Assembly: GCA_965207445.1 (NCBI GenBank)
Contig: CBDBLX010000002.1
Coordinates: 672,001-736,000, forward strand
Length of the DNA: 64,000 nucleotides
Source of the DNA: Nitrosopumilus sp.
Lineage (GTDB): Archaea; Thermoproteota; Nitrososphaeria; Nitrososphaerales; Nitrosopumilaceae
Reading direction: 5' to 3'
Shown: one piece after another, positions 1-64,000 of the stretch
Position numbering within the stretch: position 1 is the first letter of the stretch
Layout: every line of letters starts with the position of its first letter
Notes under the pieces: generated by a model
Seen by the model: the letters and a program-made list of their open reading frames with translations, nothing else
Databases searched by the model: none
What the model was told of the DNA's origin: nothing
Position numbers and translations under genes: made by a program

Positions 1-295
1 GAAATGCTATGATCTCTGGTACAGATTGCGCTATTGATAACAAATACACTGATACAGAGTTGATCACAACACCAATAGATAACAGATATCCACTACTGAA
101 TCTGTCAAGCAATATCCCTACTAAGAGTGGAATTATCATATATGGGAGAAAGTTTGCTATGCCTATGAGACCTAGATCTGTATATGTGGCTCCTGCAACA
201 TTTATTGCAAATATTGGTAATATTGGGCCATGTATGCCATATGATATTCCTATTATTACTGCTGTAATGTAAACTAGCAGTAGCGGTCTCTTCAT
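1..295 (-). CDS. MFS transporter, N-terminal part (runs off window edge)
   Basis: Manual translation from ATG at 295: MKRPLLLVYITAVIIGISYGMHGPILPIFA...PLLVGILLDRF; hydrophobic helices and an MFS-like 'G.l.DRf' motif. Confidence 0.8.
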   Translation of the reverse strand, partial: MKRPLLLVYITAVIIGISYGIHGPILPIFAINVAGATYTDLGLIGIANFLPYMIIPLLVGILLDRFSSGYLLSIGVVINSVSVYLLSIAQSVPEIIAF

Positions 296-512
296 TGCGA
301 ATATTTCTTAATTTTCTGCTTATCACTGTTATCTTGTAACTGATATGTGCATAATTCTTTGATCATCTCAAATGAAATCCGATGTTGCGTGTGTATGGCC
401 CCCCTGAGGCTTGTAGTAGATTTACAGAGATAAAAGGCATTCAGATAACAGATAATTGCTTGACTTGTGTGGTAATTCTGACTAAAGTACAGACCATTTT
501 CACCTTTAAATC

Positions 513-624
513 CATAGTAATTAAAACAATGATCCGAAAGTTTTTGGTCTTTTATGTCCATTTTTTGTTTCTGATCCATCGATGCATGTCTATGAAATTT
601 TCGATTCTTTATTTGAAACACTAT
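513..624. repeat. Dispersed 112-bp repeat, copy 1 (other copy 6781-6892); probable IS remnant
   Basis: Ungapped hand alignment to 6781-6892 with ~12 mismatches. Confidence 0.8.
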
Positions 625-680
625 TCAGATACGTATTTTGTATTTTTTGTATTTCTTGTCTTTTTGAGATGTTTTTGCAA

Positions 681-711
681 TTACATGCTGTATTACATGC
701 TGTATTACATG
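681..711. repeat. Tandem 12-bp repeat (TTACATGCTGTA x2.5)
   Basis: Read directly from sequence. Confidence 0.85.
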
Positions 712-905
712 TGACAGAGTTATTAATTATTCATATAATTAAACATGTCTAAATACACCACATTTTTTGTCACAAGACTGTCTATACAAAACCCCAACTC
801 CCCCAAAACCATGCATAACTCAATCTTATTTTACACGCGTCGTTGTGTTGTACTGGTTTTATTGTAGGTTTTTGCTTGATATATGCCAACTTTCCAAATA
901 GGTAT

Positions 906-1760
906 ATGAGACGCATCTTGTATGTCATAATACCTGCTACGATCCTAGGACTAGTCATATTCAATGCATTTTTTGGAGATACACTGTTGAGTTCAATGTA
1001 TGATCGCTCAATAAACAAGTATTCTATCTATGTCCATCTACAACCTGAATGGAAGAGTTATCCGGGCAACATTTTATATGATGTGACGAATGTTTGGTCT
1101 GGGTATGGTAATGTTGATCCGTCTTTACATGAAATCAATCCTGATGACATTTCACCTCTGAGTACATATAATAGAAACCAACTCGAATATCAAAACTCAA
1201 AGTCATACGTAGAGTTAAGACATGAATTCAGTGCCTGTGAGAATGATTGGAAACCAATTTCTTATCGATATGTAGCAGACAGTATTCGAAATTGGGTTGA
1301 GATTGTACAAGGAGTGCAGATTACCGGTGATGTGAATGTTGATGCATCATATCAGAATGCTGCACAAAATGATCCGTATGTGTGGATATTCCCAAATATT
1401 CATAATTCTGCGTATGATACAAGCTTGCAAGATGTGTTTGTATCTCAAGGTTATGCCCAGTTCATCCCAATATGCACTGCTTCTGTAAACTCTACTACTT
1501 ATGACTATTCAATAATGATAAATGACCCTGAAATAGGATTTGATGCATACTTTGTAAAGTCCGAATCTGATGCAAATGCATATGTGTCTGGTTTAGAGTT
1601 TGACTTTTATCAACAGGACGGATGCTATATCACAAATCACAACAGCTTTTCTGGAACTTGTTATGATGTACATCCTGATTCTGGACTATTAATCGTAATA
1701 CCTGACAGACTTGATCTGTCACTGACAAAGATTCGCATCAATCTACACGAGCATGCATAA
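906..1760 (+). CDS. Hypothetical membrane-anchored/secreted protein
   Basis: ORF 843..1760; likely start at ATG 906 (MRRILYVII) giving an N-terminal TM/signal helix. Confidence 0.75.
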   Translation: MRRILYVIIPATILGLVIFNAFFGDTLLSSMYDRSINKYSIYVHLQPEWKSYPGNILYDVTNVWSGYGNVDPSLHEINPDDISPLSTYNRNQLEYQNSKSYVELRHEFSACENDWKPISYRYVADSIRNWVEIVQGVQITGDVNVDASYQNAAQNDPYVWIFPNIHNSAYDTSLQDVFVSQGYAQFIPICTASVNSTTYDYSIMINDPEIGFDAYFVKSESDANAYVSGLEFDFYQQDGCYITNHNSFSGTCYDVHPDSGLLIVIPDRLDLSLTKIRINLHEHA

Positions 1761-1832
1761 TGATGGTGATAATGTGGTTGTCTTTTTACCCCGTACATTT
1801 TATCATTTTTAATGTACATGTTTACTGTAATG

Positions 1833-2885
1833 TCAATTTGTAGTCCACCCGTTCTTTTTAAAGTATATGAACATCAACGCTGCTGGAATTGCAGATGCAA
1901 GTATCAATATTATAAATGGCGTAAATGCGTCTAGTTCTGATGATACTGCAGAGTCGTTTATTCCTCCAGGCAACATAATATTCATCCCATAAAATGTTCC
2001 AACTACTGTAGCAGGTATGGCAAGTGTAAATATTATGGTAAGTATACTTAGTACCTTGTTTGTCTTTTCTGTGCTTAGTACATAATCTGTATCTTTGTAA
2101 ATCTCCATTGTCTCTTTTGATTCTTCTAGTGTTTCGATGACTTTATCTATATGATCTATTACATCATTATACATGAAGATAATGTTCTCGTCTTTGTCAT
2201 CTGAGAATCTCTGTACACCCTTTACTATCTCTTGTACTACTTTTTTGAGAGGGTTGGCTATCCTTCGAAGCCTGTTAATCTCTCTTCTGAGTAGTGCAAT
2301 ATTTCTTGCAGCCGATATCTTGTCATCAAACACAATGTCTTCTAACTCATCAAGGTTGGCAATTATCTTTCTTGATACGTGCATCAAATCATCTACTAAC
2401 TCGTCAATTATGGTGTGCATTAACACACTTGTGTGGGAATTCAAAAAATCATTGCTTTCATATTTATCGAGACCATTACTCTTTGATATTTTTACCAAAT
2501 CCGTCAACGGTTTGAGGTCGCCTTGATGTACTGTAATTAGAAAATCTTTACCTACAAACATTGAGAGTTGACTGTTCTTTGAGATTCCTGATTTTTGTGC
2601 TAGTGGTGGAAAGTGCAATATGACGAAAAAGTGGTCATCATAACTGTCAAGTTTTGGAAGCTCAAACTTTGTAAGACAGTCCTCTATGTTGAGATCATTG
2701 AGCTCGTACTCTTTTAGTAACTTTTCTAGGTGTTCTCTGTCAGGATTTTCTAAATCCACCCACACCAAGTTTTTACCTTGAATCTTTTCTATTTTTTGAA
2801 CGACTTTACCCTCATCGATATCCGTCTTGCCTCTTTTACCCTTTAGTCTGCTTGTTATGAACTCTCTCTTCAAATTACAATGCAC
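1833..2885 (-). CDS. corA: CorA-family Mg2+/Co2+ transporter (start uncertain)
   Basis: WVDLENP, C-terminal two TM helices with the YGMN signature. Confidence 0.92.
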   Translation of the reverse strand: MHCNLKREFITSRLKGKRGKTDIDEGKVVQKIEKIQGKNLVWVDLENPDREHLEKLLKEYELNDLNIEDCLTKFELPKLDSYDDHFFVILHFPPLAQKSGISKNSQLSMFVGKDFLITVHQGDLKPLTDLVKISKSNGLDKYESNDFLNSHTSVLMHTIIDELVDDLMHVSRKIIANLDELEDIVFDDKISAARNIALLRREINRLRRIANPLKKVVQEIVKGVQRFSDDKDENIIFMYNDVIDHIDKVIETLEESKETMEIYKDTDYVLSTEKTNKVLSILTIIFTLAIPATVVGTFYGMNIMLPGGINDSAVSSELDAFTPFIILILASAIPAALMFIYFKKNGWTTN

Positions 2886-3077
2886 TATGTAAGATCAAAT
2901 TTAAAGCGATCGTCGAAATATTTGTGTGTAGCAATCATTTGTCCTATTTGCAAGCTTGTTTTTTGACATGTTTTATGAAAAAGCGCGTCTAACTGTTTAT
3001 TATTATGATGTGATGTATACATTTGTGGGCAAAAACCCACTACTGTCTCAATTTTTTGTTCATATTATGATTGATGA

Positions 3078-3158
3078 TTACTTGAATGGTAACAGATAAT
3101 TCATACCATACCATGTTATTGCAAGCGCGATTCCCATCCCGATCCACCAATAACGCAT
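3078..3158 (-). CDS. Putative 26-aa single-TM small protein
   Basis: MRYWWIGMGIALAITWYGMNYLLPFK*; TATA-like TTTATTA ~25 nt upstream; below the ORF-track cutoff. Confidence 0.55.
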   Translation of the reverse strand: MRYWWIGMGIALAITWYGMNYLLPFK

Positions 3159-3470
3159 AAACTATGTGATTTGTGCCCGATAATAAATCTACAGTACGTG
3201 ATCAGCATATTTGACATTTTATGATATCTTTGTGTTAATTGTGAGCAAGTTACACCTTATCTATGCATCCTGTCACCACAATACATGATTTAATTCACTG
3301 ACACACTTGACTAGTCATCCAGAGTGTCAATAAAACTCATTGAGAATAGATGTGAGTTGCCAACAGGTCGCCTTACTATGTCACTGCATCAGCATATGAA
3401 AAAAAGGGATCAGTACTAATGGTGGTTATACAAAAAACCCCCTTAAATTAACTGTCGGCTAGTCGGAATG

Positions 3471-3551
3471 GTAACCATTCAATCCATTCTCAAATTTAGG
3501 CACAGACTCGCCGCCTAACATCTGGTGCAAGTATGAGGGTTGAACGGTTAT
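3471..3551 (+). mobile_element. MITE family A copy (GTAA-ended, IS66-like ends)
   Basis: TIR GTAACCATTCAA...TTGAACGGTTAT; flanks GTCGGAATG/GTCAGAATG (8/9 TSD). Confidence 0.85.
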
Positions 3552-3672
3552 GTCAGAATGCTCACAACAACTCATCTAGTAAGTTGCATAGAACAATGAT
3601 ATGGTAGCATTCTATTGGTGTGTATTTTTTACATCTCAAGGATTAATTATGGTTGATGTTTGCTAACTACAT

Positions 3673-3745
3673 GGCCTTTGTAGTACAGTGGTTAGTATAG
3701 AGGATTGTGGATCCTCGGACAGGGGTTCGATTCCCCTCAAAGGCC
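3673..3745 (+). tRNA. tRNA-His(GTG)
   Basis: Acceptor GCCTTTG/CAAAGGC, anticodon arm GAGGA-TTGTGGA-TCCTC, GTTCGATTC T-loop; genomic G at position -1 opposite discriminator C. Confidence 0.95.
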
Positions 3746-3802
3746 TCCTCTCTTTTTGTTAATAATTTTGCTGTTTGATTGTGAGAAATATGTGCACATT
3801 AG

Positions 3803-4162
3803 TTAAAATATGCCAAATTTACTTGATTCCATCTCTTCTTTAATGGCAAGTTTAACTCTTGATGCGTCCTTGTCTTGTATGTTATTTGAGAGCCATGTGA
3901 GAAATTTCTTCTCAATTCCTTTACCTTTGAGTCCGTCATAATCTACGGGGCCCATTATCTCTCTTAGTTTTTGTATCAATGAGTGATTTACACTCAACAC
4001 GAAAAAGTGCCACCCGAATGCAAATTCTGAATCTGTCATGGTAAACTCATCTTTTGTATGAACCATCTGCTCTAACATCACAAGTTGTTTTGTCAACACC
4101 TTATTTGCTTTTTCATAGTCTACTGCTGAGACGTTGATATGCAATCTTCCTTCTGCCATCAT
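3803..4162 (-). CDS. Conserved hypothetical protein
   Basis: 119-aa ORF co-oriented with neighbours, protein-like composition. Confidence 0.75.
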   Translation of the reverse strand: MMAEGRLHINVSAVDYEKANKVLTKQLVMLEQMVHTKDEFTMTDSEFAFGWHFFVLSVNHSLIQKLREIMGPVDYDGLKGKGIEKKFLTWLSNNIQDKDASRVKLAIKEEMESSKFGIF

Positions 4163-4200
4163 GATTTTTGTATGTCTATATGAAATAAAAAGATTGCACG

Positions 4201-5046
4201 TTATGTACTTTTTATCAAATACTCAAAGTCAATATCAAAGTTCATCTTCATCAGTTTCACATAAGTTGAGATTGACTCTGGTATTTTATCACCACATGCC
4301 ACTCCAATATTCCATGCATTTATCCATATTGTCAGAGTTTGTATAATTGTCAGAAATCTATCATTCTTTGTATCCGGCGGTCCTAATGCTTTTGTGTATC
4401 TTTCTGCGTATTCCCATGCAGTGACAAAATCTATACATTTCTTACCAAATATTGCTTGCAACTGCTCACGTGTATCATTTGCCTGTCTAAAAGGAGCCTT
4501 GCACATGACATATGGAAAATCTATTGAATCTGGCAGACAACCTGGCAATGGACTCCACACGGTAATTATTCTTGCGCCATTTAATTCTCTGAACTTGTCT
4601 GTCATTATATCTATTAACTCTGTATCGTTTACAAACCAGAACAAGACTACTGTTGCATCTGATATGTCTATGTGTTGTATGTTATTACATATTAGTTTGT
4701 ACTTGCCATTATAATTATTCTGTTCATTTTTATCGTTGTTGTATTTTGAATATTTGTCAAGTTCATTATGATTCATTAACGCATCTCGCGTCTTTTCTAT
4801 TTTTGAGCAATCCGAATCTACCCCTATTGCGAATTTGACATCAAATTCTGACAATGCAATTTTAATACCATCACCATTGCCGCCACACCCTAGATGATAA
4901 AACACGTCATTTTCGCCAAGACCCACTAACCTGAACATATCTCTAAGAGATTTTTGACTCAACTCTGCATCCTTACCACTCATTATATCCTCTGGTAATG
5001 TCTGCAAGTACTCTTCTATCTTCAACGAGTCACCACCACTACCCAT
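4201..5046 (-). CDS. SAM-dependent methyltransferase-like protein
   Basis: VFYHLGCG motif I, IGVD motif II, 'DISDATVV'. Confidence 0.8.
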   Translation of the reverse strand: MGSGGDSLKIEEYLQTLPEDIMSGKDAELSQKSLRDMFRLVGLGENDVFYHLGCGGNGDGIKIALSEFDVKFAIGVDSDCSKIEKTRDALMNHNELDKYSKYNNDKNEQNNYNGKYKLICNNIQHIDISDATVVLFWFVNDTELIDIMTDKFRELNGARIITVWSPLPGCLPDSIDFPYVMCKAPFRQANDTREQLQAIFGKKCIDFVTAWEYAERYTKALGPPDTKNDRFLTIIQTLTIWINAWNIGVACGDKIPESISTYVKLMKMNFDIDFEYLIKST

Positions 5047-5070
5047 ATCACCTGTTAATTATTGATGGTG

Positions 5071-5340
5071 TTACTCTCTGATACTTTCAAGCTTTGAGAC
5101 TGCCTGCCAGAGTTGTGTTCTTACATATGATGGCATATTTGGATCTTGTGTAACATCATCAAGTATACTTATTGCATTTGCTGCTCTAACTGACATTGAA
5201 TACTCTGTTCCTTTGAGTTCTGTTACGAGATCAATAATTGATTTTTTTATCGTCTTTGGCGTAGTACTACTCTCTATTATCTGATTGAGTGTTGCAAGCG
5301 CGTCTCTCATAGATTCTTGATTTTGTTCATTGTCTGTCAT
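5071..5340 (-). CDS. UPF0147 family protein
   Basis: VRAANAISILDDVTQDPNMPSYVRTQLW is typical of archaeal UPF0147. Confidence 0.88.
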   Translation of the reverse strand: MTDNEQNQESMRDALATLNQIIESSTTPKTIKKSIIDLVTELKGTEYSMSVRAANAISILDDVTQDPNMPSYVRTQLWQAVSKLESIRE

Positions 5341-5450
5341 ACATTATCTCTCTTTTTAGTCCGTAATATAGTTAAAGATGAATACTCCCAACTTCTTTAT
5401 GGTTATATAATGTTGACAATATGATATAGTTGAACTTTGTGTTGTTTGAG

Positions 5451-5765
5451 TTATGTCTCCACAAACACATTTCCTGACTCTACACTAGTCTTGTAAGATC
5501 CCAAGTTTCGTATTGGGGCGGGAAATTTTGCAAGATTTCCTGTCTTACAATCAAACTCTGCTTTGTGCCATCCACAAGTTATTGTACAGTTGTCGTCTTT
5601 TAAGGTGCCCTCTGAGAGAGATGCTCCTGCATGTGTACATGTGTCATCTACTGCATAGTATGTGTCGCCTGCGTTGACCACTAGTATATCTAACCCATTT
5701 ATTGTAAACTTTTTCATTTTGCCTTGTGCAATCTCTGATTCGTTACAGATCAAATGTCTTCCCAT
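5451..5765 (-). CDS. Rieske [2Fe-2S] ferredoxin
   Basis: CTH...CGWH motifs. Confidence 0.9.
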   Translation of the reverse strand: MGRHLICNESEIAQGKMKKFTINGLDILVVNAGDTYYAVDDTCTHAGASLSEGTLKDDNCTITCGWHKAEFDCKTGNLAKFPAPIRNLGSYKTSVESGNVFVET

Positions 5766-5803
5766 GCTATTGTTTTTAACTTTGAGTTTTAATATCTTAC
5801 TAG

Positions 5804-6727
5804 ATGGAGTCCATTCGAAAGGTATGTGAGTCTGACAAAAAATACGTCTTAGAATATTGTAAAGATACGTTTAGCTGGGGTGACTATATCAGTTATGTAT
5901 GGGATGATTGGATAACTGATGGTGATTTTTTAGCATATGATGATTGTATATCTTCTGATACGTCAACTACCTGTATGCGTCCTGTTGGTATATGTCACGT
6001 ACACTCATCTGATAAACAGATCTGGGTGGAGGGCATACGTGTTCACCCTCTATATAGGCGTCGTGGCATTGCAACTAAACTTGTAATGGCAGCAGAAGAA
6101 AAATTGATACTATTACATAACACCCCTCATACAGACAAATCCGCAACATTTTACGATAAATGCACTATGGCATCTCGTATGCTCATTGATGCCAAAAATG
6201 ATTCGTCACTATTTATGGCAGATAATCTTGGTTATAATATAATTGGCACTTGGTCATATTATAAACTACAACCAAAACAGTATTCATCAGATCAGATACA
6301 TGTGATGTTTACTATAATTGACACTGTTGATTCTAATGTGTATGAATATTATGTGGATTCTTGGAGATGGTTTCAGACTCGTACACTATACGATACATTA
6401 TCTAAAAGCATGATCGTGTCAATACCAGAGTCATCTGATGTTGATACATGTCTTGATGGACAAAAATTACCCCCACTCACAGCAATAATCGTAATATCAA
6501 AGTCAGTTGAAGGAAATGGACTTTGTATGTACGTTACATTATACTCTACTAGTTCTTCAAATTATACAAAAACACTGATCAAATATTTGCGTAATGTGGC
6601 ATTTGAGCATAACTGTGAACATATTTGTGTATTCGCACAACAACATGATGTATTGCCTCTTTGTGATGGACTCGAGAAGAGTTTTACATTTCATCTTGTG
6701 GAAAAAATGTTTGCCACATTATCATAA
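5804..6727 (+). CDS. GNAT family N-acetyltransferase
   Basis: WVEGIRVHPLYRRRGIA acetyl-CoA motif A. Confidence 0.85.
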   Translation: MESIRKVCESDKKYVLEYCKDTFSWGDYISYVWDDWITDGDFLAYDDCISSDTSTTCMRPVGICHVHSSDKQIWVEGIRVHPLYRRRGIATKLVMAAEEKLILLHNTPHTDKSATFYDKCTMASRMLIDAKNDSSLFMADNLGYNIIGTWSYYKLQPKQYSSDQIHVMFTIIDTVDSNVYEYYVDSWRWFQTRTLYDTLSKSMIVSIPESSDVDTCLDGQKLPPLTAIIVISKSVEGNGLCMYVTLYSTSSSNYTKTLIKYLRNVAFEHNCEHICVFAQQHDVLPLCDGLEKSFTFHLVEKMFATLS

Positions 6728-6762
6728 TTGTATTCGTTTGAGTTGTAAACGAAATATTTTGG

Positions 6763-6960
6763 TGTGGCAAGTAACTGACTCATAGTAGTTAACACAACGA
6801 TCCGAAATTTTTTGGTCTTTTATGTTCATTTATTATTTCTAATCCATCGATGTTTGTCTATGGAATTTTCGATTCTTTATTTGAAATACTATGCACGTGC
6901 AGTCTGAAATTTGTCTGCATAACCACACTTGCTTTGGTCAACGATTAACGCAACAATATC
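6763..6960. mobile_element. Degraded IS-derived segment containing 112-bp repeat copy 2 and a family-B-like terminal repeat
   Basis: 6781-6892 matches 513-624; 6763-6776 TGTGGCAAGTAACT also at 24002-24015; 6939-6952 is the reverse complement of TGCGTTAATCGTTG found at the family B MITE ends. Confidence 0.55.
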
Positions 6961-6964
6961 AATT

Positions 6965-7045
6965 GTAACCGTTCAACCTTTTCCCAAATTTAGGCACAAA
7001 TTCACCGCCTAACGTCTGGCGCAGGTACGGGGGTTGAACGGTTAC
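6965..7045 (+). mobile_element. MITE family A copy
   Basis: Perfect 14-bp TIR GTAACCGTTCAACC/GGTTGAACGGTTAC; no TSD visible. Confidence 0.88.
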
Positions 7046-7098
7046 GTACATATCCTCTATTATGATTGTATATTTGATTATAACTATTTTATTATAGT

Positions 7099-8007
7099 CT
7101 ATATGTCATCTTCATGTATAATCTTTACTGTATTGTATATTGTACCTAACCCTTCAATTTCCATCTCTATTTTGTCGCCGTCTTTTAGATATGGCACACC
7201 TGGATTATTCAATGCTACTCCTGCTGATGTACCTGTTGATATGATATCCCCTGACTCTAGTGTCATGACTTTGGACAATTTTGATATTATTTGTGGTATC
7301 TTTAACAACATTTGACTAGTTGATGAATTTTGCCTTGTCTCTCCGTTGATCTTTGTAATTAATTTGAGGTTTTGAGGATCGCTTATTTCATCTGCTGTTG
7401 TAATCCAAGGGCCGCACGGTGCAAAACTATCAAAACCCTTTGCTCTTGTGAACTGTTTGTCTTTGAATTGTATGTCACGCGCAGAGACGTCATTTAGTAT
7501 CATATATCCAAATATATGCTTGTATGCACTCTCTACTGTCACGTTTTTACATTTATTGCCTATGATGACTGCAAGTTCTATCTCATAATCTAACTGTTTT
7601 ACAAAGTCTGGGCATCGTATCTTTGAGTTTGTTCCAGTCAGTGTGGTTCTTGGTTTTATGACTAGTACTGGATCTTGGGTTCTCTCTTCTTCTTTTTGTT
7701 CTATTGCATGATCTAAATAATTATACGCCAAACATATGATCTTACCTGGGTTTGGAAGTGGAGCTAGTATTTTGTATTTTTTAATTGATTTCTTGTATGG
7801 AATCTCACTGCCTGTTACTCTTTGGTACCATCCATCAAAGAGAAATTCTTCAATGTTCCTTGGTATTGGCACTCCTGTGGCAAATATGATGTCTTCTTTT
7901 GTTGCAATCTTGCCTTTTTTTTCATCTATGAATCCATACGTCTCGATTTTCTTTGCCTTGCTACCCTTTTGTCGTCTTTTAAGCCGTACTATTTTCATTT
8001 TAATCAT
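7099..8007 (-). CDS. Fumarylacetoacetate hydrolase family protein
   Basis: KIICLAYNY, DYEIEL, NDVSARD, GDIISTGT motifs. Confidence 0.92.
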   Translation of the reverse strand: MIKMKIVRLKRRQKGSKAKKIETYGFIDEKKGKIATKEDIIFATGVPIPRNIEEFLFDGWYQRVTGSEIPYKKSIKKYKILAPLPNPGKIICLAYNYLDHAIEQKEEERTQDPVLVIKPRTTLTGTNSKIRCPDFVKQLDYEIELAVIIGNKCKNVTVESAYKHIFGYMILNDVSARDIQFKDKQFTRAKGFDSFAPCGPWITTADEISDPQNLKLITKINGETRQNSSTSQMLLKIPQIISKLSKVMTLESGDIISTGTSAGVALNNPGVPYLKDGDKIEMEIEGLGTIYNTVKIIHEDDI

Positions 8008-10129
8008 GTGTAAAGATTACTCGTCTGCCGGTATCTTTTATACAATAACCGAATCTGACAAATTGTATCTCTTCACCCTCCTTTATTGATTCAAAATGTG
8101 GTTCTGTATAAACTTCTATCTCCTCTAGACTATTCTCATCAAAGTTGTCGTTTTTGTCAAATGGCTTTTTTGGTATTGCAAGTCTTATCCGCACTGCTGT
8201 GTCTTGTGAGACCCATTGAGTTTTTACATCCTCTTTTATCTCTTTTTTACTCTTTTTTTCATTTGTGTGACTGTTGCTATCATTATTGTTGTATGTTGAA
8301 CTGTTGCCTCTTTTTTCTGAATATGGTTCTGTATGTTGCTGTTGTTCTTGTTCTTGCATGCCAATTTTTTCATAAAACTCTGAGACCTCTTGTGCATCAA
8401 AAGTATTGTTTGTGCCTGTTATATGGTCTGCATATGCTGATATTGTCATTGTTGCATAATCATCATGTTCATTAGATGCATATCTTCGATATCTGTTGGT
8501 TTTGTGATTGTTATCTTTACTCTTGCTAATATCTGCTATTCTCACATATCCTAATCCTAATAGTTTGATTATTGATCCCACTTGTAGTTTCTCAAAGTCT
8601 GTTCCTGGTATGTATATATCACCACTTGCAGGGACGCTTCTCATGCCCATCTTTTCGTATAGTGGATGACTTGGCATTGTAACTGTCTTTTTTACTATTT
8701 GATTGCCATCTGTATTTCTTATAATGATTCGTCTTGGATCTCTTACCATGAACAGTCTTGTGCTTGCCGAATCGATCAAATGACGGTTTATTGACTCTAG
8801 CGTCTCAAACGGTGCTATCGTATCTGCTTTTGTTAGGCCAAGTGACTCTATGAACTTTCTTACTGCCTCTGGTTTGATGCCTCGTCGTTTTAATCCACCT
8901 AGTGTGGGAATTCTGGGGTCATCGTATCCGAGTATTCGTCCGTCCTCCATCAGCGGTTTTATGAGTCTCTTTGATGTTGGCATTCCATCAAATGCAAGTC
9001 TGGCAAAATAGTGTTGTTTTGGTTTTCTCATATTTAGAACATCTAATATGTCATTTATCAGCTCCGCCCTTGATTCGAACTCTTTGGAACGAAATGCATG
9101 TGTGATGCCGTGTATGCTATCTTCTATTGCTACTGACATGTCATAACTAGGCCACACTCTGTACTTTGAGCCCTGTCTATAGTGTGGTGTACTTGTAATG
9201 CGAAAGAGTATGGGGTCCCGCATCACTGCATTGTCCGCTTGCATGTTTCCGCGGAATCTTACAACTGCCTCACCTGATTTTATCTTTCCTGCATGCATCT
9301 TGCCCCATTTTTTATAGTGCTCATCTATGTCGTCTTTTTTGCGACATTTACACTCTATTCTATCTCTTCTACCATTACTAATGTCGTCTTTTTTACACGT
9401 GCAAACATATGCACGTCCATTGCGTATCAATTCTTCTCCTTTTTGATAGAGGGTATCCATATCATCTGATGTGTATATGATGTTTTCTTGTTTGAACTCG
9501 AGGCCTAGCCATTCTAATCCGACGTTAATTCCTGCTATGTACTCTTTTCTCTCTGCATCTGGATTAGTATCATCTATACGTAGTATGCATTTGCCGCCGT
9601 ATCTTGTCGCATAATCTGCATTGATTATGACTGCTTTTGCGTGGCCTATGTGTGGATATCCGTTTGGCTCTGGTGGGAATCGTGTAATTACTTTGCCGTA
9701 TTCGACATCTTCAAGTGGTGGTAGCCATGCACCTGGTATGTTATTATTATTATCACCACCACCCTGCGTATCTTTGTCTTTTTGTTTGTGTTTGTTCATG
9801 GCGATACTACTTGAACCTGTGATCTCCTCTAGTCTCTTTTGTTGATCTTGTAAAGACATGTCATTTACTTGTGATACAACATCAGATACAACATCAGACA
9901 CCATTGGAACTGAGCCACGAAGGTCTTGTCTTGCACCTAGTATCTTACCTAGTATCTTTTTGTTGTCTGTCTGTCCATTATATGTCACTGCATTCTCAAG
10001 GGCTAGTTGTAGTATGTGCTGTCGTATATCATTTACATTGTCATCGTCTTTCACTATGCCCTCTTTCACTATATCCTCACCACTGTTTTTCTTTTGATTA
10101 TTTGTCGTACTGTCTGGTGGTGCACTCAT
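8000..10129 (-). CDS. gltX: Glutamyl-tRNA synthetase with low-complexity insertions
   Basis: RFPPEPNGYPHIGH (HIGH), DDTNP, archaeal-type C-terminus QFVRFGY. Confidence 0.95.
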   Translation of the reverse strand: MSAPPDSTTNNQKKNSGEDIVKEGIVKDDDNVNDIRQHILQLALENAVTYNGQTDNKKILGKILGARQDLRGSVPMVSDVVSDVVSQVNDMSLQDQQKRLEEITGSSSIAMNKHKQKDKDTQGGGDNNNNIPGAWLPPLEDVEYGKVITRFPPEPNGYPHIGHAKAVIINADYATRYGGKCILRIDDTNPDAERKEYIAGINVGLEWLGLEFKQENIIYTSDDMDTLYQKGEELIRNGRAYVCTCKKDDISNGRRDRIECKCRKKDDIDEHYKKWGKMHAGKIKSGEAVVRFRGNMQADNAVMRDPILFRITSTPHYRQGSKYRVWPSYDMSVAIEDSIHGITHAFRSKEFESRAELINDILDVLNMRKPKQHYFARLAFDGMPTSKRLIKPLMEDGRILGYDDPRIPTLGGLKRRGIKPEAVRKFIESLGLTKADTIAPFETLESINRHLIDSASTRLFMVRDPRRIIIRNTDGNQIVKKTVTMPSHPLYEKMGMRSVPASGDIYIPGTDFEKLQVGSIIKLLGLGYVRIADISKSKDNNHKTNRYRRYASNEHDDYATMTISAYADHITGTNNTFDAQEVSEFYEKIGMQEQEQQQHTEPYSEKRGNSSTYNNNDSNSHTNEKKSKKEIKEDVKTQWVSQDTAVRIRLAIPKKPFDKNDNFDENSLEEIEVYTEPHFESIKEGEEIQFVRFGYCIKDTGRRVIFTHD

Positions 10130-10133
10130 ACAT

Positions 10134-11144
10134 CTACACGCTTCTTTTTACAACAAATCCTAATAGGGATTCTATCTCTTTTTTTGTATTACTTGTGTAA
10201 GAGTTGATCCTCTTGTCTGCTTTGTTTGCGTATGTACATGCTATCTCTCTGACCTTGGTCTCTATTCCAAGCAATCGTATGGATTCTACTGCTTTGTTTA
10301 ATTTGGATTTAGAGCTTTTATGATTACCAAACACATCCAAAATATTCTTGTAATGTATAGTATCCTGAGCCGCATCTATTGCCATCAAGATTGGAAGCGA
10401 CTTTTTACCTTCTCTAATGTCGTTTCCAACAGGCTTTTTTGTAACTGTGGGATCACCCATCACACCTATCAAGTCATCTGTTATCTGAAATGCAATGCCC
10501 AAGTTTAACCCAAAGTTTGAGAGGTTTGAAATATCATTTGGTTTACCATTGGCACAAATTGCACCCATTGCGCAAGAGACATCAAATAGTGCTGCTGTCT
10601 TTTTTCTTATCATTGTAATGTATTGATTTCGAGTTGGTATGCTATCTGATTCTGCCATTTTAATATCGAGCATCTGTCCCTCACATACCTCTACACATGC
10701 AGACGCAAGTCTTGATACCATGTTTTGCACTGCGTCTGCTTGATGCTTTGTCTTTACTAGTGTCTGGTATGCTTTTGAAAACAATATGTCGCCTGCAAGT
10801 ATTGCTACTGGCTCACCGAATTTTTTGTGAACTGTTGTCACACCATGTCGCATATCATCATTGTCCATTATGTCATCATGTACTAGAGTAAAGTTGTGTA
10901 CCATCTCTATTGCAGATGCTGCCCATTTTGCATCTGTTGTTTTACCCCCTAACATTTGACAGCTCTTTATGACCATGTATGGTCTCAACCTTTTCCCTCC
11001 ATTTACAATCAAATGTCTTGCGGCCTCGTACAGGCCGTCTGGCTCTCCTTTGAGGTTTTGTATCAAATGCTTGTTTACTATATCTGATGTCTTTTTCATA
11101 CTATCCTTGTTTGCTGTGGCATTCATTTTACCAATAACCTCCAT
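10134..11144 (-). CDS. Geranylgeranyl diphosphate synthase (polyprenyl synthetase)
   Basis: GGKRLRP, HDDIMD and DDLIG aspartate-rich motifs. Confidence 0.92.
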   Translation of the reverse strand: MEVIGKMNATANKDSMKKTSDIVNKHLIQNLKGEPDGLYEAARHLIVNGGKRLRPYMVIKSCQMLGGKTTDAKWAASAIEMVHNFTLVHDDIMDNDDMRHGVTTVHKKFGEPVAILAGDILFSKAYQTLVKTKHQADAVQNMVSRLASACVEVCEGQMLDIKMAESDSIPTRNQYITMIRKKTAALFDVSCAMGAICANGKPNDISNLSNFGLNLGIAFQITDDLIGVMGDPTVTKKPVGNDIREGKKSLPILMAIDAAQDTIHYKNILDVFGNHKSSKSKLNKAVESIRLLGIETKVREIACTYANKADKRINSYTSNTKKEIESLLGFVVKRSV

Positions 11145-11815
11145 GCACTAGTTGGCATGTGTTTTAATATTGATTCGTATAATATGTTTTTTACATCTTG
11201 TGTTATCCACGGCTTTAGAATATCTTGATAATTTTTGAGTGTTGCAGTATCTGATCTGTCAATAAAATATAGTGCTGCTAACATCCATGGGCAGTACTGT
11301 GATGGCTTTTCTTTGATGTCTTGTACAAGCGTTTTGGTTGAAACTGTCTTGATGTCTTCTATCTCATCTTTAATGTATGCTAGATTTGATATGTTCTGAA
11401 TGGTTCCAATCAATGTGGCACATATCTCGTTTTCAGAACCAATGTCTTTGTACTGTATGTGATACTCAAATTTATGCAGATACTCGAATCTTGCTTGCAC
11501 TCCAAGCTCTTCAGGCATCCTTCTCTCACATGATGATACATATGTCTCTGATTCTCGTGGATGGCTTGCAAATGTGCCGTCCCAGTATTTGGGCCACAAC
11601 ATTTTTTGACTTGCACGTTTTGCCAATATCAAATTATGGGTGTCCTCTTCAAACAACAAGGCGGTAAATGCTCTGTGTAGTTTACCCTCTGGCATATGAC
11701 ATCTCACTTTCTCTTCTCTACCGATGGGATTGTCATTTTCATCTACTAAAATCACAAATTCTTGATGTCTGTCTATTTTTTCATCTTTGAGTGTTTTTGC
11801 GTCAGTTGACATCAT
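11123..11815 (-). CDS. idi: Isopentenyl-diphosphate isomerase type 1 (Nudix fold)
   Basis: LHRAFT, SHP, EELG, ENEIC motifs; located in the isoprenoid cluster. Confidence 0.88.
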   Translation of the reverse strand: MMSTDAKTLKDEKIDRHQEFVILVDENDNPIGREEKVRCHMPEGKLHRAFTALLFEEDTHNLILAKRASQKMLWPKYWDGTFASHPRESETYVSSCERRMPEELGVQARFEYLHKFEYHIQYKDIGSENEICATLIGTIQNISNLAYIKDEIEDIKTVSTKTLVQDIKEKPSQYCPWMLAALYFIDRSDTATLKNYQDILKPWITQDVKNILYESILKHMPTSAWRLLVK

Positions 11816-11835
11816 TATCCATGGCCCCTACTTTG

Positions 11836-12684
11836 TTATGTTGAATTGTTTTTCTCTTTTAAGTTACACGCCTCAAATAACGTTCCTTTGAATCTATTGT
11901 TTGTTGCAGTTGTGTATGTTGTAGATGTGGCTGCATCTTGTATTCTCTTTGGATAATTACCATTTACAAATGCTACTGATGTGCCATATTTTGTTATAGA
12001 CTTGGCCTCATTAACCTTGCGTGTCATTCCACCTGTTACGTCCATGACATTAGTTTTCATGTTTTTAGTGTGACTTTTGGTAACGTTTTTTGTAGCTGGT
12101 ATATGCTTGATCAATTTCTTTGACTCTAAATCAATATACAGTCCATCTTCACTGAGCACAAATATACACAGTCTTGGTTTTAGTATGTGTGCCAAATGAG
12201 TCATAATTTTATCACCTGACAATATGTATGTCTTGTAACTATTGTCTTCTTTTTTGTTATTGTTATTGTTGCCATACCACATAGCATCGCCATATGTGAT
12301 GGGTGTCATATCTGATAATGTAGCTATATTATTCATTTCTAATATTTTTGAGGGTATGGGTTTGTTTCCTGACATGAATCCTGCTGGCGCCACTGTGTAT
12401 GGCCTCATTCCTCCTTTGAGTAGTTGTTCTAGTATTATCGTGTTGAGTTGTATCATGGATTCTTTTACTATTGCAACTCCTTTTGTGTCATAGTTGTGTG
12501 CTTTGGTATGCATGTCGTATTTTACTGACCAATAATGTCCAAAAGAGCCTCCCCCATGAACTATTATGACTGGCTCTGTTATCTTTGTAATTGACCTTGC
12601 CATTTTGAGAATTGATTGTCTTGATGCGCAAAGCGGTTTTGATTTATCTGTTATTACAGAGCCTCCGAGCTTTATTAGAATCAT
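11836..12684 (-). CDS. Isopentenyl phosphate kinase
   Basis: IKLGGSVIT, VHGGGSFGH, DVTGGM motifs. Confidence 0.9.
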   Translation of the reverse strand: MILIKLGGSVITDKSKPLCASRQSILKMARSITKITEPVIIVHGGGSFGHYWSVKYDMHTKAHNYDTKGVAIVKESMIQLNTIILEQLLKGGMRPYTVAPAGFMSGNKPIPSKILEMNNIATLSDMTPITYGDAMWYGNNNNNKKEDNSYKTYILSGDKIMTHLAHILKPRLCIFVLSEDGLYIDLESKKLIKHIPATKNVTKSHTKNMKTNVMDVTGGMTRKVNEAKSITKYGTSVAFVNGNYPKRIQDAATSTTYTTATNNRFKGTLFEACNLKEKNNST

Positions 12685-12709
12685 GATATGATTTACACAA
12701 TATGATAGA

Positions 12710-13939
12710 TTAAAAGGTATTCAGTCCTGTCTTGTCTATATCGGCGACAAAACATTCGTAACCTTTTTCAGATATGTGTCTGAGAGCTTTTAGTTGAGAT
12801 CGTGTATCGGTTTGTGTGAATGATGGTTCGGATGACTGTGATTGTGTAGATGCTTGTGATTGTGTAGATAATGATGCTTGTGATTGTGTAGATAATGATG
12901 CTTGTGATTGTGTAGATAATGATGCTTGTGATTGTGTAGATAATGATGCTTGTGATAGTGATATATCAACATCTGTCTTTGATGATTCTGTATCTGTGAA
13001 TCCTATAATGCAACCACCTCCTCCTGCACCTGTAATTTTTGCACCATACGTATGCAAGTTTACAAAATTTACTATCTGATCTAATGTTTGATTTGAGACA
13101 TTTATCGTTTTTAGATATTCTTGATTAAGTGATGCCAACTGTCCCAATTTTGACGCTTTTGTACTTTGGACGTTTCCTCTATCTTTTGAGTTTCGTAGAA
13201 TATCTAAAACTGTTGATACGAGTTGTGTCTCTTTGTTGTATAATTCTCTGAACATTGATGGGTTTTCGTTTTTGAATTTTGCAACTTGGTTTACTATTGT
13301 TTTTGTATTGTGTGGAATTTTAGAGTTTATTATGACTAGTCCAAATTTTGGATCTCTATTTATTTTGATCTTTTCATATCCAGTCTTTGTGTTATATGTG
13401 ATTAAACCTCCTAGAGCCGATATTGCAGTGTCTGCACCTGATACATTTGGGAACACTGTTCTTTCTGCATCTATTGCCATGTTTATTATGTTGCTTATTT
13501 GATATGTATCCTTGTCTCCTAAAACCTTGAGTACTGCTGCTGTACCTGCAACACAACATGCTGATGATGATCCCAGTCCTGCGCCTGGTGGTATGTCTGA
13601 TCTGATTTGTAACGTGACGCCGCTATCTGATTTTGTTATTTTTCTAGTTTCTTTTATGATGTAATACAAAGGTCTCAATGTTGGATTTACATCCATGATA
13701 TCGTGCTTGCACGAATCGTATTTGAGATTGCCCAACTCTGATTGTATCTGTATATCTGATGATCTCATCGCAGTTACGTGCACATGTCTATTTATTGCAC
13801 ATAATATGGCATTTGCACCATGTACTACAAAATGCTCCCCAAACAGTATGACCTTTCCTGGTGCTGATGTAGTTATCTTGTCACTTTTATGGTGCTGTTT
13901 GTTTGCATTAAATGCGATATTGTCATTTGTATTTGACAT
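12710..13939 (-). CDS. mvk: Mevalonate kinase
   Basis: APGKVILFGEH, PPGAGLGSSSA, KITGAGGGG GHMP motifs. Confidence 0.95.
   Translation of the reverse strand: MSNTNDNIAFNANKQHHKSDKITTSAPGKVILFGEHFVVHGANAILCAINRHVHVTAMRSSDIQIQSELGNLKYDSCKHDIMDVNPTLRPLYYIIKETRKITKSDSGVTLQIRSDIPPGAGLGSSSACCVAGTAAVLKVLGDKDTYQISNIINMAIDAERTVFPNVSGADTAISALGGLITYNTKTGYEKIKINRDPKFGLVIINSKIPHNTKTIVNQVAKFKNENPSMFRELYNKETQLVSTVLDILRNSKDRGNVQSTKASKLGQLASLNQEYLKTINVSNQTLDQIVNFVNLHTYGAKITGAGGGGCIIGFTDTESSKTDVDISLSQASLSTQSQASLSTQSQASLSTQSQASLSTQSQASTQSQSSEPSFTQTDTRSQLKALRHISEKGYECFVADIDKTGLNTF
12849..12956. repeat. Coding VNTR: 24-bp unit x4.5 within mvk (encodes SQASLSTQ repeats)
   Basis: GATGCTTGTGATTGTGTAGATAAT repeated perfectly four times plus a half unit. 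Confidence 0.95.
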
Positions 13940-14294
13940 GTATTAACGGTGACGTGTGGTATTATTGATGTTGTTGTTAATGATGATAATGATGTTGATG
14001 ATGATAATGTTGTTGTTGATGATGATGTTTACATGAGATTGTGAAAATCAAGAGTCAAAACATCAATACATCATGGCCACTTTTTAAACGACTTTGTGAT
14101 AATCACATCACTAACAAGATTTGGTACAATCTACGTCTAGATAACCTGATTTTGTACTATTATGCGCACTGGCATCTTTTCTAAGACAATTGTCACGTTG
14201 TTTGTTTTTCACATATTATCCGCACAAACCAACATCAAAAAACACAAATGTACTCAAATATTCTTTAAAATTTATTCACAAATATCACATGTGA

Positions 14295-14990
14295 CTATTC
14301 AATCATATTATTTTCCCCTTCACTAATCTTGGTCTCAAAATCGTCTATCTCGTATTTTATTGTATCATTCTCACCTAATTCTCCACGCTCAATTAGGATC
14401 TGACGTACTAACAACCAGTATATGGTGGCAAGTGCTTTGCGACCTCTATTGTTTGCAGGTATTATCAAGTCGAGATCAGATGTAATGTTGTCTGTATTTG
14501 AGATTCCGATTACTGGGATTCCTGCATTTTTGGCCTCTGTTACTGCTTGTTCGTCCATCTGCGGATCTGAGACTAACACGAGTTTTGGCTCAATATAATA
14601 TGGAAGCGAAGGGTTTGTCAGCGTTCCTGGCATGAATCGTCCTGTCAACATCTTTGCATTTAGCATCTCACAGAACTTTTCAATCGGTGTTGATGCATAT
14701 TGCCTTCCCGAGCATACTATGAGGTTTTCAGTACCTAGTCTATTGATGAATTTGGCGGCAACCTTGACTCTTTGAAGAGTTATTTCTAAATCAAGCATGT
14801 ACAGTCCATCTGTGCTGGCCTTTGTGATGAAATTTTTCATAAATTTTGTCTTTACTTGCGTTCCGACCCTTATCCCTGTCACTAGAATCTTTTTTTGTAT
14901 ATCTGTTGTTGCATCTGTTTGGGGGGAGAGGTCATCTACTTGTGTTGTTGAGATTTCTGTATCTACTGAATCTGATTGTTGGCCGCTCAT
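14295..14990 (-). CDS. rps2: 30S ribosomal protein S2 (uS2)
   Basis: GRFMPGTLTN, IPANNRGRKAL. Confidence 0.95.
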   Translation of the reverse strand: MSGQQSDSVDTEISTTQVDDLSPQTDATTDIQKKILVTGIRVGTQVKTKFMKNFITKASTDGLYMLDLEITLQRVKVAAKFINRLGTENLIVCSGRQYASTPIEKFCEMLNAKMLTGRFMPGTLTNPSLPYYIEPKLVLVSDPQMDEQAVTEAKNAGIPVIGISNTDNITSDLDLIIPANNRGRKALATIYWLLVRQILIERGELGENDTIKYEIDDFETKISEGENNMIE

Positions 14991-14995
14991 ATTCT

Positions 14996-16324
14996 CTACA
15001 ACTCTGCCATGCCTTGTATTAAATCATGCTGCATTACATTATGACTGTGATTCTCTTCAATATGACTATTGTCATTGGCATTCATCTGATCAAGTCTTAA
15101 CAACTCATTGATCTTCGATACTCTCTCGCCACCGACCACACCTACCTTGAGCATCTTGGAGCCTGTGGCTATTCCTATGTGCGATATGTGTGAATCAACA
15201 GACTCACCAGATCTGTGAGATGTAATGAGTTTAACATCATTTTGTGTTGCCACTGTGGCAAACTCAAGTGCATCATACAATCCACCTGCTTGGTTTACCT
15301 TTAGTATGGCCCCGTTGCATGACTCAGTCTCTATTGCTTTTCTTAATATGCTTGCATTTGTGACTGTGAGGTCATCACCTGTAATTAACACCTGTGAGAA
15401 TCGTTCTCTGAGTTGAGCCATTTCATCAAATGCTTCCTCATGTACTGCATCCTCTACATATATGAGCTTGTATCTTGTTATCAAATCTGACACAAATTCT
15501 AACTGCTCACCATGATCATTTTCAAAACCTGCTCTGTTGTATATGTACTTTGATCTTTTCTTGTCCCATTGAGTTGATGATGCAAAGTCTACGCCAAGTG
15601 AGACCTCTCTGCCTAGTGTAAATCCAAGATTCTCACATGTTTTGGCAGCTACTTGCAATGCTCCCTCATTATCCATTTTGGGCGCCCATCCGCCCTCATC
15701 TCCCTTACCACCTGAAAAGCTTGCATCCTGTGATTCCAAGACACGACGCAACTCTGTATGAATTTTTAAATTTATTCTTGTTGCGTCTTGTATGGTCTTT
15801 GCACCTGTGGCGCAGATTAGTATCTCTTGTATGTCTGGTGTTCCTGGACCCGCATGCGCACCTCCACCCAATATATTACCTAATGGGAATGGGAATCTGT
15901 ACTGTTTTGATCCCCATGTTGTTGTAGTGTTATTTACCAACTGCTCACGTAAAAATTTGTAAAGTGGTTGTCTGTTGTATTTGGCCGCTGCTTCGGCTGC
16001 TGATATACTTAGTGCAAATGCCAAACTACCGCCAATTTTGGGGTAGCCTGGTTCTGGATCTATATCCTTGATTACATTGTGTATTGTTAGTATGTTCGTT
16101 GGGTCGATACCCAGTATCTTTTCTTTATTTTTTTCTAGTATATTGATACTATCTGTTACTCCACCTTTGGGAAAACTTGTCGCTTCATGCACTCCTACAC
16201 TTGCGCCAGACGGCGCTGATACTCTACCTACATGTATGTTATCTACTATTACATCGACTTCTATGGTTTGACTGCCTCTACTGTTGTATGTGAGACGCCC
16301 TGTCACTGATGTTATACTTGGCAT
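14996..16324 (-). CDS. eno: Enolase
   Basis: NSRG, APSGAS, GDEGG, KVNQ, SHRSGE. Confidence 0.95.
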   Translation of the reverse strand: MPSITSVTGRLTYNSRGSQTIEVDVIVDNIHVGRVSAPSGASVGVHEATSFPKGGVTDSINILEKNKEKILGIDPTNILTIHNVIKDIDPEPGYPKIGGSLAFALSISAAEAAAKYNRQPLYKFLREQLVNNTTTTWGSKQYRFPFPLGNILGGGAHAGPGTPDIQEILICATGAKTIQDATRINLKIHTELRRVLESQDASFSGGKGDEGGWAPKMDNEGALQVAAKTCENLGFTLGREVSLGVDFASSTQWDKKRSKYIYNRAGFENDHGEQLEFVSDLITRYKLIYVEDAVHEEAFDEMAQLRERFSQVLITGDDLTVTNASILRKAIETESCNGAILKVNQAGGLYDALEFATVATQNDVKLITSHRSGESVDSHISHIGIATGSKMLKVGVVGGERVSKINELLRLDQMNANDNSHIEENHSHNVMQHDLIQGMAEL

Positions 16325-16566
16325 TACTCTATCTCATTTTGAATCTCTATCTTTCGTCTTTGCATTTCCTCATAGAATGGAATTACTTGCTGAATTGTCT
16401 CTACTGTTGTAAGTAGGATTATTCTGCAACAATATCTCTCAACACCCAGTTCATCTAGTATCTCCTCTGGACTCTTGCCAGTTTCTTGCTCTATTTTATT
16501 TTGATATTCTCCAAATTTGTCTGCCACTAACATGCCGCATGTAAAGCACCTGACAGGGACAAGCAT
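16324..16566 (-). CDS. rpoN: DNA-directed RNA polymerase subunit N (Rpo10)
   Basis: MLVPVRCFTCG...RYCCR; start corrected to ATG 16566. Confidence 0.93.
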   Translation of the reverse strand: MLVPVRCFTCGMLVADKFGEYQNKIEQETGKSPEEILDELGVERYCCRIILLTTVETIQQVIPFYEEMQRRKIEIQNEIE

Positions 16567-16614
16567 GATTGAGCAATAATCAAGGATTATAAAAACCATA
16601 CACGAATTTTGTTT

Positions 16615-16702
16615 GCGGGCGTTGCCCAGCCTGGCCAAAGGCGCTAGCTTGAGGGGCTAGTCTCTGAGGAGTTCGTGGGTTCAAATCCCATCGCCCGCAC
16701 CA
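16615..16702 (+). tRNA. tRNA-Leu(GAG)
   Basis: GCGGGCG/CGCCCGC acceptor, CTAGC-TTGAGGG-GCTAG anticodon arm, long variable arm, encoded CCA. Confidence 0.95.
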
Positions 16703-16898
16703 CACATTTTTTAGATTTGTCTTGCACCCACAAATATGGCACATTATACTCAGATCCCACCACCCCCTTCTATTTCAGATGCCTACACCATACATTTTTT
16801 ACAATCATTGATTTGTGTATGATATTTGATCTTATTTAGAACCGATTCTGTGTGTCTGAAAATATATGATTCATAAGGTCTTGTATTGAATTGAATTA

Positions 16899-17573
16899 AT
16901 GCGAGGGTGGATATTTGAGATACGATCTCGTTCGTTTGTACTATTTGCAGCCTCTTTTTTGATAATTACATTTCTAGTATATGGAGGTGCAACTGCATCC
17001 CTTGATGATGCTGTACAGTCTGTATTGTATGACAGTGTTGGAGATCCTACATTTGATGGCATAATGCAGTATGTCACTGAGACCGGTGACGTGTTTAACA
17101 TGATGATCTTTGGAATTATCATACTGTTGATTCCGCGCACAAGACGAGTTGGAATCACTCTAATGATACTGATTGTGATTACTACATTGCTTGCTGGTTA
17201 TGTGAAATGTGGGGTGGATAGACTCGGACCAGAATATGAGTTTGAAGGTGTGCCATTTCCGGTTAATATAAGCAGGGACACATTTGCGCTCTTTTGTGAG
17301 GGAAGCTTTGACTCTTCATATCCTGCCGGACACGCAGCGCGTGCTATGGTGTTTGGTATAATACTTGGCTATGCACTATCTGAGCGCTTTCCTAGAGGTG
17401 CATATCTAATGCTAGCATATCCTGCATTGATATCATTTAGTCGCATGTATGTTATGCAACACTATTTGATGGATGTAGTGGGTGGTATTATCATGGGTGC
17501 CATGCTAGCAGGTGTACTGGCACACCAGACCAAATTATACAAGATATTTGAAAAGACAAAAAGTAATGATTAA
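16899..17573 (+). CDS. PAP2-family membrane phosphatase
   Basis: SYPAGH and SRMYVMQHY..DV motifs. Confidence 0.85.
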   Translation: MRGWIFEIRSRSFVLFAASFLIITFLVYGGATASLDDAVQSVLYDSVGDPTFDGIMQYVTETGDVFNMMIFGIIILLIPRTRRVGITLMILIVITTLLAGYVKCGVDRLGPEYEFEGVPFPVNISRDTFALFCEGSFDSSYPAGHAARAMVFGIILGYALSERFPRGAYLMLAYPALISFSRMYVMQHYLMDVVGGIIMGAMLAGVLAHQTKLYKIFEKTKSND

Positions 17574-17761
17574 TACTTTGATTGGCATAATGAATGAAAG
17601 ATTTGTTGGATCTCACTGTTATCGTGTTTATTTGATATCTTTTAGTCTTGTTTGATTTATAGTGTGGATATGCAATATAATGCTAAACTATTGGTATTAA
17701 TTATTTAATTTTATTATTACACTTTATATTTTTAAACATTAAAAGATCATTTTATTTACCA

Positions 17762-18082
17762 CTAATCATCAAATCCTAACTCATTGAGTGACTTGTTGCT
17801 TATTAACACGATTGCATAATGATCATTGTCATGATGATACGTCCAATACTTGACATCTCTGTGCTCATTAATCTTCCGTAGTCCGTGTGTTACACCCGTA
17901 GTTACGACATATCCGATTCTTTTTGCTATCTTTTGTTCTCCTTTTGGCATTAAAATCCTGTATCCGCCTTTCTTGTCCTTGAATCCTAGTCTTACCATGT
18001 CTTCTGCGGCTTTGGTAGCACCGTCTTCATCTTTTAGGTCGTATGTTTTTAGTACTGGTATATTTTTTGGATGAAATTCCAT
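17762..18082 (-). CDS. Conserved hypothetical protein
   Basis: Likely start ATG 18082 (MEFHPKNIP); the upstream ORF extension lies in a tandem repeat. Confidence 0.75.
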   Translation of the reverse strand: MEFHPKNIPVLKTYDLKDEDGATKAAEDMVRLGFKDKKGGYRILMPKGEQKIAKRIGYVVTTGVTHGLRKINEHRDVKYWTYHHDNDHYAIVLISNKSLNELGFDD

Positions 18083-18159
18083 ATGATAATTTTTGTGTGG
18101 TGTTATAATAAGTCTGTAGCGTAATGATGTGCATAATGTTTTGTGTTGTGGTGTTTTGT

Positions 18160-18278
18160 ATGTGATATGTTGTTTTGTATGTGATATGTTGTTTTGCATA
18201 TGATTATACTAACATGTTGCGACTAAAAGCCACATGACTAGAACTCATATTAATAAAAGCCACATGACTAAAAGCCAC
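18160..18278. repeat. Short tandem and near-tandem duplications (19-bp unit; AAAAGCCACATGACTA copies)
   Basis: Read directly from sequence. Confidence 0.7.
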
Positions 18279-18282
18279 AAAA

Positions 18283-19278
18283 TTAGTCAACACAAAGTGA
18301 TTTTTTTAATGTATCAAATGCACCTTGTACCGTATGAACTTTTGATATTATGTTGTTTGTAATACCTGATTTTTTAAGCTCATCTGCTGTAAACGGGCCT
18401 ATTGCAACTATCATTACATGTGATAATTTGGCAAGCAGATCATCTATGCTGTAATCTTTTGACATTATCTCTAAAAATCCGCGCACTGATGATGCGCTAG
18501 TGAATACAATGCCATCTATCTTGTCTGTTGAAAAATCCTCTCGAAAGTCATTCCATTGTGTCAAATCTGTGTATGCACATACATCGTACAGGTGTATCTC
18601 TACTATCTCTAGTCCTATCTTTTCTAACAACTCTTTTAAAAATGGCGTAGATGCTCCACTTCGAGGTATAATTGCCTTGCGGCCTACTGCATTGAGTGAG
18701 GTGAACAGTTCACCTATGCCTACAGAAGAGTATGTTTTAGGTGGCATCTCGTTTACCTTTATTCCTTCACATTCAAGTGACTCTCGAGTCTTTGGACCTA
18801 CTGCTATTACTATCATGTTTGCTATTGCTAATTTCAGTTTGTCGTATGTGCTGTTTTTATTGATGTTACTATTGTCGTTACTATTGTAGTTACTATTATC
18901 GCTGTCACTATTACTGTAATTATCATTATCGTTTAGTTCTACTGTATTTTGATCATCATTATCATAATTGTGAGTATCTGCTTTTCGCTGTTTGTCATAA
19001 CTGTGTGCCATATCAAAGAGCAGTCTGACTGCTTTTGAGCTCATAAACACAACATAATCCGGCGACTCTGTTTTTATGGCTTTGAGAAACTCCTCTACAA
19101 TCTTTTGTCCCTTGCTAACAAGCTGTATGGTTGGTAGTGCGTGTGCCTTTGTCTTGTTTTTATGTGCAAGCTCCAAAAACTCTGCTGCATCATCTATAGA
19201 ACGTGTTATTGCAATTGTTTTTTGTTTATCTGTATTTTGAATATCTTTTGATTTGACACTTGTATCTGCAGTTATCAT
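18283..19278 (-). CDS. hemD: Uroporphyrinogen-III synthase with N/D/S-rich insertion
   Basis: IAITR, FMSSKAV, AVGPKT, FTSASSV, AIGPFT; in hem cluster. Confidence 0.9.
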   Translation of the reverse strand: MITADTSVKSKDIQNTDKQKTIAITRSIDDAAEFLELAHKNKTKAHALPTIQLVSKGQKIVEEFLKAIKTESPDYVVFMSSKAVRLLFDMAHSYDKQRKADTHNYDNDDQNTVELNDNDNYSNSDSDNSNYNSNDNSNINKNSTYDKLKLAIANMIVIAVGPKTRESLECEGIKVNEMPPKTYSSVGIGELFTSLNAVGRKAIIPRSGASTPFLKELLEKIGLEIVEIHLYDVCAYTDLTQWNDFREDFSTDKIDGIVFTSASSVRGFLEIMSKDYSIDDLLAKLSHVMIVAIGPFTADELKKSGITNNIISKVHTVQGAFDTLKKSLCVD

Positions 19279-19285
19279 CTTCTTC

Positions 19286-20041
19286 TTATCTCCATCCTAT
19301 AATACTGCTCATCTGAACCACTTTGCCTATTATGATGTTCGCAGGTGGTCTTATTTTCGCCTGCTTTGCCTTTGATGCTATATTTGATAAATTCCCTATT
19401 GTAGTTTTATGCTTTGAGGTGGTCCCATCCTGTATTACTGCAACTGGCATCTTTTCATCCATCCCACCTCTTATCAATTCGTTACATATGATCTCAATTC
19501 TTGATAGTCCCATCATTATAACAATTGTATCCACTGACTTTGCAAGCCGTCGCCATTTTACCACTTCTCTCTTTTTTTGCGGATCCTCATGTCCTGTCAC
19601 AAACACTACTGATGATGCATGTTCTCTATGTGTGAGTGGTATACCTGAATATGTGGCTGATCCTATGCCTGATGTAATACCTGGTACTAGTTCATATTTA
19701 ATATTGTTTTTTCTGAGAAATTCTGCCTCTTCTCCTCCTCTGCCAAATATTATAGGATCGCCGCCCTTTAGTCTGACAACTCTTTTTTTTGCCCTTGCAT
19801 ATTTGAGCATCATATCATTTGTCTCGTTTTGATGTGTTGTGGGATCTCCTACGGCTCTGCCCACATATGTTTTTTCAGTTGACTTTGGTATCATATTTAG
19901 AATTCCTCTACTCACAAGCCTATCATATAATACAATATCGGCTTTTTGTAACAATTCCACTGCACGTATGGTTATCAATTTTGGATCGCCGGGCCCTGCG
20001 CCTACCAAGTACACTATCCCTACTCTCACTTTTGATTCCAT
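19286..20041 (-). CDS. cobA: Uroporphyrinogen-III C-methyltransferase
   Basis: VYLVGAGPGDP, RLKGGDP..FGRGGEE. Confidence 0.93.
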   Translation of the reverse strand: MESKVRVGIVYLVGAGPGDPKLITIRAVELLQKADIVLYDRLVSRGILNMIPKSTEKTYVGRAVGDPTTHQNETNDMMLKYARAKKRVVRLKGGDPIIFGRGGEEAEFLRKNNIKYELVPGITSGIGSATYSGIPLTHREHASSVVFVTGHEDPQKKREVVKWRRLAKSVDTIVIMMGLSRIEIICNELIRGGMDEKMPVAVIQDGTTSKHKTTIGNLSNIASKAKQAKIRPPANIIIGKVVQMSSIIGWR

Positions 20042-21000
20042 TGTGCTAGTCCCTCTCTCCACTTTGATGCAAGTTCATTGACTCCTTTTGATATCATCTC
20101 TTCTCCTGCTTTTGTACCAATGTCATGCGGTGTTGTACTATCTTTACTCTCTTTGATCTGAACCTTGATCTCTTTACTACCATCAATTGAGAATGCATCT
20201 GCTTTTATCATTATATGTGACTCTGAACATGTGGCTATTGCGCCTACTGGAAATCTGCATCCTGAATCCACTGCATCTGAAAAGGCTCGTTCTGCATCTG
20301 TTTCTGCTCTTGATTCTATGTGCTGTATTTTTTGCAACATCTCAACTGTATCTGCATCTTCTGTCCTTGATATTATTGCAAGTGCACCTTGCCCTGGTGA
20401 TGGTAAAAACACCTCTTGTGTTAGATCATGATATGCCACATCTACTAGTCCAAGCCTTGCGATTCCTGCATATGCTAGTACTATTCCATCTATGTTCTTT
20501 TCATTACTAGTATGTTTACCATCAAGCATGTTTATTCGAGTCTCTACGTTTCCACGTATTGGCCTTACCGTAATGTCTGGTCTTGCCCTTGTAACCTGTA
20601 CTGCTCTTCTCAGACTACTTGTCCCAATCACTGCCCCCTGTGTCATCTGTTCTAGTGATCTTCCATCTGTTGTTATCAATATGTCTTTTGTATAGTTGCG
20701 TTTTGGTACACTTGCAAGTGTCAGTTCGTCTGGCAGCCTGGATGGGACATCTTTTAGACTATGCACTGCAAAGTCGGCTCTACCATCCATAACTGCCCTG
20801 TTGACTTCTTTTTCAAATATGCCCTTTTGATCAATTGCAAATAGTGGACGTGCATCAGTATCGCCCTTTGTTGTTATTGTTTTAGTATCGTATGCAATAT
20901 GTGGATTCTTTAATTTTAACTGTTCTATTACATAATTAGTTTGCGCAAGAGCCAATTTACTTGCACGCGTTGCTATAACATATCTTGTCTTATTTGTCAT
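20026..21000 (-). CDS. hemC: Porphobilinogen deaminase
   Basis: TRASKLALAQ, VHSLKDVP, GTSSLRR, RGNVETR. Confidence 0.95.
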   Translation of the reverse strand: MTNKTRYVIATRASKLALAQTNYVIEQLKLKNPHIAYDTKTITTKGDTDARPLFAIDQKGIFEKEVNRAVMDGRADFAVHSLKDVPSRLPDELTLASVPKRNYTKDILITTDGRSLEQMTQGAVIGTSSLRRAVQVTRARPDITVRPIRGNVETRINMLDGKHTSNEKNIDGIVLAYAGIARLGLVDVAYHDLTQEVFLPSPGQGALAIISRTEDADTVEMLQKIQHIESRAETDAERAFSDAVDSGCRFPVGAIATCSESHIMIKADAFSIDGSKEIKVQIKESKDSTTPHDIGTKAGEEMISKGVNELASKWREGLAQWNQK

Positions 21001-21014
21001 ATTTCATCTAATCA

Positions 21015-22313
21015 TTATGATTCCTGCTTGGCAATATATCTCAGTGTTGCCTCATATGCATGTGTGACTCTCTCTATGTCTTGTGTAGTATGTGCATTTG
21101 ATAAAAATGCTACCTCAAACTGAGATGGGGCCACAAACACATTGTGCTTTTGTAATAGATGTGTACTGAATGCTTGAAACTTTTTCTTGTCACATTGGAG
21201 CGCATCTGCATTGTTTTGTATCGTGTTTGTTTTTTCTGTAAAGAATATCTGCATCATGGATCCAATGTAATTTGTCACGTGCGGTATGCCATATGTTGTG
21301 GCAGTATCATCTATTGCTTTTGCCATATGCTTGCAATTTTTCTCTAGTTTTACATACATTGTATTCTTTAACTTGTTTACAGTTTTAATTGATGCTATTG
21401 CTGCGCTTACAGATACAGGATTTCCTGCAAATGTGCTTGCCTGATATACTGGACCATTGGGTGCCAAATACTCCATTAACTTTTTGTCACCTCCAACTGC
21501 TGCTATGCCAAAACCATTACTCATGGCCTTTGCAATTGTAGTAATGTCTGGTTTTACATTATAGTACTGTTGTGCTCCACCTGGTGACATTCTAAATCCA
21601 GTCACAACCTCATCAAAAATCAAAATAATCCCGTGTTGTTTTGTTATCTTGCGCAACTTTTGCAAAAATCCTTTTTTTGGCAACACAAGTCCCATGTTTG
21701 CCATTATGGGCTCTATTATCACACATGCAATATCATCTGCATTCTTTTCAATTATGTGTTCTAGTCCATCTATGTCATTGTACTCTGTCACTAGTGTATC
21801 TCTTGCAGTCTTTTTGGGAACACCTTTTGATGCTGGTATGCCATACTGTGTTGCCCCTGAACCTGCCCCGACTAGAACTGAGTCATGTGCGCCGTGATAA
21901 CATCCATCAAACTTTAGTATCTTGTCTTTTTTTGTATGTCCTCTTGCAATACGAATGGCAGTCATTGTGGCCTCCCCCCCTGTATTTACAAGCCTCACTT
22001 TGTCAATTGAAGGATAACTGTTTGTAATCAATGTGGCAAGCTCAGTCTCTTTTTGTGTAGGCGCGCAGTATAACGTACCTTGTTTTAGTTGTGCTGCTGC
22101 TGCATCTATAATCTCTTTTCTGCGATGCCCTAGCAATAATGCACCATACCCGCAACACATATCTGTAATCTTTTGTTTATCTTCAGTCCACATGTAGCAT
22201 CCATCTGATCTCTTTACAAAAAACGGATATGGCTCAAAATAACGTACAGGACTTGTGACTCCTGATGCGATGACCTTTTTTGCTTGTTTGAATCTAGCAC
22301 TTGATGTTGTCAT
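21015..22313 (-). CDS. hemL: Glutamate-1-semialdehyde 2,1-aminomutase
   Basis: GV.SPVR, YHGAHD, FDEVVTGFR, TFAGNP. Confidence 0.95.
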   Translation of the reverse strand: MTTSSARFKQAKKVIASGVTSPVRYFEPYPFFVKRSDGCYMWTEDKQKITDMCCGYGALLLGHRRKEIIDAAAAQLKQGTLYCAPTQKETELATLITNSYPSIDKVRLVNTGGEATMTAIRIARGHTKKDKILKFDGCYHGAHDSVLVGAGSGATQYGIPASKGVPKKTARDTLVTEYNDIDGLEHIIEKNADDIACVIIEPIMANMGLVLPKKGFLQKLRKITKQHGIILIFDEVVTGFRMSPGGAQQYYNVKPDITTIAKAMSNGFGIAAVGGDKKLMEYLAPNGPVYQASTFAGNPVSVSAAIASIKTVNKLKNTMYVKLEKNCKHMAKAIDDTATTYGIPHVTNYIGSMMQIFFTEKTNTIQNNADALQCDKKKFQAFSTHLLQKHNVFVAPSQFEVAFLSNAHTTQDIERVTHAYEATLRYIAKQES

Positions 22314-22454
22314 GTTTTTATCTTGTACATGACACTATTAATTCTAGTAGTGTGTGGCTGAACTATATTTTTCAACATTTCGTTTAATGACTAGTCATTT
22401 AGATATGTCTCATATTTTTGAATATGACATTTCAAACAATTACATTTCAAACAA

Positions 22455-23135
22455 TCATTTTGTAAACTTTTGTCTATACACCATCGCAATTACTATGGTT
22501 CCTATAAAAGGTGCACTCATGTACAACCACAAGTCTTGCACTACGCCTGATAATATGGCAGGCGCAAGAGCTCTTACTGGATTCATAGATGCACCTGACA
22601 AATCACCAAAAAGCAATATATCTAGTGCTATAATTCCACCAATGGCAACTCCACTAAACCCTCTTAATCCTTTTGTGTATACTACACACAATATTATGCC
22701 CATCAATAATCCTGATGCTAGCACCTCTACTGCAAACATCTCTGGTATCTGTATACTGTGGTTTGGTGCATTTGCACCAATATTTGCCTCGGTACCTATG
22801 AATTTCATAACAAATAGCGATCCTAACATGGCGCCCGTAATCTCTGCGAGCAGATACCATCCAATCTGTATACGTGTTATATGCCCTGTCACATAGTATG
22901 CAATTGTGACTGCTGGATTAAAATGAGCCATTGATATCTTTCCAAATGCATATACGCCTATGATCAATGCCACAAACGGTCCGGCCGCTGCTATCCATAA
23001 TCCATACACGTTTCCTATTTGTGCATCATATACAATAGTGCCAGTTGCAAGTACAACGAGAATAAATGTGCCTATTAACTCAACAATAAATATATGAATA
23101 TTAGAATATCTTGCCAACATGTCCATCTTTTTCAT
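22455..23135 (-). CDS. MIP-family aquaporin/metalloid channel
   Basis: HFNPAVT and SMNPVR (NPA/NPV) motifs, six TM helices. Confidence 0.9.
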   Translation of the reverse strand: MKKMDMLARYSNIHIFIVELIGTFILVVLATGTIVYDAQIGNVYGLWIAAAGPFVALIIGVYAFGKISMAHFNPAVTIAYYVTGHITRIQIGWYLLAEITGAMLGSLFVMKFIGTEANIGANAPNHSIQIPEMFAVEVLASGLLMGIILCVVYTKGLRGFSGVAIGGIIALDILLFGDLSGASMNPVRALAPAILSGVVQDLWLYMSAPFIGTIVIAMVYRQKFTK

Positions 23136-23578
23136 TATTCATGAAATTCTTCTTTTTCGTCTGTGCCCTTTAACTCATTTATCATATCTATAACTTTACC
23201 TCTTATTGTATCTCGTATCTTGCGTACTTGTTCTATGCTCTTGTCTTTTGGATCATCAATGTCCCAATTTATGATATTGTGTTGTTTTGTTAATAGTATT
23301 GCAGGACATGAATCTGTATCAATACAACCCATATTCACCACTATGACATCTTTTGTTTGAGTGATATCTTCTTTGATCTCTTTTGGTGTGTTGTTTGCAA
23401 TATCAATATCAATCTCTTGCATTACCTTGATTACATTTGGGTTTATACATGCACTTGGTTTGGTCCCTGCACTTTGTACTTTGATGTGTGGTGCCATTGT
23501 TTTTAAAAAGCCTTCTGCCATCTGACTTCGTGCGGCATTCTCTACGCATACAAACAATACATTTTTTTGGTTTGTCAT
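23135..23578 (-). CDS. arsC: Arsenate reductase, LMW-PTP fold
   Basis: CVENAARSQMAE (CX5R) plus the downstream Cys pair GCIDTDSCP and DDPK. Confidence 0.85.
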   Translation of the reverse strand: MTNQKNVLFVCVENAARSQMAEGFLKTMAPHIKVQSAGTKPSACINPNVIKVMQEIDIDIANNTPKEIKEDITQTKDVIVVNMGCIDTDSCPAILLTKQHNIINWDIDDPKDKSIEQVRKIRDTIRGKVIDMINELKGTDEKEEFHE

Positions 23579-23580
23579 TT

Positions 23581-23621
23581 AAAATTGATATAAATACTAG
23601 TTTATATAAACTTGAATTTAT
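23581..23621. promoter_or_regulatory. Divergent arsC/arsR promoter region with 14-bp palindrome AGTTTATATAAACT (23599-23612)
   Basis: 43-bp gap between divergent starts; the palindrome contains TATA-like sequence on both strands; operator role inferred. Confidence 0.5.
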
Positions 23622-23939
23622 ATGAATAATGGTGGTATTTGGCTCTTAAAGTGTATTTGTGATGATACTCGTTTTGAGATACTCGAGTTATTGCAAGAGA
23701 GTCATGAATTGTGTGTTGGTGACTTTGTAGATTTGATGGAAAAGGACCAGCCATTAATATCACATCATTTAAAAAAACTCAAAGAATGTGGTATAGTAAC
23801 ATCTAGACGTCACGGCAAACAGATAATGTATAAAATAACTAGTCCGGATCTTGCAGAATTAATATCAGGTATTGCTAATACTGGGAAAAATATCTTACCT
23901 GCTATGTGTGGCAACACAGATGATAATTCTACATGTTAG
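23622..23939 (+). CDS. arsR: ArsR/SmtB family transcriptional regulator
   Basis: TRFEIL..L, ELCVGD, QPLISHHLKKLKECG wHTH. Confidence 0.88.
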   Translation: MNNGGIWLLKCICDDTRFEILELLQESHELCVGDFVDLMEKDQPLISHHLKKLKECGIVTSRRHGKQIMYKITSPDLAELISGIANTGKNILPAMCGNTDDNSTC

Positions 23940-24262
23940 TAGTCTGCAATGTGCCCAATTCTAATGATCTTATTTTTAATTATACAGTGCGGTACATTTA
24001 CTGTGGCAAGTAACTATCATGTTTTAATTCCCATTAAAGCAGTCTTTTGATCAATCTAACAGTTGAATCCACAAACACATCCATTGTAAATAATTTTCTA
24101 TCTAGACCCATAGTAATTTTCGTGCCTTGTCATAATATTTCCATCTGGTCATATCAATTTCAATCATACCAAATTTAGCAATATATGAATACAATTGAAT
24201 ATTAACCTAGTTTACAAGAGCGTCATTATATCTTGTAAATGAAAGCAAATAATTTCATCATA

Positions 24263-24892
24263 TTACTCTGGTTGTCGCTTGCCACTGATAATATAACTAA
24301 CCGTTCTGCTCATGTGCATTGCATGATCTGCAACTCGTTCTAAATACCCAAGCAATAATGCTTCTGCAAGTACACATTTTGTATTGGTTTCTTGCGTAGC
24401 GAGCATCGAAAACCTCTCCTTGCAAAGCTTGTCTACATACTCTTCGTTTATCTTTATCATATTGAACTTACTGTCATCAAGAAGTGCAAATGAATGCAGT
24501 GCATCCTTTGTCATCTGAAGCGTCTCATTTGATACTTGATATAGCCATTTGTTATTGCATGATGATATGTCTCCAAATTTATCTCTAACAAGCGTAATGT
24601 CATATGCATATCGTCCAAATCTATGAAATGCATATGATATCTCAATTGCTGATCTGATGAATCTAAAGTCCGATGCCATGGGTTGAAACTTTAGCATTGT
24701 GGTGAATATGAGGTCTCCTACTTTGTGATACATGTTTGTGATATTCTCTGATATCTGCCTAACTTCTATTATGGGATTGGTCCCTTTCAAATATGAATTA
24801 ATTGCATATTCTAGGCCTTGAATTGAAAGATCTCCCATCTCTGACATTGATGCTGAGAGATTGTGAAGATTTGTATCGATAAGTCTAGTCAT
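24263..24892 (-). CDS. phoU: Phosphate uptake regulator PhoU
   Basis: FQPMASDFR, LERVADHA; downstream of pst genes. Confidence 0.88.
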   Translation of the reverse strand: MTRLIDTNLHNLSASMSEMGDLSIQGLEYAINSYLKGTNPIIEVRQISENITNMYHKVGDLIFTTMLKFQPMASDFRFIRSAIEISYAFHRFGRYAYDITLVRDKFGDISSCNNKWLYQVSNETLQMTKDALHSFALLDDSKFNMIKINEEYVDKLCKERFSMLATQETNTKCVLAEALLLGYLERVADHAMHMSRTVSYIISGKRQPE

Positions 24893-24942
24893 TCACATTG
24901 TTTGGTATATGGTTCTACTTTAATTGTATTGAGAATTGGCGG

Positions 24943-25024
24943 ATAACCATTCAACTTATTCCCAAATTTAGGCACAGACTCGCCGCCTAACATCTGGTGC
25001 AGACATCGGGGGTTGAACGGTTAC
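24943..25024 (+). mobile_element. MITE family A copy
   Basis: ATAACCATTCAACT...GGTTGAACGGTTAC with conserved core CCCAAATTTAGGCACAGACTCGCCGCCTAACATCTGG; no TSD visible. Confidence 0.85.
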
Positions 25025-25226
25025 TTTATTCTTTGGTGTATGATTGTGCATATTGCAACATACTGCCATAATTTTGAACATAAAAATAGTCATATTGTGA
25101 TCTCCTGTAACGTTTTCACAATTGGACTTTGCCACATGTGATTATTTCAGGCACGAAATCACAAAAATCCACTGTACAGAAACTTATGCTCGTTGCTATA
25201 TGTTGTCAATTAAATTAATGTCACAT

Positions 25227-26081
25227 TTAACCAAATTGACCTTCAACATACTTGGCGGTAAGCTCATTCTTTGGATTTTGAAATATGTTATCTGTTTTTC
25301 CATGTTCTACTAGTTTGCCCAAATACATGAATCCCGTATAGTCTGAGCATCTTATGGCTTGTTGCATGTTGTGGGTGATAATAATTATACAATATTCATT
25401 TGAGAGAACTTTTATCGTCTCTTCTATCTTTTGTGTTGCAATTGGGTCCAATGCTGATGCTGGTTCATCCATTAATAATACCTCTGGCTGTATTGCAAGA
25501 GCCCTTGCGATACAAAGTCGTTGTTGTTGCCCCCCTGATAGTTCAATTGCAGGTTTCTGTAACTCATCTCTTACCTCATCCCACAAATATGCCATCTTTA
25601 GGCAATCTTCTACTATCTCATCTAGTATAGAAGAGTTTTTGACACCATTGAGTTTTACACCAGATACAACATTGTCATATATTGACATGGTTGGGAATGG
25701 ATTTGGCTTTTGAAAGACCATCCCTACCTTTCTTCTGTGGTATATTGGATCTATGGCTGAGTCGTACAGATCAGTCTGATCTATCATAACCTTTCCCTTT
25801 ACATGTGCATCTGGTGTCATGTCATGCATTCTATTCAGACAGCGCAAAAATGTCGTCTTGCCACAACCTGATGGTCCTATCAAAGACGTGATAGAGTTTT
25901 CAGGAAATTTCAAACTTACATTTTTTACTGCAAGCGTGTCTCCATAATGAACACTTACATTCTTTGCAATCATCTTGAATCGTTTATTCTCAAACAGTTC
26001 ATCATCGTACCTATTTGTGGTGTATGTTGTATCTTGATGTGTCGGTTGCGTTTGCGCTTCTGTTGTTATTGTACGGCTCAA
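25227..26081 (-). CDS. pstB: Phosphate ABC transporter ATPase
   Basis: GPSGCGKT, FQKPNPFP, LSGGQQQRLCIAR. Confidence 0.95.
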   Translation of the reverse strand: MSRTITTEAQTQPTHQDTTYTTNRYDDELFENKRFKMIAKNVSVHYGDTLAVKNVSLKFPENSITSLIGPSGCGKTTFLRCLNRMHDMTPDAHVKGKVMIDQTDLYDSAIDPIYHRRKVGMVFQKPNPFPTMSIYDNVVSGVKLNGVKNSSILDEIVEDCLKMAYLWDEVRDELQKPAIELSGGQQQRLCIARALAIQPEVLLMDEPASALDPIATQKIEETIKVLSNEYCIIIITHNMQQAIRCSDYTGFMYLGKLVEHGKTDNIFQNPKNELTAKYVEGQFG

Positions 26082-27214
26082 TTAGTTACCCCTCCGCCCT
26101 CTTTTTGTGCCAATAAACCTTTTGACGATGATGATGATGCCGATGGTGATAACGATGACGTCAATTGTGATGATGCCGATGCCGATGATGGTGATGAACT
26201 ATGTTCTGTGTATGGTGGGGGTTGTTGTTGTTGTGATGTTGTCTTTGTATTTGATTTACCGTTGCGTCTTTTTCCCTGAAAGTAATACCTCACACCTACG
26301 TGTATGGCAAGTATTATAATCACTAGTACTAGTGCTGCACCCCACCCTGCTAACCTGGCTTCTTCATATGGTAACAATGAGAATCGCCATATACGCAACG
26401 GCAACGCATCCATGGGTGCATCTAGTGATGAAAAGAATTGACTACTTCCAAGTATGGTCATGATGAGTGGAGCAGTCTCACCTCCTATCCTTGAGATCGA
26501 TAACAATATGCCCGTTAGTAGTCCTTGTTTTGCAGATGCAAGCACAATTTTGATCGCAATGGTAGTTTTTTTGAGCCCTAGTGCGGTTCCTGCTTCACGA
26601 TATGTCCATGGCACCAACTTTAACTGCTCTTCAGTAGCTCTTGCAACTATTGGAAACATGATAAGTGAAAGTGCAAACGCGCCTGCCCATATTGAAAAAT
26701 GTCCTAGCAACAATACAATTGCCAAAAATGCAAATAACCCTAAAACGATAGATGGCACCTGCATAAAAACATCAAGCCAAAACCTAATCTGTTTTGTCAA
26801 TCTTCCTTTTGTTCCTACTTCTGACAAGTAGATGCCTGCCCCTATTCCGATCGGTATTCCAATAACTGATGAAAGCCCAATTATGATTATGGTCCCTTGT
26901 ATTGCTGGTCCAATATTTATTGTTCCAGCTCCAATGGCACCTGGCTCTTCTGTTAAAAAGTCAATTGTCAAGGCTGGCACCCCACCTACAATAAGTTGTC
27001 CTAGTATCCAAAACAGTGGTACGATGGCTATTATGGCACATGCTGTAATGCTGCCGATCATTATGCGATCTACTTTTAATCTATTGTTGACATTTGACTT
27101 GAACATTGCTCTTATCTCTGAGCGTCTTTGAGCTCTTGTTTTTGTTGCATTTGTGTCATTATTACTACTAATGTCATTGTTGCTATGAGTATACTCACCA
27201 TCTCTTTGATTCAA
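26078..27214 (-). CDS. pstA: Phosphate ABC transporter permease with Q/S-rich C-terminal tail
   Basis: VPSIVLG, REAG.ALG, RIGGETAPL. Confidence 0.93.
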   Translation of the reverse strand: MNQRDGEYTHSNNDISSNNDTNATKTRAQRRSEIRAMFKSNVNNRLKVDRIMIGSITACAIIAIVPLFWILGQLIVGGVPALTIDFLTEEPGAIGAGTINIGPAIQGTIIIIGLSSVIGIPIGIGAGIYLSEVGTKGRLTKQIRFWLDVFMQVPSIVLGLFAFLAIVLLLGHFSIWAGAFALSLIMFPIVARATEEQLKLVPWTYREAGTALGLKKTTIAIKIVLASAKQGLLTGILLSISRIGGETAPLIMTILGSSQFFSSLDAPMDALPLRIWRFSLLPYEEARLAGWGAALVLVIIILAIHVGVRYYFQGKRRNGKSNTKTTSQQQQPPPYTEHSSSPSSASASSQLTSSLSPSASSSSSKGLLAQKEGGGVTN

Positions 27215-28197
27215 TTCTTTATTGCCCCCTCTCTCATCTTTAGCATTCTAGTTACAATATAATGAGCAAATACATTAACTGCCATGGCTACTAGTAACAG
27301 CACCAATCCTACTCCTATGAGCGCAGGTAGATGGATAGATGCCGGTGACGCTTCTATGAACTCATTTGCAATAATACTTGACATTGTCTGGCTTGGATCA
27401 AACAGTGATTGTGGTATTGCAGCTATTCCTGTTGCGTTGCCAATAAGCATAGTGACTGCCATGGTCTCACCTATTGCTCTGCCAAGTCCTAGTATTGCAG
27501 CGCCCATTAATCCTGCTTTGGAATATGGAAATACTGCAAGCTTGAACATCTCCCAAGTTGTGCTGCCAAGCATGTATGCTGCCTCTTTTTGTTGATGTGG
27601 TACTGCCATCATTACCTCTCGTGATACAGCAGATATCGTAGGTATGATCATTATTGCTAAAATTATACTTGCAGAGAGTACATCTAACCCAAAGGGTGCA
27701 CCTGAGAACAAAAATATAGAGTCACCAAATGTATCATGCAATGGCTTTTCTATCCAGTCTCTAAAGTATATTCTAAATACAAACAGTCCCCACAGTCCAT
27801 ACACTACACTTGGAACTGCTTCGAGTAATTCTATTAAATATCCCATGGGACGTCCTATTCTTTTTGGGACTATCATGACAAACATTGCTATACCTATGCT
27901 AAGTGGTAGTGCAATTGTCATAGCTATGGCAGATGTAATCAGAGTACCCAAGATGTATGGCAAAGCACCAAATGACTCTCGATCTTCTACTGCATTCCAA
28001 TCTGTTCCAAAAATAAATCCGGCGACTCCTTCCTCTTGCCAAATAGGTCCTGACTCCCAGCCAAGCTGAACTACCATGATCAAAATTATGGCAAGCACAT
28101 AGACTCCTGCCATTATGGCCCCTACTTTGAATAACTTATCTATAATAGGTGGTCTACCTTCCTTTGCTACAATGTTAGACAAATATTTTTTTCTCAT
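27211..28197 (-). CDS. pstC: Phosphate ABC transporter permease
   Basis: VPSVVYGLWG, GRAIGETMAV. Confidence 0.93.
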   Translation of the reverse strand: MRKKYLSNIVAKEGRPPIIDKLFKVGAIMAGVYVLAIILIMVVQLGWESGPIWQEEGVAGFIFGTDWNAVEDRESFGALPYILGTLITSAIAMTIALPLSIGIAMFVMIVPKRIGRPMGYLIELLEAVPSVVYGLWGLFVFRIYFRDWIEKPLHDTFGDSIFLFSGAPFGLDVLSASIILAIMIIPTISAVSREVMMAVPHQQKEAAYMLGSTTWEMFKLAVFPYSKAGLMGAAILGLGRAIGETMAVTMLIGNATGIAAIPQSLFDPSQTMSSIIANEFIEASPASIHLPALIGVGLVLLLVAMAVNVFAHYIVTRMLKMREGAIKN

Positions 28198-28667
28198 AAT
28201 GTGACCAATGCATGTTATAATATGTAGTGCGTGTCTATATTCTATAGTTTAGTTGTATGGGGTTGTATTCTATATAGAATTAATAATTATTGTATTTTTA
28301 AATGAGTAATTTAGGTACAAATCTATCTTTAGCATAAAATAATGGTCCAAAAATTTTGTGGCTCAGAGATGTCACTTGTCATATATCGTACGTGTCATGA
28401 AAATATGTGTTTAATTCTTAGAATACTTTAGTTGGATATGTTTGATCTATGACACAACAGTAGTATGATGAATAATGGCTATACCCAACACAAAAACAAA
28501 CAACATGGCAAATATTTCAAAAAAGGCTAGTGAAAGAAGATTTGAGACATGCGAAAAAATCTCAAAATAACTCTAGTGTGTATTTTACAATGATTCAATT
28601 ACTAAATATTATGTGATGTTCAAAATATGATCTTTAATATATAATGTTATAAAATATGTAATATGTG

Positions 28668-28738
28668 CACAAAATGTGCACAACATACACAAAATGTGCA
28701 CAACATACACACAATATACACAACATACACACAATATA
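28668..28738. repeat. Degenerate 20-bp tandem repeat in the pstS-pstC intergenic region
   Basis: CACAAAATGTGCACAACATA x2 followed by CACACAATATACACAACATA variants. Confidence 0.75.
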
Positions 28739-28968
28739 TGCATTAATATTTTTTATAATCATTTTTAATATATTTACATATATTTAAGTTGTTGTATAAT
28801 TTTAGAAATTGTTTTGTTGTATGCATGTCACACACCAAATAAATTGCAATCAAAAATTTTTAACAATTAATGATCAGAATCTAATAAAAATTCAGCTGTA
28901 ACAAATTGTTTCACACTTGCATTTCACACTGGCAATAAAAATAAAAAAGTGAAAAAGAAACTGATGGG

Positions 28969-30369
28969 TTATTCTATCTCAATGATTCCCTGTTGAATCA
29001 AATACTGTAGTGTAACTATTAGTTCACTATCTGATATGCCACCATTTGCATAAAACTCAAAGACTGTTTTTACCCATGCTGGAATCTTTTTTTCTGTTGT
29101 TGTATCTGTCTGTATGCTATCATCTTCAACACTCGTGGGTCCTGTGTATACCTGCTCACCTTGGTATGTGATCATTGACAATCCTTCTAACCCAATATTT
29201 TGGATTGGTTTGGATATTGGTACATACAACAGGTCTGCATTGTATTTTTGCCCATCAGTAATTATCCATGCAATAAGATCTACTGTCTCTTTTGCGTGAT
29301 TAGCATTCTTTACTGATCCTTCTAACTCTGGATGGATGACTATGTATGAAAAACTAGTAATTGGATATGCATTATCACCTGGTGCTGCAAGCAAGTCGAC
29401 ATCTCCCCAGTCTTCGTTTGCTTTTGGAAGTGTGGGTGCTGCTCCATTTGATGCATCTGATGCGCTTTCTAGTGTTGGCATTACAAAGTTAGTCTTGTCA
29501 CCGTTCTGCATTGCAGCAACAGTCATGTCTTCTTGGAATGCATATGCTAGTGTTATGTATCCAATTGCACCTTCAGTAGATTTTACTAGTCCTGCAACAC
29601 CTTCGTTTCCAGGAGCACTTCTTCCTCCTGCTGGCCATGGTACACTTTTACCTGCTCCAATATCTTTATCCCATTTAGGACATATCTTTGTAAGATAACT
29701 GGTCAACGCAAATGTTGTACCTGAACCATCTGATCTAGATGCTGCTAGAATCTGCTGATTTGGCATCTCAATGTCTGGATTGTGTTGTGTAATTTTGGGG
29801 TCGTCCCATTGAGTAATATCGCCTAGATATATCCCACAGAGCGCATCACCTGTCAGTTTTAACCCACTATCTACTCCTGGCAGATTATATGCAATAGATA
29901 TTGCACCTATCATCTCTGGTATCGTAATTGAACCTGGAGCTTTTTCATACTCTCTACTCTTCAATGGCGCATCTGATGCTGCAAAGTTTACTGTCTTTTC
30001 AATATGTTGTTTGATGCCTCCGCCACTTCCAATTGATTGATAGTTTAGTGTGATGTGTGGGTTGATTTCTGAATATTTTACTCGCCACAAATCCATCAAC
30101 GGAAATGCAAATGATGCACCTGCACCGTCTATTCTGACTTTTTCTTTACTCTCTTGTGCATGTGCCATCTGTATTGTCGTGTATATGTTATCTGATACTG
30201 TAGTAGTGGTGTCTGCGTTGTTTTCTGTTGTTATGTCTGTTGCTGTTGCTGTTGCTACTGTTGTTGCTACTGTTGTTGTTGTTGCGTATGTTACTCCTGC
30301 TGTAATTGATCCTAGCAAGAGTACGGATGCGATCATTATCATCATCCCCATCATAATTGGTTTTGTCAT
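28969..30369 (-). CDS. pstS: Phosphate-binding protein with C-terminal IPAWVK surface domain
   Basis: GAGASF, YQSIGSGGG, RSDGSGTT, GNEGV. Confidence 0.93.
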   Translation of the reverse strand: MTKPIMMGMMIMIASVLLLGSITAGVTYATTTTVATTVATATATDITTENNADTTTTVSDNIYTTIQMAHAQESKEKVRIDGAGASFAFPLMDLWRVKYSEINPHITLNYQSIGSGGGIKQHIEKTVNFAASDAPLKSREYEKAPGSITIPEMIGAISIAYNLPGVDSGLKLTGDALCGIYLGDITQWDDPKITQHNPDIEMPNQQILAASRSDGSGTTFALTSYLTKICPKWDKDIGAGKSVPWPAGGRSAPGNEGVAGLVKSTEGAIGYITLAYAFQEDMTVAAMQNGDKTNFVMPTLESASDASNGAAPTLPKANEDWGDVDLLAAPGDNAYPITSFSYIVIHPELEGSVKNANHAKETVDLIAWIITDGQKYNADLLYVPISKPIQNIGLEGLSMITYQGEQVYTGPTSVEDDSIQTDTTTEKKIPAWVKTVFEFYANGGISDSELIVTLQYLIQQGIIEIE

Positions 30370-30503
30370 TATTTGCCTTGTAATATTGGTATACTTAGGA
30401 TTAAAGTATATACTCTATGTATGTGTATGTTGTTCATGTGTATCTATTGTGAGGCATATGTATCTGCGTCATGCTCAAATACATTTGACTTGAATCTGTA
30501 GAT

Positions 30504-32234
30504 TCAGTTACCTGCAAATATCTCACAGTTGGCTATCAGGTCTAGTCCGTCTGACTGCTCACACATATCTATTAACCCATCTCCACCATCAAGAAAGTCT
30601 CCACCTGTGCCACCATATATGGTGTCAATACCCGTATCTCCTCTAAGTATGTCGTTTCCAGTGCCACCAATTATGTAATCGTTACCTGCACCACCGTCGA
30701 TAATGTCATCATCACCGTTGCCAAGTATGCAATCATTACCATCCCCACCCCAAATTATATCCTTACCTGCTTTTCCAAATATAAGATCATCTTGTACTGT
30801 TCCATTAATTAACTCATTTCCATTATTACCATATATGACATTATATGCGGACTGCTCCAATCCACACGCCAGTACGGTGACAAACTGGTATGTCTCTTTT
30901 GTATTTTTTGCCTCATCAAATGCTATCCATGTGATGTTTGTAGTTCCTATTGGAAACTTTTCTGGTGCATTGTTCAATATTCCTATTATATTATAATCAT
31001 CTGTGGCATTTGCTACTCCTATGTCTACTATAGTTAGAATATCTGTTGCATTGACTATGATGTTTGGTGGCGCAGATATGTTTGGTGGTGTTGTATCATA
31101 AAATATGGGGTGCATGTTATTTATGTCATTTGTTTTGTTTTGTATATCATTCTCTGTTATTGATGGTTGTATGTGTTGTTGTTGCTGCTGCTGTGATGTT
31201 GCATTGTTTGTGATGGTTGTTTCGTTGTACTGTGGTGTACTATATGCATAAATTGTATGATCAAGTGTATCTATTACATACAACTGTCCATTAATTCCAA
31301 GTTCTACATCTGTGGGAAATACCAATCTGTCTACATGCAATGGACCATACTGTTCATAGATCGCAAGAGGTCTAGAACCGTCACTCAAATTAAGATACAA
31401 TACATTTTGAGAATGTGCATTTGTCACATATATCATAGAATCATCTGCTAGCTTTATGTTCTCTGGCATAAATTCAAAAGAGTCTGATCCAGTAAATTCA
31501 TATGAATTCATATATGTACCATTTGCCATATATTGACTTATGCGTTTGTTCCCACGATCAGAGACATATATGCTACCATCATTATCATCTATATCTATTC
31601 CATGTGGGGTGACAAACTTACCATATTCGATACCTGACCCTCCAAATGATAGGACAAACTCACCTTCTGTTGTGAATTTTTGAACACGATAGTTTCCTGT
31701 ATCTACTACGTATATGTAGCCGTCACTACTTGCAATCACATCATTTGGCATTGATAATGTTCCATTTGTCTTGCCACGTTCACCCCACTGTGATACGTAA
31801 TTTCCATCAAGGTCAAATTTTTGTATTCTGTTCAGATCACGATCTGCCACATATACAAAAGATCCATCAGTTGTTATTCCAGACAGATAGTTGAATTGAC
31901 CATTACCTTGTCCACTACCTCCCCATGCCATCAAAAATGTACCTTGTGCATCAAATTTCTGAACACGTTTGTTACCTAGGTCAGACACATACACATTACC
32001 ATTATTCTCATCGACTGCGAGAAATTGTGGGTGTACGAATGCCCCCTCTTTTCCTATTCCATACGCGCCCCAATTATATATCTCTGAATGATCAATGCTT
32101 GCAAATGTCATTTGTGTATCTGCTGACATGCTTACTATCATTGCACCTATTACAAATACAGTAATTCCAAATAATACAATGTCAAATTTGACGACTCTTG
32201 CCATGTGGTCAATACGCTTGACTGGTCTGTTCAT
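30504..32234 (-). CDS. Secreted NHL-repeat protein with HYR-like domain and RTX-type Ca-binding repeats
   Basis: Repeated YV.D.gN.RvQKF..G motifs, DTTPP...ATDD...FPIGTT, C-terminal GGxGxD nonapeptides. Confidence 0.85.
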   Translation of the reverse strand: MNRPVKRIDHMARVVKFDIVLFGITVFVIGAMIVSMSADTQMTFASIDHSEIYNWGAYGIGKEGAFVHPQFLAVDENNGNVYVSDLGNKRVQKFDAQGTFLMAWGGSGQGNGQFNYLSGITTDGSFVYVADRDLNRIQKFDLDGNYVSQWGERGKTNGTLSMPNDVIASSDGYIYVVDTGNYRVQKFTTEGEFVLSFGGSGIEYGKFVTPHGIDIDDNDGSIYVSDRGNKRISQYMANGTYMNSYEFTGSDSFEFMPENIKLADDSMIYVTNAHSQNVLYLNLSDGSRPLAIYEQYGPLHVDRLVFPTDVELGINGQLYVIDTLDHTIYAYSTPQYNETTITNNATSQQQQQQHIQPSITENDIQNKTNDINNMHPIFYDTTPPNISAPPNIIVNATDILTIVDIGVANATDDYNIIGILNNAPEKFPIGTTNITWIAFDEAKNTKETYQFVTVLACGLEQSAYNVIYGNNGNELINGTVQDDLIFGKAGKDIIWGGDGNDCILGNGDDDIIDGGAGNDYIIGGTGNDILRGDTGIDTIYGGTGGDFLDGGDGLIDMCEQSDGLDLIANCEIFAGN

Positions 32235-32439
32235 AATATTATATTATAATAAAAGGTAATTACCATGCGTGTAAATAATTGTTGGGTCACTTGTCGAATT
32301 TAGTTGACCTTTTTTTACCACTTTTAGCTGGATTGATGTTGAATTCCTAGAATACTTGTCACATATGATGTATTCATTGAACTGAATATGTGAGGTTTGT
32401 AAAATTTACATTATGTTTGTTGAATAACTGGGCATTTTG

Positions 32440-33351
32440 TCAGAATGGCTTGTTTACATCTTTTGTAAAGACATAACTTGCTATTGCCACCATACCTGCA
32501 ACAAATCCCACTATAACTGCAAATCCTATGAACATGGTGATGTCGCCTTCTGATACACCTGTCATCATCTCCCTTATGAGCAGTACTGCATACGTGACTG
32601 GATTGAACTTTGCAAGAGTGGACAGCCACTCTGGAAGTAACTCGAGTGGAAACAGTGCAGGACTCATCATAAAAAGCGGCATCCCGAGCATATTGATCAT
32701 GCCCCAAAAAGTCTCTTGCGATTTAGCAGTGGCTGCAACAGTTACAGATACTCCTGCAAATCCTAGTGAGAACAATATGACTATGCCCATAATTGGTATT
32801 ATCATAATGGGATCTGAGAAAGTGACTCCTATTGCAAGTGCAATTCCTATTATGAGACTTGCTTGTAGTGCTGCGACTAGTGATATGGCCGCCATCTTGC
32901 CGAGTGCAATTGATGCTCGTGAGATGGGTGTTGTTAGAACCATGTTCATAAAGCCGTATCGTCTGTCCCACAACGTATTGACTCCGCCAAATATACTTGT
33001 GAATATTGCAGTTAACACTATGACACCTGGCGCCATGAACTCGATATACTCTCCATCAAACCCAACTGACTCTATGAGTGGTTGTGTCCCTGCAAATGTA
33101 TTTCCCACTACTATTATCCATATTGCAGGTTGGATTAATCTGATGAGTACTCCGCTTTTTGATTTTTTGTATCGTTTTGCCTCTCTCCAAAATATCGTGT
33201 ATGCATCATATATTGCTGATTTAAATGATGATACAGGACTGTCTGTATGTAATGATGCTGTTGCTACTGCTACTGATGATGATGATTCTGATGGCAACGA
33301 AGCATGTCGTTGTGATGAATCTGTATGCTTATTTTGATGATCATGTGACAT
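32440..33351 (-). CDS. ABC-2 type exporter permease
   Basis: FMAPG, DRRYG, LPEWL..LAKFNPVTY. Confidence 0.9.
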   Translation of the reverse strand: MSHDHQNKHTDSSQRHASLPSESSSSVAVATASLHTDSPVSSFKSAIYDAYTIFWREAKRYKKSKSGVLIRLIQPAIWIIVVGNTFAGTQPLIESVGFDGEYIEFMAPGVIVLTAIFTSIFGGVNTLWDRRYGFMNMVLTTPISRASIALGKMAAISLVAALQASLIIGIALAIGVTFSDPIMIIPIMGIVILFSLGFAGVSVTVAATAKSQETFWGMINMLGMPLFMMSPALFPLELLPEWLSTLAKFNPVTYAVLLIREMMTGVSEGDITMFIGFAVIVGFVAGMVAIASYVFTKDVNKPF

Positions 33352-33353
33352 AG

Positions 33354-34367
33354 TTACACCTTTCCCCTGTTCCTCTTCTTTCTTGCAATTTCTCGTCTTT
33401 GACTAAGTCCTGAATCATCCTCATCTCTTATCTCATGTCCTGTGTGATGTAAAAAGACATCGTCTAGTGTTGGATGTTTGACATTTATACTCTCAATTGT
33501 TGCCCCGCATCTTGCCGCTGCTTGAAATATCTTGGGTACTGATTCTGTGCCGTTTGATGCTATCATGGTAATGGAATTACATGTATGATCATAATGTATG
33601 TTGGATAACATGTCTGCCATATCTTGTAACTGTGACTGCATCTCTTGAATCTTGTCATGTATGACAATTGATATGATTTCATTACCCAGATTATCTTTCA
33701 TGTGTGATGGCTTGTCAATTACAATTATTTTGCCACCATCTATTATTCCAATTCTATCACATAGGTTGTCTGCTTCTTCCATGTAATGTGTGGTCAAAAA
33801 TACCGTAACGTTATACTCTGTGTGAATTTTTTTAATATAATCCCAGATCTTTCTGCGCGTCTGTATGTCTAGTCCTACAGTTGGCTCATCTAAAAATAGT
33901 ACCTCTGGCATGTGTAGCAAACCACCTGCTATGTCTAATCTCTTACGCATCCCACCTGAATACCCATTTACATAATCATGTTGTTTGTCCTCTAATTCTA
34001 CTAGTTGTAACATCTCATCTATTCTGGACTCTGTTATGTCTTTTGGTATGTGTGAGAGTCTTGCATGCAGATGCAAGTTTTCACGGCCCGTCATATATTC
34101 ATCAACTGATGTGTCTTGTTGTATGTATCCTATTTTTTGTCTGACTTTTTTGGGATCTTTTACTATGTTGTATCCACCTATGTATGCTGTCCCTGAGGAT
34201 GGTCCTAGTAAAGTGGTGAGCATCATTATGGTAGTACTTTTACCTGCTCCATTTGGGCCAAGAAATCCGAATATTTCTCCTGATTCGACCTCAAATGATA
34301 TGTCATTTACTGCTGTCAGTTCTCCGAATTTTTTTGTTAAATGTTTTGTATTTATTGCACTCAACAA
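33354..34367 (-). CDS. ABC exporter ATP-binding protein (DrrA-like)
   Basis: GPNGAGKST, YSGGMRKR, DEPTVGLD. Confidence 0.92.
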   Translation of the reverse strand: MLSAINTKHLTKKFGELTAVNDISFEVESGEIFGFLGPNGAGKSTTIMMLTTLLGPSSGTAYIGGYNIVKDPKKVRQKIGYIQQDTSVDEYMTGRENLHLHARLSHIPKDITESRIDEMLQLVELEDKQHDYVNGYSGGMRKRLDIAGGLLHMPEVLFLDEPTVGLDIQTRRKIWDYIKKIHTEYNVTVFLTTHYMEEADNLCDRIGIIDGGKIIVIDKPSHMKDNLGNEIISIVIHDKIQEMQSQLQDMADMLSNIHYDHTCNSITMIASNGTESVPKIFQAAARCGATIESINVKHPTLDDVFLHHTGHEIRDEDDSGLSQRREIARKKRNRGKV

Positions 34368-34569
34368 TTATCGTTATCTGGTCCCAATTATAATTTAAAT
34401 GAGTTTAAAATGTGTGTATGTTCAATCAATTGTTGGTGAGTTGAGTCAAAAAGGATGGTACATGAATTTGGCCATGGTATAGACACTGAATTTTTTTCTT
34501 CGATAGTATCTAATAATGAGTCACCTTTAAATCTCATGTATAATTTGTATTGATAATGGAGCGTGATAA

Positions 34570-36831
34570 GTGATGGGCGCAATGCTTAATGTTATCATTG
34601 CACTTGCAGTTGTAGTAGGAATTGTAGTTGCCATTGCAATATCTTTTGATAATGAGGTCGATGTTGTTGATGATAATGGTAATAACATGAGTTCATCTAC
34701 TGATCCTTTGTCAAATGGAACTCTCATACTAGACAATAGCACAACACTGTCTATATCACAAGGACAAATCATGGAGATCTCAGATAGAATACACCTAAGT
34801 GAGATATTATCTGCGTCTCTCGTTTCACCAAATCAATATTGGAATCAGCCGATGTTTCGTGAAATGGCTGTGCCTGCGTTGGCCCCTTCTATTATGGATG
34901 AGTCATTTATGTTTGATGATACGGTTGCACTTGATTCAGAATCCTTTACAATTACATCTGATGCAGACTATTCCACTACAAACGTTCAAGTCAAAGGTGT
35001 AGATGAGCCAGACTATATAAAAAATGATGGAGAGTATGCGTATATAGTCACTGACAACAACTTGATTATAGTGGATTTGTTGCCTGCCTCTGAGATTCAC
35101 GTAAAGACCAAAGTTGCACTTGATATTGATAACAATGATATTGAGAACATATTTCTAAATGGAAATGATCTTGTTCTATTCTATTCAGATCAAAGTGATA
35201 GTCTTGTGATCCGAGAGTATGAGTTCATACCGCAGAGCTCTTACAAGCCTGTAACCCGTGCTGTTGTAATTGATGTATCTGATCGTGAATCGCCTGCAAT
35301 ACGTGCTGATTATACAATTGATGGTAGGTTTAATGACGCTCGTATGGTAGACAAACATGTGTATATAATCACAACTAGCTATCTTGATTATGACTATCCT
35401 GAATTTCCAATAATTACTTTTGATGATGCGCGTATAACTCCAAAGGCATTTTACTTTGAGGGTGAATCTCATTTCTCAACATTTACAACACTCTCATCAC
35501 TAGACCTCTCAAATGATTACTCTGTTACATCTGAGACATTTTTGATGGGTGATACTGGAACATACTATGTCACACATTCTAACTTTTACCTTACGTATCT
35601 TCAAAGCTTACCACCTGGGTATAATTATGAACAAGCAGCTCATGAGCGCTTTGTCAAGGTCATTGTTCCATTACTGCCTAGTGATGTCCAGAATGAAATA
35701 ATGGACATGCTGCAGACTCGATGGGTAGAAGGCTCCCAAAAGTCTTGGCGAAGTATATCGGATATTCTTCAGAATTACTATAATTCTCTTGATGCTGATC
35801 AACGTGATGAGTTATTCATAAGTATAGAGAATGCTCTTATTGTGTATGATAATGAGATAATGCAAGAGCAGACACGCACTGTAATACATAAAGTATCCAT
35901 TGATGAAAGCGACATTGATTATGAGGCTCGTGGTTCTGTACCTGGCAGATTGTTAAATCAGTTCTCACTTGGTGAAAGTGGGAATGGTGAACGACTTCGT
36001 GTAGCAACTACTGTTGAATACCATACAGAGTTTGGAGGATTTGAGCGCTCAAATAGCGTTTACACTTTGGATGCTGATTTGGATATTGTAGGCAAGCTGG
36101 AAAATATCGCATTTGATGAAAGTATTTACTCTGTTAGATTTATGGATGATAGACTTTACATGGTTACTTTTCAGCAGATCGATCCATTTTTTGTAATTGA
36201 TATATCCGGTGACGTGCCACGTATATTGGGTGAGCTAAAAATTCCTGGGTTCTCAAACTATCTCCATCCGTATGATGATGATCATGTGATTGGAATTGGA
36301 CGTGATACAAAACTTGTAGATGGTAGGTGGGTGCAACCACTTGGTATTAAAATTGCACTGTTTAATGTCGCTGATGTATCAAACCCAATAGTTGCAGATG
36401 AGATAATTATTGGAGATGATCGCACTCATTCTGCTGCACTTGGAGATCACAAGGCCTTTTTCTTTGACAAACAACGTGATATAATGTCAATGCCAATTGA
36501 AGGATCATTTGATAGTATCAAAGATACTCTTAGAAAATTTGAGGTAAATAACATATTTGATTCTGGCATATTTTCAGAAGACTATTGGACTGGTTTTTAC
36601 ATAATTGATGTCAAAAACACTACAGGTATTGATGTGCGTGGTGCAATATCACACTCTGTTTTATCTAATAGTCCGCACAATTCTGATACATTGCCACGTA
36701 CATTTTACATTGATGATGTAATGTATACTGTCTCAAATTCTGCAATAATTGCAAGTGATATTAACTCACTTGATCGATTGGGATTTGTCAAGCTCACTGG
36801 AACTGGGTTGTTAATTGATTATCTGGACTGA
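34570..36831 (+). CDS. Membrane-anchored beta-propeller domain protein (Beta_propel type)
   Basis: YSTTNVQV.GVDEPD.IKNDG, LLNQFS, IYSVRF..TF.QIDPFFVID, GELKIPGFSNYLHP. Confidence 0.85.
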   Translation: MMGAMLNVIIALAVVVGIVVAIAISFDNEVDVVDDNGNNMSSSTDPLSNGTLILDNSTTLSISQGQIMEISDRIHLSEILSASLVSPNQYWNQPMFREMAVPALAPSIMDESFMFDDTVALDSESFTITSDADYSTTNVQVKGVDEPDYIKNDGEYAYIVTDNNLIIVDLLPASEIHVKTKVALDIDNNDIENIFLNGNDLVLFYSDQSDSLVIREYEFIPQSSYKPVTRAVVIDVSDRESPAIRADYTIDGRFNDARMVDKHVYIITTSYLDYDYPEFPIITFDDARITPKAFYFEGESHFSTFTTLSSLDLSNDYSVTSETFLMGDTGTYYVTHSNFYLTYLQSLPPGYNYEQAAHERFVKVIVPLLPSDVQNEIMDMLQTRWVEGSQKSWRSISDILQNYYNSLDADQRDELFISIENALIVYDNEIMQEQTRTVIHKVSIDESDIDYEARGSVPGRLLNQFSLGESGNGERLRVATTVEYHTEFGGFERSNSVYTLDADLDIVGKLENIAFDESIYSVRFMDDRLYMVTFQQIDPFFVIDISGDVPRILGELKIPGFSNYLHPYDDDHVIGIGRDTKLVDGRWVQPLGIKIALFNVADVSNPIVADEIIIGDDRTHSAALGDHKAFFFDKQRDIMSMPIEGSFDSIKDTLRKFEVNNIFDSGIFSEDYWTGFYIIDVKNTTGIDVRGAISHSVLSNSPHNSDTLPRTFYIDDVMYTVSNSAIIASDINSLDRLGFVKLTGTGLLIDYLD

Positions 36832-37044
36832 TGTTTATTTGGTGTATTATAGAGTGTATGTACATTTTTTATCAAAGTTTGATCAATTCCGCATTTATTC
36901 ACTAGAACTTGGTTTTTAGATTTTTTATCAAATTTTATATGATTAAATATTGTTGTATGTTGTCTTTTTTTTATTTGTAACGAGTGTCAAAAATTAACTT
37001 ATAATAAATCATATAAATAATAAACTTTACTTCTACTATTATTA

Positions 37045-37752
37045 TTATATAATATGGACTATGGTGGTCAATCCTCTCTTTTCAATCTCTGATTCGTTGC
37101 CGTCAATTTCTACAAATGTTATAGTAAATGATATTAGATCTCGTCGTTGTGCGTTGTGCGCATGTAGTGTCAACTCTACATTTAATGTCTCTTGTGCTAT
37201 ATTTGATGAATCTTGCTCAATGTATGCATCGCATGTGGACTCTACTCTGAACTTTGAATTCTTAAAGTGTGATCCTATGATCATTTTTCTATTTGATCTC
37301 GCATTTGCCCTTGCAGTCACTTTAATGGAACCTGCTCTTGCTTCTGTATAGCTTGCCATCTTGTTTACAAATACGCCTATCTCAAGTGGTTTACCCGCTG
37401 TTGCCTCTGCCATCTTTTGCAATCCATCATTCATTGCAATATCTACTGACTTTATACTCTGAGCAACTTTTGCAATCCATTCACAACTTCTTTGTACTAC
37501 TGCATGTATCTCTGCACGTCTGCGTGTGTCTTCTTCTGCCGGTAGTTTGTAGTAATCAACCCATGCCTCATAATCGTGTTGTATGTCTTCAAGAAAATCC
37601 ATACATACTCGTCTATACTCATTTACATCATCTGTTCTCTCTGACTCGTCTTCAGAGTACATTGCACTACTTGCGCCACTGTTATCATCATTGAAATCCA
37701 TTGGCATTGCCATATAGTATGTGTGTTGTGTGGGTGTAAAAAACAGTTGCAT
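37045..37752 (-). CDS. Hypothetical protein (start uncertain)
   Basis: 235-aa ORF with no competing gene; no recognised motif. Confidence 0.65.
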   Translation of the reverse strand: MQLFFTPTQHTYYMAMPMDFNDDNSGASSAMYSEDESERTDDVNEYRRVCMDFLEDIQHDYEAWVDYYKLPAEEDTRRRAEIHAVVQRSCEWIAKVAQSIKSVDIAMNDGLQKMAEATAGKPLEIGVFVNKMASYTEARAGSIKVTARANARSNRKMIIGSHFKNSKFRVESTCDAYIEQDSSNIAQETLNVELTLHAHNAQRRDLISFTITFVEIDGNESEIEKRGLTTIVHII

Positions 37753-37892
37753 CTTTTTACAGTTAGATATATCAATCGTATGAAGATGCTATGGTGTATA
37801 TGGCAATGTTTACTCGTATTGTCTCTGACTTGCAAGACCAGTTGCATGGCAATCTTGCACAGATAATTTTACTATTACATCAGAATCCTGCC

Positions 37893-38294
37893 ATGGGTTA
37901 TACTCGTATTGTGGATATCGGGAAAAAGGTGGGTCGTGCATATGGTATCAACTTGGTGGTCAATTTTCCAAAGGAGGGTCGTATAAATGAGTATGACATG
38001 TATGGTAAGCGAGACCTCAGTTTGATCATAGACTATGAGCGAAAAAAATTCCCCATAGATCGTGATATAATAAAGGCAAAAGTTCTTGAAATATTTGGAA
38101 ATTCTGTAAAGACGCAGGATGCATACATGTATGAGGACAAAGAAGGTGTGCGTGTGTACACTGATAAATGGAAGATCGATATATTGCCTCACTCTCTTCA
38201 CATATGGACTGTATTTGATGAGCGTGTCACGTCTCTTTGTGACTGGCTACTTACTGTAGTATATCTTATGAAAGATACTTCTGATGTAAAATAA
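37893..38294 (+). CDS. Conserved hypothetical protein
   Basis: ORF 37791..38294; likely start ATG 37893 (MGYTRIVDIG). Confidence 0.7.
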   Translation: MGYTRIVDIGKKVGRAYGINLVVNFPKEGRINEYDMYGKRDLSLIIDYERKKFPIDRDIIKAKVLEIFGNSVKTQDAYMYEDKEGVRVYTDKWKIDILPHSLHIWTVFDERVTSLCDWLLTVVYLMKDTSDVK

Positions 38295-38386
38295 TAGATG
38301 TATTGATCATTTTTTTAATTTTCACAGACGATATAATCAAAATTGATTCATTACTGGCAGTTTGGTCTCGATTTGTTGATAATTAT

Positions 38387-38740
38387 TTAGACTCCTTGTA
38401 ATTCGTCAAACAATGCCTGTGCTTCAAAATCATTGGGGTCAATCTCTAGTATTTGGCTTGTTGCAATTGTGGCCTTTTCTTTTTGGCCCAACATTAGATG
38501 TGCATTTGTTTTTAGTTTTAATGTCTCTACATCGTCACTCTTTAAACTCAATGCTTTTTCAAAGTACTCTAGTGCTTTTTGAGCATCTTCGACCATAAAG
38601 TAGGTGCTTCCCATGATAAACATAAAGTCATGATCATTTTCATATTTTGTTTCTAATTCTTTACCAAGTGCAATTGCTTCTATATACTCACCGTCTGCTA
38701 TCATTTTTCTGATCTTTCGTTTAGGGTATAACATTGACAT
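38387..38740 (-). CDS. TPR-repeat protein
   Basis: GSTYF..DAQKALEYFEKAL...ILEIDP pattern. Confidence 0.85.
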   Translation of the reverse strand: MSMLYPKRKIRKMIADGEYIEAIALGKELETKYENDHDFMFIMGSTYFMVEDAQKALEYFEKALSLKSDDVETLKLKTNAHLMLGQKEKATIATSQILEIDPNDFEAQALFDELQGV

Positions 38741-38771
38741 CTAACTCGTGTTTTTTTGTTTTATGGCAATG

Positions 38772-40322
38772 TTATGATATGACCATGATCCCACTCTGAA
38801 TCAAAAATTGTATAGCCTGCACAAATGTGTTGTCATCAATTATGCCCTGAGACCACCATTCTGCATTACTCTTTACCCATGTAGGTATCTCGTTTGCTTG
38901 GTCTGTTGTTGTAATATTATCTGTTTGTGATGCTGCTGCTGGAATCTGTATTATTTTCTCATTGATCAAAAACTGTATACCTTGCACAAAAGAATCATCA
39001 TCAATCAAACCCTCTGCCCACCATCCGGCATTACTCTTTACCCAGTCTGGTATTTGCATCTCTTGCACATCATTACTATCATCATTCATTATGGTTTCTG
39101 TTTCATCTAATTTGTCATTCTCTATTATGGTAATTGGTATCTGTACATAATCATTTGGATCTGTAGGGACAATATGTTCTGGTGATGTTCCATATACCCA
39201 TATGACATAATTTTCAACTCCTGGTTTCTCCATTACTATCATATCAAGTAAATATTGTCCAGACTGTGAGTATAGAAACTGTCTACCCTCTTCATTTGCA
39301 ATGGATCTTGTGGTGCGTAAATCACTATCTGTTGTAAACACATCAAACTGTACTTGGTTTAAAAATTCTGTCTCATCGTACTTTTTCATGAATTTTATGA
39401 GCAATTGCATATTACAACCTTCCTTTGGCTCTTCAGGGCCATACGATACGTGCACTTGATACAATGAACCCACTGTCTGTTTCTTTATGGTTGTATCTTT
39501 GTCAAATTTTTCTTCACATCCTTTTGTTGCTGAAAGATCGTTTGTAGATACCACGTCTGCAAATGGATTCTCTGTTATGCCTTCTTTGTAATCTAATAGT
39601 ACAAACTCATACTCTACTGGTGGAATTCCCTCTGGCACATGTACGAATGTTTTTGCTTTTATTGGAAATGGAAATTCATCTGCTACCCATACCTCACTAA
39701 CTGCACCGCCCGTTCTCCATCCAACTATGACCGTTTCCCAAGTAATTCCTGCTGCATTTATCTCATCTAATTCACGCGGCATTACCTGCTCACCTCCAAT
39801 GTTTGCTATCTTCCCCCATGATACATCTTTGAATGCTTTTGGCCCCTTTCCTTCTTGTGTGCTTTCTGCAGTTGCAAATGCTGACAACCATGCAATTGAG
39901 GACTTGAATGGGTTACGATATTTTTTTATCTCATCTGATCCGCCTGTGGGCTCTGGTGTAATCTTGCCCAATTCCATGTTTCCTACTATTGTATTTCTTC
40001 CATCATACACTACTGTCTCTGCTAGCCATTTTGTCTCACTACCCACCTGTATTTCACCTCTTATCCAGAGATCAATTTCAAATTTAACACACTCTTTGTA
40101 ATTTATGTGACACATAGAATATGAAAAATAGTCACCTTGTTTGAGGCCCTCGCCTGCATACCATGTACCTTCTTTGTCAACTCCGCCAGTTTGAAATTGT
40201 GCAAACGCCTCTGGTGTGTTTGTTGTCGTTGTTGTTGTGATTGCTATGGCCAATAGCATAAACACAGATAATATTGATAATGTTAATCTGGTGTTCATCT
40301 TGAGCAAACTACCTGTTTTCAA
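38772..40322 (-). CDS. Secreted protein with two C-terminal IPxWVKxNAxWW domains
   Basis: Signal peptide ending AFA; IPDWVKSNAGWW and IPTWVKSNAEWW repeats. Confidence 0.8.
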   Translation of the reverse strand: MKTGSLLKMNTRLTLSILSVFMLLAIAITTTTTTNTPEAFAQFQTGGVDKEGTWYAGEGLKQGDYFSYSMCHINYKECVKFEIDLWIRGEIQVGSETKWLAETVVYDGRNTIVGNMELGKITPEPTGGSDEIKKYRNPFKSSIAWLSAFATAESTQEGKGPKAFKDVSWGKIANIGGEQVMPRELDEINAAGITWETVIVGWRTGGAVSEVWVADEFPFPIKAKTFVHVPEGIPPVEYEFVLLDYKEGITENPFADVVSTNDLSATKGCEEKFDKDTTIKKQTVGSLYQVHVSYGPEEPKEGCNMQLLIKFMKKYDETEFLNQVQFDVFTTDSDLRTTRSIANEEGRQFLYSQSGQYLLDMIVMEKPGVENYVIWVYGTSPEHIVPTDPNDYVQIPITIIENDKLDETETIMNDDSNDVQEMQIPDWVKSNAGWWAEGLIDDDSFVQGIQFLINEKIIQIPAAASQTDNITTTDQANEIPTWVKSNAEWWSQGIIDDNTFVQAIQFLIQSGIMVIS

Positions 40323-40446
40323 ACTATATCTTTTACGATAATCGAATAGTTAAACGTTATTTTATCAAATATTTTGCATACTGTCTATTTATTGGATTAT
40401 GACACTCAAATAAGCAAATATATCGGTAATTTTTACTAGAATCAGT

Positions 40447-40611
40447 ATGTGTGATTGTTCTCGTATACACTTGTATGAGGTGGAGTTTAAACTCGATGGT
40501 TTGATCGTTGTACCCACGTGCAAAAAATGTGGCTTTGCACTAGATGAAAAACAAGCAGAAAAATTCCAAAAAACTCTAGTTAAATCTTGGGGTATGGAAG
40601 TAGAAGAATAA
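40447..40611 (+). CDS. 54-aa small Cys-containing protein
   Basis: MCDCSRIHLYEVEFKLDGLIVVPTCKKCGFALDEKQAEKFQKTLVKSWGMEVEE*; CxC and CxxC motifs; below the ORF-track cutoff. Confidence 0.75.
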   Translation: MCDCSRIHLYEVEFKLDGLIVVPTCKKCGFALDEKQAEKFQKTLVKSWGMEVEE

Positions 40612-40891
40612 GTATGCCTTGATGATCAAAACACAAAGTTGTAGTTGTGTGTGACGTGTGTTTTTTGTATAGTTATGATTAAAGACGATAATACATGTCA
40701 AAAACTTTACATTGGTTGTACTGTCACTCACATATCATTATGTGATTATTTTTATATGGTGAAATATTTGTTAATATTTACCATAATCATAATTAAAAAA
40801 ATCTGCCATAATAATATCTGGCAAATACTTTTAGCAAAAATACTTGATGGTGTGATGTGTGCTAGTCACTCAAACCTGCCCATCTGAACTG

Positions 40892-41341
40892 TCACTCCAT
40901 CTGTTTGAACTCTTTTTTACTCATTCGAAGGATTACCTTTTCACCAATTCCCCATATGTCTGTCTTTGAGACAATCTTTGTCTTTGTTAATCCATCTGAG
41001 ACTTCTATGGATTCTAGCTCTTCTGTTTCTGGATTTTTATGTATGCGTTTTACTTTTCCTATCTTGTTTTGATCTCCATCTGTGACAGTCGTTCCCACTG
41101 TAATGGGTGGTCTGCTCAAATGCAGTGTCTTTTCTGAGAACTTGTCGATATAATCACTTGTTAAATAGTAGTCTTTGCTAAATCCTTGATGTACGGTCAC
41201 GCCTGAAACTACTAGTGTCTCTGGGTTTATGTGTATGTGCTTTATCTTGCCATACTCCACTCCCTCTCTATCGATGACTTTTCTTCCTCTGAATGTGTCG
41301 GCAGTTACTCCTTGTGTATCATTGAGTTTTGTTGTTGACAT
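40892..41341 (-). CDS. Tandem PRC-barrel domain protein
   Basis: Two G..V.d..G..iGki..i.i.pet repeats. Confidence 0.82.
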   Translation of the reverse strand: MSTTKLNDTQGVTADTFRGRKVIDREGVEYGKIKHIHINPETLVVSGVTVHQGFSKDYYLTSDYIDKFSEKTLHLSRPPITVGTTVTDGDQNKIGKVKRIHKNPETEELESIEVSDGLTKTKIVSKTDIWGIGEKVILRMSKKEFKQME

Positions 41342-41422
41342 GATTATACATTACATAGTTTGCTTATCAATACGCGCATTGGCATTATTATACTAACATA
41401 TGATTAAATTATTTGATTAAAA

Positions 41423-41797
41423 ATGACATACATGCCACACTCCAATGTAAAGAATCGTGCAGATTTATCTACTACCATATCTAGAATGATCTTAATCACA
41501 AGAGGCAGAAAGACGGGAAAACCTCACAAAGTAGAGCTCACAGGCGTCACATACTCCGGTAAGGTATACTTTTCAAGACATAAACCAAATTCGGATTGGT
41601 ATCTTAATGCTACTGCAAATTCTGATGTGGCTGTACAGTTTGATAATCGTCTGATTGCTGGCACTGCACATGTGGTCTGTGATCCAAAATTATTGCAACA
41701 TATATCAGAGTTAAAATATCCTGGTGAGAAGCGGGCAAATGAAAAGAGAGTTGCAATAGAGGTGGAGTTAATTACATCTAGTGAGTTTAGAAATTAA
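41423..41797 (+). CDS. Deazaflavin(F420)-dependent nitroreductase-like split-barrel protein
   Basis: LITRGRKTGK, SDWYLNA..NSDV. Confidence 0.75.
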   Translation: MTYMPHSNVKNRADLSTTISRMILITRGRKTGKPHKVELTGVTYSGKVYFSRHKPNSDWYLNATANSDVAVQFDNRLIAGTAHVVCDPKLLQHISELKYPGEKRANEKRVAIEVELITSSEFRN

Positions 41798-41827
41798 TCT
41801 ATATTGTATCCTTACGTACTTACTAAC

Positions 41828-42060
41828 GGATCTTCTGCGTTAATCGTTGGTATCTTGCACGCTAATATCATTGCCGTTTGTGCAACATTAATGCGCTACG
41901 TATTATGGCCGTCGTTGCATGAATGCTCAAGACCCTTGGATTCACATGACAAGGTTGCAACCGTTCAGTTATGTATTATCAAAAGTTTATTCAACCACGT
42001 CATGAGTACCTACAGAACTTTACCAGATTTCCGTTACCACACGATTAATGCAAAATATCA
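41828..42060 (+). mobile_element. MITE family B, left copy
   Basis: Near-identical direct repeat of 43747-43977; imperfect TIRs. Confidence 0.88.
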
Positions 42061-42104
42061 GCCTACAGTCCTACTTTATATTCATTCACGTAACTCATAG
42101 AACA

Positions 42105-43157
42105 ATGTCACGTGTAAACTTGCCCGTCGCATTAGGCTTGGTTCTGAACAGATATTGTAACAGTAAAAAAACAGTCAAAATACAATGTATGATCTCAGTA
42201 GTCAGTTTTGACGTAAAAACAGAATTTGAGAAGCCAATATTGGGCTATCAAGTGAGAGTAAAACAGAGTACCGAGTTTGATGGATTCATAGATAATATTT
42301 GTGCGGTCTCACATAACGATGATGAGTTGGGAATGTTCCATTTGGTGCAACAGCAAGATGAGTTCTATCTAATTAGCAGCGAACGGGCAGGAGTATTCAG
42401 GTACATCATATTAAAAATTTTCAAATATCTTTATCCAAAAATTATATTTTCATTCATTCATTCGAGTTCCATGTGTCAAATTTTGTCAGACTTTGAGACA
42501 AAACACAATGTTGAGCTAATGAAAAAGAAATCCATTGAGAAACAACTGTTTGGAATCTCTCCAAGAACTGAAATTTCATACAAAACACAAAAAACAGGCA
42601 GAGAGTACCCAAAAGTAAAAGATACTTTTGAAGAAGCGCAAATGCAAGATTTATGGATTGAAAAAATACAAGTGTTCAGTAATGCCAATAAAAAAACACA
42701 ATTTACCATCTCCAGACGAGGAGAGGTATCTATTGAAAAAGGTACGTTTGATACTTTTTTCTCTACAATTCTTGCGCCAATTATTCAACAAAGTAAACAA
42801 AAACGTAAACAGTTTGAAAATAGGAGTAGGAGCGAACAATCAGATAAAAGACCCAAACCGCTGATTGTGCGATTTGGCAAAGATGTTTTTAAGACAACGA
42901 AAACCAGAAAAGATTTTTCTAAAATCTTGGGCAAATACACAAAATGTAATTATTCTATAATTCACAATGGAAATCCTCATGTGTATTTATCTGTCTTGGA
43001 TAGAATTGATAACTCTTCATTCTCAGTACGAACAATTGGGGATAGTTCTTTGTTGCTGATTCCACAGATTAAAACTTCTGCATTATCTTTGCTAAGATTT
43101 TCCGAATTTCTTGTTTCTTCATTTCATGAAGGAGACATTCAGAACTATGAAACCTAA
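42105..43157 (+). CDS. Uncharacterised 350-aa cargo protein
   Basis: Intact ORF; TATA-like TTTATAT ~25 nt upstream of ATG 42105; A-rich composition unlike neighbouring + strand genes. Confidence 0.8.
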   Translation: MSRVNLPVALGLVLNRYCNSKKTVKIQCMISVVSFDVKTEFEKPILGYQVRVKQSTEFDGFIDNICAVSHNDDELGMFHLVQQQDEFYLISSERAGVFRYIILKIFKYLYPKIIFSFIHSSSMCQILSDFETKHNVELMKKKSIEKQLFGISPRTEISYKTQKTGREYPKVKDTFEEAQMQDLWIEKIQVFSNANKKTQFTISRRGEVSIEKGTFDTFFSTILAPIIQQSKQKRKQFENRSRSEQSDKRPKPLIVRFGKDVFKTTKTRKDFSKILGKYTKCNYSIIHNGNPHVYLSVLDRIDNSSFSVRTIGDSSLLLIPQIKTSALSLLRFSEFLVSSFHEGDIQNYET

Positions 43158-43640
43158 AACTTCTGAACTAATTAAAGAATGCAGAGATGCAAAATAAAAT
43201 GAGTTTGATGCATACTATCAAACCGTAACCATATCTGTAGGTTTGAAACATTTGTTTGCAAGTTCATAACCATGTGTTTTCAAAGTTAATGAACTATCCA
43301 TGAAAACTAGTGACAACACAGTAACTCCAGATGCTATATTTCAATGCGATAATGATACTGTTGGAATCGTCTGTGAAATAAAAACGGCGCTACCCAATGA
43401 TGAAAAAATACTTTTTAAAGACATAGAAGAACAACTGGAAAAATATTCCAAAATAGAAACTCGCTGAAAAAGTCACAGACAAAGATTACGAATACAAAGT
43501 TAAATGGTCATCAAAAGCATCTAAAAATCGAAAAGAGTACTTGTTAGATAAATTATGTGGAAAAGAAAAGTCTCAAATTACTAGTGGAATACAAAAGAAA
43601 TTAACTGACTGATTTGAATCGGTTTTACTGGCCAAGTTAA
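43147..43640 (+). pseudogene. Decayed PD-(D/E)xK nuclease gene
   Basis: Frame from ATG 43147 reads ...TVTPDAIFQCDNDTVGIVCEIKTALP...EEQLEKY with in-frame stops at 43195, 43267, 43465; 3' end approximate. Confidence 0.7.
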
Positions 43641-43746
43641 TTCTTAAATCGAAATATGAAGAAATGAGATCAGTTCCGATTGTATTTATTTGGATTTAAT
43701 TTCTGTAAGAATTGGAAATTTTATATTATATTGTTCTGTGACTTCA

Positions 43747-43977
43747 GAATCTTCTGCGTTAATCGTTGGTATCTTGCACGCTAATATCATTGCCGTTTGT
43801 GTAACATCAATGCGCCACGTATTATGGCCGTCGTTGCATGAATGCTCAAGACTCTTGGATTCACATGACAAGGTTGCAACCGTTCAGTTACGTATTATCA
43901 AAAGTTTATTCAATCACGTCATGAGTACCCACAGCACTTTGCCAGATTTCCGTTACCAACATTAATGCAAAAGACCC
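43747..43977 (+). mobile_element. MITE family B, right copy
   Basis: Near-identical direct repeat of 41828-42060. Confidence 0.88.
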
Positions 43978-44023
43978 CTTACTAACGTAACATCTTTTAA
44001 TGCCGTATGAACATGTCAGTACA

Positions 44024-44155
44024 ATGAAAGCGAGATTTAGTAGTATATGCCCTGAATGCAATGATAAAATAAAGGCTGGAAGAGAGATCGTAAAAAACTC
44101 CAAAGATGTATGGGTTCACAAAGCATGTTCTGATATTGAAGACGAACTCCCTTGA
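44024..44155 (+). CDS. 43-aa zinc-ribbon-like small protein
   Basis: MKARFSSICPECNDKIKAGREIVKNSKDVWVHKACSDIEDELP*; CxxC...HxxC. Confidence 0.72.
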   Translation: MKARFSSICPECNDKIKAGREIVKNSKDVWVHKACSDIEDELP

Positions 44156-44365
44156 ATCAAAATCAGAATTGTATTTTTGCATATGGCGCAATTCCATTTT
44201 TGGCGTTTTATGTATATGGCCATTTTTATCTTTTGATCTGCTGTTGAGTTGTCTGTATTTAATTACTGTGTGTAATTAATTACTTGATGTTGATCTTGTA
44301 TTTAACTAACAATTGCGCTATTTTTGGGCAACGTCATTACTTGACGTAATTTATTTAAGTCGGGT

Positions 44366-44839
44366 TTGTGCATTAAAAATATGAAAACAACAATCTTGTT
44401 GCTTGCAATTATAGCATCTGTTGCTATGATATCTGCTATATCTACTACTGCAAATGATGCGATGGCACAGACTCACTATCCGCAAGTCACGTTAACTCCT
44501 ATAAATGACGAGATTAGTATTCAACAGACACAAGTAGCCTTGAATGTCCCATCTGAGAATTCACTTCCATGGGGATATGTGACAGGACAAGCATCATCTA
44601 ATTATGTGCCTGGTTATCCTGTTGTAATTCAGTTCCACCAGAACGGAGAACCAGTACACATCGCACAGGTTAATCTCAACGATGATGGTTCTTATGAATA
44701 CATGTTCAGAGTCTTATCAATTGATTACAGTACAGGACAGACGACTCATATATTTGAAGGTGACTATATTGTCTCTATGTACAAAGTGGTTCCAAATACT
44801 GCACCTAGTATCGTAGACTCTAACACAGAGACCATCTAA
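44366..44839 (+). CDS. Secreted hypothetical protein (likely start ATG 44381)
   Basis: Signal peptide MKTTILLL...AMA; beta-rich mature region. Confidence 0.75.
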   Translation: MCIKNMKTTILLLAIIASVAMISAISTTANDAMAQTHYPQVTLTPINDEISIQQTQVALNVPSENSLPWGYVTGQASSNYVPGYPVVIQFHQNGEPVHIAQVNLNDDGSYEYMFRVLSIDYSTGQTTHIFEGDYIVSMYKVVPNTAPSIVDSNTETI

Positions 44840-44912
44840 ATGCCCTTTGTTTTTGTTTTAATAAAGTGATTATTATAATATGATTTTATATTTATTTTTT
44901 GACCCCTCTGTG

Positions 44913-44962
44913 ATATTGATTGTATATTGATTGTATATTGATTGTATATTGATCGTATATTG
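44913..44962. repeat. 11-bp tandem repeat (TATTGATTGTA x~4.5) upstream of pepF
   Basis: Read directly from sequence. Confidence 0.85.
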
Positions 44963-45007
44963 TTTACTATCGGGTGGTTTTTTAAATGGCATGTAACATC
45001 CCAATAT

Positions 45008-46813
45008 ATGGCAGCTACTACTCGAACAAAGCATAAAACAGGTAGTTGGGATTTGAGTGAGCTTGCATCCGGACCGCGGGATTCAAACCTTGTATCACAA
45101 ATAACACTATTACAAAAAAAGACATCTCGATTTGAGAACGAGCGAAAGAACCTATTACCTGATATTTCGTCGAAAAAATTTGCAAAGATGCTACGTATGA
45201 TCGAAGATATTGTAGACCAAAGTAGTAGAATAGAGGGATTTGCATCACTGTTGCATGCTGCTGACACCCAGTCCGATGAGGCTACGTCACTTTTGATGCG
45301 TGTTGCCAAACTTGACTCTGATATATCAAATCGAATGTTATTTTTTAGTCTGTGGTGGAAACGTCACTTGGATGAAAAAAATGCCAAACGTCTTGCATCG
45401 CAATCCGGTGATCTTGAACAATATCTTTTGCATAAACGCAAACTTGCACAGTACTCGTTAAGTGAGCCTGAGGAAAAGATAATTAACATACTTGATGTGA
45501 CTGGGGCAGATGCACTTGAGAACTTGTATGACAAGATAACAAACGCATACAAGTACAAACTAAAAATAAACAAAAAAGTCCGTACAATGTCACGTGAGGA
45601 AATTGTCAATTATGTACGTAACAGTAATTCTAAATTGCGAAAAGATGCATATGTTGCGATACTATCTAGATACAATGCCGAAAAAGGCGTCATAGGTCAA
45701 ATATATCAAAACATTGTACAGAACTGGACTGATGAGACCATAAAGATACGTGGATACAGCACCCCTATATCTGCTCGAAATATTGGCAACAATCTTGACG
45801 ATAAGACTGTAAACTCACTTCTTGAAACATGTAAAAAAAATGCCCATATTTTCCAAAAATTTTTCCAATTAAAAGCCAAATTACTACATGTGAATAAACT
45901 GAGAAGATATGACATTTACGCCCCCTCTATCTCTAAAAAATCTGGGAAAAACTCCAAAGAAAAGCGCTATACGTATGATACTGCAGTTAACCTGGTACTT
46001 TGTGCACTCTCAGAATTCAGCCCCAATCTTGGTGAATTTGCAAAAGATGTCGTACTAAAAAACCACATTGACTCTGCTATACGACCTGGTAAACGTGATG
46101 GTGCATTTTGTAGTACTATATCACCTAGTATTGCTCCCTATATACTACTGAGCTATACTGGCAAGACAAAAGATGTCTTTACTCTGGCACACGAAATGGG
46201 ACATGCCGTTCACAGCCAAGCCGCCTCATCAAAGTCAATTTTGGCGCAGCATGCGCCACTTCCACTTGCTGAGACTGCATCTACATTTTCTGAGTTGTTG
46301 TTGTATGATGCTATGGATGGGCAGATGTCTGATGCTGAGCGTTTGCAGACATTGGTAGAAAAGACAGATGATCTATACGCTACGATAATGCGTCAAGCAT
46401 TCTTTACTACATTTGAGATTGCCGCACATGATGTGGTAACCAACAAGAATGGAACAATTGGTGATCTCTCAAAGTTATACATGAATAATCTAAAAGAGCA
46501 GTTTGGCAGCTCTATTGACATCTCTGCTGACTTTGAGATAGAGTGGAGCTGTATACCTCATTTTTACCACTCGCCGTTTTACTGTTATTCATACTCGTTT
46601 GGGAATTTGTTGTCTCTCTCGCTCTTTCAGAGATACAAAAAAGAAGGACGCGACTTTGTACCATCTTATGTGGATATTTTGTCTGCAGGCGGCTCTCAAA
46701 AACCCGAAGAGTTATTGTCACAGTATGGATTTGACATTTCATCACGCGCATTTTGGCAAGATGGCTTTGAGTATGTGTCTGGACAGATCAAAGAACTTGA
46801 ATCACTCACTTGA
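45008..46813 (+). CDS. pepF: Oligoendopeptidase F (M3 family)
   Basis: WDLSEL, GKRDGAFC, HEMGH, AETAS, HFY..PFY.YSY; start moved to ATG 45008. Confidence 0.9.
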   Translation: MAATTRTKHKTGSWDLSELASGPRDSNLVSQITLLQKKTSRFENERKNLLPDISSKKFAKMLRMIEDIVDQSSRIEGFASLLHAADTQSDEATSLLMRVAKLDSDISNRMLFFSLWWKRHLDEKNAKRLASQSGDLEQYLLHKRKLAQYSLSEPEEKIINILDVTGADALENLYDKITNAYKYKLKINKKVRTMSREEIVNYVRNSNSKLRKDAYVAILSRYNAEKGVIGQIYQNIVQNWTDETIKIRGYSTPISARNIGNNLDDKTVNSLLETCKKNAHIFQKFFQLKAKLLHVNKLRRYDIYAPSISKKSGKNSKEKRYTYDTAVNLVLCALSEFSPNLGEFAKDVVLKNHIDSAIRPGKRDGAFCSTISPSIAPYILLSYTGKTKDVFTLAHEMGHAVHSQAASSKSILAQHAPLPLAETASTFSELLLYDAMDGQMSDAERLQTLVEKTDDLYATIMRQAFFTTFEIAAHDVVTNKNGTIGDLSKLYMNNLKEQFGSSIDISADFEIEWSCIPHFYHSPFYCYSYSFGNLLSLSLFQRYKKEGRDFVPSYVDILSAGGSQKPEELLSQYGFDISSRAFWQDGFEYVSGQIKELESLT

Positions 46814-47044
46814 TCTCATTTATACACTGGTACTAAATTATGCGTTCTAGTAGCTAGTTTTCAACCATCGAACACTTGTCAACGTGAATACTCGCATCTA
46901 TTATTGTGAGATATTAATCTGGATTTTGTAATTGATATTGTGTCTGGAATTTTATATTTATTTAGTCATTTTTTCTGAGTATATTACAAGTGAGTATTTC
47001 AAGTGGTGTGTTTGTTTATAGTTGTTGTAATGATAATTAATAAT

Positions 47045-47120
47045 GGCCAGCAACTCAACGCACGAGTTGCCGACCTGTTCCCCGAACGGTTTGAATTCGA
47101 TGTCAATGTGATTCCGATAT
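47045..47120 (-). ncRNA. Candidate small structured non-coding RNA
   Basis: GC-rich island in an AT-rich spacer; 12-bp stem fully paired (two G-U) only on the minus strand; upstream TATA-like motif. Confidence 0.45.
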
Positions 47121-47169
47121 GCTATGATTTAAACCTTAAACTTTATACTGATTGCGGTGAGTCTAAAAT

Positions 47170-48390
47170 GTGACATTGGTACTGAATATTGTTATATCTA
47201 CACTGGTAGCAGTATCTATTCTAGTAATTCTAACCTCGTCAATCACACCTGTTAATTCTCAGTATATGCCTCATCCATTCCATGAGAGCATAACTGTATT
47301 AATTGATAGAACCGGATCTCACAATGTAACTACATCTGTCACATTACAAAGTACCGATACGATGGATATGAAAATACCTGATTCACTTGAGAGTGCAATC
47401 AGAGAGGATGGGCGAATATTTGCTGTTGTAGTGACAAATCATGACCGATGTATATTGGGCGTTGCTGATCAATCCTGTATATTGATAAGCACGCAATTAG
47501 ATAATAATGCATTAGGCATTACACAGATCCAAGAGTCTGCATTCAACACTGCTGAGATATACATCGATGAGATAAACCAACTCTTTGATACTGGTGCCAC
47601 ATTTCATTCTGTGTTTGTGCACTCTGGAAATGATCCATCAGACACTGCTACAGGTTTGCCCGCTGCAACTGCTGGTAAAACCACTGCATCTGTTGTGTAT
47701 GTGATGCCTATGCAAGATACTAACTTTATGTATGAAACAATCTCTGCAGTACTACTTTCTGCTAATATCCGAGACGCAGACGGGTTTTATGATGTTGCAA
47801 AAACATTATCCTTGAGACCACATTCTAAAATGTCTTTTTCAATTATCCCACTTGACAACAATTCCCTTTTTCAGTTAAAGGTGGCATCTGTTGGAAATAT
47901 TAATGCGACATTAATTGATGATTTGCGACCTATTGAATTAATGGAACTTGATACACTAAAACGTTCAAATTATTTGCAATCTCATCCTCTCAACTCAATA
48001 CTACAAGTTGTCATATCATCACCTGATCCTCTTACCACAATATCTGACTCTATACCTGCACCGCTCCCAACACGTGAGATAGATGGTGAAAAGATACCCA
48101 CTGAATTAAGAGATGGTTGGATATTTGACTCATCAACTGGCAAGATAATTCAAGCAAAGTATCTTTTACCATATACTGTATTGATGGCTGATAACCTTGT
48201 CATATCATTGGATAGTACTAATATCAATACTATGAATAATAACGCGACTACAACATTTAATGACATTGATATTCTTGACTCTGAGAATTATGAGCAAATT
48301 GTAATCGTAATTGCTATTGTTGCTGTTACTATTGTCACTGTTGTATTTTATCTTCGTGGGTATTCTGGACGATCTAAAGATCTAAACTAA
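47170..48390 (+). CDS. Hypothetical cell-surface protein (signal peptide and C-terminal TM anchor)
   Basis: 406-aa ORF with hydrophobic termini. Confidence 0.75.
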   Translation: MTLVLNIVISTLVAVSILVILTSSITPVNSQYMPHPFHESITVLIDRTGSHNVTTSVTLQSTDTMDMKIPDSLESAIREDGRIFAVVVTNHDRCILGVADQSCILISTQLDNNALGITQIQESAFNTAEIYIDEINQLFDTGATFHSVFVHSGNDPSDTATGLPAATAGKTTASVVYVMPMQDTNFMYETISAVLLSANIRDADGFYDVAKTLSLRPHSKMSFSIIPLDNNSLFQLKVASVGNINATLIDDLRPIELMELDTLKRSNYLQSHPLNSILQVVISSPDPLTTISDSIPAPLPTREIDGEKIPTELRDGWIFDSSTGKIIQAKYLLPYTVLMADNLVISLDSTNINTMNNNATTTFNDIDILDSENYEQIVIVIAIVAVTIVTVVFYLRGYSGRSKDLN

Positions 48391-48396
48391 TGACAA

Positions 48397-48948
48397 TTAT
48401 ATCAACAATACGGCTGCTGCAAACACAGTTGTCCATTTACCGTCCTTGTCACCTCTTGCTGCTTGTGTAATATTATGAGTGTTATATATCTGGCCTGATA
48501 TTGACCATTGTTGTCTCTTTTCATCCCAATTTTTATCTACATCAAATGGTATTCCAAGTGATGATGCGAGCATCTGTGCTGCAACATCTTCTGCATAATC
48601 ACCTGCTTGTGATGCATTTTGTCCAAATGATTCGTACTCTGACAAGTATCCGTATTTACTACTATCCTTTGGCCTTGCAAGTCCCACCGATGCTGCACAC
48701 ATGCGATGTGGTTCATTGGTTTGATTCTTGGAGTATATTGTAAATAGTATTTGGCCTGGTTTTATCTGCTTGAGTCCTTGGTTTCTTGTAATCAATTTTG
48801 CCTTTGGGGGGAATATACTTGATATCAATACAAGGTTTGTTCCTGAAATTCCTGCATTTCTGAGGGCATACTCAAAACTAGTAAGCTTGTCCTCGTGCAC
48901 ACCTTTACCTCTTGTCAAAAACAGTTTTTTTGCTACTAGATCTAGCAT
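48397..48948 (-). CDS. pdaD: Pyruvoyl-dependent arginine decarboxylase
   Basis: SFEYALRNAGI..NLV.ISSIFP (SS cleavage site), GYLSEY. Confidence 0.88.
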   Translation of the reverse strand: MLDLVAKKLFLTRGKGVHEDKLTSFEYALRNAGISGTNLVLISSIFPPKAKLITRNQGLKQIKPGQILFTIYSKNQTNEPHRMCAASVGLARPKDSSKYGYLSEYESFGQNASQAGDYAEDVAAQMLASSLGIPFDVDKNWDEKRQQWSISGQIYNTHNITQAARGDKDGKWTTVFAAAVLLI

Positions 48949-49092
48949 GTGAGAACCTTTGGTGGTTATTATTTATAATTTAGGTATATTATATATGAAT
49001 AGTTATTTTAATAGTATGTATAAATATAAAATATGTTACATTTGTGTGAAAAATTTACTCGTAAAATAAACCTAGTATGATCTCTTACTGTA

Positions 49093-49341
49093 TTATCTGC
49101 TGTCATCTCTGCGCTTTTTTTTGCGCTTACGCTTGTCCGGTGACCTCTCTTCTTGCGTTAATAATATGTATGTAAAGAAAGCACCTAGTCCGATGTTAAT
49201 CACACCCATAAACGTAATTATCATTGTTACTGATGGGGGTGCAATTACGAGTCCAATTATTATTCCAAGTCCACCTGTTGCAAAAAACAACATCATAAGG
49301 ATTTTAGCTCTGACAGGTTCGATATAGCGCATATTATACAC
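49093..49341 (-). CDS. Small two-TM hypothetical protein
   Basis: Two hydrophobic helices and a basic tail. Confidence 0.7.
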   Translation of the reverse strand: MYNMRYIEPVRAKILMMLFFATGGLGIIIGLVIAPPSVTMIITFMGVINIGLGAFFTYILLTQEERSPDKRKRKKKRRDDSR

Positions 49342-49434
49342 TGTGATATGGATAATTATAAAGTAAGTGTCTTGTAATATTATGTGGTTCTGATTCGCAA
49401 CATTTTAAATTTGAATGTAAATGCCATATATTAT

Positions 49435-49510
49435 GCCAATGTAGCTCAGCCTGGTTTAGAGCATTCGCCTTGTAAGCGAAAGGTCATGGGTTCAGATCCC
49501 ATCATTGGCT
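49435..49510 (+). tRNA. tRNA-Thr(TGT)
   Basis: GCCAATG/CATTGGC acceptor, TTCGC-CTTGTAA-GCGAA anticodon arm, GTTCAGATC T-loop. Confidence 0.93.
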
Positions 49511-49594
49511 TGTCATTATGTGTATTGGTGATTGACTTGCAACGTCACATATTTTTCCATATCAGTAGTTCAAAAAAATTAGAAGGTGTGTCAA

Positions 49595-50785
49595 TCACTC
49601 TAGTGCATAACCAGCAAATCTTGCTCCGTCTTCATATGTCACTACAGCTCTATAATTATTGCCAATGAAGGATGACTGGCTTGCAATTGCTTCGTTTCCA
49701 TTGTATGCCGTATCAATATCTGCTTTGTTTGTTCCACCCGGCCAGTGCTCTGCCAAGGCAAAAGCGTAACGTACGTCGTCCCTTGTAGGCGTTACGTGCA
49801 TGTATGCCACCACATATCTGCCCATAACATGATCCACACCTGAATATGAAAGTGCCTTGTAACCTGTGGATACTCCCTGTTTTTTGTAATAACTGCACTC
49901 CACTCCTTTTTTCTGGCAATCTTTAGTGAACACTTCTGCATAGTAATTTATCGGCGAGTATGATATTGATGATTCGTATGAAGCATTCGGCTTTGGCATT
50001 AGTGGGTGGCGTTCCTCACCGGGTGGATCAATGTGCTGAGCACCTTCTGGCGGTGGCTGATCCCATGATCGCCCTTGTGCCATTGTCAGATATCTGTCGC
50101 AGTCGTTCCCTTCTTCTATCAATGTACAATGACCGTACGAACCTACTGTTAACCAATAGTTTACATCGACATAGAACAATTCTGATGGCGGTTTTCCAAA
50201 CAGCGCATACATCTCCAATACTTCCAGTATTTCGGGTGTCAGTACCTTCATCTCGCCAAACAGGCCGGTTAGAATGTCTCCTGCGTTACCCGTCGTTGAA
50301 TATTCGGCCAGTAGATATTTGTGAAGTTTTTGTAATGGTTCTATTTCCGGTTGCTGGTATGTTTCATTTTGTATACGTTCAGAGATCACCAGTGCTGCGA
50401 TTCGGCCCGCGTCTTCTGTTGTATTTGTTAGTGTATGAAAGTTGTGTATCAACACCGCACCGCCATTGACTTTCTCCATATATTCATCACCTGTGCTGTT
50501 GCTCAAGAGATCATTCATGTGGTTGTACGCTGCCTTGGCCTGTTCTATTCCACCAAAATAGTTGACATTGGTTTGCGATTTCTCATACGGTATAAGATAG
50601 CGGTCAAAAATTTGTCCATTGGATAACGATTCTTGTTTCAATGCGGTTATACTTGATGGCGATCCCGTTCCATTTTCGTTTCCACTTTGAGCATCTGCCC
50701 ACGAGAATGGTATCGATGAAGGCAGCACTATAATCGCACTGAAAATTGATATTACCATGATAATTTTTGTTGTCTTTGAACTCAT
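49595..50785 (-). CDS. Orphan secreted hypothetical protein in tRNA-adjacent island
   Basis: 396-aa ORF, signal peptide, visibly higher GC than core genes. Confidence 0.7.
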   Translation of the reverse strand: MSSKTTKIIMVISIFSAIIVLPSSIPFSWADAQSGNENGTGSPSSITALKQESLSNGQIFDRYLIPYEKSQTNVNYFGGIEQAKAAYNHMNDLLSNSTGDEYMEKVNGGAVLIHNFHTLTNTTEDAGRIAALVISERIQNETYQQPEIEPLQKLHKYLLAEYSTTGNAGDILTGLFGEMKVLTPEILEVLEMYALFGKPPSELFYVDVNYWLTVGSYGHCTLIEEGNDCDRYLTMAQGRSWDQPPPEGAQHIDPPGEERHPLMPKPNASYESSISYSPINYYAEVFTKDCQKKGVECSYYKKQGVSTGYKALSYSGVDHVMGRYVVAYMHVTPTRDDVRYAFALAEHWPGGTNKADIDTAYNGNEAIASQSSFIGNNYRAVVTYEDGARFAGYALE

Positions 50786-51038
50786 TACACGTCCTTACGA
50801 TGTTACGTTATATAAAAAGGTCGAACCAAATCCGGCGTGCCTTTTGGAGGCTTTTGTATTGGTACTACTATCTATGTATCTGTGTTTGAACTTTATAAAG
50901 AATCATGCGGTTGCAGTACTCGGAAATGTGTCTCCCGCAGGCAGTAATTGGGCAGTTGAATGTGGGTTGAGCGGCCACTGAGTGCCGCTTTATCATGATT
51001 AGATAAAATCTATATTATAACGTCCTTGCCCGCCCCCT

Positions 51039-51429
51039 GTGAGTATTGGCAAAAGTGGACAGGTGCGCCGCAGGGAGGCGGGTACGTGGATACTAAATGT
51101 CTCATCAGCCGTCATGAAATCCGCAGGCGTCGGGTTCTCGTCCGGGCACAATGCGCGCTACGGGGTGCGGGAATGACTGGCAATCCTGGTCGAGATGTGT
51201 AGCCAATCCCTGACGGCGGAGTCCGCGGTCCGGAACCTCAAGAACATACGCACCGCGCCGTCGGAGAAATGGTTTCGCACCATGATGAACATGATCAGCC
51301 GGGACGGGGCGGAGGCCGCCTGCGGCATGATGGTGAGACTAACCGTGCGGCTGGCCAAGAAGCGCGGCATGGGTAGGAGGGGAAGCGTACTGATGGCAAT
51401 AGACAAGTACCTGATCGGGCAGTTCGACC
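51039..51429 (+). pseudogene. High-GC IS4/ISH3-like transposase N-terminal fragment
   Basis: Frame from GTG 51039: ...HNARYGVRE*LAILVEMC...APSEKWFR...VLMAIDKYLIGQFD; stop at 51174; truncated just after the first putative catalytic Asp; family call tentative. Confidence 0.55.
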
Positions 51430-51937
51430 TGGTACGTGACTTGCTACAATGTAACCGCCACGCAAAAGGTCTGGCTAGTATTAATGCATCTATACCTTGT
51501 CTGTCTTTTTTTTTTGATGCTGCAATCACCTTTGTTGATCTGGGATTGGATAAGATTACATCCGGATTTAATTTCTCCTTGAGGAATTTGTACATCTTAT
51601 ACCATACAGAGGATGATTCAATCACATACTTTGCACCGTCTGGAAATTTGACAAACTTTTTTTCCACAATTTTGTAATCACATTCTATCTTTTCATTTTG
51701 TAAAACTGTTCCATCAGATTGCATGATGGCAACCCGCATGAATTTTTTGTGAAGATCAATTCCGACAAAATACTCTTCAGGTGTCTTTGTCGATTTCTTT
51801 TTCTTCTTTTTCGTCACAGGGCTTGTAACTGTCTTCATATGTACACTTTTTTTACCCATAATCTGTTTGTTTGCATTTTTGGCTTTGTTATGGTTGGCAT
51901 CATCTAACCTACTTGATGTGCTTTTCTTTTTTTCCAC
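51430..51937 (-). pseudogene. IS110-family transposase remnant (DEDD domain only)
   Basis: YFVGIDLHKK, IESS, SNP; after correcting three small insertions it reads KKKTDKVDALILADLLRGGYI..SHVP, then is truncated. Confidence 0.85.
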
Positions 51938-51999
51938 ATATGATTAATTCCATAATTTTTTGTAGTATATGTTATATATGATTTGAGCCTATTGCATAT

Positions 52000-52947
52000 A
52001 TGATTTTGCACAAACAACTTATGCAACCTCTATTCGTTTTTGTGTTGGCGGTGTTTGTAATGTCGTCTACGTTTGTAGCAACTGATGCATTTGCAGACAT
52101 TCCTCCATGGATAAAGCAGAGTGCAGGATGGTGGGCCGATGGAATGATATCTGACAGTGAATTTCTGACAGGTATTTCTTATTTGATATCTACCAACACA
52201 ATTGTGGTCTCTATAGATGACATGCATGACGTTACCTCAGAAAAAGAAGATTCTGTTCCTCCATGGATAAAACAGAGTGCAGGATGGTGGGCCGATGGAC
52301 TGATATCTGATACTGACTTTCTTAGTGGTATTCAGTATTTAATACATGTAGGATTGATTACTGTCTCTGTATCTGATATGATCGGATCAGATAACGTCTC
52401 TAGTGAAGAAAATAACGAAAATGATGCTACTCTTGCAAAACTCAAATCAGATCTTGAAGAGTGCTCACAGATTACAAAAGCACACAAGCGAATTGATTGC
52501 GAAAAGCCGATCAAACAAGCAATTCTAGTACATGACTATAAAACAAATGCAGATGTGTTTTCAGTGGGGCCAATAAACTATTACTGGCTAGGATTAGATT
52601 CTGATGGGAATAGTTTTGAGATAACTCCATCTGGCCAAGCATTATTGGCGTTACGACTACTTGCAGAGAACACAAGCAACGAGATACAGTCACTGAACTG
52701 TACAAGTCCTGCTTTGTGTAATTATGATGTCTGGGATGGTTCTACTGCATTCCGGTATGCTGGTACTGACTTTACAAGTGGACAAATAGTACTAAATCCT
52801 GGTGATGCACGTGAATTCAATATACTCTTTGGACCTAATGTCGGATATGGGGGCTCAACGTTTCTGTATGATGAATCAAAAGATTATCATTTTAGAATAA
52901 ATGAATCATTTGGTTCTGTTATGATTCCAGTTGATATTCCAAACTAG
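52000..52947 (+). CDS. Secreted protein with two N-terminal [IV]PPWIKQSAGWW domains
   Basis: Signal peptide ending AFA; duplicated PPWIKQSAGWWADG.ISD..FL.GI.YLI. Confidence 0.8.
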   Translation: MILHKQLMQPLFVFVLAVFVMSSTFVATDAFADIPPWIKQSAGWWADGMISDSEFLTGISYLISTNTIVVSIDDMHDVTSEKEDSVPPWIKQSAGWWADGLISDTDFLSGIQYLIHVGLITVSVSDMIGSDNVSSEENNENDATLAKLKSDLEECSQITKAHKRIDCEKPIKQAILVHDYKTNADVFSVGPINYYWLGLDSDGNSFEITPSGQALLALRLLAENTSNEIQSLNCTSPALCNYDVWDGSTAFRYAGTDFTSGQIVLNPGDAREFNILFGPNVGYGGSTFLYDESKDYHFRINESFGSVMIPVDIPN

Positions 52948-53029
52948 TAACCCCACTATTTTTCATTTTTATATTTTTTTTTACCATCTGTATTGGATAT
53001 CATATACTTTTGATTAATATCTTGGCTTG

Positions 53030-53350
53030 TTATTGATTGATTGATTGCGTTTTATTACTTGTCGGCTCTATGGTTTTGTCTTTTTTGGATGTCTTTTTGC
53101 CTTTTCTCTTTTTTATGAGACTATACATAATCATCCCAACATTAATAATTGATATTATTTCTATGAGGTCCACACCATACAAAAGCCAATCAAGTATGGG
53201 GTGAACTCTTGAGACGTATCCTGCCTCTAACATTATATCTGCATTCCATACCATGTGTGGTATCTGTATGAATTGTATGATGGCAATCAATATCACACTT
53301 CCTAGTATTTTATCTTCGTACCAATTCCAAAATTTGTTCCAAATATTCAT
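53030..53350 (-). CDS. Small membrane hypothetical protein
   Basis: Two TM segments; QIPHM.W...YGVDLIEI. Confidence 0.72.
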   Translation of the reverse strand: MNIWNKFWNWYEDKILGSVILIAIIQFIQIPHMVWNADIMLEAGYVSRVHPILDWLLYGVDLIEIISIINVGMIMYSLIKKRKGKKTSKKDKTIEPTSNKTQSINQ

Positions 53351-53449
53351 AGTATTTTATGTATTTTTATTCTAAATAAAGTATATGAAAATTAGTGTTG
53401 TCTAATTAGTGATTCCTAATTAATCACAGCTAACTTGTACACATGATGG

Positions 53450-54997
53450 TCAGTGTGTATCCTTTTTTATCTTTTCACGTTTTATCCACACTGTGTCACC
53501 TTTACGATCCAAAATCTCAACATTCTCTGCCAATAATTCATCTCTTATTGTATCTGCTTTTTCATACTGTTTACTTTCTCTGAGTTTGTTGCGTTGTGTA
53601 ACAATGTCATCAATTCTCACATATTCATTGTCATATATCTTGCATATGTTCAATCCTAGTACGTTTAGCATATCTGTCATGTATGATATTGCATCTTTTG
53701 CCCATTTATGATCAAGTGTGTTTGTTACTATTTTGTTGTTTGTCTCTGATACTATTGTTAATAATGCTGATAGAGCCAAGTGCGTATTGAGGTCATCATT
53801 TAATGCATCTTTGAATTTCTGCTTCATCCTTACAAGATCGTTTGGTTTGTGATGTGTTGGAATATTTTCATCCGTTGGCTTGTAATCTTTGTCTATTCTA
53901 GTTGCATGTATGAGCTCAAAATAACATGCTTCTATATGACGCCATCGTGTAAGACTCTCTTGAATATTCTCTTCTGAATAATCAATTGGCTTTGCATAAT
54001 GCGCTGATAAGCAAAACAGCCTAATTACATTTGGTCCCCAGTCATTCAATGCTTGCCTTACTGATCTGATGTTGCCAAGTGACTTTGACATTTTCTCACC
54101 TTGAATAGTTACCATTCCAACATGCATCCAAATTCTAGCAAACGTATTGCCTGTACATGACTCGGATTGCGCAATCTCATTTTCATGATGTGGGAATATC
54201 AGATCACGTCCACCTCCGTGTATGTCTATTGTATCTCCGAGATACTTTGTACTCATGGCAGAGCATTCTATATGCCAGCCTGGCCTTCCATTCCCCCATG
54301 GACTTTTCCATGATGGATTACCGTCTTCAAATTTCCATAAAGCAAAATCCAGCGGATCTCGTTTTGCTTCATCTACTTGTATTCGTGCACCTGTCCTCAG
54401 TTCATTTACCCTTTTTTTTGAGAGGCAACAATATTTTGAATATTGAGACACTGCAAAATATACTCCGTTTTTTGATACATATGCCATATTTCTTTTGATC
54501 AATTTTTCAACAAATTTTATTATGTCTGAAATGTGTTCTGTTGCTTTAGGGTACGCATCTGCTCTGATTACGTTGAGCGCATCGAACTCTGTATAGTATC
54601 TCTCAATGTATCTGTTGCTTATCTCTTGTGCTGCTACATTTTCCATCTGTGCACGTGTGATTATTTTGTCATCAACATCGGTAAAATTTTGTATCATTTT
54701 GACTTTGAGGTTTTGCTCAAGATATCGTCTGAGTACGTCAAACACAATTATAGTTCTTGCATGGCCGATATGTGCATCATCATATACGGTTACACCGCAC
54801 AGGTATATTGATATTGTATTATTATTATTATTATTATTTTTTTTGACCAGTTTCTTTTTTTTATCTGATAACGTATCGTGGATTACTATGTTGCTATCTA
54901 CTGCCGTCTCACTATCTACTGTCTCCAACCTGTGCTGCTCATCTTGCGTCAGTGGAGGGATGTCACTATCTACTGCCGTCTCACTATCTACTGTCAT
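53450..54997 (-). CDS. cysS: Cysteinyl-tRNA synthetase with duplicated N-terminal extension
   Basis: [34 protein letters not shown]. Confidence 0.96.
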
Positions 54998-55010
54998 ATT
55001 TACTCACACT

Positions 55011-55835
55011 TCAAATATCATGTGACTGTTGCCCACTCTCTTCTCTTACTGGCGTATCTCTTTTATGCTTGCTTTTCTGATTCATTTTTGCTATTTTTTG
55101 TACTATTTCTATGTCTATGTGTAATGTCTGCGCTGTTTTTTGTATTGACATGCCTTTTTCGATCATACACCACAATATCGCATCTACATCTTCATACGTA
55201 GCGCCAATCTCCTCTTCTGCACTTTTACCATCTTTTTGCAGAAATGGATTGCTTTTTTTCTCTATTATTTTATCTGGTACTTTGAGATGCCTTGCAAGCT
55301 CACGCACTTGTGTTTTGTACAATGTTACTATTGGCATTACATCTGATGCACCGTCACCGTATTTTGTGAAATATCCGATCATATATTCACTTTTATCACT
55401 TGAACCTAATACAAGTCTGTTCTTTGCGTTTGCATAATAGTATAAAATATTCGATCGAATTCTGGCACAGAGATTGGCTCGTGATAACTTGTTTGGTTCC
55501 AAGTACATACTATACTCGTGAACTATGGGACTAATATCAATCAGTTTGTATTCTAATCCTAGAATTGATATGATTCTATGAGCATCTTCGGTCTCTGATT
55601 CTGGTGTTACTGTAGTGTCTGGCATTATGATTGCAAGTGTGTTTTTGCGTATCTCTTCTTCTGCTTTGCATATATATGCTAAAACTGCTGAATCTATACC
55701 GCCACTGAGTCCAAACACTACTCCTTTTGCTTGTGCATTGTTTAATTGAGTCTTGATGAGATTTATGGTGCGACGTGTGATCTCATCATAGTCCTTGTTT
55801 ATGATATTTGATATTATATCTGTACTCAATAACAT
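55011..55835 (-). CDS. nadE: NH3-dependent NAD+ synthetase
   Basis: GLSGGIDS, GYFTKYGDG, LYKTQV. Confidence 0.93.
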   Translation of the reverse strand: MLLSTDIISNIINKDYDEITRRTINLIKTQLNNAQAKGVVFGLSGGIDSAVLAYICKAEEEIRKNTLAIIMPDTTVTPESETEDAHRIISILGLEYKLIDISPIVHEYSMYLEPNKLSRANLCARIRSNILYYYANAKNRLVLGSSDKSEYMIGYFTKYGDGASDVMPIVTLYKTQVRELARHLKVPDKIIEKKSNPFLQKDGKSAEEEIGATYEDVDAILWCMIEKGMSIQKTAQTLHIDIEIVQKIAKMNQKSKHKRDTPVREESGQQSHDI

Positions 55836-55879
55836 AATATCTGTAATATGTTAGAATAAAGGTTTTGATGACAATGATC

Positions 55880-55954
55880 GTGATGATGATAGTGATGATG
55901 ATAGTGATGATGATAGTGATGGTGATAGTGATGGTGATAGTGATGGTGATCGTG
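55880..55954. repeat. 12-bp tandem repeat (GTGATG[A/G]TGATA x~6) upstream of nadE
   Basis: Three A-type units followed by three G-type units. Confidence 0.9.
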
Positions 55955-56026
55955 CTCTTGTAATATTTTTCTAATGTTTTGATACAATCCAAACATTACA
56001 ATAATTATTTTCTTTATATGATACAC

Positions 56027-56107
56027 GTAAAAGGTCAATTCTCGTGTCTGTTCTAGATGTTAGGCAATGAATCTGTGCCTAAATTTGGGAAGGGATTGAG
56101 CAGTTAC
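56027..56107 (-). mobile_element. MITE family A, degenerate copy
   Basis: Core AGATGTTAGGC...TGTGCCTAAATTTGGGAA; GTAA/TTAC ends; flanks ATGATACAC/ATGATATAC (8/9 TSD). Confidence 0.8.
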
Positions 56108-56195
56108 ATGATATACGTGTGCGTGTGTTGTGTGTGTGTTGTGATTATACATTTGATGTCATGTAACTTTTGATGAACTTTTACATGGAAAACTC

Positions 56196-56501
56196 TCATT
56201 CTACGTCAACATATATGCCATCATCTCTGACTTGCACTTGATATGTTTGCAGCTTTACACCTTTAATGTAGTCTTTTAACTCTCCTGTTTTGATATTATA
56301 GTGCCAAAAGTGCAGGGGACACTCTACAATATCTCCGTCTAGTTTACCTGGTGCAATTGAACCATCTTGATGCACGCACAAATCATCTATTGCATGGTAG
56401 CCGTCTTGGTTGAAAAGTGCAATCTGTTTGCCATCTATATTAAATGCCTTTCCTTTACCGTCTGCTACGTCACCTTTTTGCGCAATTTTTCTCCATGCCA
56501 T
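56196..56501 (-). CDS. Rieske [2Fe-2S] ferredoxin
   Basis: CVH...CPLH. Confidence 0.9.
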   Translation of the reverse strand: MAWRKIAQKGDVADGKGKAFNIDGKQIALFNQDGYHAIDDLCVHQDGSIAPGKLDGDIVECPLHFWHYNIKTGELKDYIKGVKLQTYQVQVRDDGIYVDVE

Positions 56502-56725
56502 GATTGTTGTGTATGTGGCATGTATTTAGATTGTTTGAATGCTTGGTACAATTAATTCAACACAACTGTTTAATTTCTATGTGTGGCGACCGTTTATTCC
56601 ATACACTTGCATTAATGAAGAAATAACTGAATTAGTATCTAAAATAAGATGACAAACGTGTGGACAATTATTTGAATATATAAATTAATCACGTCTATAG
56701 GATTTTATACTGTACATCAGGAGCT

Positions 56726-57982
56726 TTGATGATGAGCAAGGTAAAAGGTAGCTCTAAACTGGCACGACAAGGGGAAATGTCATATGAATGGGCAAGATCT
56801 CATATGCATATACTTGATAATACAATATCTAGATTAAAGAAAAGAGGGAATGGCAAACCACTTGATGGAGTTACAATTGGGCTCTGTTTGCATATTACAA
56901 AGGAAACATCAGTACTGTTAATGGGTCTAAAAGACTTGGGTGCCAATGTGGCGTGTTGCGGTGGCAATCCACTTACGACTCAAGACGACATTGCTGTGTT
57001 TTTGGCATCTCGTGGTATACACACGTATGCATGGAGTACTGAGACGCAAAAAGAGTACGAGTGGTGCATCTCAAAGGTACTCTCCCATAAACCATCCATA
57101 TTGGTCGATGATGGTGCTGATATGAACATCACTGCCCACTTTGACTCTAAATTCTCAGATCTACATATACTAGGCGCAACAGAGGAGACCACCGCAGGTG
57201 TGACTCGTATACGTGCAGTTCAAAAACAAGGCAAGCTCAAGTATCCTGTAATCTTGGTTAATGAGGCTCACACAAAAAATCTGTTTGATAACAGATATGG
57301 TACCGGCCAGTCATCAATTGATGGGTATCTACGTGCTATGAATCTCTTGATGGCATCAAAACGTGTCGTGGTTGCAGGATATGGGTGGGTTGGTAAAGGA
57401 GTTGCTGCTCGCTGTCGAGGCATGGGATCGCGTGTTGTCGTCACAGAAGTTGATCCCGTACGGGCACTTGAAGCGCACATGGATGGCTTTGATGTGGAGC
57501 CAATGTCAAAAGCATGTAAAACCGGTCAAATATTTATCACATGTACTGGAATGCGTGATGTTATAACAGGTGAGCATATTGATAAGATGCCTAACTCTGC
57601 TATAATGGGTAATGTGGGACATTTTGATGTTGAGATTGACAGCGACTATTTGTTAGAGCAATCAAAATCTGTTCGTGAAGTTAGGCCAAACCTTGATGAA
57701 TGCACTCTCAAAAATGGCAAAAAAGTATATCTTATTGGTAAAGGACGTCTTGCAAATTTGGTTGCAGCAGAAGGACACCCTCCTGAAGTAATGGCCCAGT
57801 CGTTCTCAAACCAACTGAGCTCTATATTTTACATTCTAGAGAACCACAATACGATGAAAAATGAGATTATAACCGTACCAGAGTCAATTGACAAGCAAGT
57901 AGCAATTGATGCATTGGATGCTATGGATGTGAAGATTGACAAGCTTACGCCAATTCAGAAGAAATATGCTGAGAGTTGGTAA
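56726..57982 (+). CDS. ahcY: Adenosylhomocysteinase
   Basis: NPLTTQD, DDGAD, EETT, FDNRYGTG, GYGWVGKG, EGHP. Confidence 0.96.
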   Translation: MMMSKVKGSSKLARQGEMSYEWARSHMHILDNTISRLKKRGNGKPLDGVTIGLCLHITKETSVLLMGLKDLGANVACCGGNPLTTQDDIAVFLASRGIHTYAWSTETQKEYEWCISKVLSHKPSILVDDGADMNITAHFDSKFSDLHILGATEETTAGVTRIRAVQKQGKLKYPVILVNEAHTKNLFDNRYGTGQSSIDGYLRAMNLLMASKRVVVAGYGWVGKGVAARCRGMGSRVVVTEVDPVRALEAHMDGFDVEPMSKACKTGQIFITCTGMRDVITGEHIDKMPNSAIMGNVGHFDVEIDSDYLLEQSKSVREVRPNLDECTLKNGKKVYLIGKGRLANLVAAEGHPPEVMAQSFSNQLSSIFYILENHNTMKNEIITVPESIDKQVAIDALDAMDVKIDKLTPIQKKYAESW

Positions 57983-58047
57983 GCTTTTAACTCTTGTATG
58001 TGTTGTTGTATTATTGATTAATGGTAGTGGTGGTGGTGATGTGACAG

Positions 58048-59799
58048 ATGGTATCTAAAAAGGCAATCATTACAAGCGCACTTCCATATGCAAATGGAGA
58101 GATACATTTGGGGCATGTGGCATCTACATATTTGCCTGCTGATGTGACGTGCAGATATCTAAAACTAAAGGGCGTACAGGCTTACTATATCTGTGCATCT
58201 GATGATTTTGGAACACCCATCCTCATCCAGTCTGAGAAAAAGGGCATTACACCAAAAGAGTATGTTGCACAATGGAATAAACGCGACCGCGAGGATTTTG
58301 AGGCGCTTGGAATAGAGTTTGACTACTTTTCACAGACTAGTTCACAACGTAACATACAGTTTGTTCAAGATGTATTCTCCAAATTGTTTCGTGCAGGGCA
58401 CATATATGAAAATGAAATATTGCAATTTTACTGTGAGTCTTGTGCAAAGTTTCTTCCTGACCGTTATGTCAAAGGTACATGTCCATCCTGTGGCGCAGTT
58501 GATCAATACTCTGATCTGTGTGAGGTATGTAGTAGAATACCAGACGATATACATGATCCAAAGTGTGCAATATGTGGCGATACTCCTACAAAGAAGAGAA
58601 CTAGTCATTCGTTTTTTCGACTGAGCAGCTTTGCACAAGATTTGTCAAAGTGGCTTGATGATAATGTGAATCTTCAAAAAGATGTAAAACGATATGTACA
58701 GCACTGGATATCAACAGGGCTCTCAGATTGGGATATCACTCGTGACATACCATGGGGGGTTCCGGTGCCGTTGCAGCAAGCTGACGGCAGTGACTCAAAA
58801 AATGTACATACTTCAAAGGTATTTTATGGGTGGTTTGATAACCATTTGGCTTATATCTCATCGGCAATTGAGTTTTTAGAGAAAAAAAATATTGATGGAA
58901 AAGAGTTTTGGAACTCTGCTGACATCTATCACTTTATTGGCAAAGATATTGTATATCACCACTATCTGTTTCTTCCTGCGATGCGGCTTGGTATTGATTC
59001 AGAATACAAACTTCCTGATTTTATACCTACACGTGGACACCTTACGTTACAGTCAAAAAAGATATCAAAAAGTAGAAATTGGTATATTGGATTGCGTGAA
59101 TTCTTACAGTATTACCCTGCTGATTATCTGAGATACTATCTTGCATCCATTAACCCTTACTCTCAAGATGACATCAATTTTGACTGGGACGAGTTTGCAT
59201 TAAAGATAAACTCTGAATTAATTGGAAATCTTGGCAACTTTGTGAACCGTGCATTAGGGTTTACTGTAAAAAAGTTCGATGGTGTGGTGCCTAAAACCAC
59301 TTTATCTGTTGACGATATCTATAATGATATTTCTAATGATATTTCTAATGATATTTCTAATGATGATAGTAAAGCCATAAAGCAGATCACAACACTAAGT
59401 TCTGAGATTGGTATGTTAATGGAACAAAATCACCTTGATCGTGCACTTAAAAGGTTGATGGCATTCTCTTCTCACTTTAATCAGTACTTTCAACACAAAG
59501 AGCCATGGCGAGGTGAGTCACCGTCTGCTGAAAACTGCATATTTCTGTCTGTTAATGCAGCACGTAGTATTGCAATTGCGTTATACCCATTTCTCTCAAA
59601 CTCTGCATCAAAGATGTGGATGCAACTGGGACTTGATAATTGTGGTGGCGTTGAGGACTGTTCTTGGAGTGACATATCAAATATAATCATTAAACCTGGC
59701 CATAAATTGGGCCATGTCTCGCCATTGTTTGAACGCATCGATGAAAAAGAAATTAAGCAACACAAACAGAAACTAGGTCATTTTGATGATGCTACATAA
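58048..59799 (+). CDS. metG: Methionyl-tRNA synthetase
   Basis: ALPYANG.IHLGH, Zn knuckles, FIGKDI, KISKS. Confidence 0.96.
   Translation: MVSKKAIITSALPYANGEIHLGHVASTYLPADVTCRYLKLKGVQAYYICASDDFGTPILIQSEKKGITPKEYVAQWNKRDREDFEALGIEFDYFSQTSSQRNIQFVQDVFSKLFRAGHIYENEILQFYCESCAKFLPDRYVKGTCPSCGAVDQYSDLCEVCSRIPDDIHDPKCAICGDTPTKKRTSHSFFRLSSFAQDLSKWLDDNVNLQKDVKRYVQHWISTGLSDWDITRDIPWGVPVPLQQADGSDSKNVHTSKVFYGWFDNHLAYISSAIEFLEKKNIDGKEFWNSADIYHFIGKDIVYHHYLFLPAMRLGIDSEYKLPDFIPTRGHLTLQSKKISKSRNWYIGLREFLQYYPADYLRYYLASINPYSQDDINFDWDEFALKINSELIGNLGNFVNRALGFTVKKFDGVVPKTTLSVDDIYNDISNDISNDISNDDSKAIKQITTLSSEIGMLMEQNHLDRALKRLMAFSSHFNQYFQHKEPWRGESPSAENCIFLSVNAARSIAIALYPFLSNSASKMWMQLGLDNCGGVEDCSWSDISNIIIKPGHKLGHVSPLFERIDEKEIKQHKQKLGHFDDAT
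59322..59364. repeat. Coding 12-bp tandem repeat in metG (NDIS x3)
   Basis: TAATGATATTTC x3.5. Confidence 0.9.
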
Positions 59800-59928
59800 T
59801 GTTGATTCTGATGATGATAAACGTATGTCTGTATTTATACGAGGCAGACGATCCTGGACACTACTTGAGCAAGTACTAAAATTTACAAACAACCAAATGA
59901 TCGACACAATCTCTAATATGTCGAATAA

Positions 59929-60010
59929 GTAACCGTTCAACCCCACGTACCTGCGCCAGATGTTAGGTGGTGAATTTGTGCCTAAATTTGGGAAGGAGTT
60001 GAACGGTTAC
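59929..60010 (-). mobile_element. MITE family A copy with perfect 9-bp TSD
   Basis: 13-bp TIR GTAACCGTTCAAC; GTCGAATAA at 59920-59928 and 60011-60019. Confidence 0.92.
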
Positions 60011-60059
60011 GTCGAATAAAATATCTAGATTTTTATCGACATGATGCTGACTAGTCAAC

Positions 60060-60887
60060 ATGTCTAAGAAAGATATCTCAACTACACATCATGCTCCAAA
60101 TATGATGTCTAAATTTGCTAGAATTACCACCAGACACTCTTATGATCTGAGTACTGGCAAGGCCTTGCATTCTCAGATCAGATACAGATTATATCCAAAA
60201 TACTATTTCAAAGGTATGATTAACACTCCTGAACTATTCATTATGGTTCATGGACTTCGAAATGATGAGCGTGGTGCATCTGAAAAGCTAAAAATTGCAC
60301 AAAATATGCTACAGAGACTCTGGCATGGTGATGATTCATACCATGCAGTAGGATTCAGTTACGACTCTAATACTAGAGGTGCACATATCAGTCGTTACCA
60401 AAAACATGCACTAGCAGTAGGACGTCGCATCGCAAAGGCAAATAGAAAATACTTGGCTCAGTTTTTATTAGACTTTAAAAAAAATAGCAAAAATACAAAG
60501 ATTAGATTGCTTGGACACTCACTTGGCTCAGAGGTCATACATCACACCATTGTACATCTTGCAAGTTTGTCGAAACTCCACTCGACACACAATATTATTG
60601 AAAGTGCTCATTTTTTTGGCTCGTCTCTACCCAATAATATTCAACATGATGCAAAAGTGTGCAATGCAATTGATCATTGCATAAGTGACAAACTTGTAAA
60701 CTATTATGCACCTACTGATGATGTTTTATCATATGCTACAAAAACAAAGATAATTTCTGGTGCCCGTCCACTTGGGTTATGTGGTGTTGCATCTGGCCCT
60801 GTTGCTGCCAAGTATAGACAATACAAAGTATGCCCTGAAAATCACCGGTTTGCAAGCTATGCAACTGCACTAGAATCATTTCCATGA
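60060..60887 (+). CDS. Alpha/beta-hydrolase fold protein (DUF726/DUF900-like)
   Basis: MVHG oxyanion motif, GHSLG nucleophile elbow, DDVL, NH. Confidence 0.8.
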   Translation: MSKKDISTTHHAPNMMSKFARITTRHSYDLSTGKALHSQIRYRLYPKYYFKGMINTPELFIMVHGLRNDERGASEKLKIAQNMLQRLWHGDDSYHAVGFSYDSNTRGAHISRYQKHALAVGRRIAKANRKYLAQFLLDFKKNSKNTKIRLLGHSLGSEVIHHTIVHLASLSKLHSTHNIIESAHFFGSSLPNNIQHDAKVCNAIDHCISDKLVNYYAPTDDVLSYATKTKIISGARPLGLCGVASGPVAAKYRQYKVCPENHRFASYATALESFP

Positions 60888-60920
60888 TGTGTAAACGACT
60901 AACTCTTAAGACGCCCTACT

Positions 60921-61928
60921 TTGGTTTTTTGTATGAGTGTTCGTGATTCTGCACATTCGATTAACTTTTGCGTATTAGGTAATCAAAAACTTGCGCTTGA
61001 ATTTGGCAAGGCTGGCACTTCATCTGATATTACCATATATGATAAAAAGGCTCGTGACGCGGTAAGAACGTGGGTTGTGGCAAGCGGGTTTCCAGAAAAA
61101 ATACCTCCGTTATTTCAAACGATCTTGATGTCTGAATATGTAATTTTTTATGTAGATTTACTTGACAAATTTACCGGTGAGCAGATTATTGCACTTGACA
61201 TTTTAGGTAAAAAAGACGGAATACTGTGTCATGCCTATGAAGTTGATTCAACTAAACTCGATATGATGATCAAAGGCACTGTGGTTGAAAATTATACTCG
61301 CGTTGAGATACCAAATCTTATAGATGCCGTCAATGCAATGCCACCTATTGCCTCTGATGTAAATACATCTACTAGTCCATCTGAGATCGTAATAGATCAT
61401 TCTTTTGATGTCAAAGGTGTTGGAACTGTAATACTTGGAAGAGTAACTCGTGGTTCTATAAAACAGTATGATACACTACTGCACTATCCTATACTATCTG
61501 AGGTTTTGGTAAAGTCGATACAGATGCACGATGATCCTGTAAGTTTGGCATCATATCCGGCACGTGTGGGGTTGGCTCTTAAAGGTGTAAAACCTGATGA
61601 TATACAGCGCGGTGATATTTTATCTCTTGCACAAAATGATTCACTAGTTGTATCATCGCATATACGATTGGAATATGTGCCTAATCGCTTTTACAAAGGA
61701 GGCTTGTCTGAGAATCAAGGATGTATCATATCGATAGGACTTTTGGCACGTGCATCAATAATATCTCAGATTGTCACGTCTAGTGATGATGATGATGAAA
61801 TAACCACAATTGACTTGAAATTTACAAAACCAATTGTATGTCACATAGGTGACACTGCTGTACTCTTGAGGCCCGAAGCTACTCCGGTTAGAATCGTGGG
61901 GTCGGGGCGTATCGTAGAATCCGTCTAA
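60921..61928 (+). CDS. EF-Tu/SelB-like protein with degenerate G domain
   Basis: IDHSFDVKGVGTVILG, VKSIQMHD, RVGLALKG. Confidence 0.82.
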   Translation: MVFCMSVRDSAHSINFCVLGNQKLALEFGKAGTSSDITIYDKKARDAVRTWVVASGFPEKIPPLFQTILMSEYVIFYVDLLDKFTGEQIIALDILGKKDGILCHAYEVDSTKLDMMIKGTVVENYTRVEIPNLIDAVNAMPPIASDVNTSTSPSEIVIDHSFDVKGVGTVILGRVTRGSIKQYDTLLHYPILSEVLVKSIQMHDDPVSLASYPARVGLALKGVKPDDIQRGDILSLAQNDSLVVSSHIRLEYVPNRFYKGGLSENQGCIISIGLLARASIISQIVTSSDDDDEITTIDLKFTKPIVCHIGDTAVLLRPEATPVRIVGSGRIVESV

Positions 61929-61937
61929 AATAATAGT

Positions 61938-62549
61938 ATGAAGCATATTATACAATGTGAGGAAATGTCACAACAACCATCTTTATCTACTGTTAAGAGA
62001 TTGACAATTGGAATGACTGGGAGCACAGGCTCCATATATGGAATACGCTTGCTTGAAGTGTTACGGGAACTCAGAATAGAAACACACCTTGTAATGTCTG
62101 ATTGGGCAACAAAATGCATCACAATGGAGACTGACTATACTGTGTCTGATGTTAAAAATCTTGCCACCTTTACTTCTAGTGACTCAAATATGGCATCTAC
62201 AATATCAAGTGGAACATCTCTGATAAATGGTATGATTGTGGCGCCTTGTAGCATGAAGACAGTGTCTGCAATTGCAAATGGGTATGATGACACACTAATC
62301 TCTAGAGCAGCAGGTGTTACGATCAAAGAATCCCGTAAACTAGTTTTAATAGCAAGGGAATCTCCCTTGTCTGCAATACATCTTGAGAATATGTTAAAAC
62401 TTGCTCGACTTGGAGTAGTTATCATGCCACCTGTGACAGAATTTTATACCAAACCAAAAACATTATCTGATATTGTAAATCACACTATTGGCAAATGCCT
62501 TGATCAATTCCAAATTCCACACATGATCTCTGATCGGTGGGGTTCCTAG
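61938..62549 (+). CDS. ubiX: Flavin prenyltransferase UbiX (start may be ATG 61965)
   Basis: GMTGSTG, APCSMKT, RAAGV.IKE.RKL, RESPL. Confidence 0.9.
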   Translation: MKHIIQCEEMSQQPSLSTVKRLTIGMTGSTGSIYGIRLLEVLRELRIETHLVMSDWATKCITMETDYTVSDVKNLATFTSSDSNMASTISSGTSLINGMIVAPCSMKTVSAIANGYDDTLISRAAGVTIKESRKLVLIARESPLSAIHLENMLKLARLGVVIMPPVTEFYTKPKTLSDIVNHTIGKCLDQFQIPHMISDRWGS

Positions 62550-62572
62550 TTGCAATGATGCAGTGATAATTA

Positions 62573-63055
62573 ATGCAAAAATTCATTCTGAGAAATACTG
62601 TACATACTGACATTGAATCTGCTTATACTATATTATGTGATCCTAAAGTATACCAAAGCGTGATTCCGCATCATTACCCATCTGTTCGTGTAATGTCTGT
62701 TCGTGGTAATACAATGGTTGCAGAAGAGCATCTGATTATTGGACAGTGTGAGTTAGTTATCATGGCAAAGCATGTTTTTGCCCCTCCACATAGACATGAG
62801 ACATTTATCATAGGCGGTGATGCAAAACGATCTCATATAATACATGATCTTGTAGAAAATAAGAGATCTAATAATGTAGATTTGAATAATACAATTGATC
62901 ATAATATATCATACACTACTGTCACTACTACTATTGAGTTTAATATGGGCAGGCTTGCATTTTTCTCAAGACATCGTACTATCCAATCGATCGAAGATTC
63001 GTTTAAGAGTATAATGCATGATCTTGTCAATGTAGCAGAGTCTAAATCTAAATGA
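62573..63055 (+). CDS. SRPBCC/polyketide cyclase-like protein
   Basis: Helix-grip-like pattern; SVRGN..VAEEH, IGGDAK.SHI. Confidence 0.65.
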   Translation: MQKFILRNTVHTDIESAYTILCDPKVYQSVIPHHYPSVRVMSVRGNTMVAEEHLIIGQCELVIMAKHVFAPPHRHETFIIGGDAKRSHIIHDLVENKRSNNVDLNNTIDHNISYTTVTTTIEFNMGRLAFFSRHRTIQSIEDSFKSIMHDLVNVAESKSK

Positions 63056-63119
63056 TAATATTATATCTGATAATTTATTTTAAAATTTATCATTTAATTA
63101 TCATATCTGGTGTAAAATT

Positions 63120-63320
63120 TTACTGTTTTTTTTCCTTGTAGTCTTTCAGCTCTTTGTCGCCTTCAATCTTACCTTTTTCAAACTCACCTTTTGCTCTGCC
63201 CATAGTCTTTGCTAGTTCGGGTATCTTTTTGGCACCAAATATTAGCACTACTACCACAATGAGTAGTATTATCCATTCTTGGCCTGCTATAAATCCTACA
63301 AGTGAATCTAGAATTATCAT
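63120..63320 (-). CDS. tatA: Twin-arginine translocase TatA/E
   Basis: EWII...FGAKKIPELAK.MGRAKGEF. Confidence 0.92.
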   Translation of the reverse strand: MIILDSLVGFIAGQEWIILLIVVVVLIFGAKKIPELAKTMGRAKGEFEKGKIEGDKELKDYKEKKQ

Positions 63321-63555
63321 GATGTGTGTTGGTGGTTTTTAGATTTAAGTGTTAGATCTGGTGAGTTTTATGTACCGAGGATTGTTTTATGCAATCTGTG
63401 GTTTTGATATTGTGTATGCTACAAGTCTACCTGCCAATCACCGTATTCTTGTTATACTGTAGTAGACGATCTGATTCACTCTAATTTATTATAAAATATG
63501 TAATCTAATTTAAAATATTTTTGTTTGTTTTTGTGTGTTTGATCAACTTGAACTA

Positions 63556-63870
63556 TTAGTCTGATGGATTGATCTTCATCTCACCGTATTTTTTACTTAC
63601 AGATATTGATACCTCGCCTCGAAATTCTTTGGTGTAGCCATTGATGATCTCAACAACATCCCCCTCTTTTACCTTTGAGATTTCATCTCCCCAGAGTGTC
63701 ATCTTTATCTCTCCACTGTCATCTCCTAGTACGTGATCACATACATCTTTTGACTCACCTGATGCCTTTAACGTGACGGTTCGTTTTTCGCCGAGTTTTT
63801 TGACTTTGGCTTTTAAGTTTATACTGTTACGCATCTTTGTGGCTTGCTCAACTGTAACGTATTCTGTCAT
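63556..63870 (-). CDS. Single OB-fold ssDNA-binding protein (crenarchaeal SSB-like)
   Basis: GDDSGEIKMTLWG, GDVVEI.NGY..EFRG. Confidence 0.85.
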   Translation of the reverse strand: MTEYVTVEQATKMRNSINLKAKVKKLGEKRTVTLKASGESKDVCDHVLGDDSGEIKMTLWGDEISKVKEGDVVEIINGYTKEFRGEVSISVSKKYGEMKINPSD

Positions 63871-64000
63871 TGTATTTTGTACGATACGCGTAATTATAAG
63901 CCTTTATTCTTTCAACGTAACATAACCTTTCAAGACACTTACTCATTTTTACATCTAAATGATGATGTGTTGCAAAATATTTGTTTAAACTCACTTTTGG

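Follow-up and report, generated by a model that had tools for sequence, protein, structure and literature searches.

A decaying cargo unit bounded by two IS6-like MITEs in the genome of an ammonia-oxidizing archaeon

Units in which two transposase-free repeats carry passenger genes are known from bacteria, and the closest described examples are the pair of 439-bp MITEs that flanks an integron in Acinetobacter and the IMU pair in Enterobacter (PMC3575428, PMC6382973, PMC10969869). In the accessible portions of these papers, both pairs require a transposase in trans, and the Acinetobacter MITE-integron-MITE structure has a target duplication (TSD) around the whole. The pseudo-compound transposons and translocatable units of the IS6/IS26 type have direct repeats around the passengers, an outer TSD and a transposase of the DDE_Tnp_IS240 type; in the available text of PMC7986276, such cargo units always involve direct repeats and arise via cointegration and recombination, their circles integrate at resident copies, and two MITEs of the family, of 227 and 336 bp, are listed. 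Typical IS6 elements are about 800 bp long, with a 14-bp IR with GG and G7 and an 8-bp TSD, while the long zinc-finger IS6-like elements of the ISCpe7 type and the archaeal "IS6" clades have an N-terminal zinc finger and longer IRs (PMC7986276, PMC6807381, as far as these texts were available). Among ammonia-oxidizing archaea (AOA), a putative composite around amoAB is described in the accessible text on the soil fosmid 19c08 (PMC3379541).

The unit described here is 2,150 bp long. A direct MITE pair brackets a two-gene cassette, and a 9-bp target duplication encloses the whole. It was found in a window of 64,000 nt (the whole stretch of DNA that was analysed) from a genome that carries archaeal amoA, in agreement with an earlier sequence-only reading of the window that had taken the host to be an ammonia-oxidizing archaeon. 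With the bacterial MITE and IMU pairs the unit has in common that cargo is flanked by two copies of a transposase-free element that would need a transposase in trans, and, with the Acinetobacter structure, the TSD around the whole. With the IS6/IS26 units it shares direct repeats around the passengers, an outer TSD and a DDE_Tnp_IS240-type transposase. Its parental element resembles the ISCpe7-type and archaeal elements in the N-terminal zinc finger and the longer IRs, and a composite-like organization in an AOA is shared with the fosmid structure. The unit is real and in decay, with MITEs of an IS6-like family as its bounds; units of this kind are known from bacteria, and in the papers searched we found none described in AOA.

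Repeats, target duplication and junctions

The two MITE copies are 231-233 bp long, lie in direct orientation and bracket 1,686 bp (Table 1). They differ in 15 of 233 alignment columns, and the BLAST identity is 95% over 226 nt. Both copies of CTTACTAAC are flush with the outer MITE tips, and an exact 9-mer match at two fixed positions is expected by chance with a probability of about 6e-6; the 9-mer occurs twice in the window and 8 times in the genome. The inner flanks of the MITEs match neither each other nor the TSD, with one mismatch tolerated. A 10-bp TSD was rejected, since the first G of the family IR would then be lost. The sequence-only reading was thereby borne out on several points, namely the direct repeats of about 232 bp enclosing the cargo, the 9-mer outside both outer ends, the lack of a separate TSD for either copy, and the outer tips, which form an inverted pair as quoted. 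We conclude that a single event brought both outer ends into the target and left a TSD of the parental length.

The structure was also compared to short-read contigs from four runs of one sample, which may be the source of the assembly. All four junctions, that is, those of each flank with its repeat and of the cargo with both repeats, were covered at similar depth in these contigs, none of which extended across the whole unit.

Table 1. Positions of the features of the unit and its flanks in the window, and of related elements in other genomes.
Feature	Position	Strand	Evidence or remark
Left flank host gene, F420H2-dependent quinone reductase-like, uninterrupted	41423..41797	+	PF04075
Left TSD copy, 9 bp, CTTACTAAC	41819..41827	+	21 bp past stop of F420-dependent reductase-like gene
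MITE copy 1, 233 bp	41828..42060	- (strand of parent transposase)	85-87% identity to intact IS ends
Outer IR of copy 1	41828..41855	+	26/28 vs resident IR; appears intact
Inner IR of copy 1	42032..42060	-	3 changes in terminal 5 nt and 1-nt insertion; likely dead
TATA-like box ahead of cargo gene 1	42075..42082	+	inferred from sequence
Cargo gene 1, intact, 350 aa, MJECL33/AF_0896-like, uncharacterised	42105..43157	+	homologues and atlas
Cargo gene 2, pseudogene	43147..43612	+	3 in-frame stops, frame change, about the middle half missing
MITE copy 2, 231 bp	43747..43977	-	repeat comparison with copy 1
Inner IR of copy 2	43747..43774	+	tip GA for GG (G2>A), rest same as copy 1
Outer IR of copy 2	43951..43977	-	tip intact; 3 substitutions and 1-nt deletion vs resident IR
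Right TSD copy, 9 bp	43978..43986	+	same 9-mer as left
Right flank host gene, 51-aa zinc-ribbon protein, uninterrupted	44000..44155	+	PF23545; kept in genus
Passenger-bearing IS6-like elements, three genus relatives	L068:305-3574, L069:163-3456, L073:968-3421		

The parental insertion sequence and the state of the MITE ends

Comparison of the repeat with the genome, which had been proposed as a way to find an autonomous partner, identified a resident 2.1-kb IS with nearly the same IR and the same TSD length. In the MITE, about 130 bp from the right end of this IS are joined to about 80 bp from the left end, with 84-87% identity between MITE positions 1-130 and 154-232 and the two IS ends. The repeats are thus non-autonomous IS derivatives, as had been suggested, and correspond to type I, IS-derived MITEs, being short, lacking a transposase and containing both ends of an autonomous IS. 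All four full-length copies of the parent (C2:620883-623023, 1719734-1721874, 2221232-2223324 and 2238823-2240915) have a 28-bp IR and an intact ORF of 579-595 aa with DDE motifs, and their TSDs are 8, 9, 9 and 9 bp long; an intact transposase gene is located at C2:2239038-2240777. Two of the four are identical, and the IS has therefore moved recently. One shortened form of the resident IS, 221 bp in length, lacks a TSD. Scans with IR motifs gave 0 matches in the genome contig collection and 0 in the viral contig collection, and one IR pattern found nothing in three genomes, in all of which looser patterns matched.

The parent transposase contains SWIM, zinc-ribbon and DDE_Tnp_IS240 domains, the last of which (PF13610) was matched with an E-value of 6.5e-14 and 52.7 bits against a cut-off of 27. 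Its best NCBIfam match is the IS6 model (E 2e-23), with a score of 83.1 bits that falls below the curated threshold of 125, and 14 of its best 15 plasmid matches, at 27-31% identity, are annotated as IS6 or IS6-like. There is also a weak match to a zinc domain of the IS1/IS1595 type (E 0.002); none of the solved structures matched the protein. With a length of 2.1 kb, a 28-bp IR with T at position 7 and a TSD of 8-9 bp, the parent departs from the strict IS6 traits (about 800 bp, 14-bp IR with GG and G7, 8-bp TSD), and we class it on its sequence as IS6-like.

GG tips and a 9-bp TSD are features of the IS903 group of the IS5 family, and it was to this group that the sequence-only reading had tied the repeats. 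A parent of the IS5 family or IS903 group was rejected, since the transposase has no IS5 or DDE_Tnp_1 match and is IS6-like by Pfam, NCBIfam and plasmid relatives; a DDE_Tnp_1 match does occur in another IS of the genome.

Relatives of the transposase at E <= 1e-20 were identified in 64 of 300 family genomes. A sister IS in the genome G054 has 51% protein identity to the parent transposase and an 8-bp TSD on seven of nine full copies; its tip is GA at 29 of 31 ends, and no TSD-bounded composite was found among the 31 ends. In the host genome itself, four intact ORFs encode a putative cognate transposase for the unit, which would be available in trans; the MITE end that is best preserved agrees with the resident IR in 26 of 28 positions. 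With an identity of only about 85% between the MITE ends and the resident IS, the true helper may instead have been a sister element.

This MITE subtype has only two copies in the assembly. A third copy with other flanks was present at about one quarter of the depth in the same sample (runs X2-X4, at window positions 41827-41937 and 43889-43960). This copy, which is absent from the assembly, may come from another strain or species, and in it the end that is dead in copy 1 has an intact tip.

The inner tips of both copies had been described as altered. For copy 1 this holds, and with its three tip changes and insertion the inner end of this copy is, as judged from its sequence, clearly dead. 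In copy 2 the only tip change is G2>A, and since GA tips are normal in the sister IS we do not count this end as dead. The outer end of copy 2 is also damaged, one base having been lost within the 28-bp IR. Only one inner end is thus clearly dead, and from the state of the four ends we regard the unit as old and probably no longer mobile.

Cargo, flanking genes and related units

The cargo has a GC content of 32.5% as compared to 39.6% for the contig, which places it in the lowest 2% of 1,475 windows; it is single-copy in the genome according to BLAST, and is likely foreign. The putative TATA-like box ahead of gene 1 was called from the archaeal consensus. Gene 1 has homologues among 30 other proteins (37-92% identity) and in 7 of 300 family genomes, and it matched no Pfam, NCBIfam or PADLOC family. 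The protein atlas assigned it with high confidence, and with a low recognition value, as MJECL33-like. Its predicted model has a pLDDT of 87, and the best fold match (Z 9.3, rmsd 5.9 over 180 residues) weakly suggests a fold like those of RdgC and Iml3/CENP-L. An intact homologue of gene 2 was placed in unnamed clusters and, likewise with high confidence, in the MJECL32 cluster of putative PD-(D/E)XK nucleases.

The two genes lie side by side in other AOA as well, and the names MJECL33 and MJECL32 are consecutive, which suggests that the cassette is an old mobile two-gene module. PADLOC models matched 0 families for gene 1, two gene 1 homologues and four gene 2 homologues, and in the literature we found no relevant paper that names MJECL33/MJECL32-like families. 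Judged from the sequences, the likeliest function would be that of a DNA-binding partner and a nuclease, perhaps defensive. At 20 loci with cargo homologues in 7 genomes, with flanks of up to 1.5 kb and, in one genome, across 14 kb, no match to the MITE or the transposase was detected. Comparison of the cargo protein with the genome contig collection gave 0 loci, and three short matches to metagenome contigs were rejected as spurious. The closest gene 1 homologues, P0002 and P0003, with 92% and 89% identity, are located on contigs of 2,287 and 1,752 bp, and the P0003 contig has about the length of the cargo plus two 31-base overlaps, a weak hint of shared repeat boundaries. The cargo homologue in G340 also has a truncated gene 2 and is immediately preceded by a tandem duplication of 396 bp (L060:5873-6654).

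The small ORF that had been noted to the right of the unit is present, with a length of 51 aa from the first ATG rather than 43. We searched for the flank genes in 40 relatives and 150 genus genomes, with 7 and 2 candidates scored per genome, respectively. The matches were distant, of the 64-85% type. Among the matches listed, there was no empty site, the MITE was not covered outside its own genome, and the flank genes were apart in the relatives where both could be placed; no close relative was found among these 40 and 150 genomes. The short-read contigs from the four runs of one sample, in which rare variants are lost, contained no empty-site joint, no solo-MITE allele and no circle. The source genome has 5.5% contamination, and no second copy of the whole unit was found in it. 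In G017, another IS6-like remnant with an 8-bp TSD (L062:4935-6032) is located 21 bp past the orthologous F420-reductase gene, and by its sequence it appears to be an independent insertion at the same spot.

The same IS also flanks a second unit of 6,056 bp at C2:1684068-1690123 (L002), with an 8-bp TSD. This unit contains an internally deleted IS copy, cargo, and a direct partial IS copy without an inner end; the cargo includes a gene pair with a RelE/ParE-like toxin, together with the remains of an IS from a different family, and the outer junction is present in the short-read contigs as a loose end. In both of the cargo units that this IS bounds here, the flanking copies are in direct orientation. 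At the outer tip of the second unit, 8 bp of the IR end are present in an additional copy, and the right partial copy begins at the same point as the internal deletion of the left copy. Within it, at C2:1685000-1685585, an inverted pair of an unrelated 110-bp MITE surrounds about 360 bp. This pair has a 4-bp duplication on its outer sides alone, and there is a paralogous site that is empty; 44 of the 61 full-length copies of this MITE have a 4-bp TSD of their own. Passenger ORFs also occur in IS6-like elements, 2.4-3.3 kb long and flanked by 8-bp TSDs, at three of 24 relative loci (Table 1). Further transposase-free cargo units, which the sequence-only reading had anticipated, are thus present in this genome, as exemplified by the 110-bp MITE pair, and together with the second IS unit and the passenger-bearing relatives this pair supports its general inference that such pairs act as gene-capture vehicles.

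Among the two-ended derivatives of the IS in the genome, five are not flanked by a separate TSD of 8-9 bp, and there are two orphan ends. A screen for local repeat pairs across the genome, 447 in all, was set aside, since its 91 matches against a null of 16-36 were swamped by tandem coding repeats and the second unit was missed. A long array of tandem repeats of about 255-770 bp, probably coding, spans C2:1483000-1499300. At C2:1828918-1834600 (L003), direct derivatives of the same IS, 715 and 221 bp long and without TSD, bracket methionine-synthase-like genes, and at C2:2232381-2234646 (L004) a derivative of the IS6-like element, 109 bp long, contains a nested element that we class by eye as IS66-like. 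In the window, a dispersed repeat of about 87 bp occurs in both orientations (3467-3553, 6961-7047, 24939-25025, 56025-56108 and 59927-60010) and probably represents another MITE family.

Routes of formation and comparison with known systems

The outer TSD and the decayed inner ends had been read as the signature of a composite transposon. The pattern is seen, with one clear dead end, but it is not diagnostic: an outer TSD with a dead inner end does not prove that the whole unit jumped, because cointegration and recombination of the IS6 type leave the same scar. We infer action in trans and an IS6-type "pseudo-compound" route, which we favour by a modest degree as the way in which the unit arrived. 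A borrowed transposase would act in trans on one MITE, and the cargo would come in as MITE copies recombine. In one order of events, a working MITE would join the target to a donor that carries the cargo, and the remainder would then be trimmed away by recombination with the other copy; in the other, a solo MITE would insert first and a circle of MITE and cargo would then recombine into it. In both orders, one inner end would never be needed and would be free to decay.

This pseudo-compound route is consistent with the derivation of the MITE from both ends of a 2.1-kb IS with an IS6-like transposase, with the direct orientation of both cargo units, and with inner ends of which one is dead and the other has the tip used by the sister IS. 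If copy 1 is a recombinant, its differences from copy 2 should lie towards the dead end. They do lean this way when all 15 are counted (p 0.015-0.04), but the lean is weak if the tip changes are counted as one event (p 0.09-0.22). The five derivatives without TSD and the two orphan ends are what replicative rearrangement would leave, but in an IS-rich genome TSDs are also lost by ordinary deletion. Against the route, the parent departs from strict IS6 (83 vs 125 bits, no G at IR position 7, TSD often 9 bp), archaeal and long "IS6" elements may lie outside the family according to the accessible text of PMC6807381, which found no experimental data on them, and the IS26 transposase was seemingly cis-acting in one assay (PMC7986276, available part). 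The cargo is single-copy, the short-read contigs from the four runs of the one sample contain no solo MITE, empty allele or circle, and the MITE ends have the limited identity to the resident IS mentioned above. Intact outer tips with a dead inner end fit transposition by the outer ends equally well.

Such transposition is the main alternative, a classical composite in which a transposase in trans pairs the two outer ends and moves MITE, cargo and MITE as one piece, and we give it an appreciable, though lesser, probability. The TSD lies outside only, GG is present at both outer tips, the damaging tip changes relative to the resident IR are on the inner ends, and in a post hoc comparison the copies differ at 4 of 10 tip positions and at 11 of the 223 other positions (p about 0.001). 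The right copy of the second unit has no inner end at all. IS1 composites move as units, and the variation of the TSD length between 8 and 9 bp and the weak IS1/IS1595-type match (E 0.002) point the same way, as does the bacterial IMU pair, which moved whole in trans according to the available text of PMC3575428. However, the studied members of IS6, to which the parent is nearest, shift their cargo by way of cointegrates. In copy 2, the GA tip of the inner end is usual in the sister IS and the outer end has a deletion, and the unit was not found a second time in the genome with a different TSD. It is very improbable that separate MITE insertions around resident DNA later lost their own TSDs and that the outer 9-mers match by chance. 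The genome is rich in IS ends without TSDs, and the flank genes are apart in relatives where both were placed, but the exact 9-bp match is of the parental length and lies at the exact IR tips, the cargo is low in GC and restricted to few family genomes, and both copies share bases that are absent from the third copy in the sample. An assembly artefact is the least probable explanation by far: contamination and the lack of a short-read contig across the whole unit speak for it, but the four junctions have even depth and the copies differ at 15 places.

If the interpretation is extended, an undescribed family of long IS6-like elements with SWIM and zinc-ribbon domains might drive IS26-style cargo shuffling by MITE-sized ends in IS-rich AOA, spreading toxin-antitoxin and defence-like cassettes between strains, with this locus, the 6-kb unit and the passenger elements in three relatives as stages of one gene-capture pathway. 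We offer this as a tentative and rather doubtful proposal; if true, the pathway would give a first handle on how archaeal "IS6" elements move. The unit points to a route by which AOA may gain and move small cassettes that is invisible to transposase-based IS annotation. The intact transposase, the MITE and the two cargo units form a matched set for testing the movement of archaeal IS6-like elements, for which PMC6807381, in its available text, found no experimental data. We consider the impact moderate, because the concept is established in bacteria, the unit is decaying and half of its cargo is broken.

In the literature on AOA and archaea that was covered, which leaves aside most subscription papers and the 2007 archaeal IS review, we found no MITE-pair cargo unit, and an earlier archaeal example may exist. 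According to term counts, the words MITE and compound are absent from the main text, as available, of the thaumarchaeal mobile-DNA survey PMC6563490, the word MITE from the available text of PMC5797428, and the word composite from that of the 2026 archaeal IS survey PMC13343696. The parent IS may be listed in the IS supplement tables of PMC6563490 or PMC13343696.

The putative composite on fosmid 19c08 has two full IS copies of another, unassigned family, with no outer TSD mentioned in the accessible part of PMC3379541. The ISCpe7-type elements are the closest annotated plasmid relatives of the parent transposase (27-31% identity), and the parent differs from them by an extra SWIM domain and a low-complexity linker, and by its score below the IS6 model cut-off. 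In contrast to the IS6/IS26 units, both flanking copies are non-autonomous here, and the parent is 2.1 kb long, encodes SWIM and zinc-ribbon domains, and has an IR of 28 bp and TSDs of 8-9 bp. As compared to the Acinetobacter and Enterobacter pairs in the accessible descriptions, the flanking copies are about 6% diverged rather than identical, the cargo is an uncharacterised two-gene cassette, half broken and with no integron, and the host is an archaeon with an intact IS6-like parent in the same genome.

Follow-up and report, generated by a model that had tools for sequence, protein, structure and literature searches.

In the 64,000-nt stretch of Nitrosopumilus sp. DNA analysed here (the window; positions 672,001–736,000 of contig CBDBLX010000002.1), an intact gene is followed by the remains of a nuclease-like gene. 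An earlier note had proposed that they form an undescribed two-gene defence module, horizontally acquired, whose toxic half was inactivated while its partner stayed intact; the question is therefore what this pair is, how it reached the genome and what it may do. The first gene, A (42105..43157, plus strand), is an open frame of 350 aa that contains the C-terminal block reported previously and, also as reported, overlaps by 11 nt with an ATG at 43147, where gene B starts; an alternative ATG for B lies 21 nt further upstream. A bacterial promoter scan of the locus, of a kind unsuited to archaea, gave results at chance level, and we found no second copy of A or B in the genome containing the window (G000).

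The frame opening at 43147 reads TPDAIF...GIVCEIKT...EEQLEKY and is interrupted at 43195, 43267 and 43465, so that the motifs and stops described before are present, although the three stops do not have the same origin. The first two are TAA nonsense codons within the 5′ piece of pseudogene B (43147..43461, plus strand), which bears a PD...ExK...QxxxY nuclease-like motif. Using as a reference the intact relative P0202 (338 aa), window B is 80% identical over the first 125 residues, with the matched frame covering residues 1 to ca. 112, while a 3′ piece (43457..43612, plus strand) is 88% identical to residues 288–338 in a different frame; this piece contains the end of a predicted winged-helix-like region and finishes at the TGA in 43610–43612. 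Because both ends of P0202 are matched in different frames, the comparison indicates that B, besides acquiring the two nonsense codons, has lost about 175 codons out of frame, and that the stop at 43465 is a by-product of the resulting frame shift and not a point lesion.

Both genes are enclosed by direct repeats of around 230 bp each, 96% identical over 210 nt, which are miniature elements (MITEs) consisting of the joined ends of an IS6-family element. The left MITE (41828..42060, plus strand) has an approximate right boundary because its inner end is degenerate, and the right MITE (43747..43977, plus strand) is in direct orientation relative to it. An identical 9-mer occupies the two outer ends (41819..41827 and 43978..43986), as a 9-bp target-site duplication; this 9-mer occurs eight times in 2.49 Mb, counting both strands. 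Each MITE corresponds to the first ca. 130 and the last ca. 80 bases of an insertion sequence that is 2.1 kb long and has several copies in G000, and the left one matches bases 1–131 (85%) and 2014–2088 (87%) of this element. The transposase of the parent element scores above the cut-off for PF13610 (DDE_Tnp_IS240), and its full-length copies are bordered by duplications of 9 bp in three of four cases and of 8 bp in the other.

A published account of this family (PMC7986276) describes IS6 pseudo-compound transposons as having directly repeated flanks and as formed via cointegrates, and also reports MITEs of the IS6 type that measure 227 and 336 bp. The unit 41828–43977, with directly repeated IS6-derived ends and a target duplication outside them, fits the pseudo-compound pattern and would thus have been inserted by a cointegrate-type route. 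It shares with the IS26-type units (PMC7986276) the directly repeated IS6-derived ends around a cargo and the outer target duplication; conversely, its flanks are MITEs lacking a transposase, the duplication is of 9 bp and the host is an archaeon. The MITE pair and the 9-bp duplication support a mobile cassette, and the copy in the window, a decayed passenger, offers a clear case in which IS6 MITEs have moved cargo in an archaeal genome. Over 41942–43778, the contigs of four runs of one sample, perhaps the source sample, had no differences, and no joint across the element was found in contigs from one sample.

The parent insertion sequences belong to what looks like a young IS6-like family, with copies in G000:C2:2221232-2223324, 2238823-2240915, 1719734-1721874 and 620883-623023. 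Their transposases are unusually long (579–595 aa), with an N-terminal zinc-finger-like region and internal repeats, and the family has 28-bp terminal repeats and generates mostly 9-bp duplications. Another MITE of this family, 221 bp long and provided with the two terminal repeats, stands apart in G000:C2:1834380-1834600, and in G000:C2:2232381-2234646 the same terminal repeats surround ORFs that by eye resemble an IS66-type transposase, in a possibly hybrid or nested element. Elsewhere in the window there is a transposase-like fragment with the look, by eye, of IS110 (51158–51937) and a short tandem repeat of 11 bp (44913–44967) upstream of an oligoendopeptidase-like gene.

The base composition of gene A had also been taken as a foreign trait, in view of its A-richness amid a T-rich plus strand. 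This did not hold: its AT skew of 0.11 falls in the 41st percentile of the 921 long ORFs from contig C2, whose mean on the coding strand is 0.13, and is hence ordinary, and the T-rich look of the surroundings is due to the minus strand carrying most of the nearby genes. We consequently rejected A-richness as evidence of transfer. The low GC content of gene A (33.8% versus 40.6%; 2nd percentile) is the sole compositional hint of foreign origin.

The idea that the toxic half was inactivated while the partner was kept stands in that B is broken and A is open, and is weak as regards the selective retention of A. From the divergence between the two MITE copies, and considering substitutions only, the frame of gene A would have stayed open by chance 21–44% of the time. 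The 17 lineage-specific changes in the window's A are biased to variable sites (P = 0.017) on a branch that includes time before the insertion; given this and the neutral survival of the frame, we discarded strong selection on this copy.

A word search retrieved 37 relatives of gene A, at about 32–92% identity, and a profile search extended its family to 588 clusters at 50% identity. Among 400 genomes of the taxonomic family, A was found in ten (one match being weak and with stops) and B in ten, with eight genomes having both at first look; in a phylum-wide sample of 400 genomes there was a single match, weak and stop-containing. We did a six-frame scan of loci L001–L004, L031–L037 and L050–L074, which contained 36 distinct A places outside of the window. 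B was directly behind A in 26 of them (20 full-length, five broken and one cut by a contig end); of the ten places lacking B, one was close to the end of its contig and several were fragments. Likewise, A was in front of B in 26 of 27 B places, and no intact B stood alone; the exception is a 5′-truncated remnant (L062:8719-10557) situated just past RNA polymerase genes and beside a sequence that looks like a tRNA by eye. Most of these loci were fetched through A; B served to fetch five, and A was present in four of them as well. In a set of 72,556 plasmid records, the same seven were returned by each of two A queries and by a haloarchaeal B query: two are from Arthrobacter and five from haloarchaea, with one haloarchaeal plasmid represented twice. 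A thaumarchaeal-type B query had no match among plasmids.

Trees of A and B for 21 pairs had 16 of 18 splits in common; one of these pairs joins the window's A with P0202, an assignment made because the contigs of P0202 and of the 92% identical P0003 are equally long. Together, the adjacency in both directions, the shared plasmids and the common splits bear out the coupling of the two genes that the earlier note had claimed, and show that A and B are co-inherited, which is what tree agreement speaks to, separately from physical contact. The two genes are not homologous to each other, and we found neither a longer or fused A among proteins of 707–2015 aa (weak evidence) nor copies of the pair in viral contigs or phage records.

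The pair spreads over thaumarchaea, haloarchaea and Actinomycetota, with intact copies on plasmids of culturable strains. Its distribution is patchy, and a single genome can contain more than one subfamily as well as copies that are in tandem or decayed: high-GC genomes G052, G071 and G089, and loci L056 and L066, contain many A copies from several subfamilies, including tandem A-B/A-B duplications in which one B is decayed. The recurrence of A without a working B outside of the window fits the loss of a costly half. In L071 (8646–9179), a DUF3037 gene occupies the position of B directly behind an A copy, with a ShosTA pair ca. 3 kb away.

A PD...(D/E)xK motif with a downstream QxxxY helix is the signature of restriction-like nucleases. 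In 15 diverse N-domains of the B family the P, D, E, Q and Y are invariant and the K is present in at least 90%; D, E and K are retained in 52 of 59 B sequences, and the complete PD...ExK...QxxxY motif in 15 of 21 paired B, part of it being lost in the remaining six, where the pair nevertheless persists. Profile comparisons gave no match above threshold to PD-(D/E)xK families for B, and there was no sequence match in the PDB; REase_AHJR-like matches appeared below threshold in four of 53 members, with a best E of 0.004. The nuclease assignment made previously is thus backed by the conservation of the motif across the family, with profile matches staying sub-threshold, and where this motif is kept B is probably a PD-(D/E)xK nuclease-like protein. 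Intact B is around 335 aa long, had no transmembrane segments in the two proteins scanned, and shows scattered sub-threshold matches to winged-helix families in its C-terminal part.

The motif is degenerate in three of four haloarchaeal and in two of two Arthrobacter loci, in a sample of only six loci. Next to the three haloarchaeal pairs with a motif-less B there is a gene with hydrophobic segments (L031:6416-7801, L034:6348-7670 and L033:10169-10819), and those from L031 and L034 are homologous (25% identity, E 3e-53). In the fourth haloarchaeal pair the motif is intact, and the gene downstream encodes no transmembrane segment; for the Arthrobacter plasmid in L035, with a degenerate B, none of the three neighbours tested was hydrophobic. 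The membrane proteins from L031 and L034 recall by eye CorA-like effectors, and had no match in Pfam.

The model of gene A (pLDDT 95) adopts with confidence a DNA-clamp fold like that of RdgC, lambda RexA and CENP-L over residues ca. 4–235, followed by an extra KA1/TBP-like domain (ca. 235–350). Its best structural matches are CENP-L/Iml3, with RdgC among the top fold matches, and the list of viral matches is headed by phage RdgC proteins; sequence identity to RdgC (E. coli, 2owl) and CENP-L/Iml3 is 6–9%, with an rmsd of 4.6–6.5 Å, and no sequence match was found in the PDB. A differs from RdgC and CENP-L/Iml3 in its additional C-terminal domain and its constant coupling to a nuclease-like gene. 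The role of sensor or partner guessed for A gains support from this RdgC/RexA-like predicted fold, and a CENP-L-like predicted fold in archaea is relevant to how the DNA clamp of the inner kinetochore arose. On the basis of the model it might even be speculated, as a doubtful possibility, that A is the founder of a large prokaryotic family of RdgC/RexA-type clamps acting as a general sensor whose outputs can be exchanged: in most lineages the nuclease, and membrane effectors where this is dead. This family may lie nearer than RdgC to the ancestor of the CENP-L/N clamp, given that the best structural matches are CENP-L/Iml3 and that A occurs in archaea; if so, the kinetochore CENP-L/N clamp would have originated from a conflict system.

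We lean towards interpreting A and B as an undescribed, cassette-borne, two-component conflict module, directed against viruses or plasmids, whose defence function we infer from the features above. A would dimerise into a non-specific DNA clamp that senses foreign DNA, or closes around it, as this enters or replicates, and its extra C-terminal domain, which is the most conserved, would hold and trigger B; once triggered, B would cut DNA, so that the invader is restricted or the cell aborted. This logic would be that of a RexA sensor and a RexB effector, with a nuclease replacing the membrane effector. In the window, the cassette would have entered the genome as an IS6-MITE pseudo-compound unit with a later decay of B, and the module is most likely off here as a consequence of this decay. 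With such a module, a two-gene family that has no name would gain a predicted fold and a mechanism open to testing; to our knowledge, few defence systems have been tested in archaea. Alternatively, B could be a constitutively toxic nuclease that A neutralises, in a toxin-antitoxin or addiction module that keeps the plasmid or cassette stable and does not respond to infection, which we find unlikely: A is large (350 aa), with a predicted DNA-clamp fold and nothing of a small labile antitoxin, and pairs persist with the motif-degenerate B mentioned above.

The neighbourhood of the pair bears on whether it functions in defence at all. We compared with PADLOC the 138 ORFs around 25 loci and the 141 ORFs of 20 control stretches, the latter from nine of the same 11 genomes, with a cut-off of E ≤ 1e-40 that was chosen after seeing the tables. 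Defence matches occurred in ten of 25 loci and in five of 20 controls (p = 0.35), distributed as 3/8 versus 0/6 in low-GC genomes and 7/17 versus 5/14 in high-GC genomes, and the enrichment in defence islands expected by the earlier note was consequently not significant. Single loci adjoin SIR2, restriction-modification genes, a HamAB-like pair, ShosTA, a dCTP deaminase or AbiJ, and plasmid copies are near DUF1156, HNH and methyltransferase-helicase genes; many copies of the pair sit among housekeeping genes. The absence of a significant enrichment, together with the RdgC matches and with one plasmid locus that adjoins an SMC ATPase and a DNA-repair exonuclease, would agree with a mobile-element accessory without a defence role, in which an RdgC-like clamp loads a structure-specific nuclease when plasmids and islands recombine, are repaired or restart their replication. 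We consider this improbable in view of the very patchy, multi-copy and fast-decaying distribution of the pair and of neighbours that include no constant replication or recombination partner. It is very improbable, in turn, that A and B are mainly a non-catalytic DNA-binding sensor, formed by the clamp and the winged helix, with an optional nuclease site in B and an output delegated to a variable third gene. The degenerate motifs of the haloarchaeal and Arthrobacter loci, and the membrane-protein genes, two of them homologous, that adjoin three haloarchaeal pairs, point in that direction; against it are the retention of the motif in most B sequences, the Arthrobacter plasmid of L035 and a sample of six loci.

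Neither A nor B received an assignment in PADLOC, Pfam, NCBIfam or PHROGs. Comparison of the window proteins, eight intact B and ten diverse A with PADLOC 2.0 and NCBIfam 20 gave no match better than E 0.01, which leaves room for systems that postdate these libraries or are not in them; no named system was therefore matched, in agreement with the undescribed module that had been claimed. In the literature covered, outside of which are most subscription papers and defence-mining supplements that could list the pair, we found no publication on it or on a system combining an RdgC fold and a nuclease. The A-B pair is real, widespread and undescribed.

The nearest named proteins are uncharacterised, MJECL33-like for A and MJECL32-like for B (Atlas score 0.92–0.94). 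MJECL33 and MJECL32 (Pfam PF25924 and PF27326) belong to the large plasmid of M. jannaschii. Its record (NC_001732) has two neighbouring CDS that overlap and are ordered like A and B; these are presumably MJECL33 and MJECL32, going by gene order, the record itself carrying only MJ_RS tags. A2, from the A family, aligned with the first of them over 272 columns (hhalign E 3.7e-4), with no HMMER match to the MJECL33-like protein, and B aligned with the MJECL32-like protein only over the 41 columns of the nuclease motif (E 1.4e-4); models PF25924 and PF27326 were absent from the results of every scan. By these alignments, MJECL33/MJECL32 would at best be a distant sister pair of A-B, and we found no paper naming them as a pair.

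KwaB of the Kiwa system is dimeric and uses a central channel for non-specific DNA binding (PMC11785009), and A is likewise proposed to be a clamp. In the description of KwaB (PMC11785009), a Rossmann fold is combined with DUF4868, the partner is a membrane protein and a nuclease is lacking, unlike in the pair, which had no match in PADLOC. The pair would work like lambda RexAB and RexAB-type exclusion (PMC11077077; PMC12894663), through the proposed combination of a sensor and an effector. However, B is soluble and nuclease-like, whereas the RexAB partner is a multi-pass membrane protein (PMC11077077; PMC12894663), for which reason we do not consider the pair a member of RexAB. Additionally, A has a third, KA1/TBP-like domain, PADLOC and PHROGs gave no match, and we did not see the pair in a prophage or immunity-region setting. 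The conflict module that we favour would take RexA-like sensing out of the prophage RexAB context, by coupling it to a nuclease and by adding the archaea to its range.
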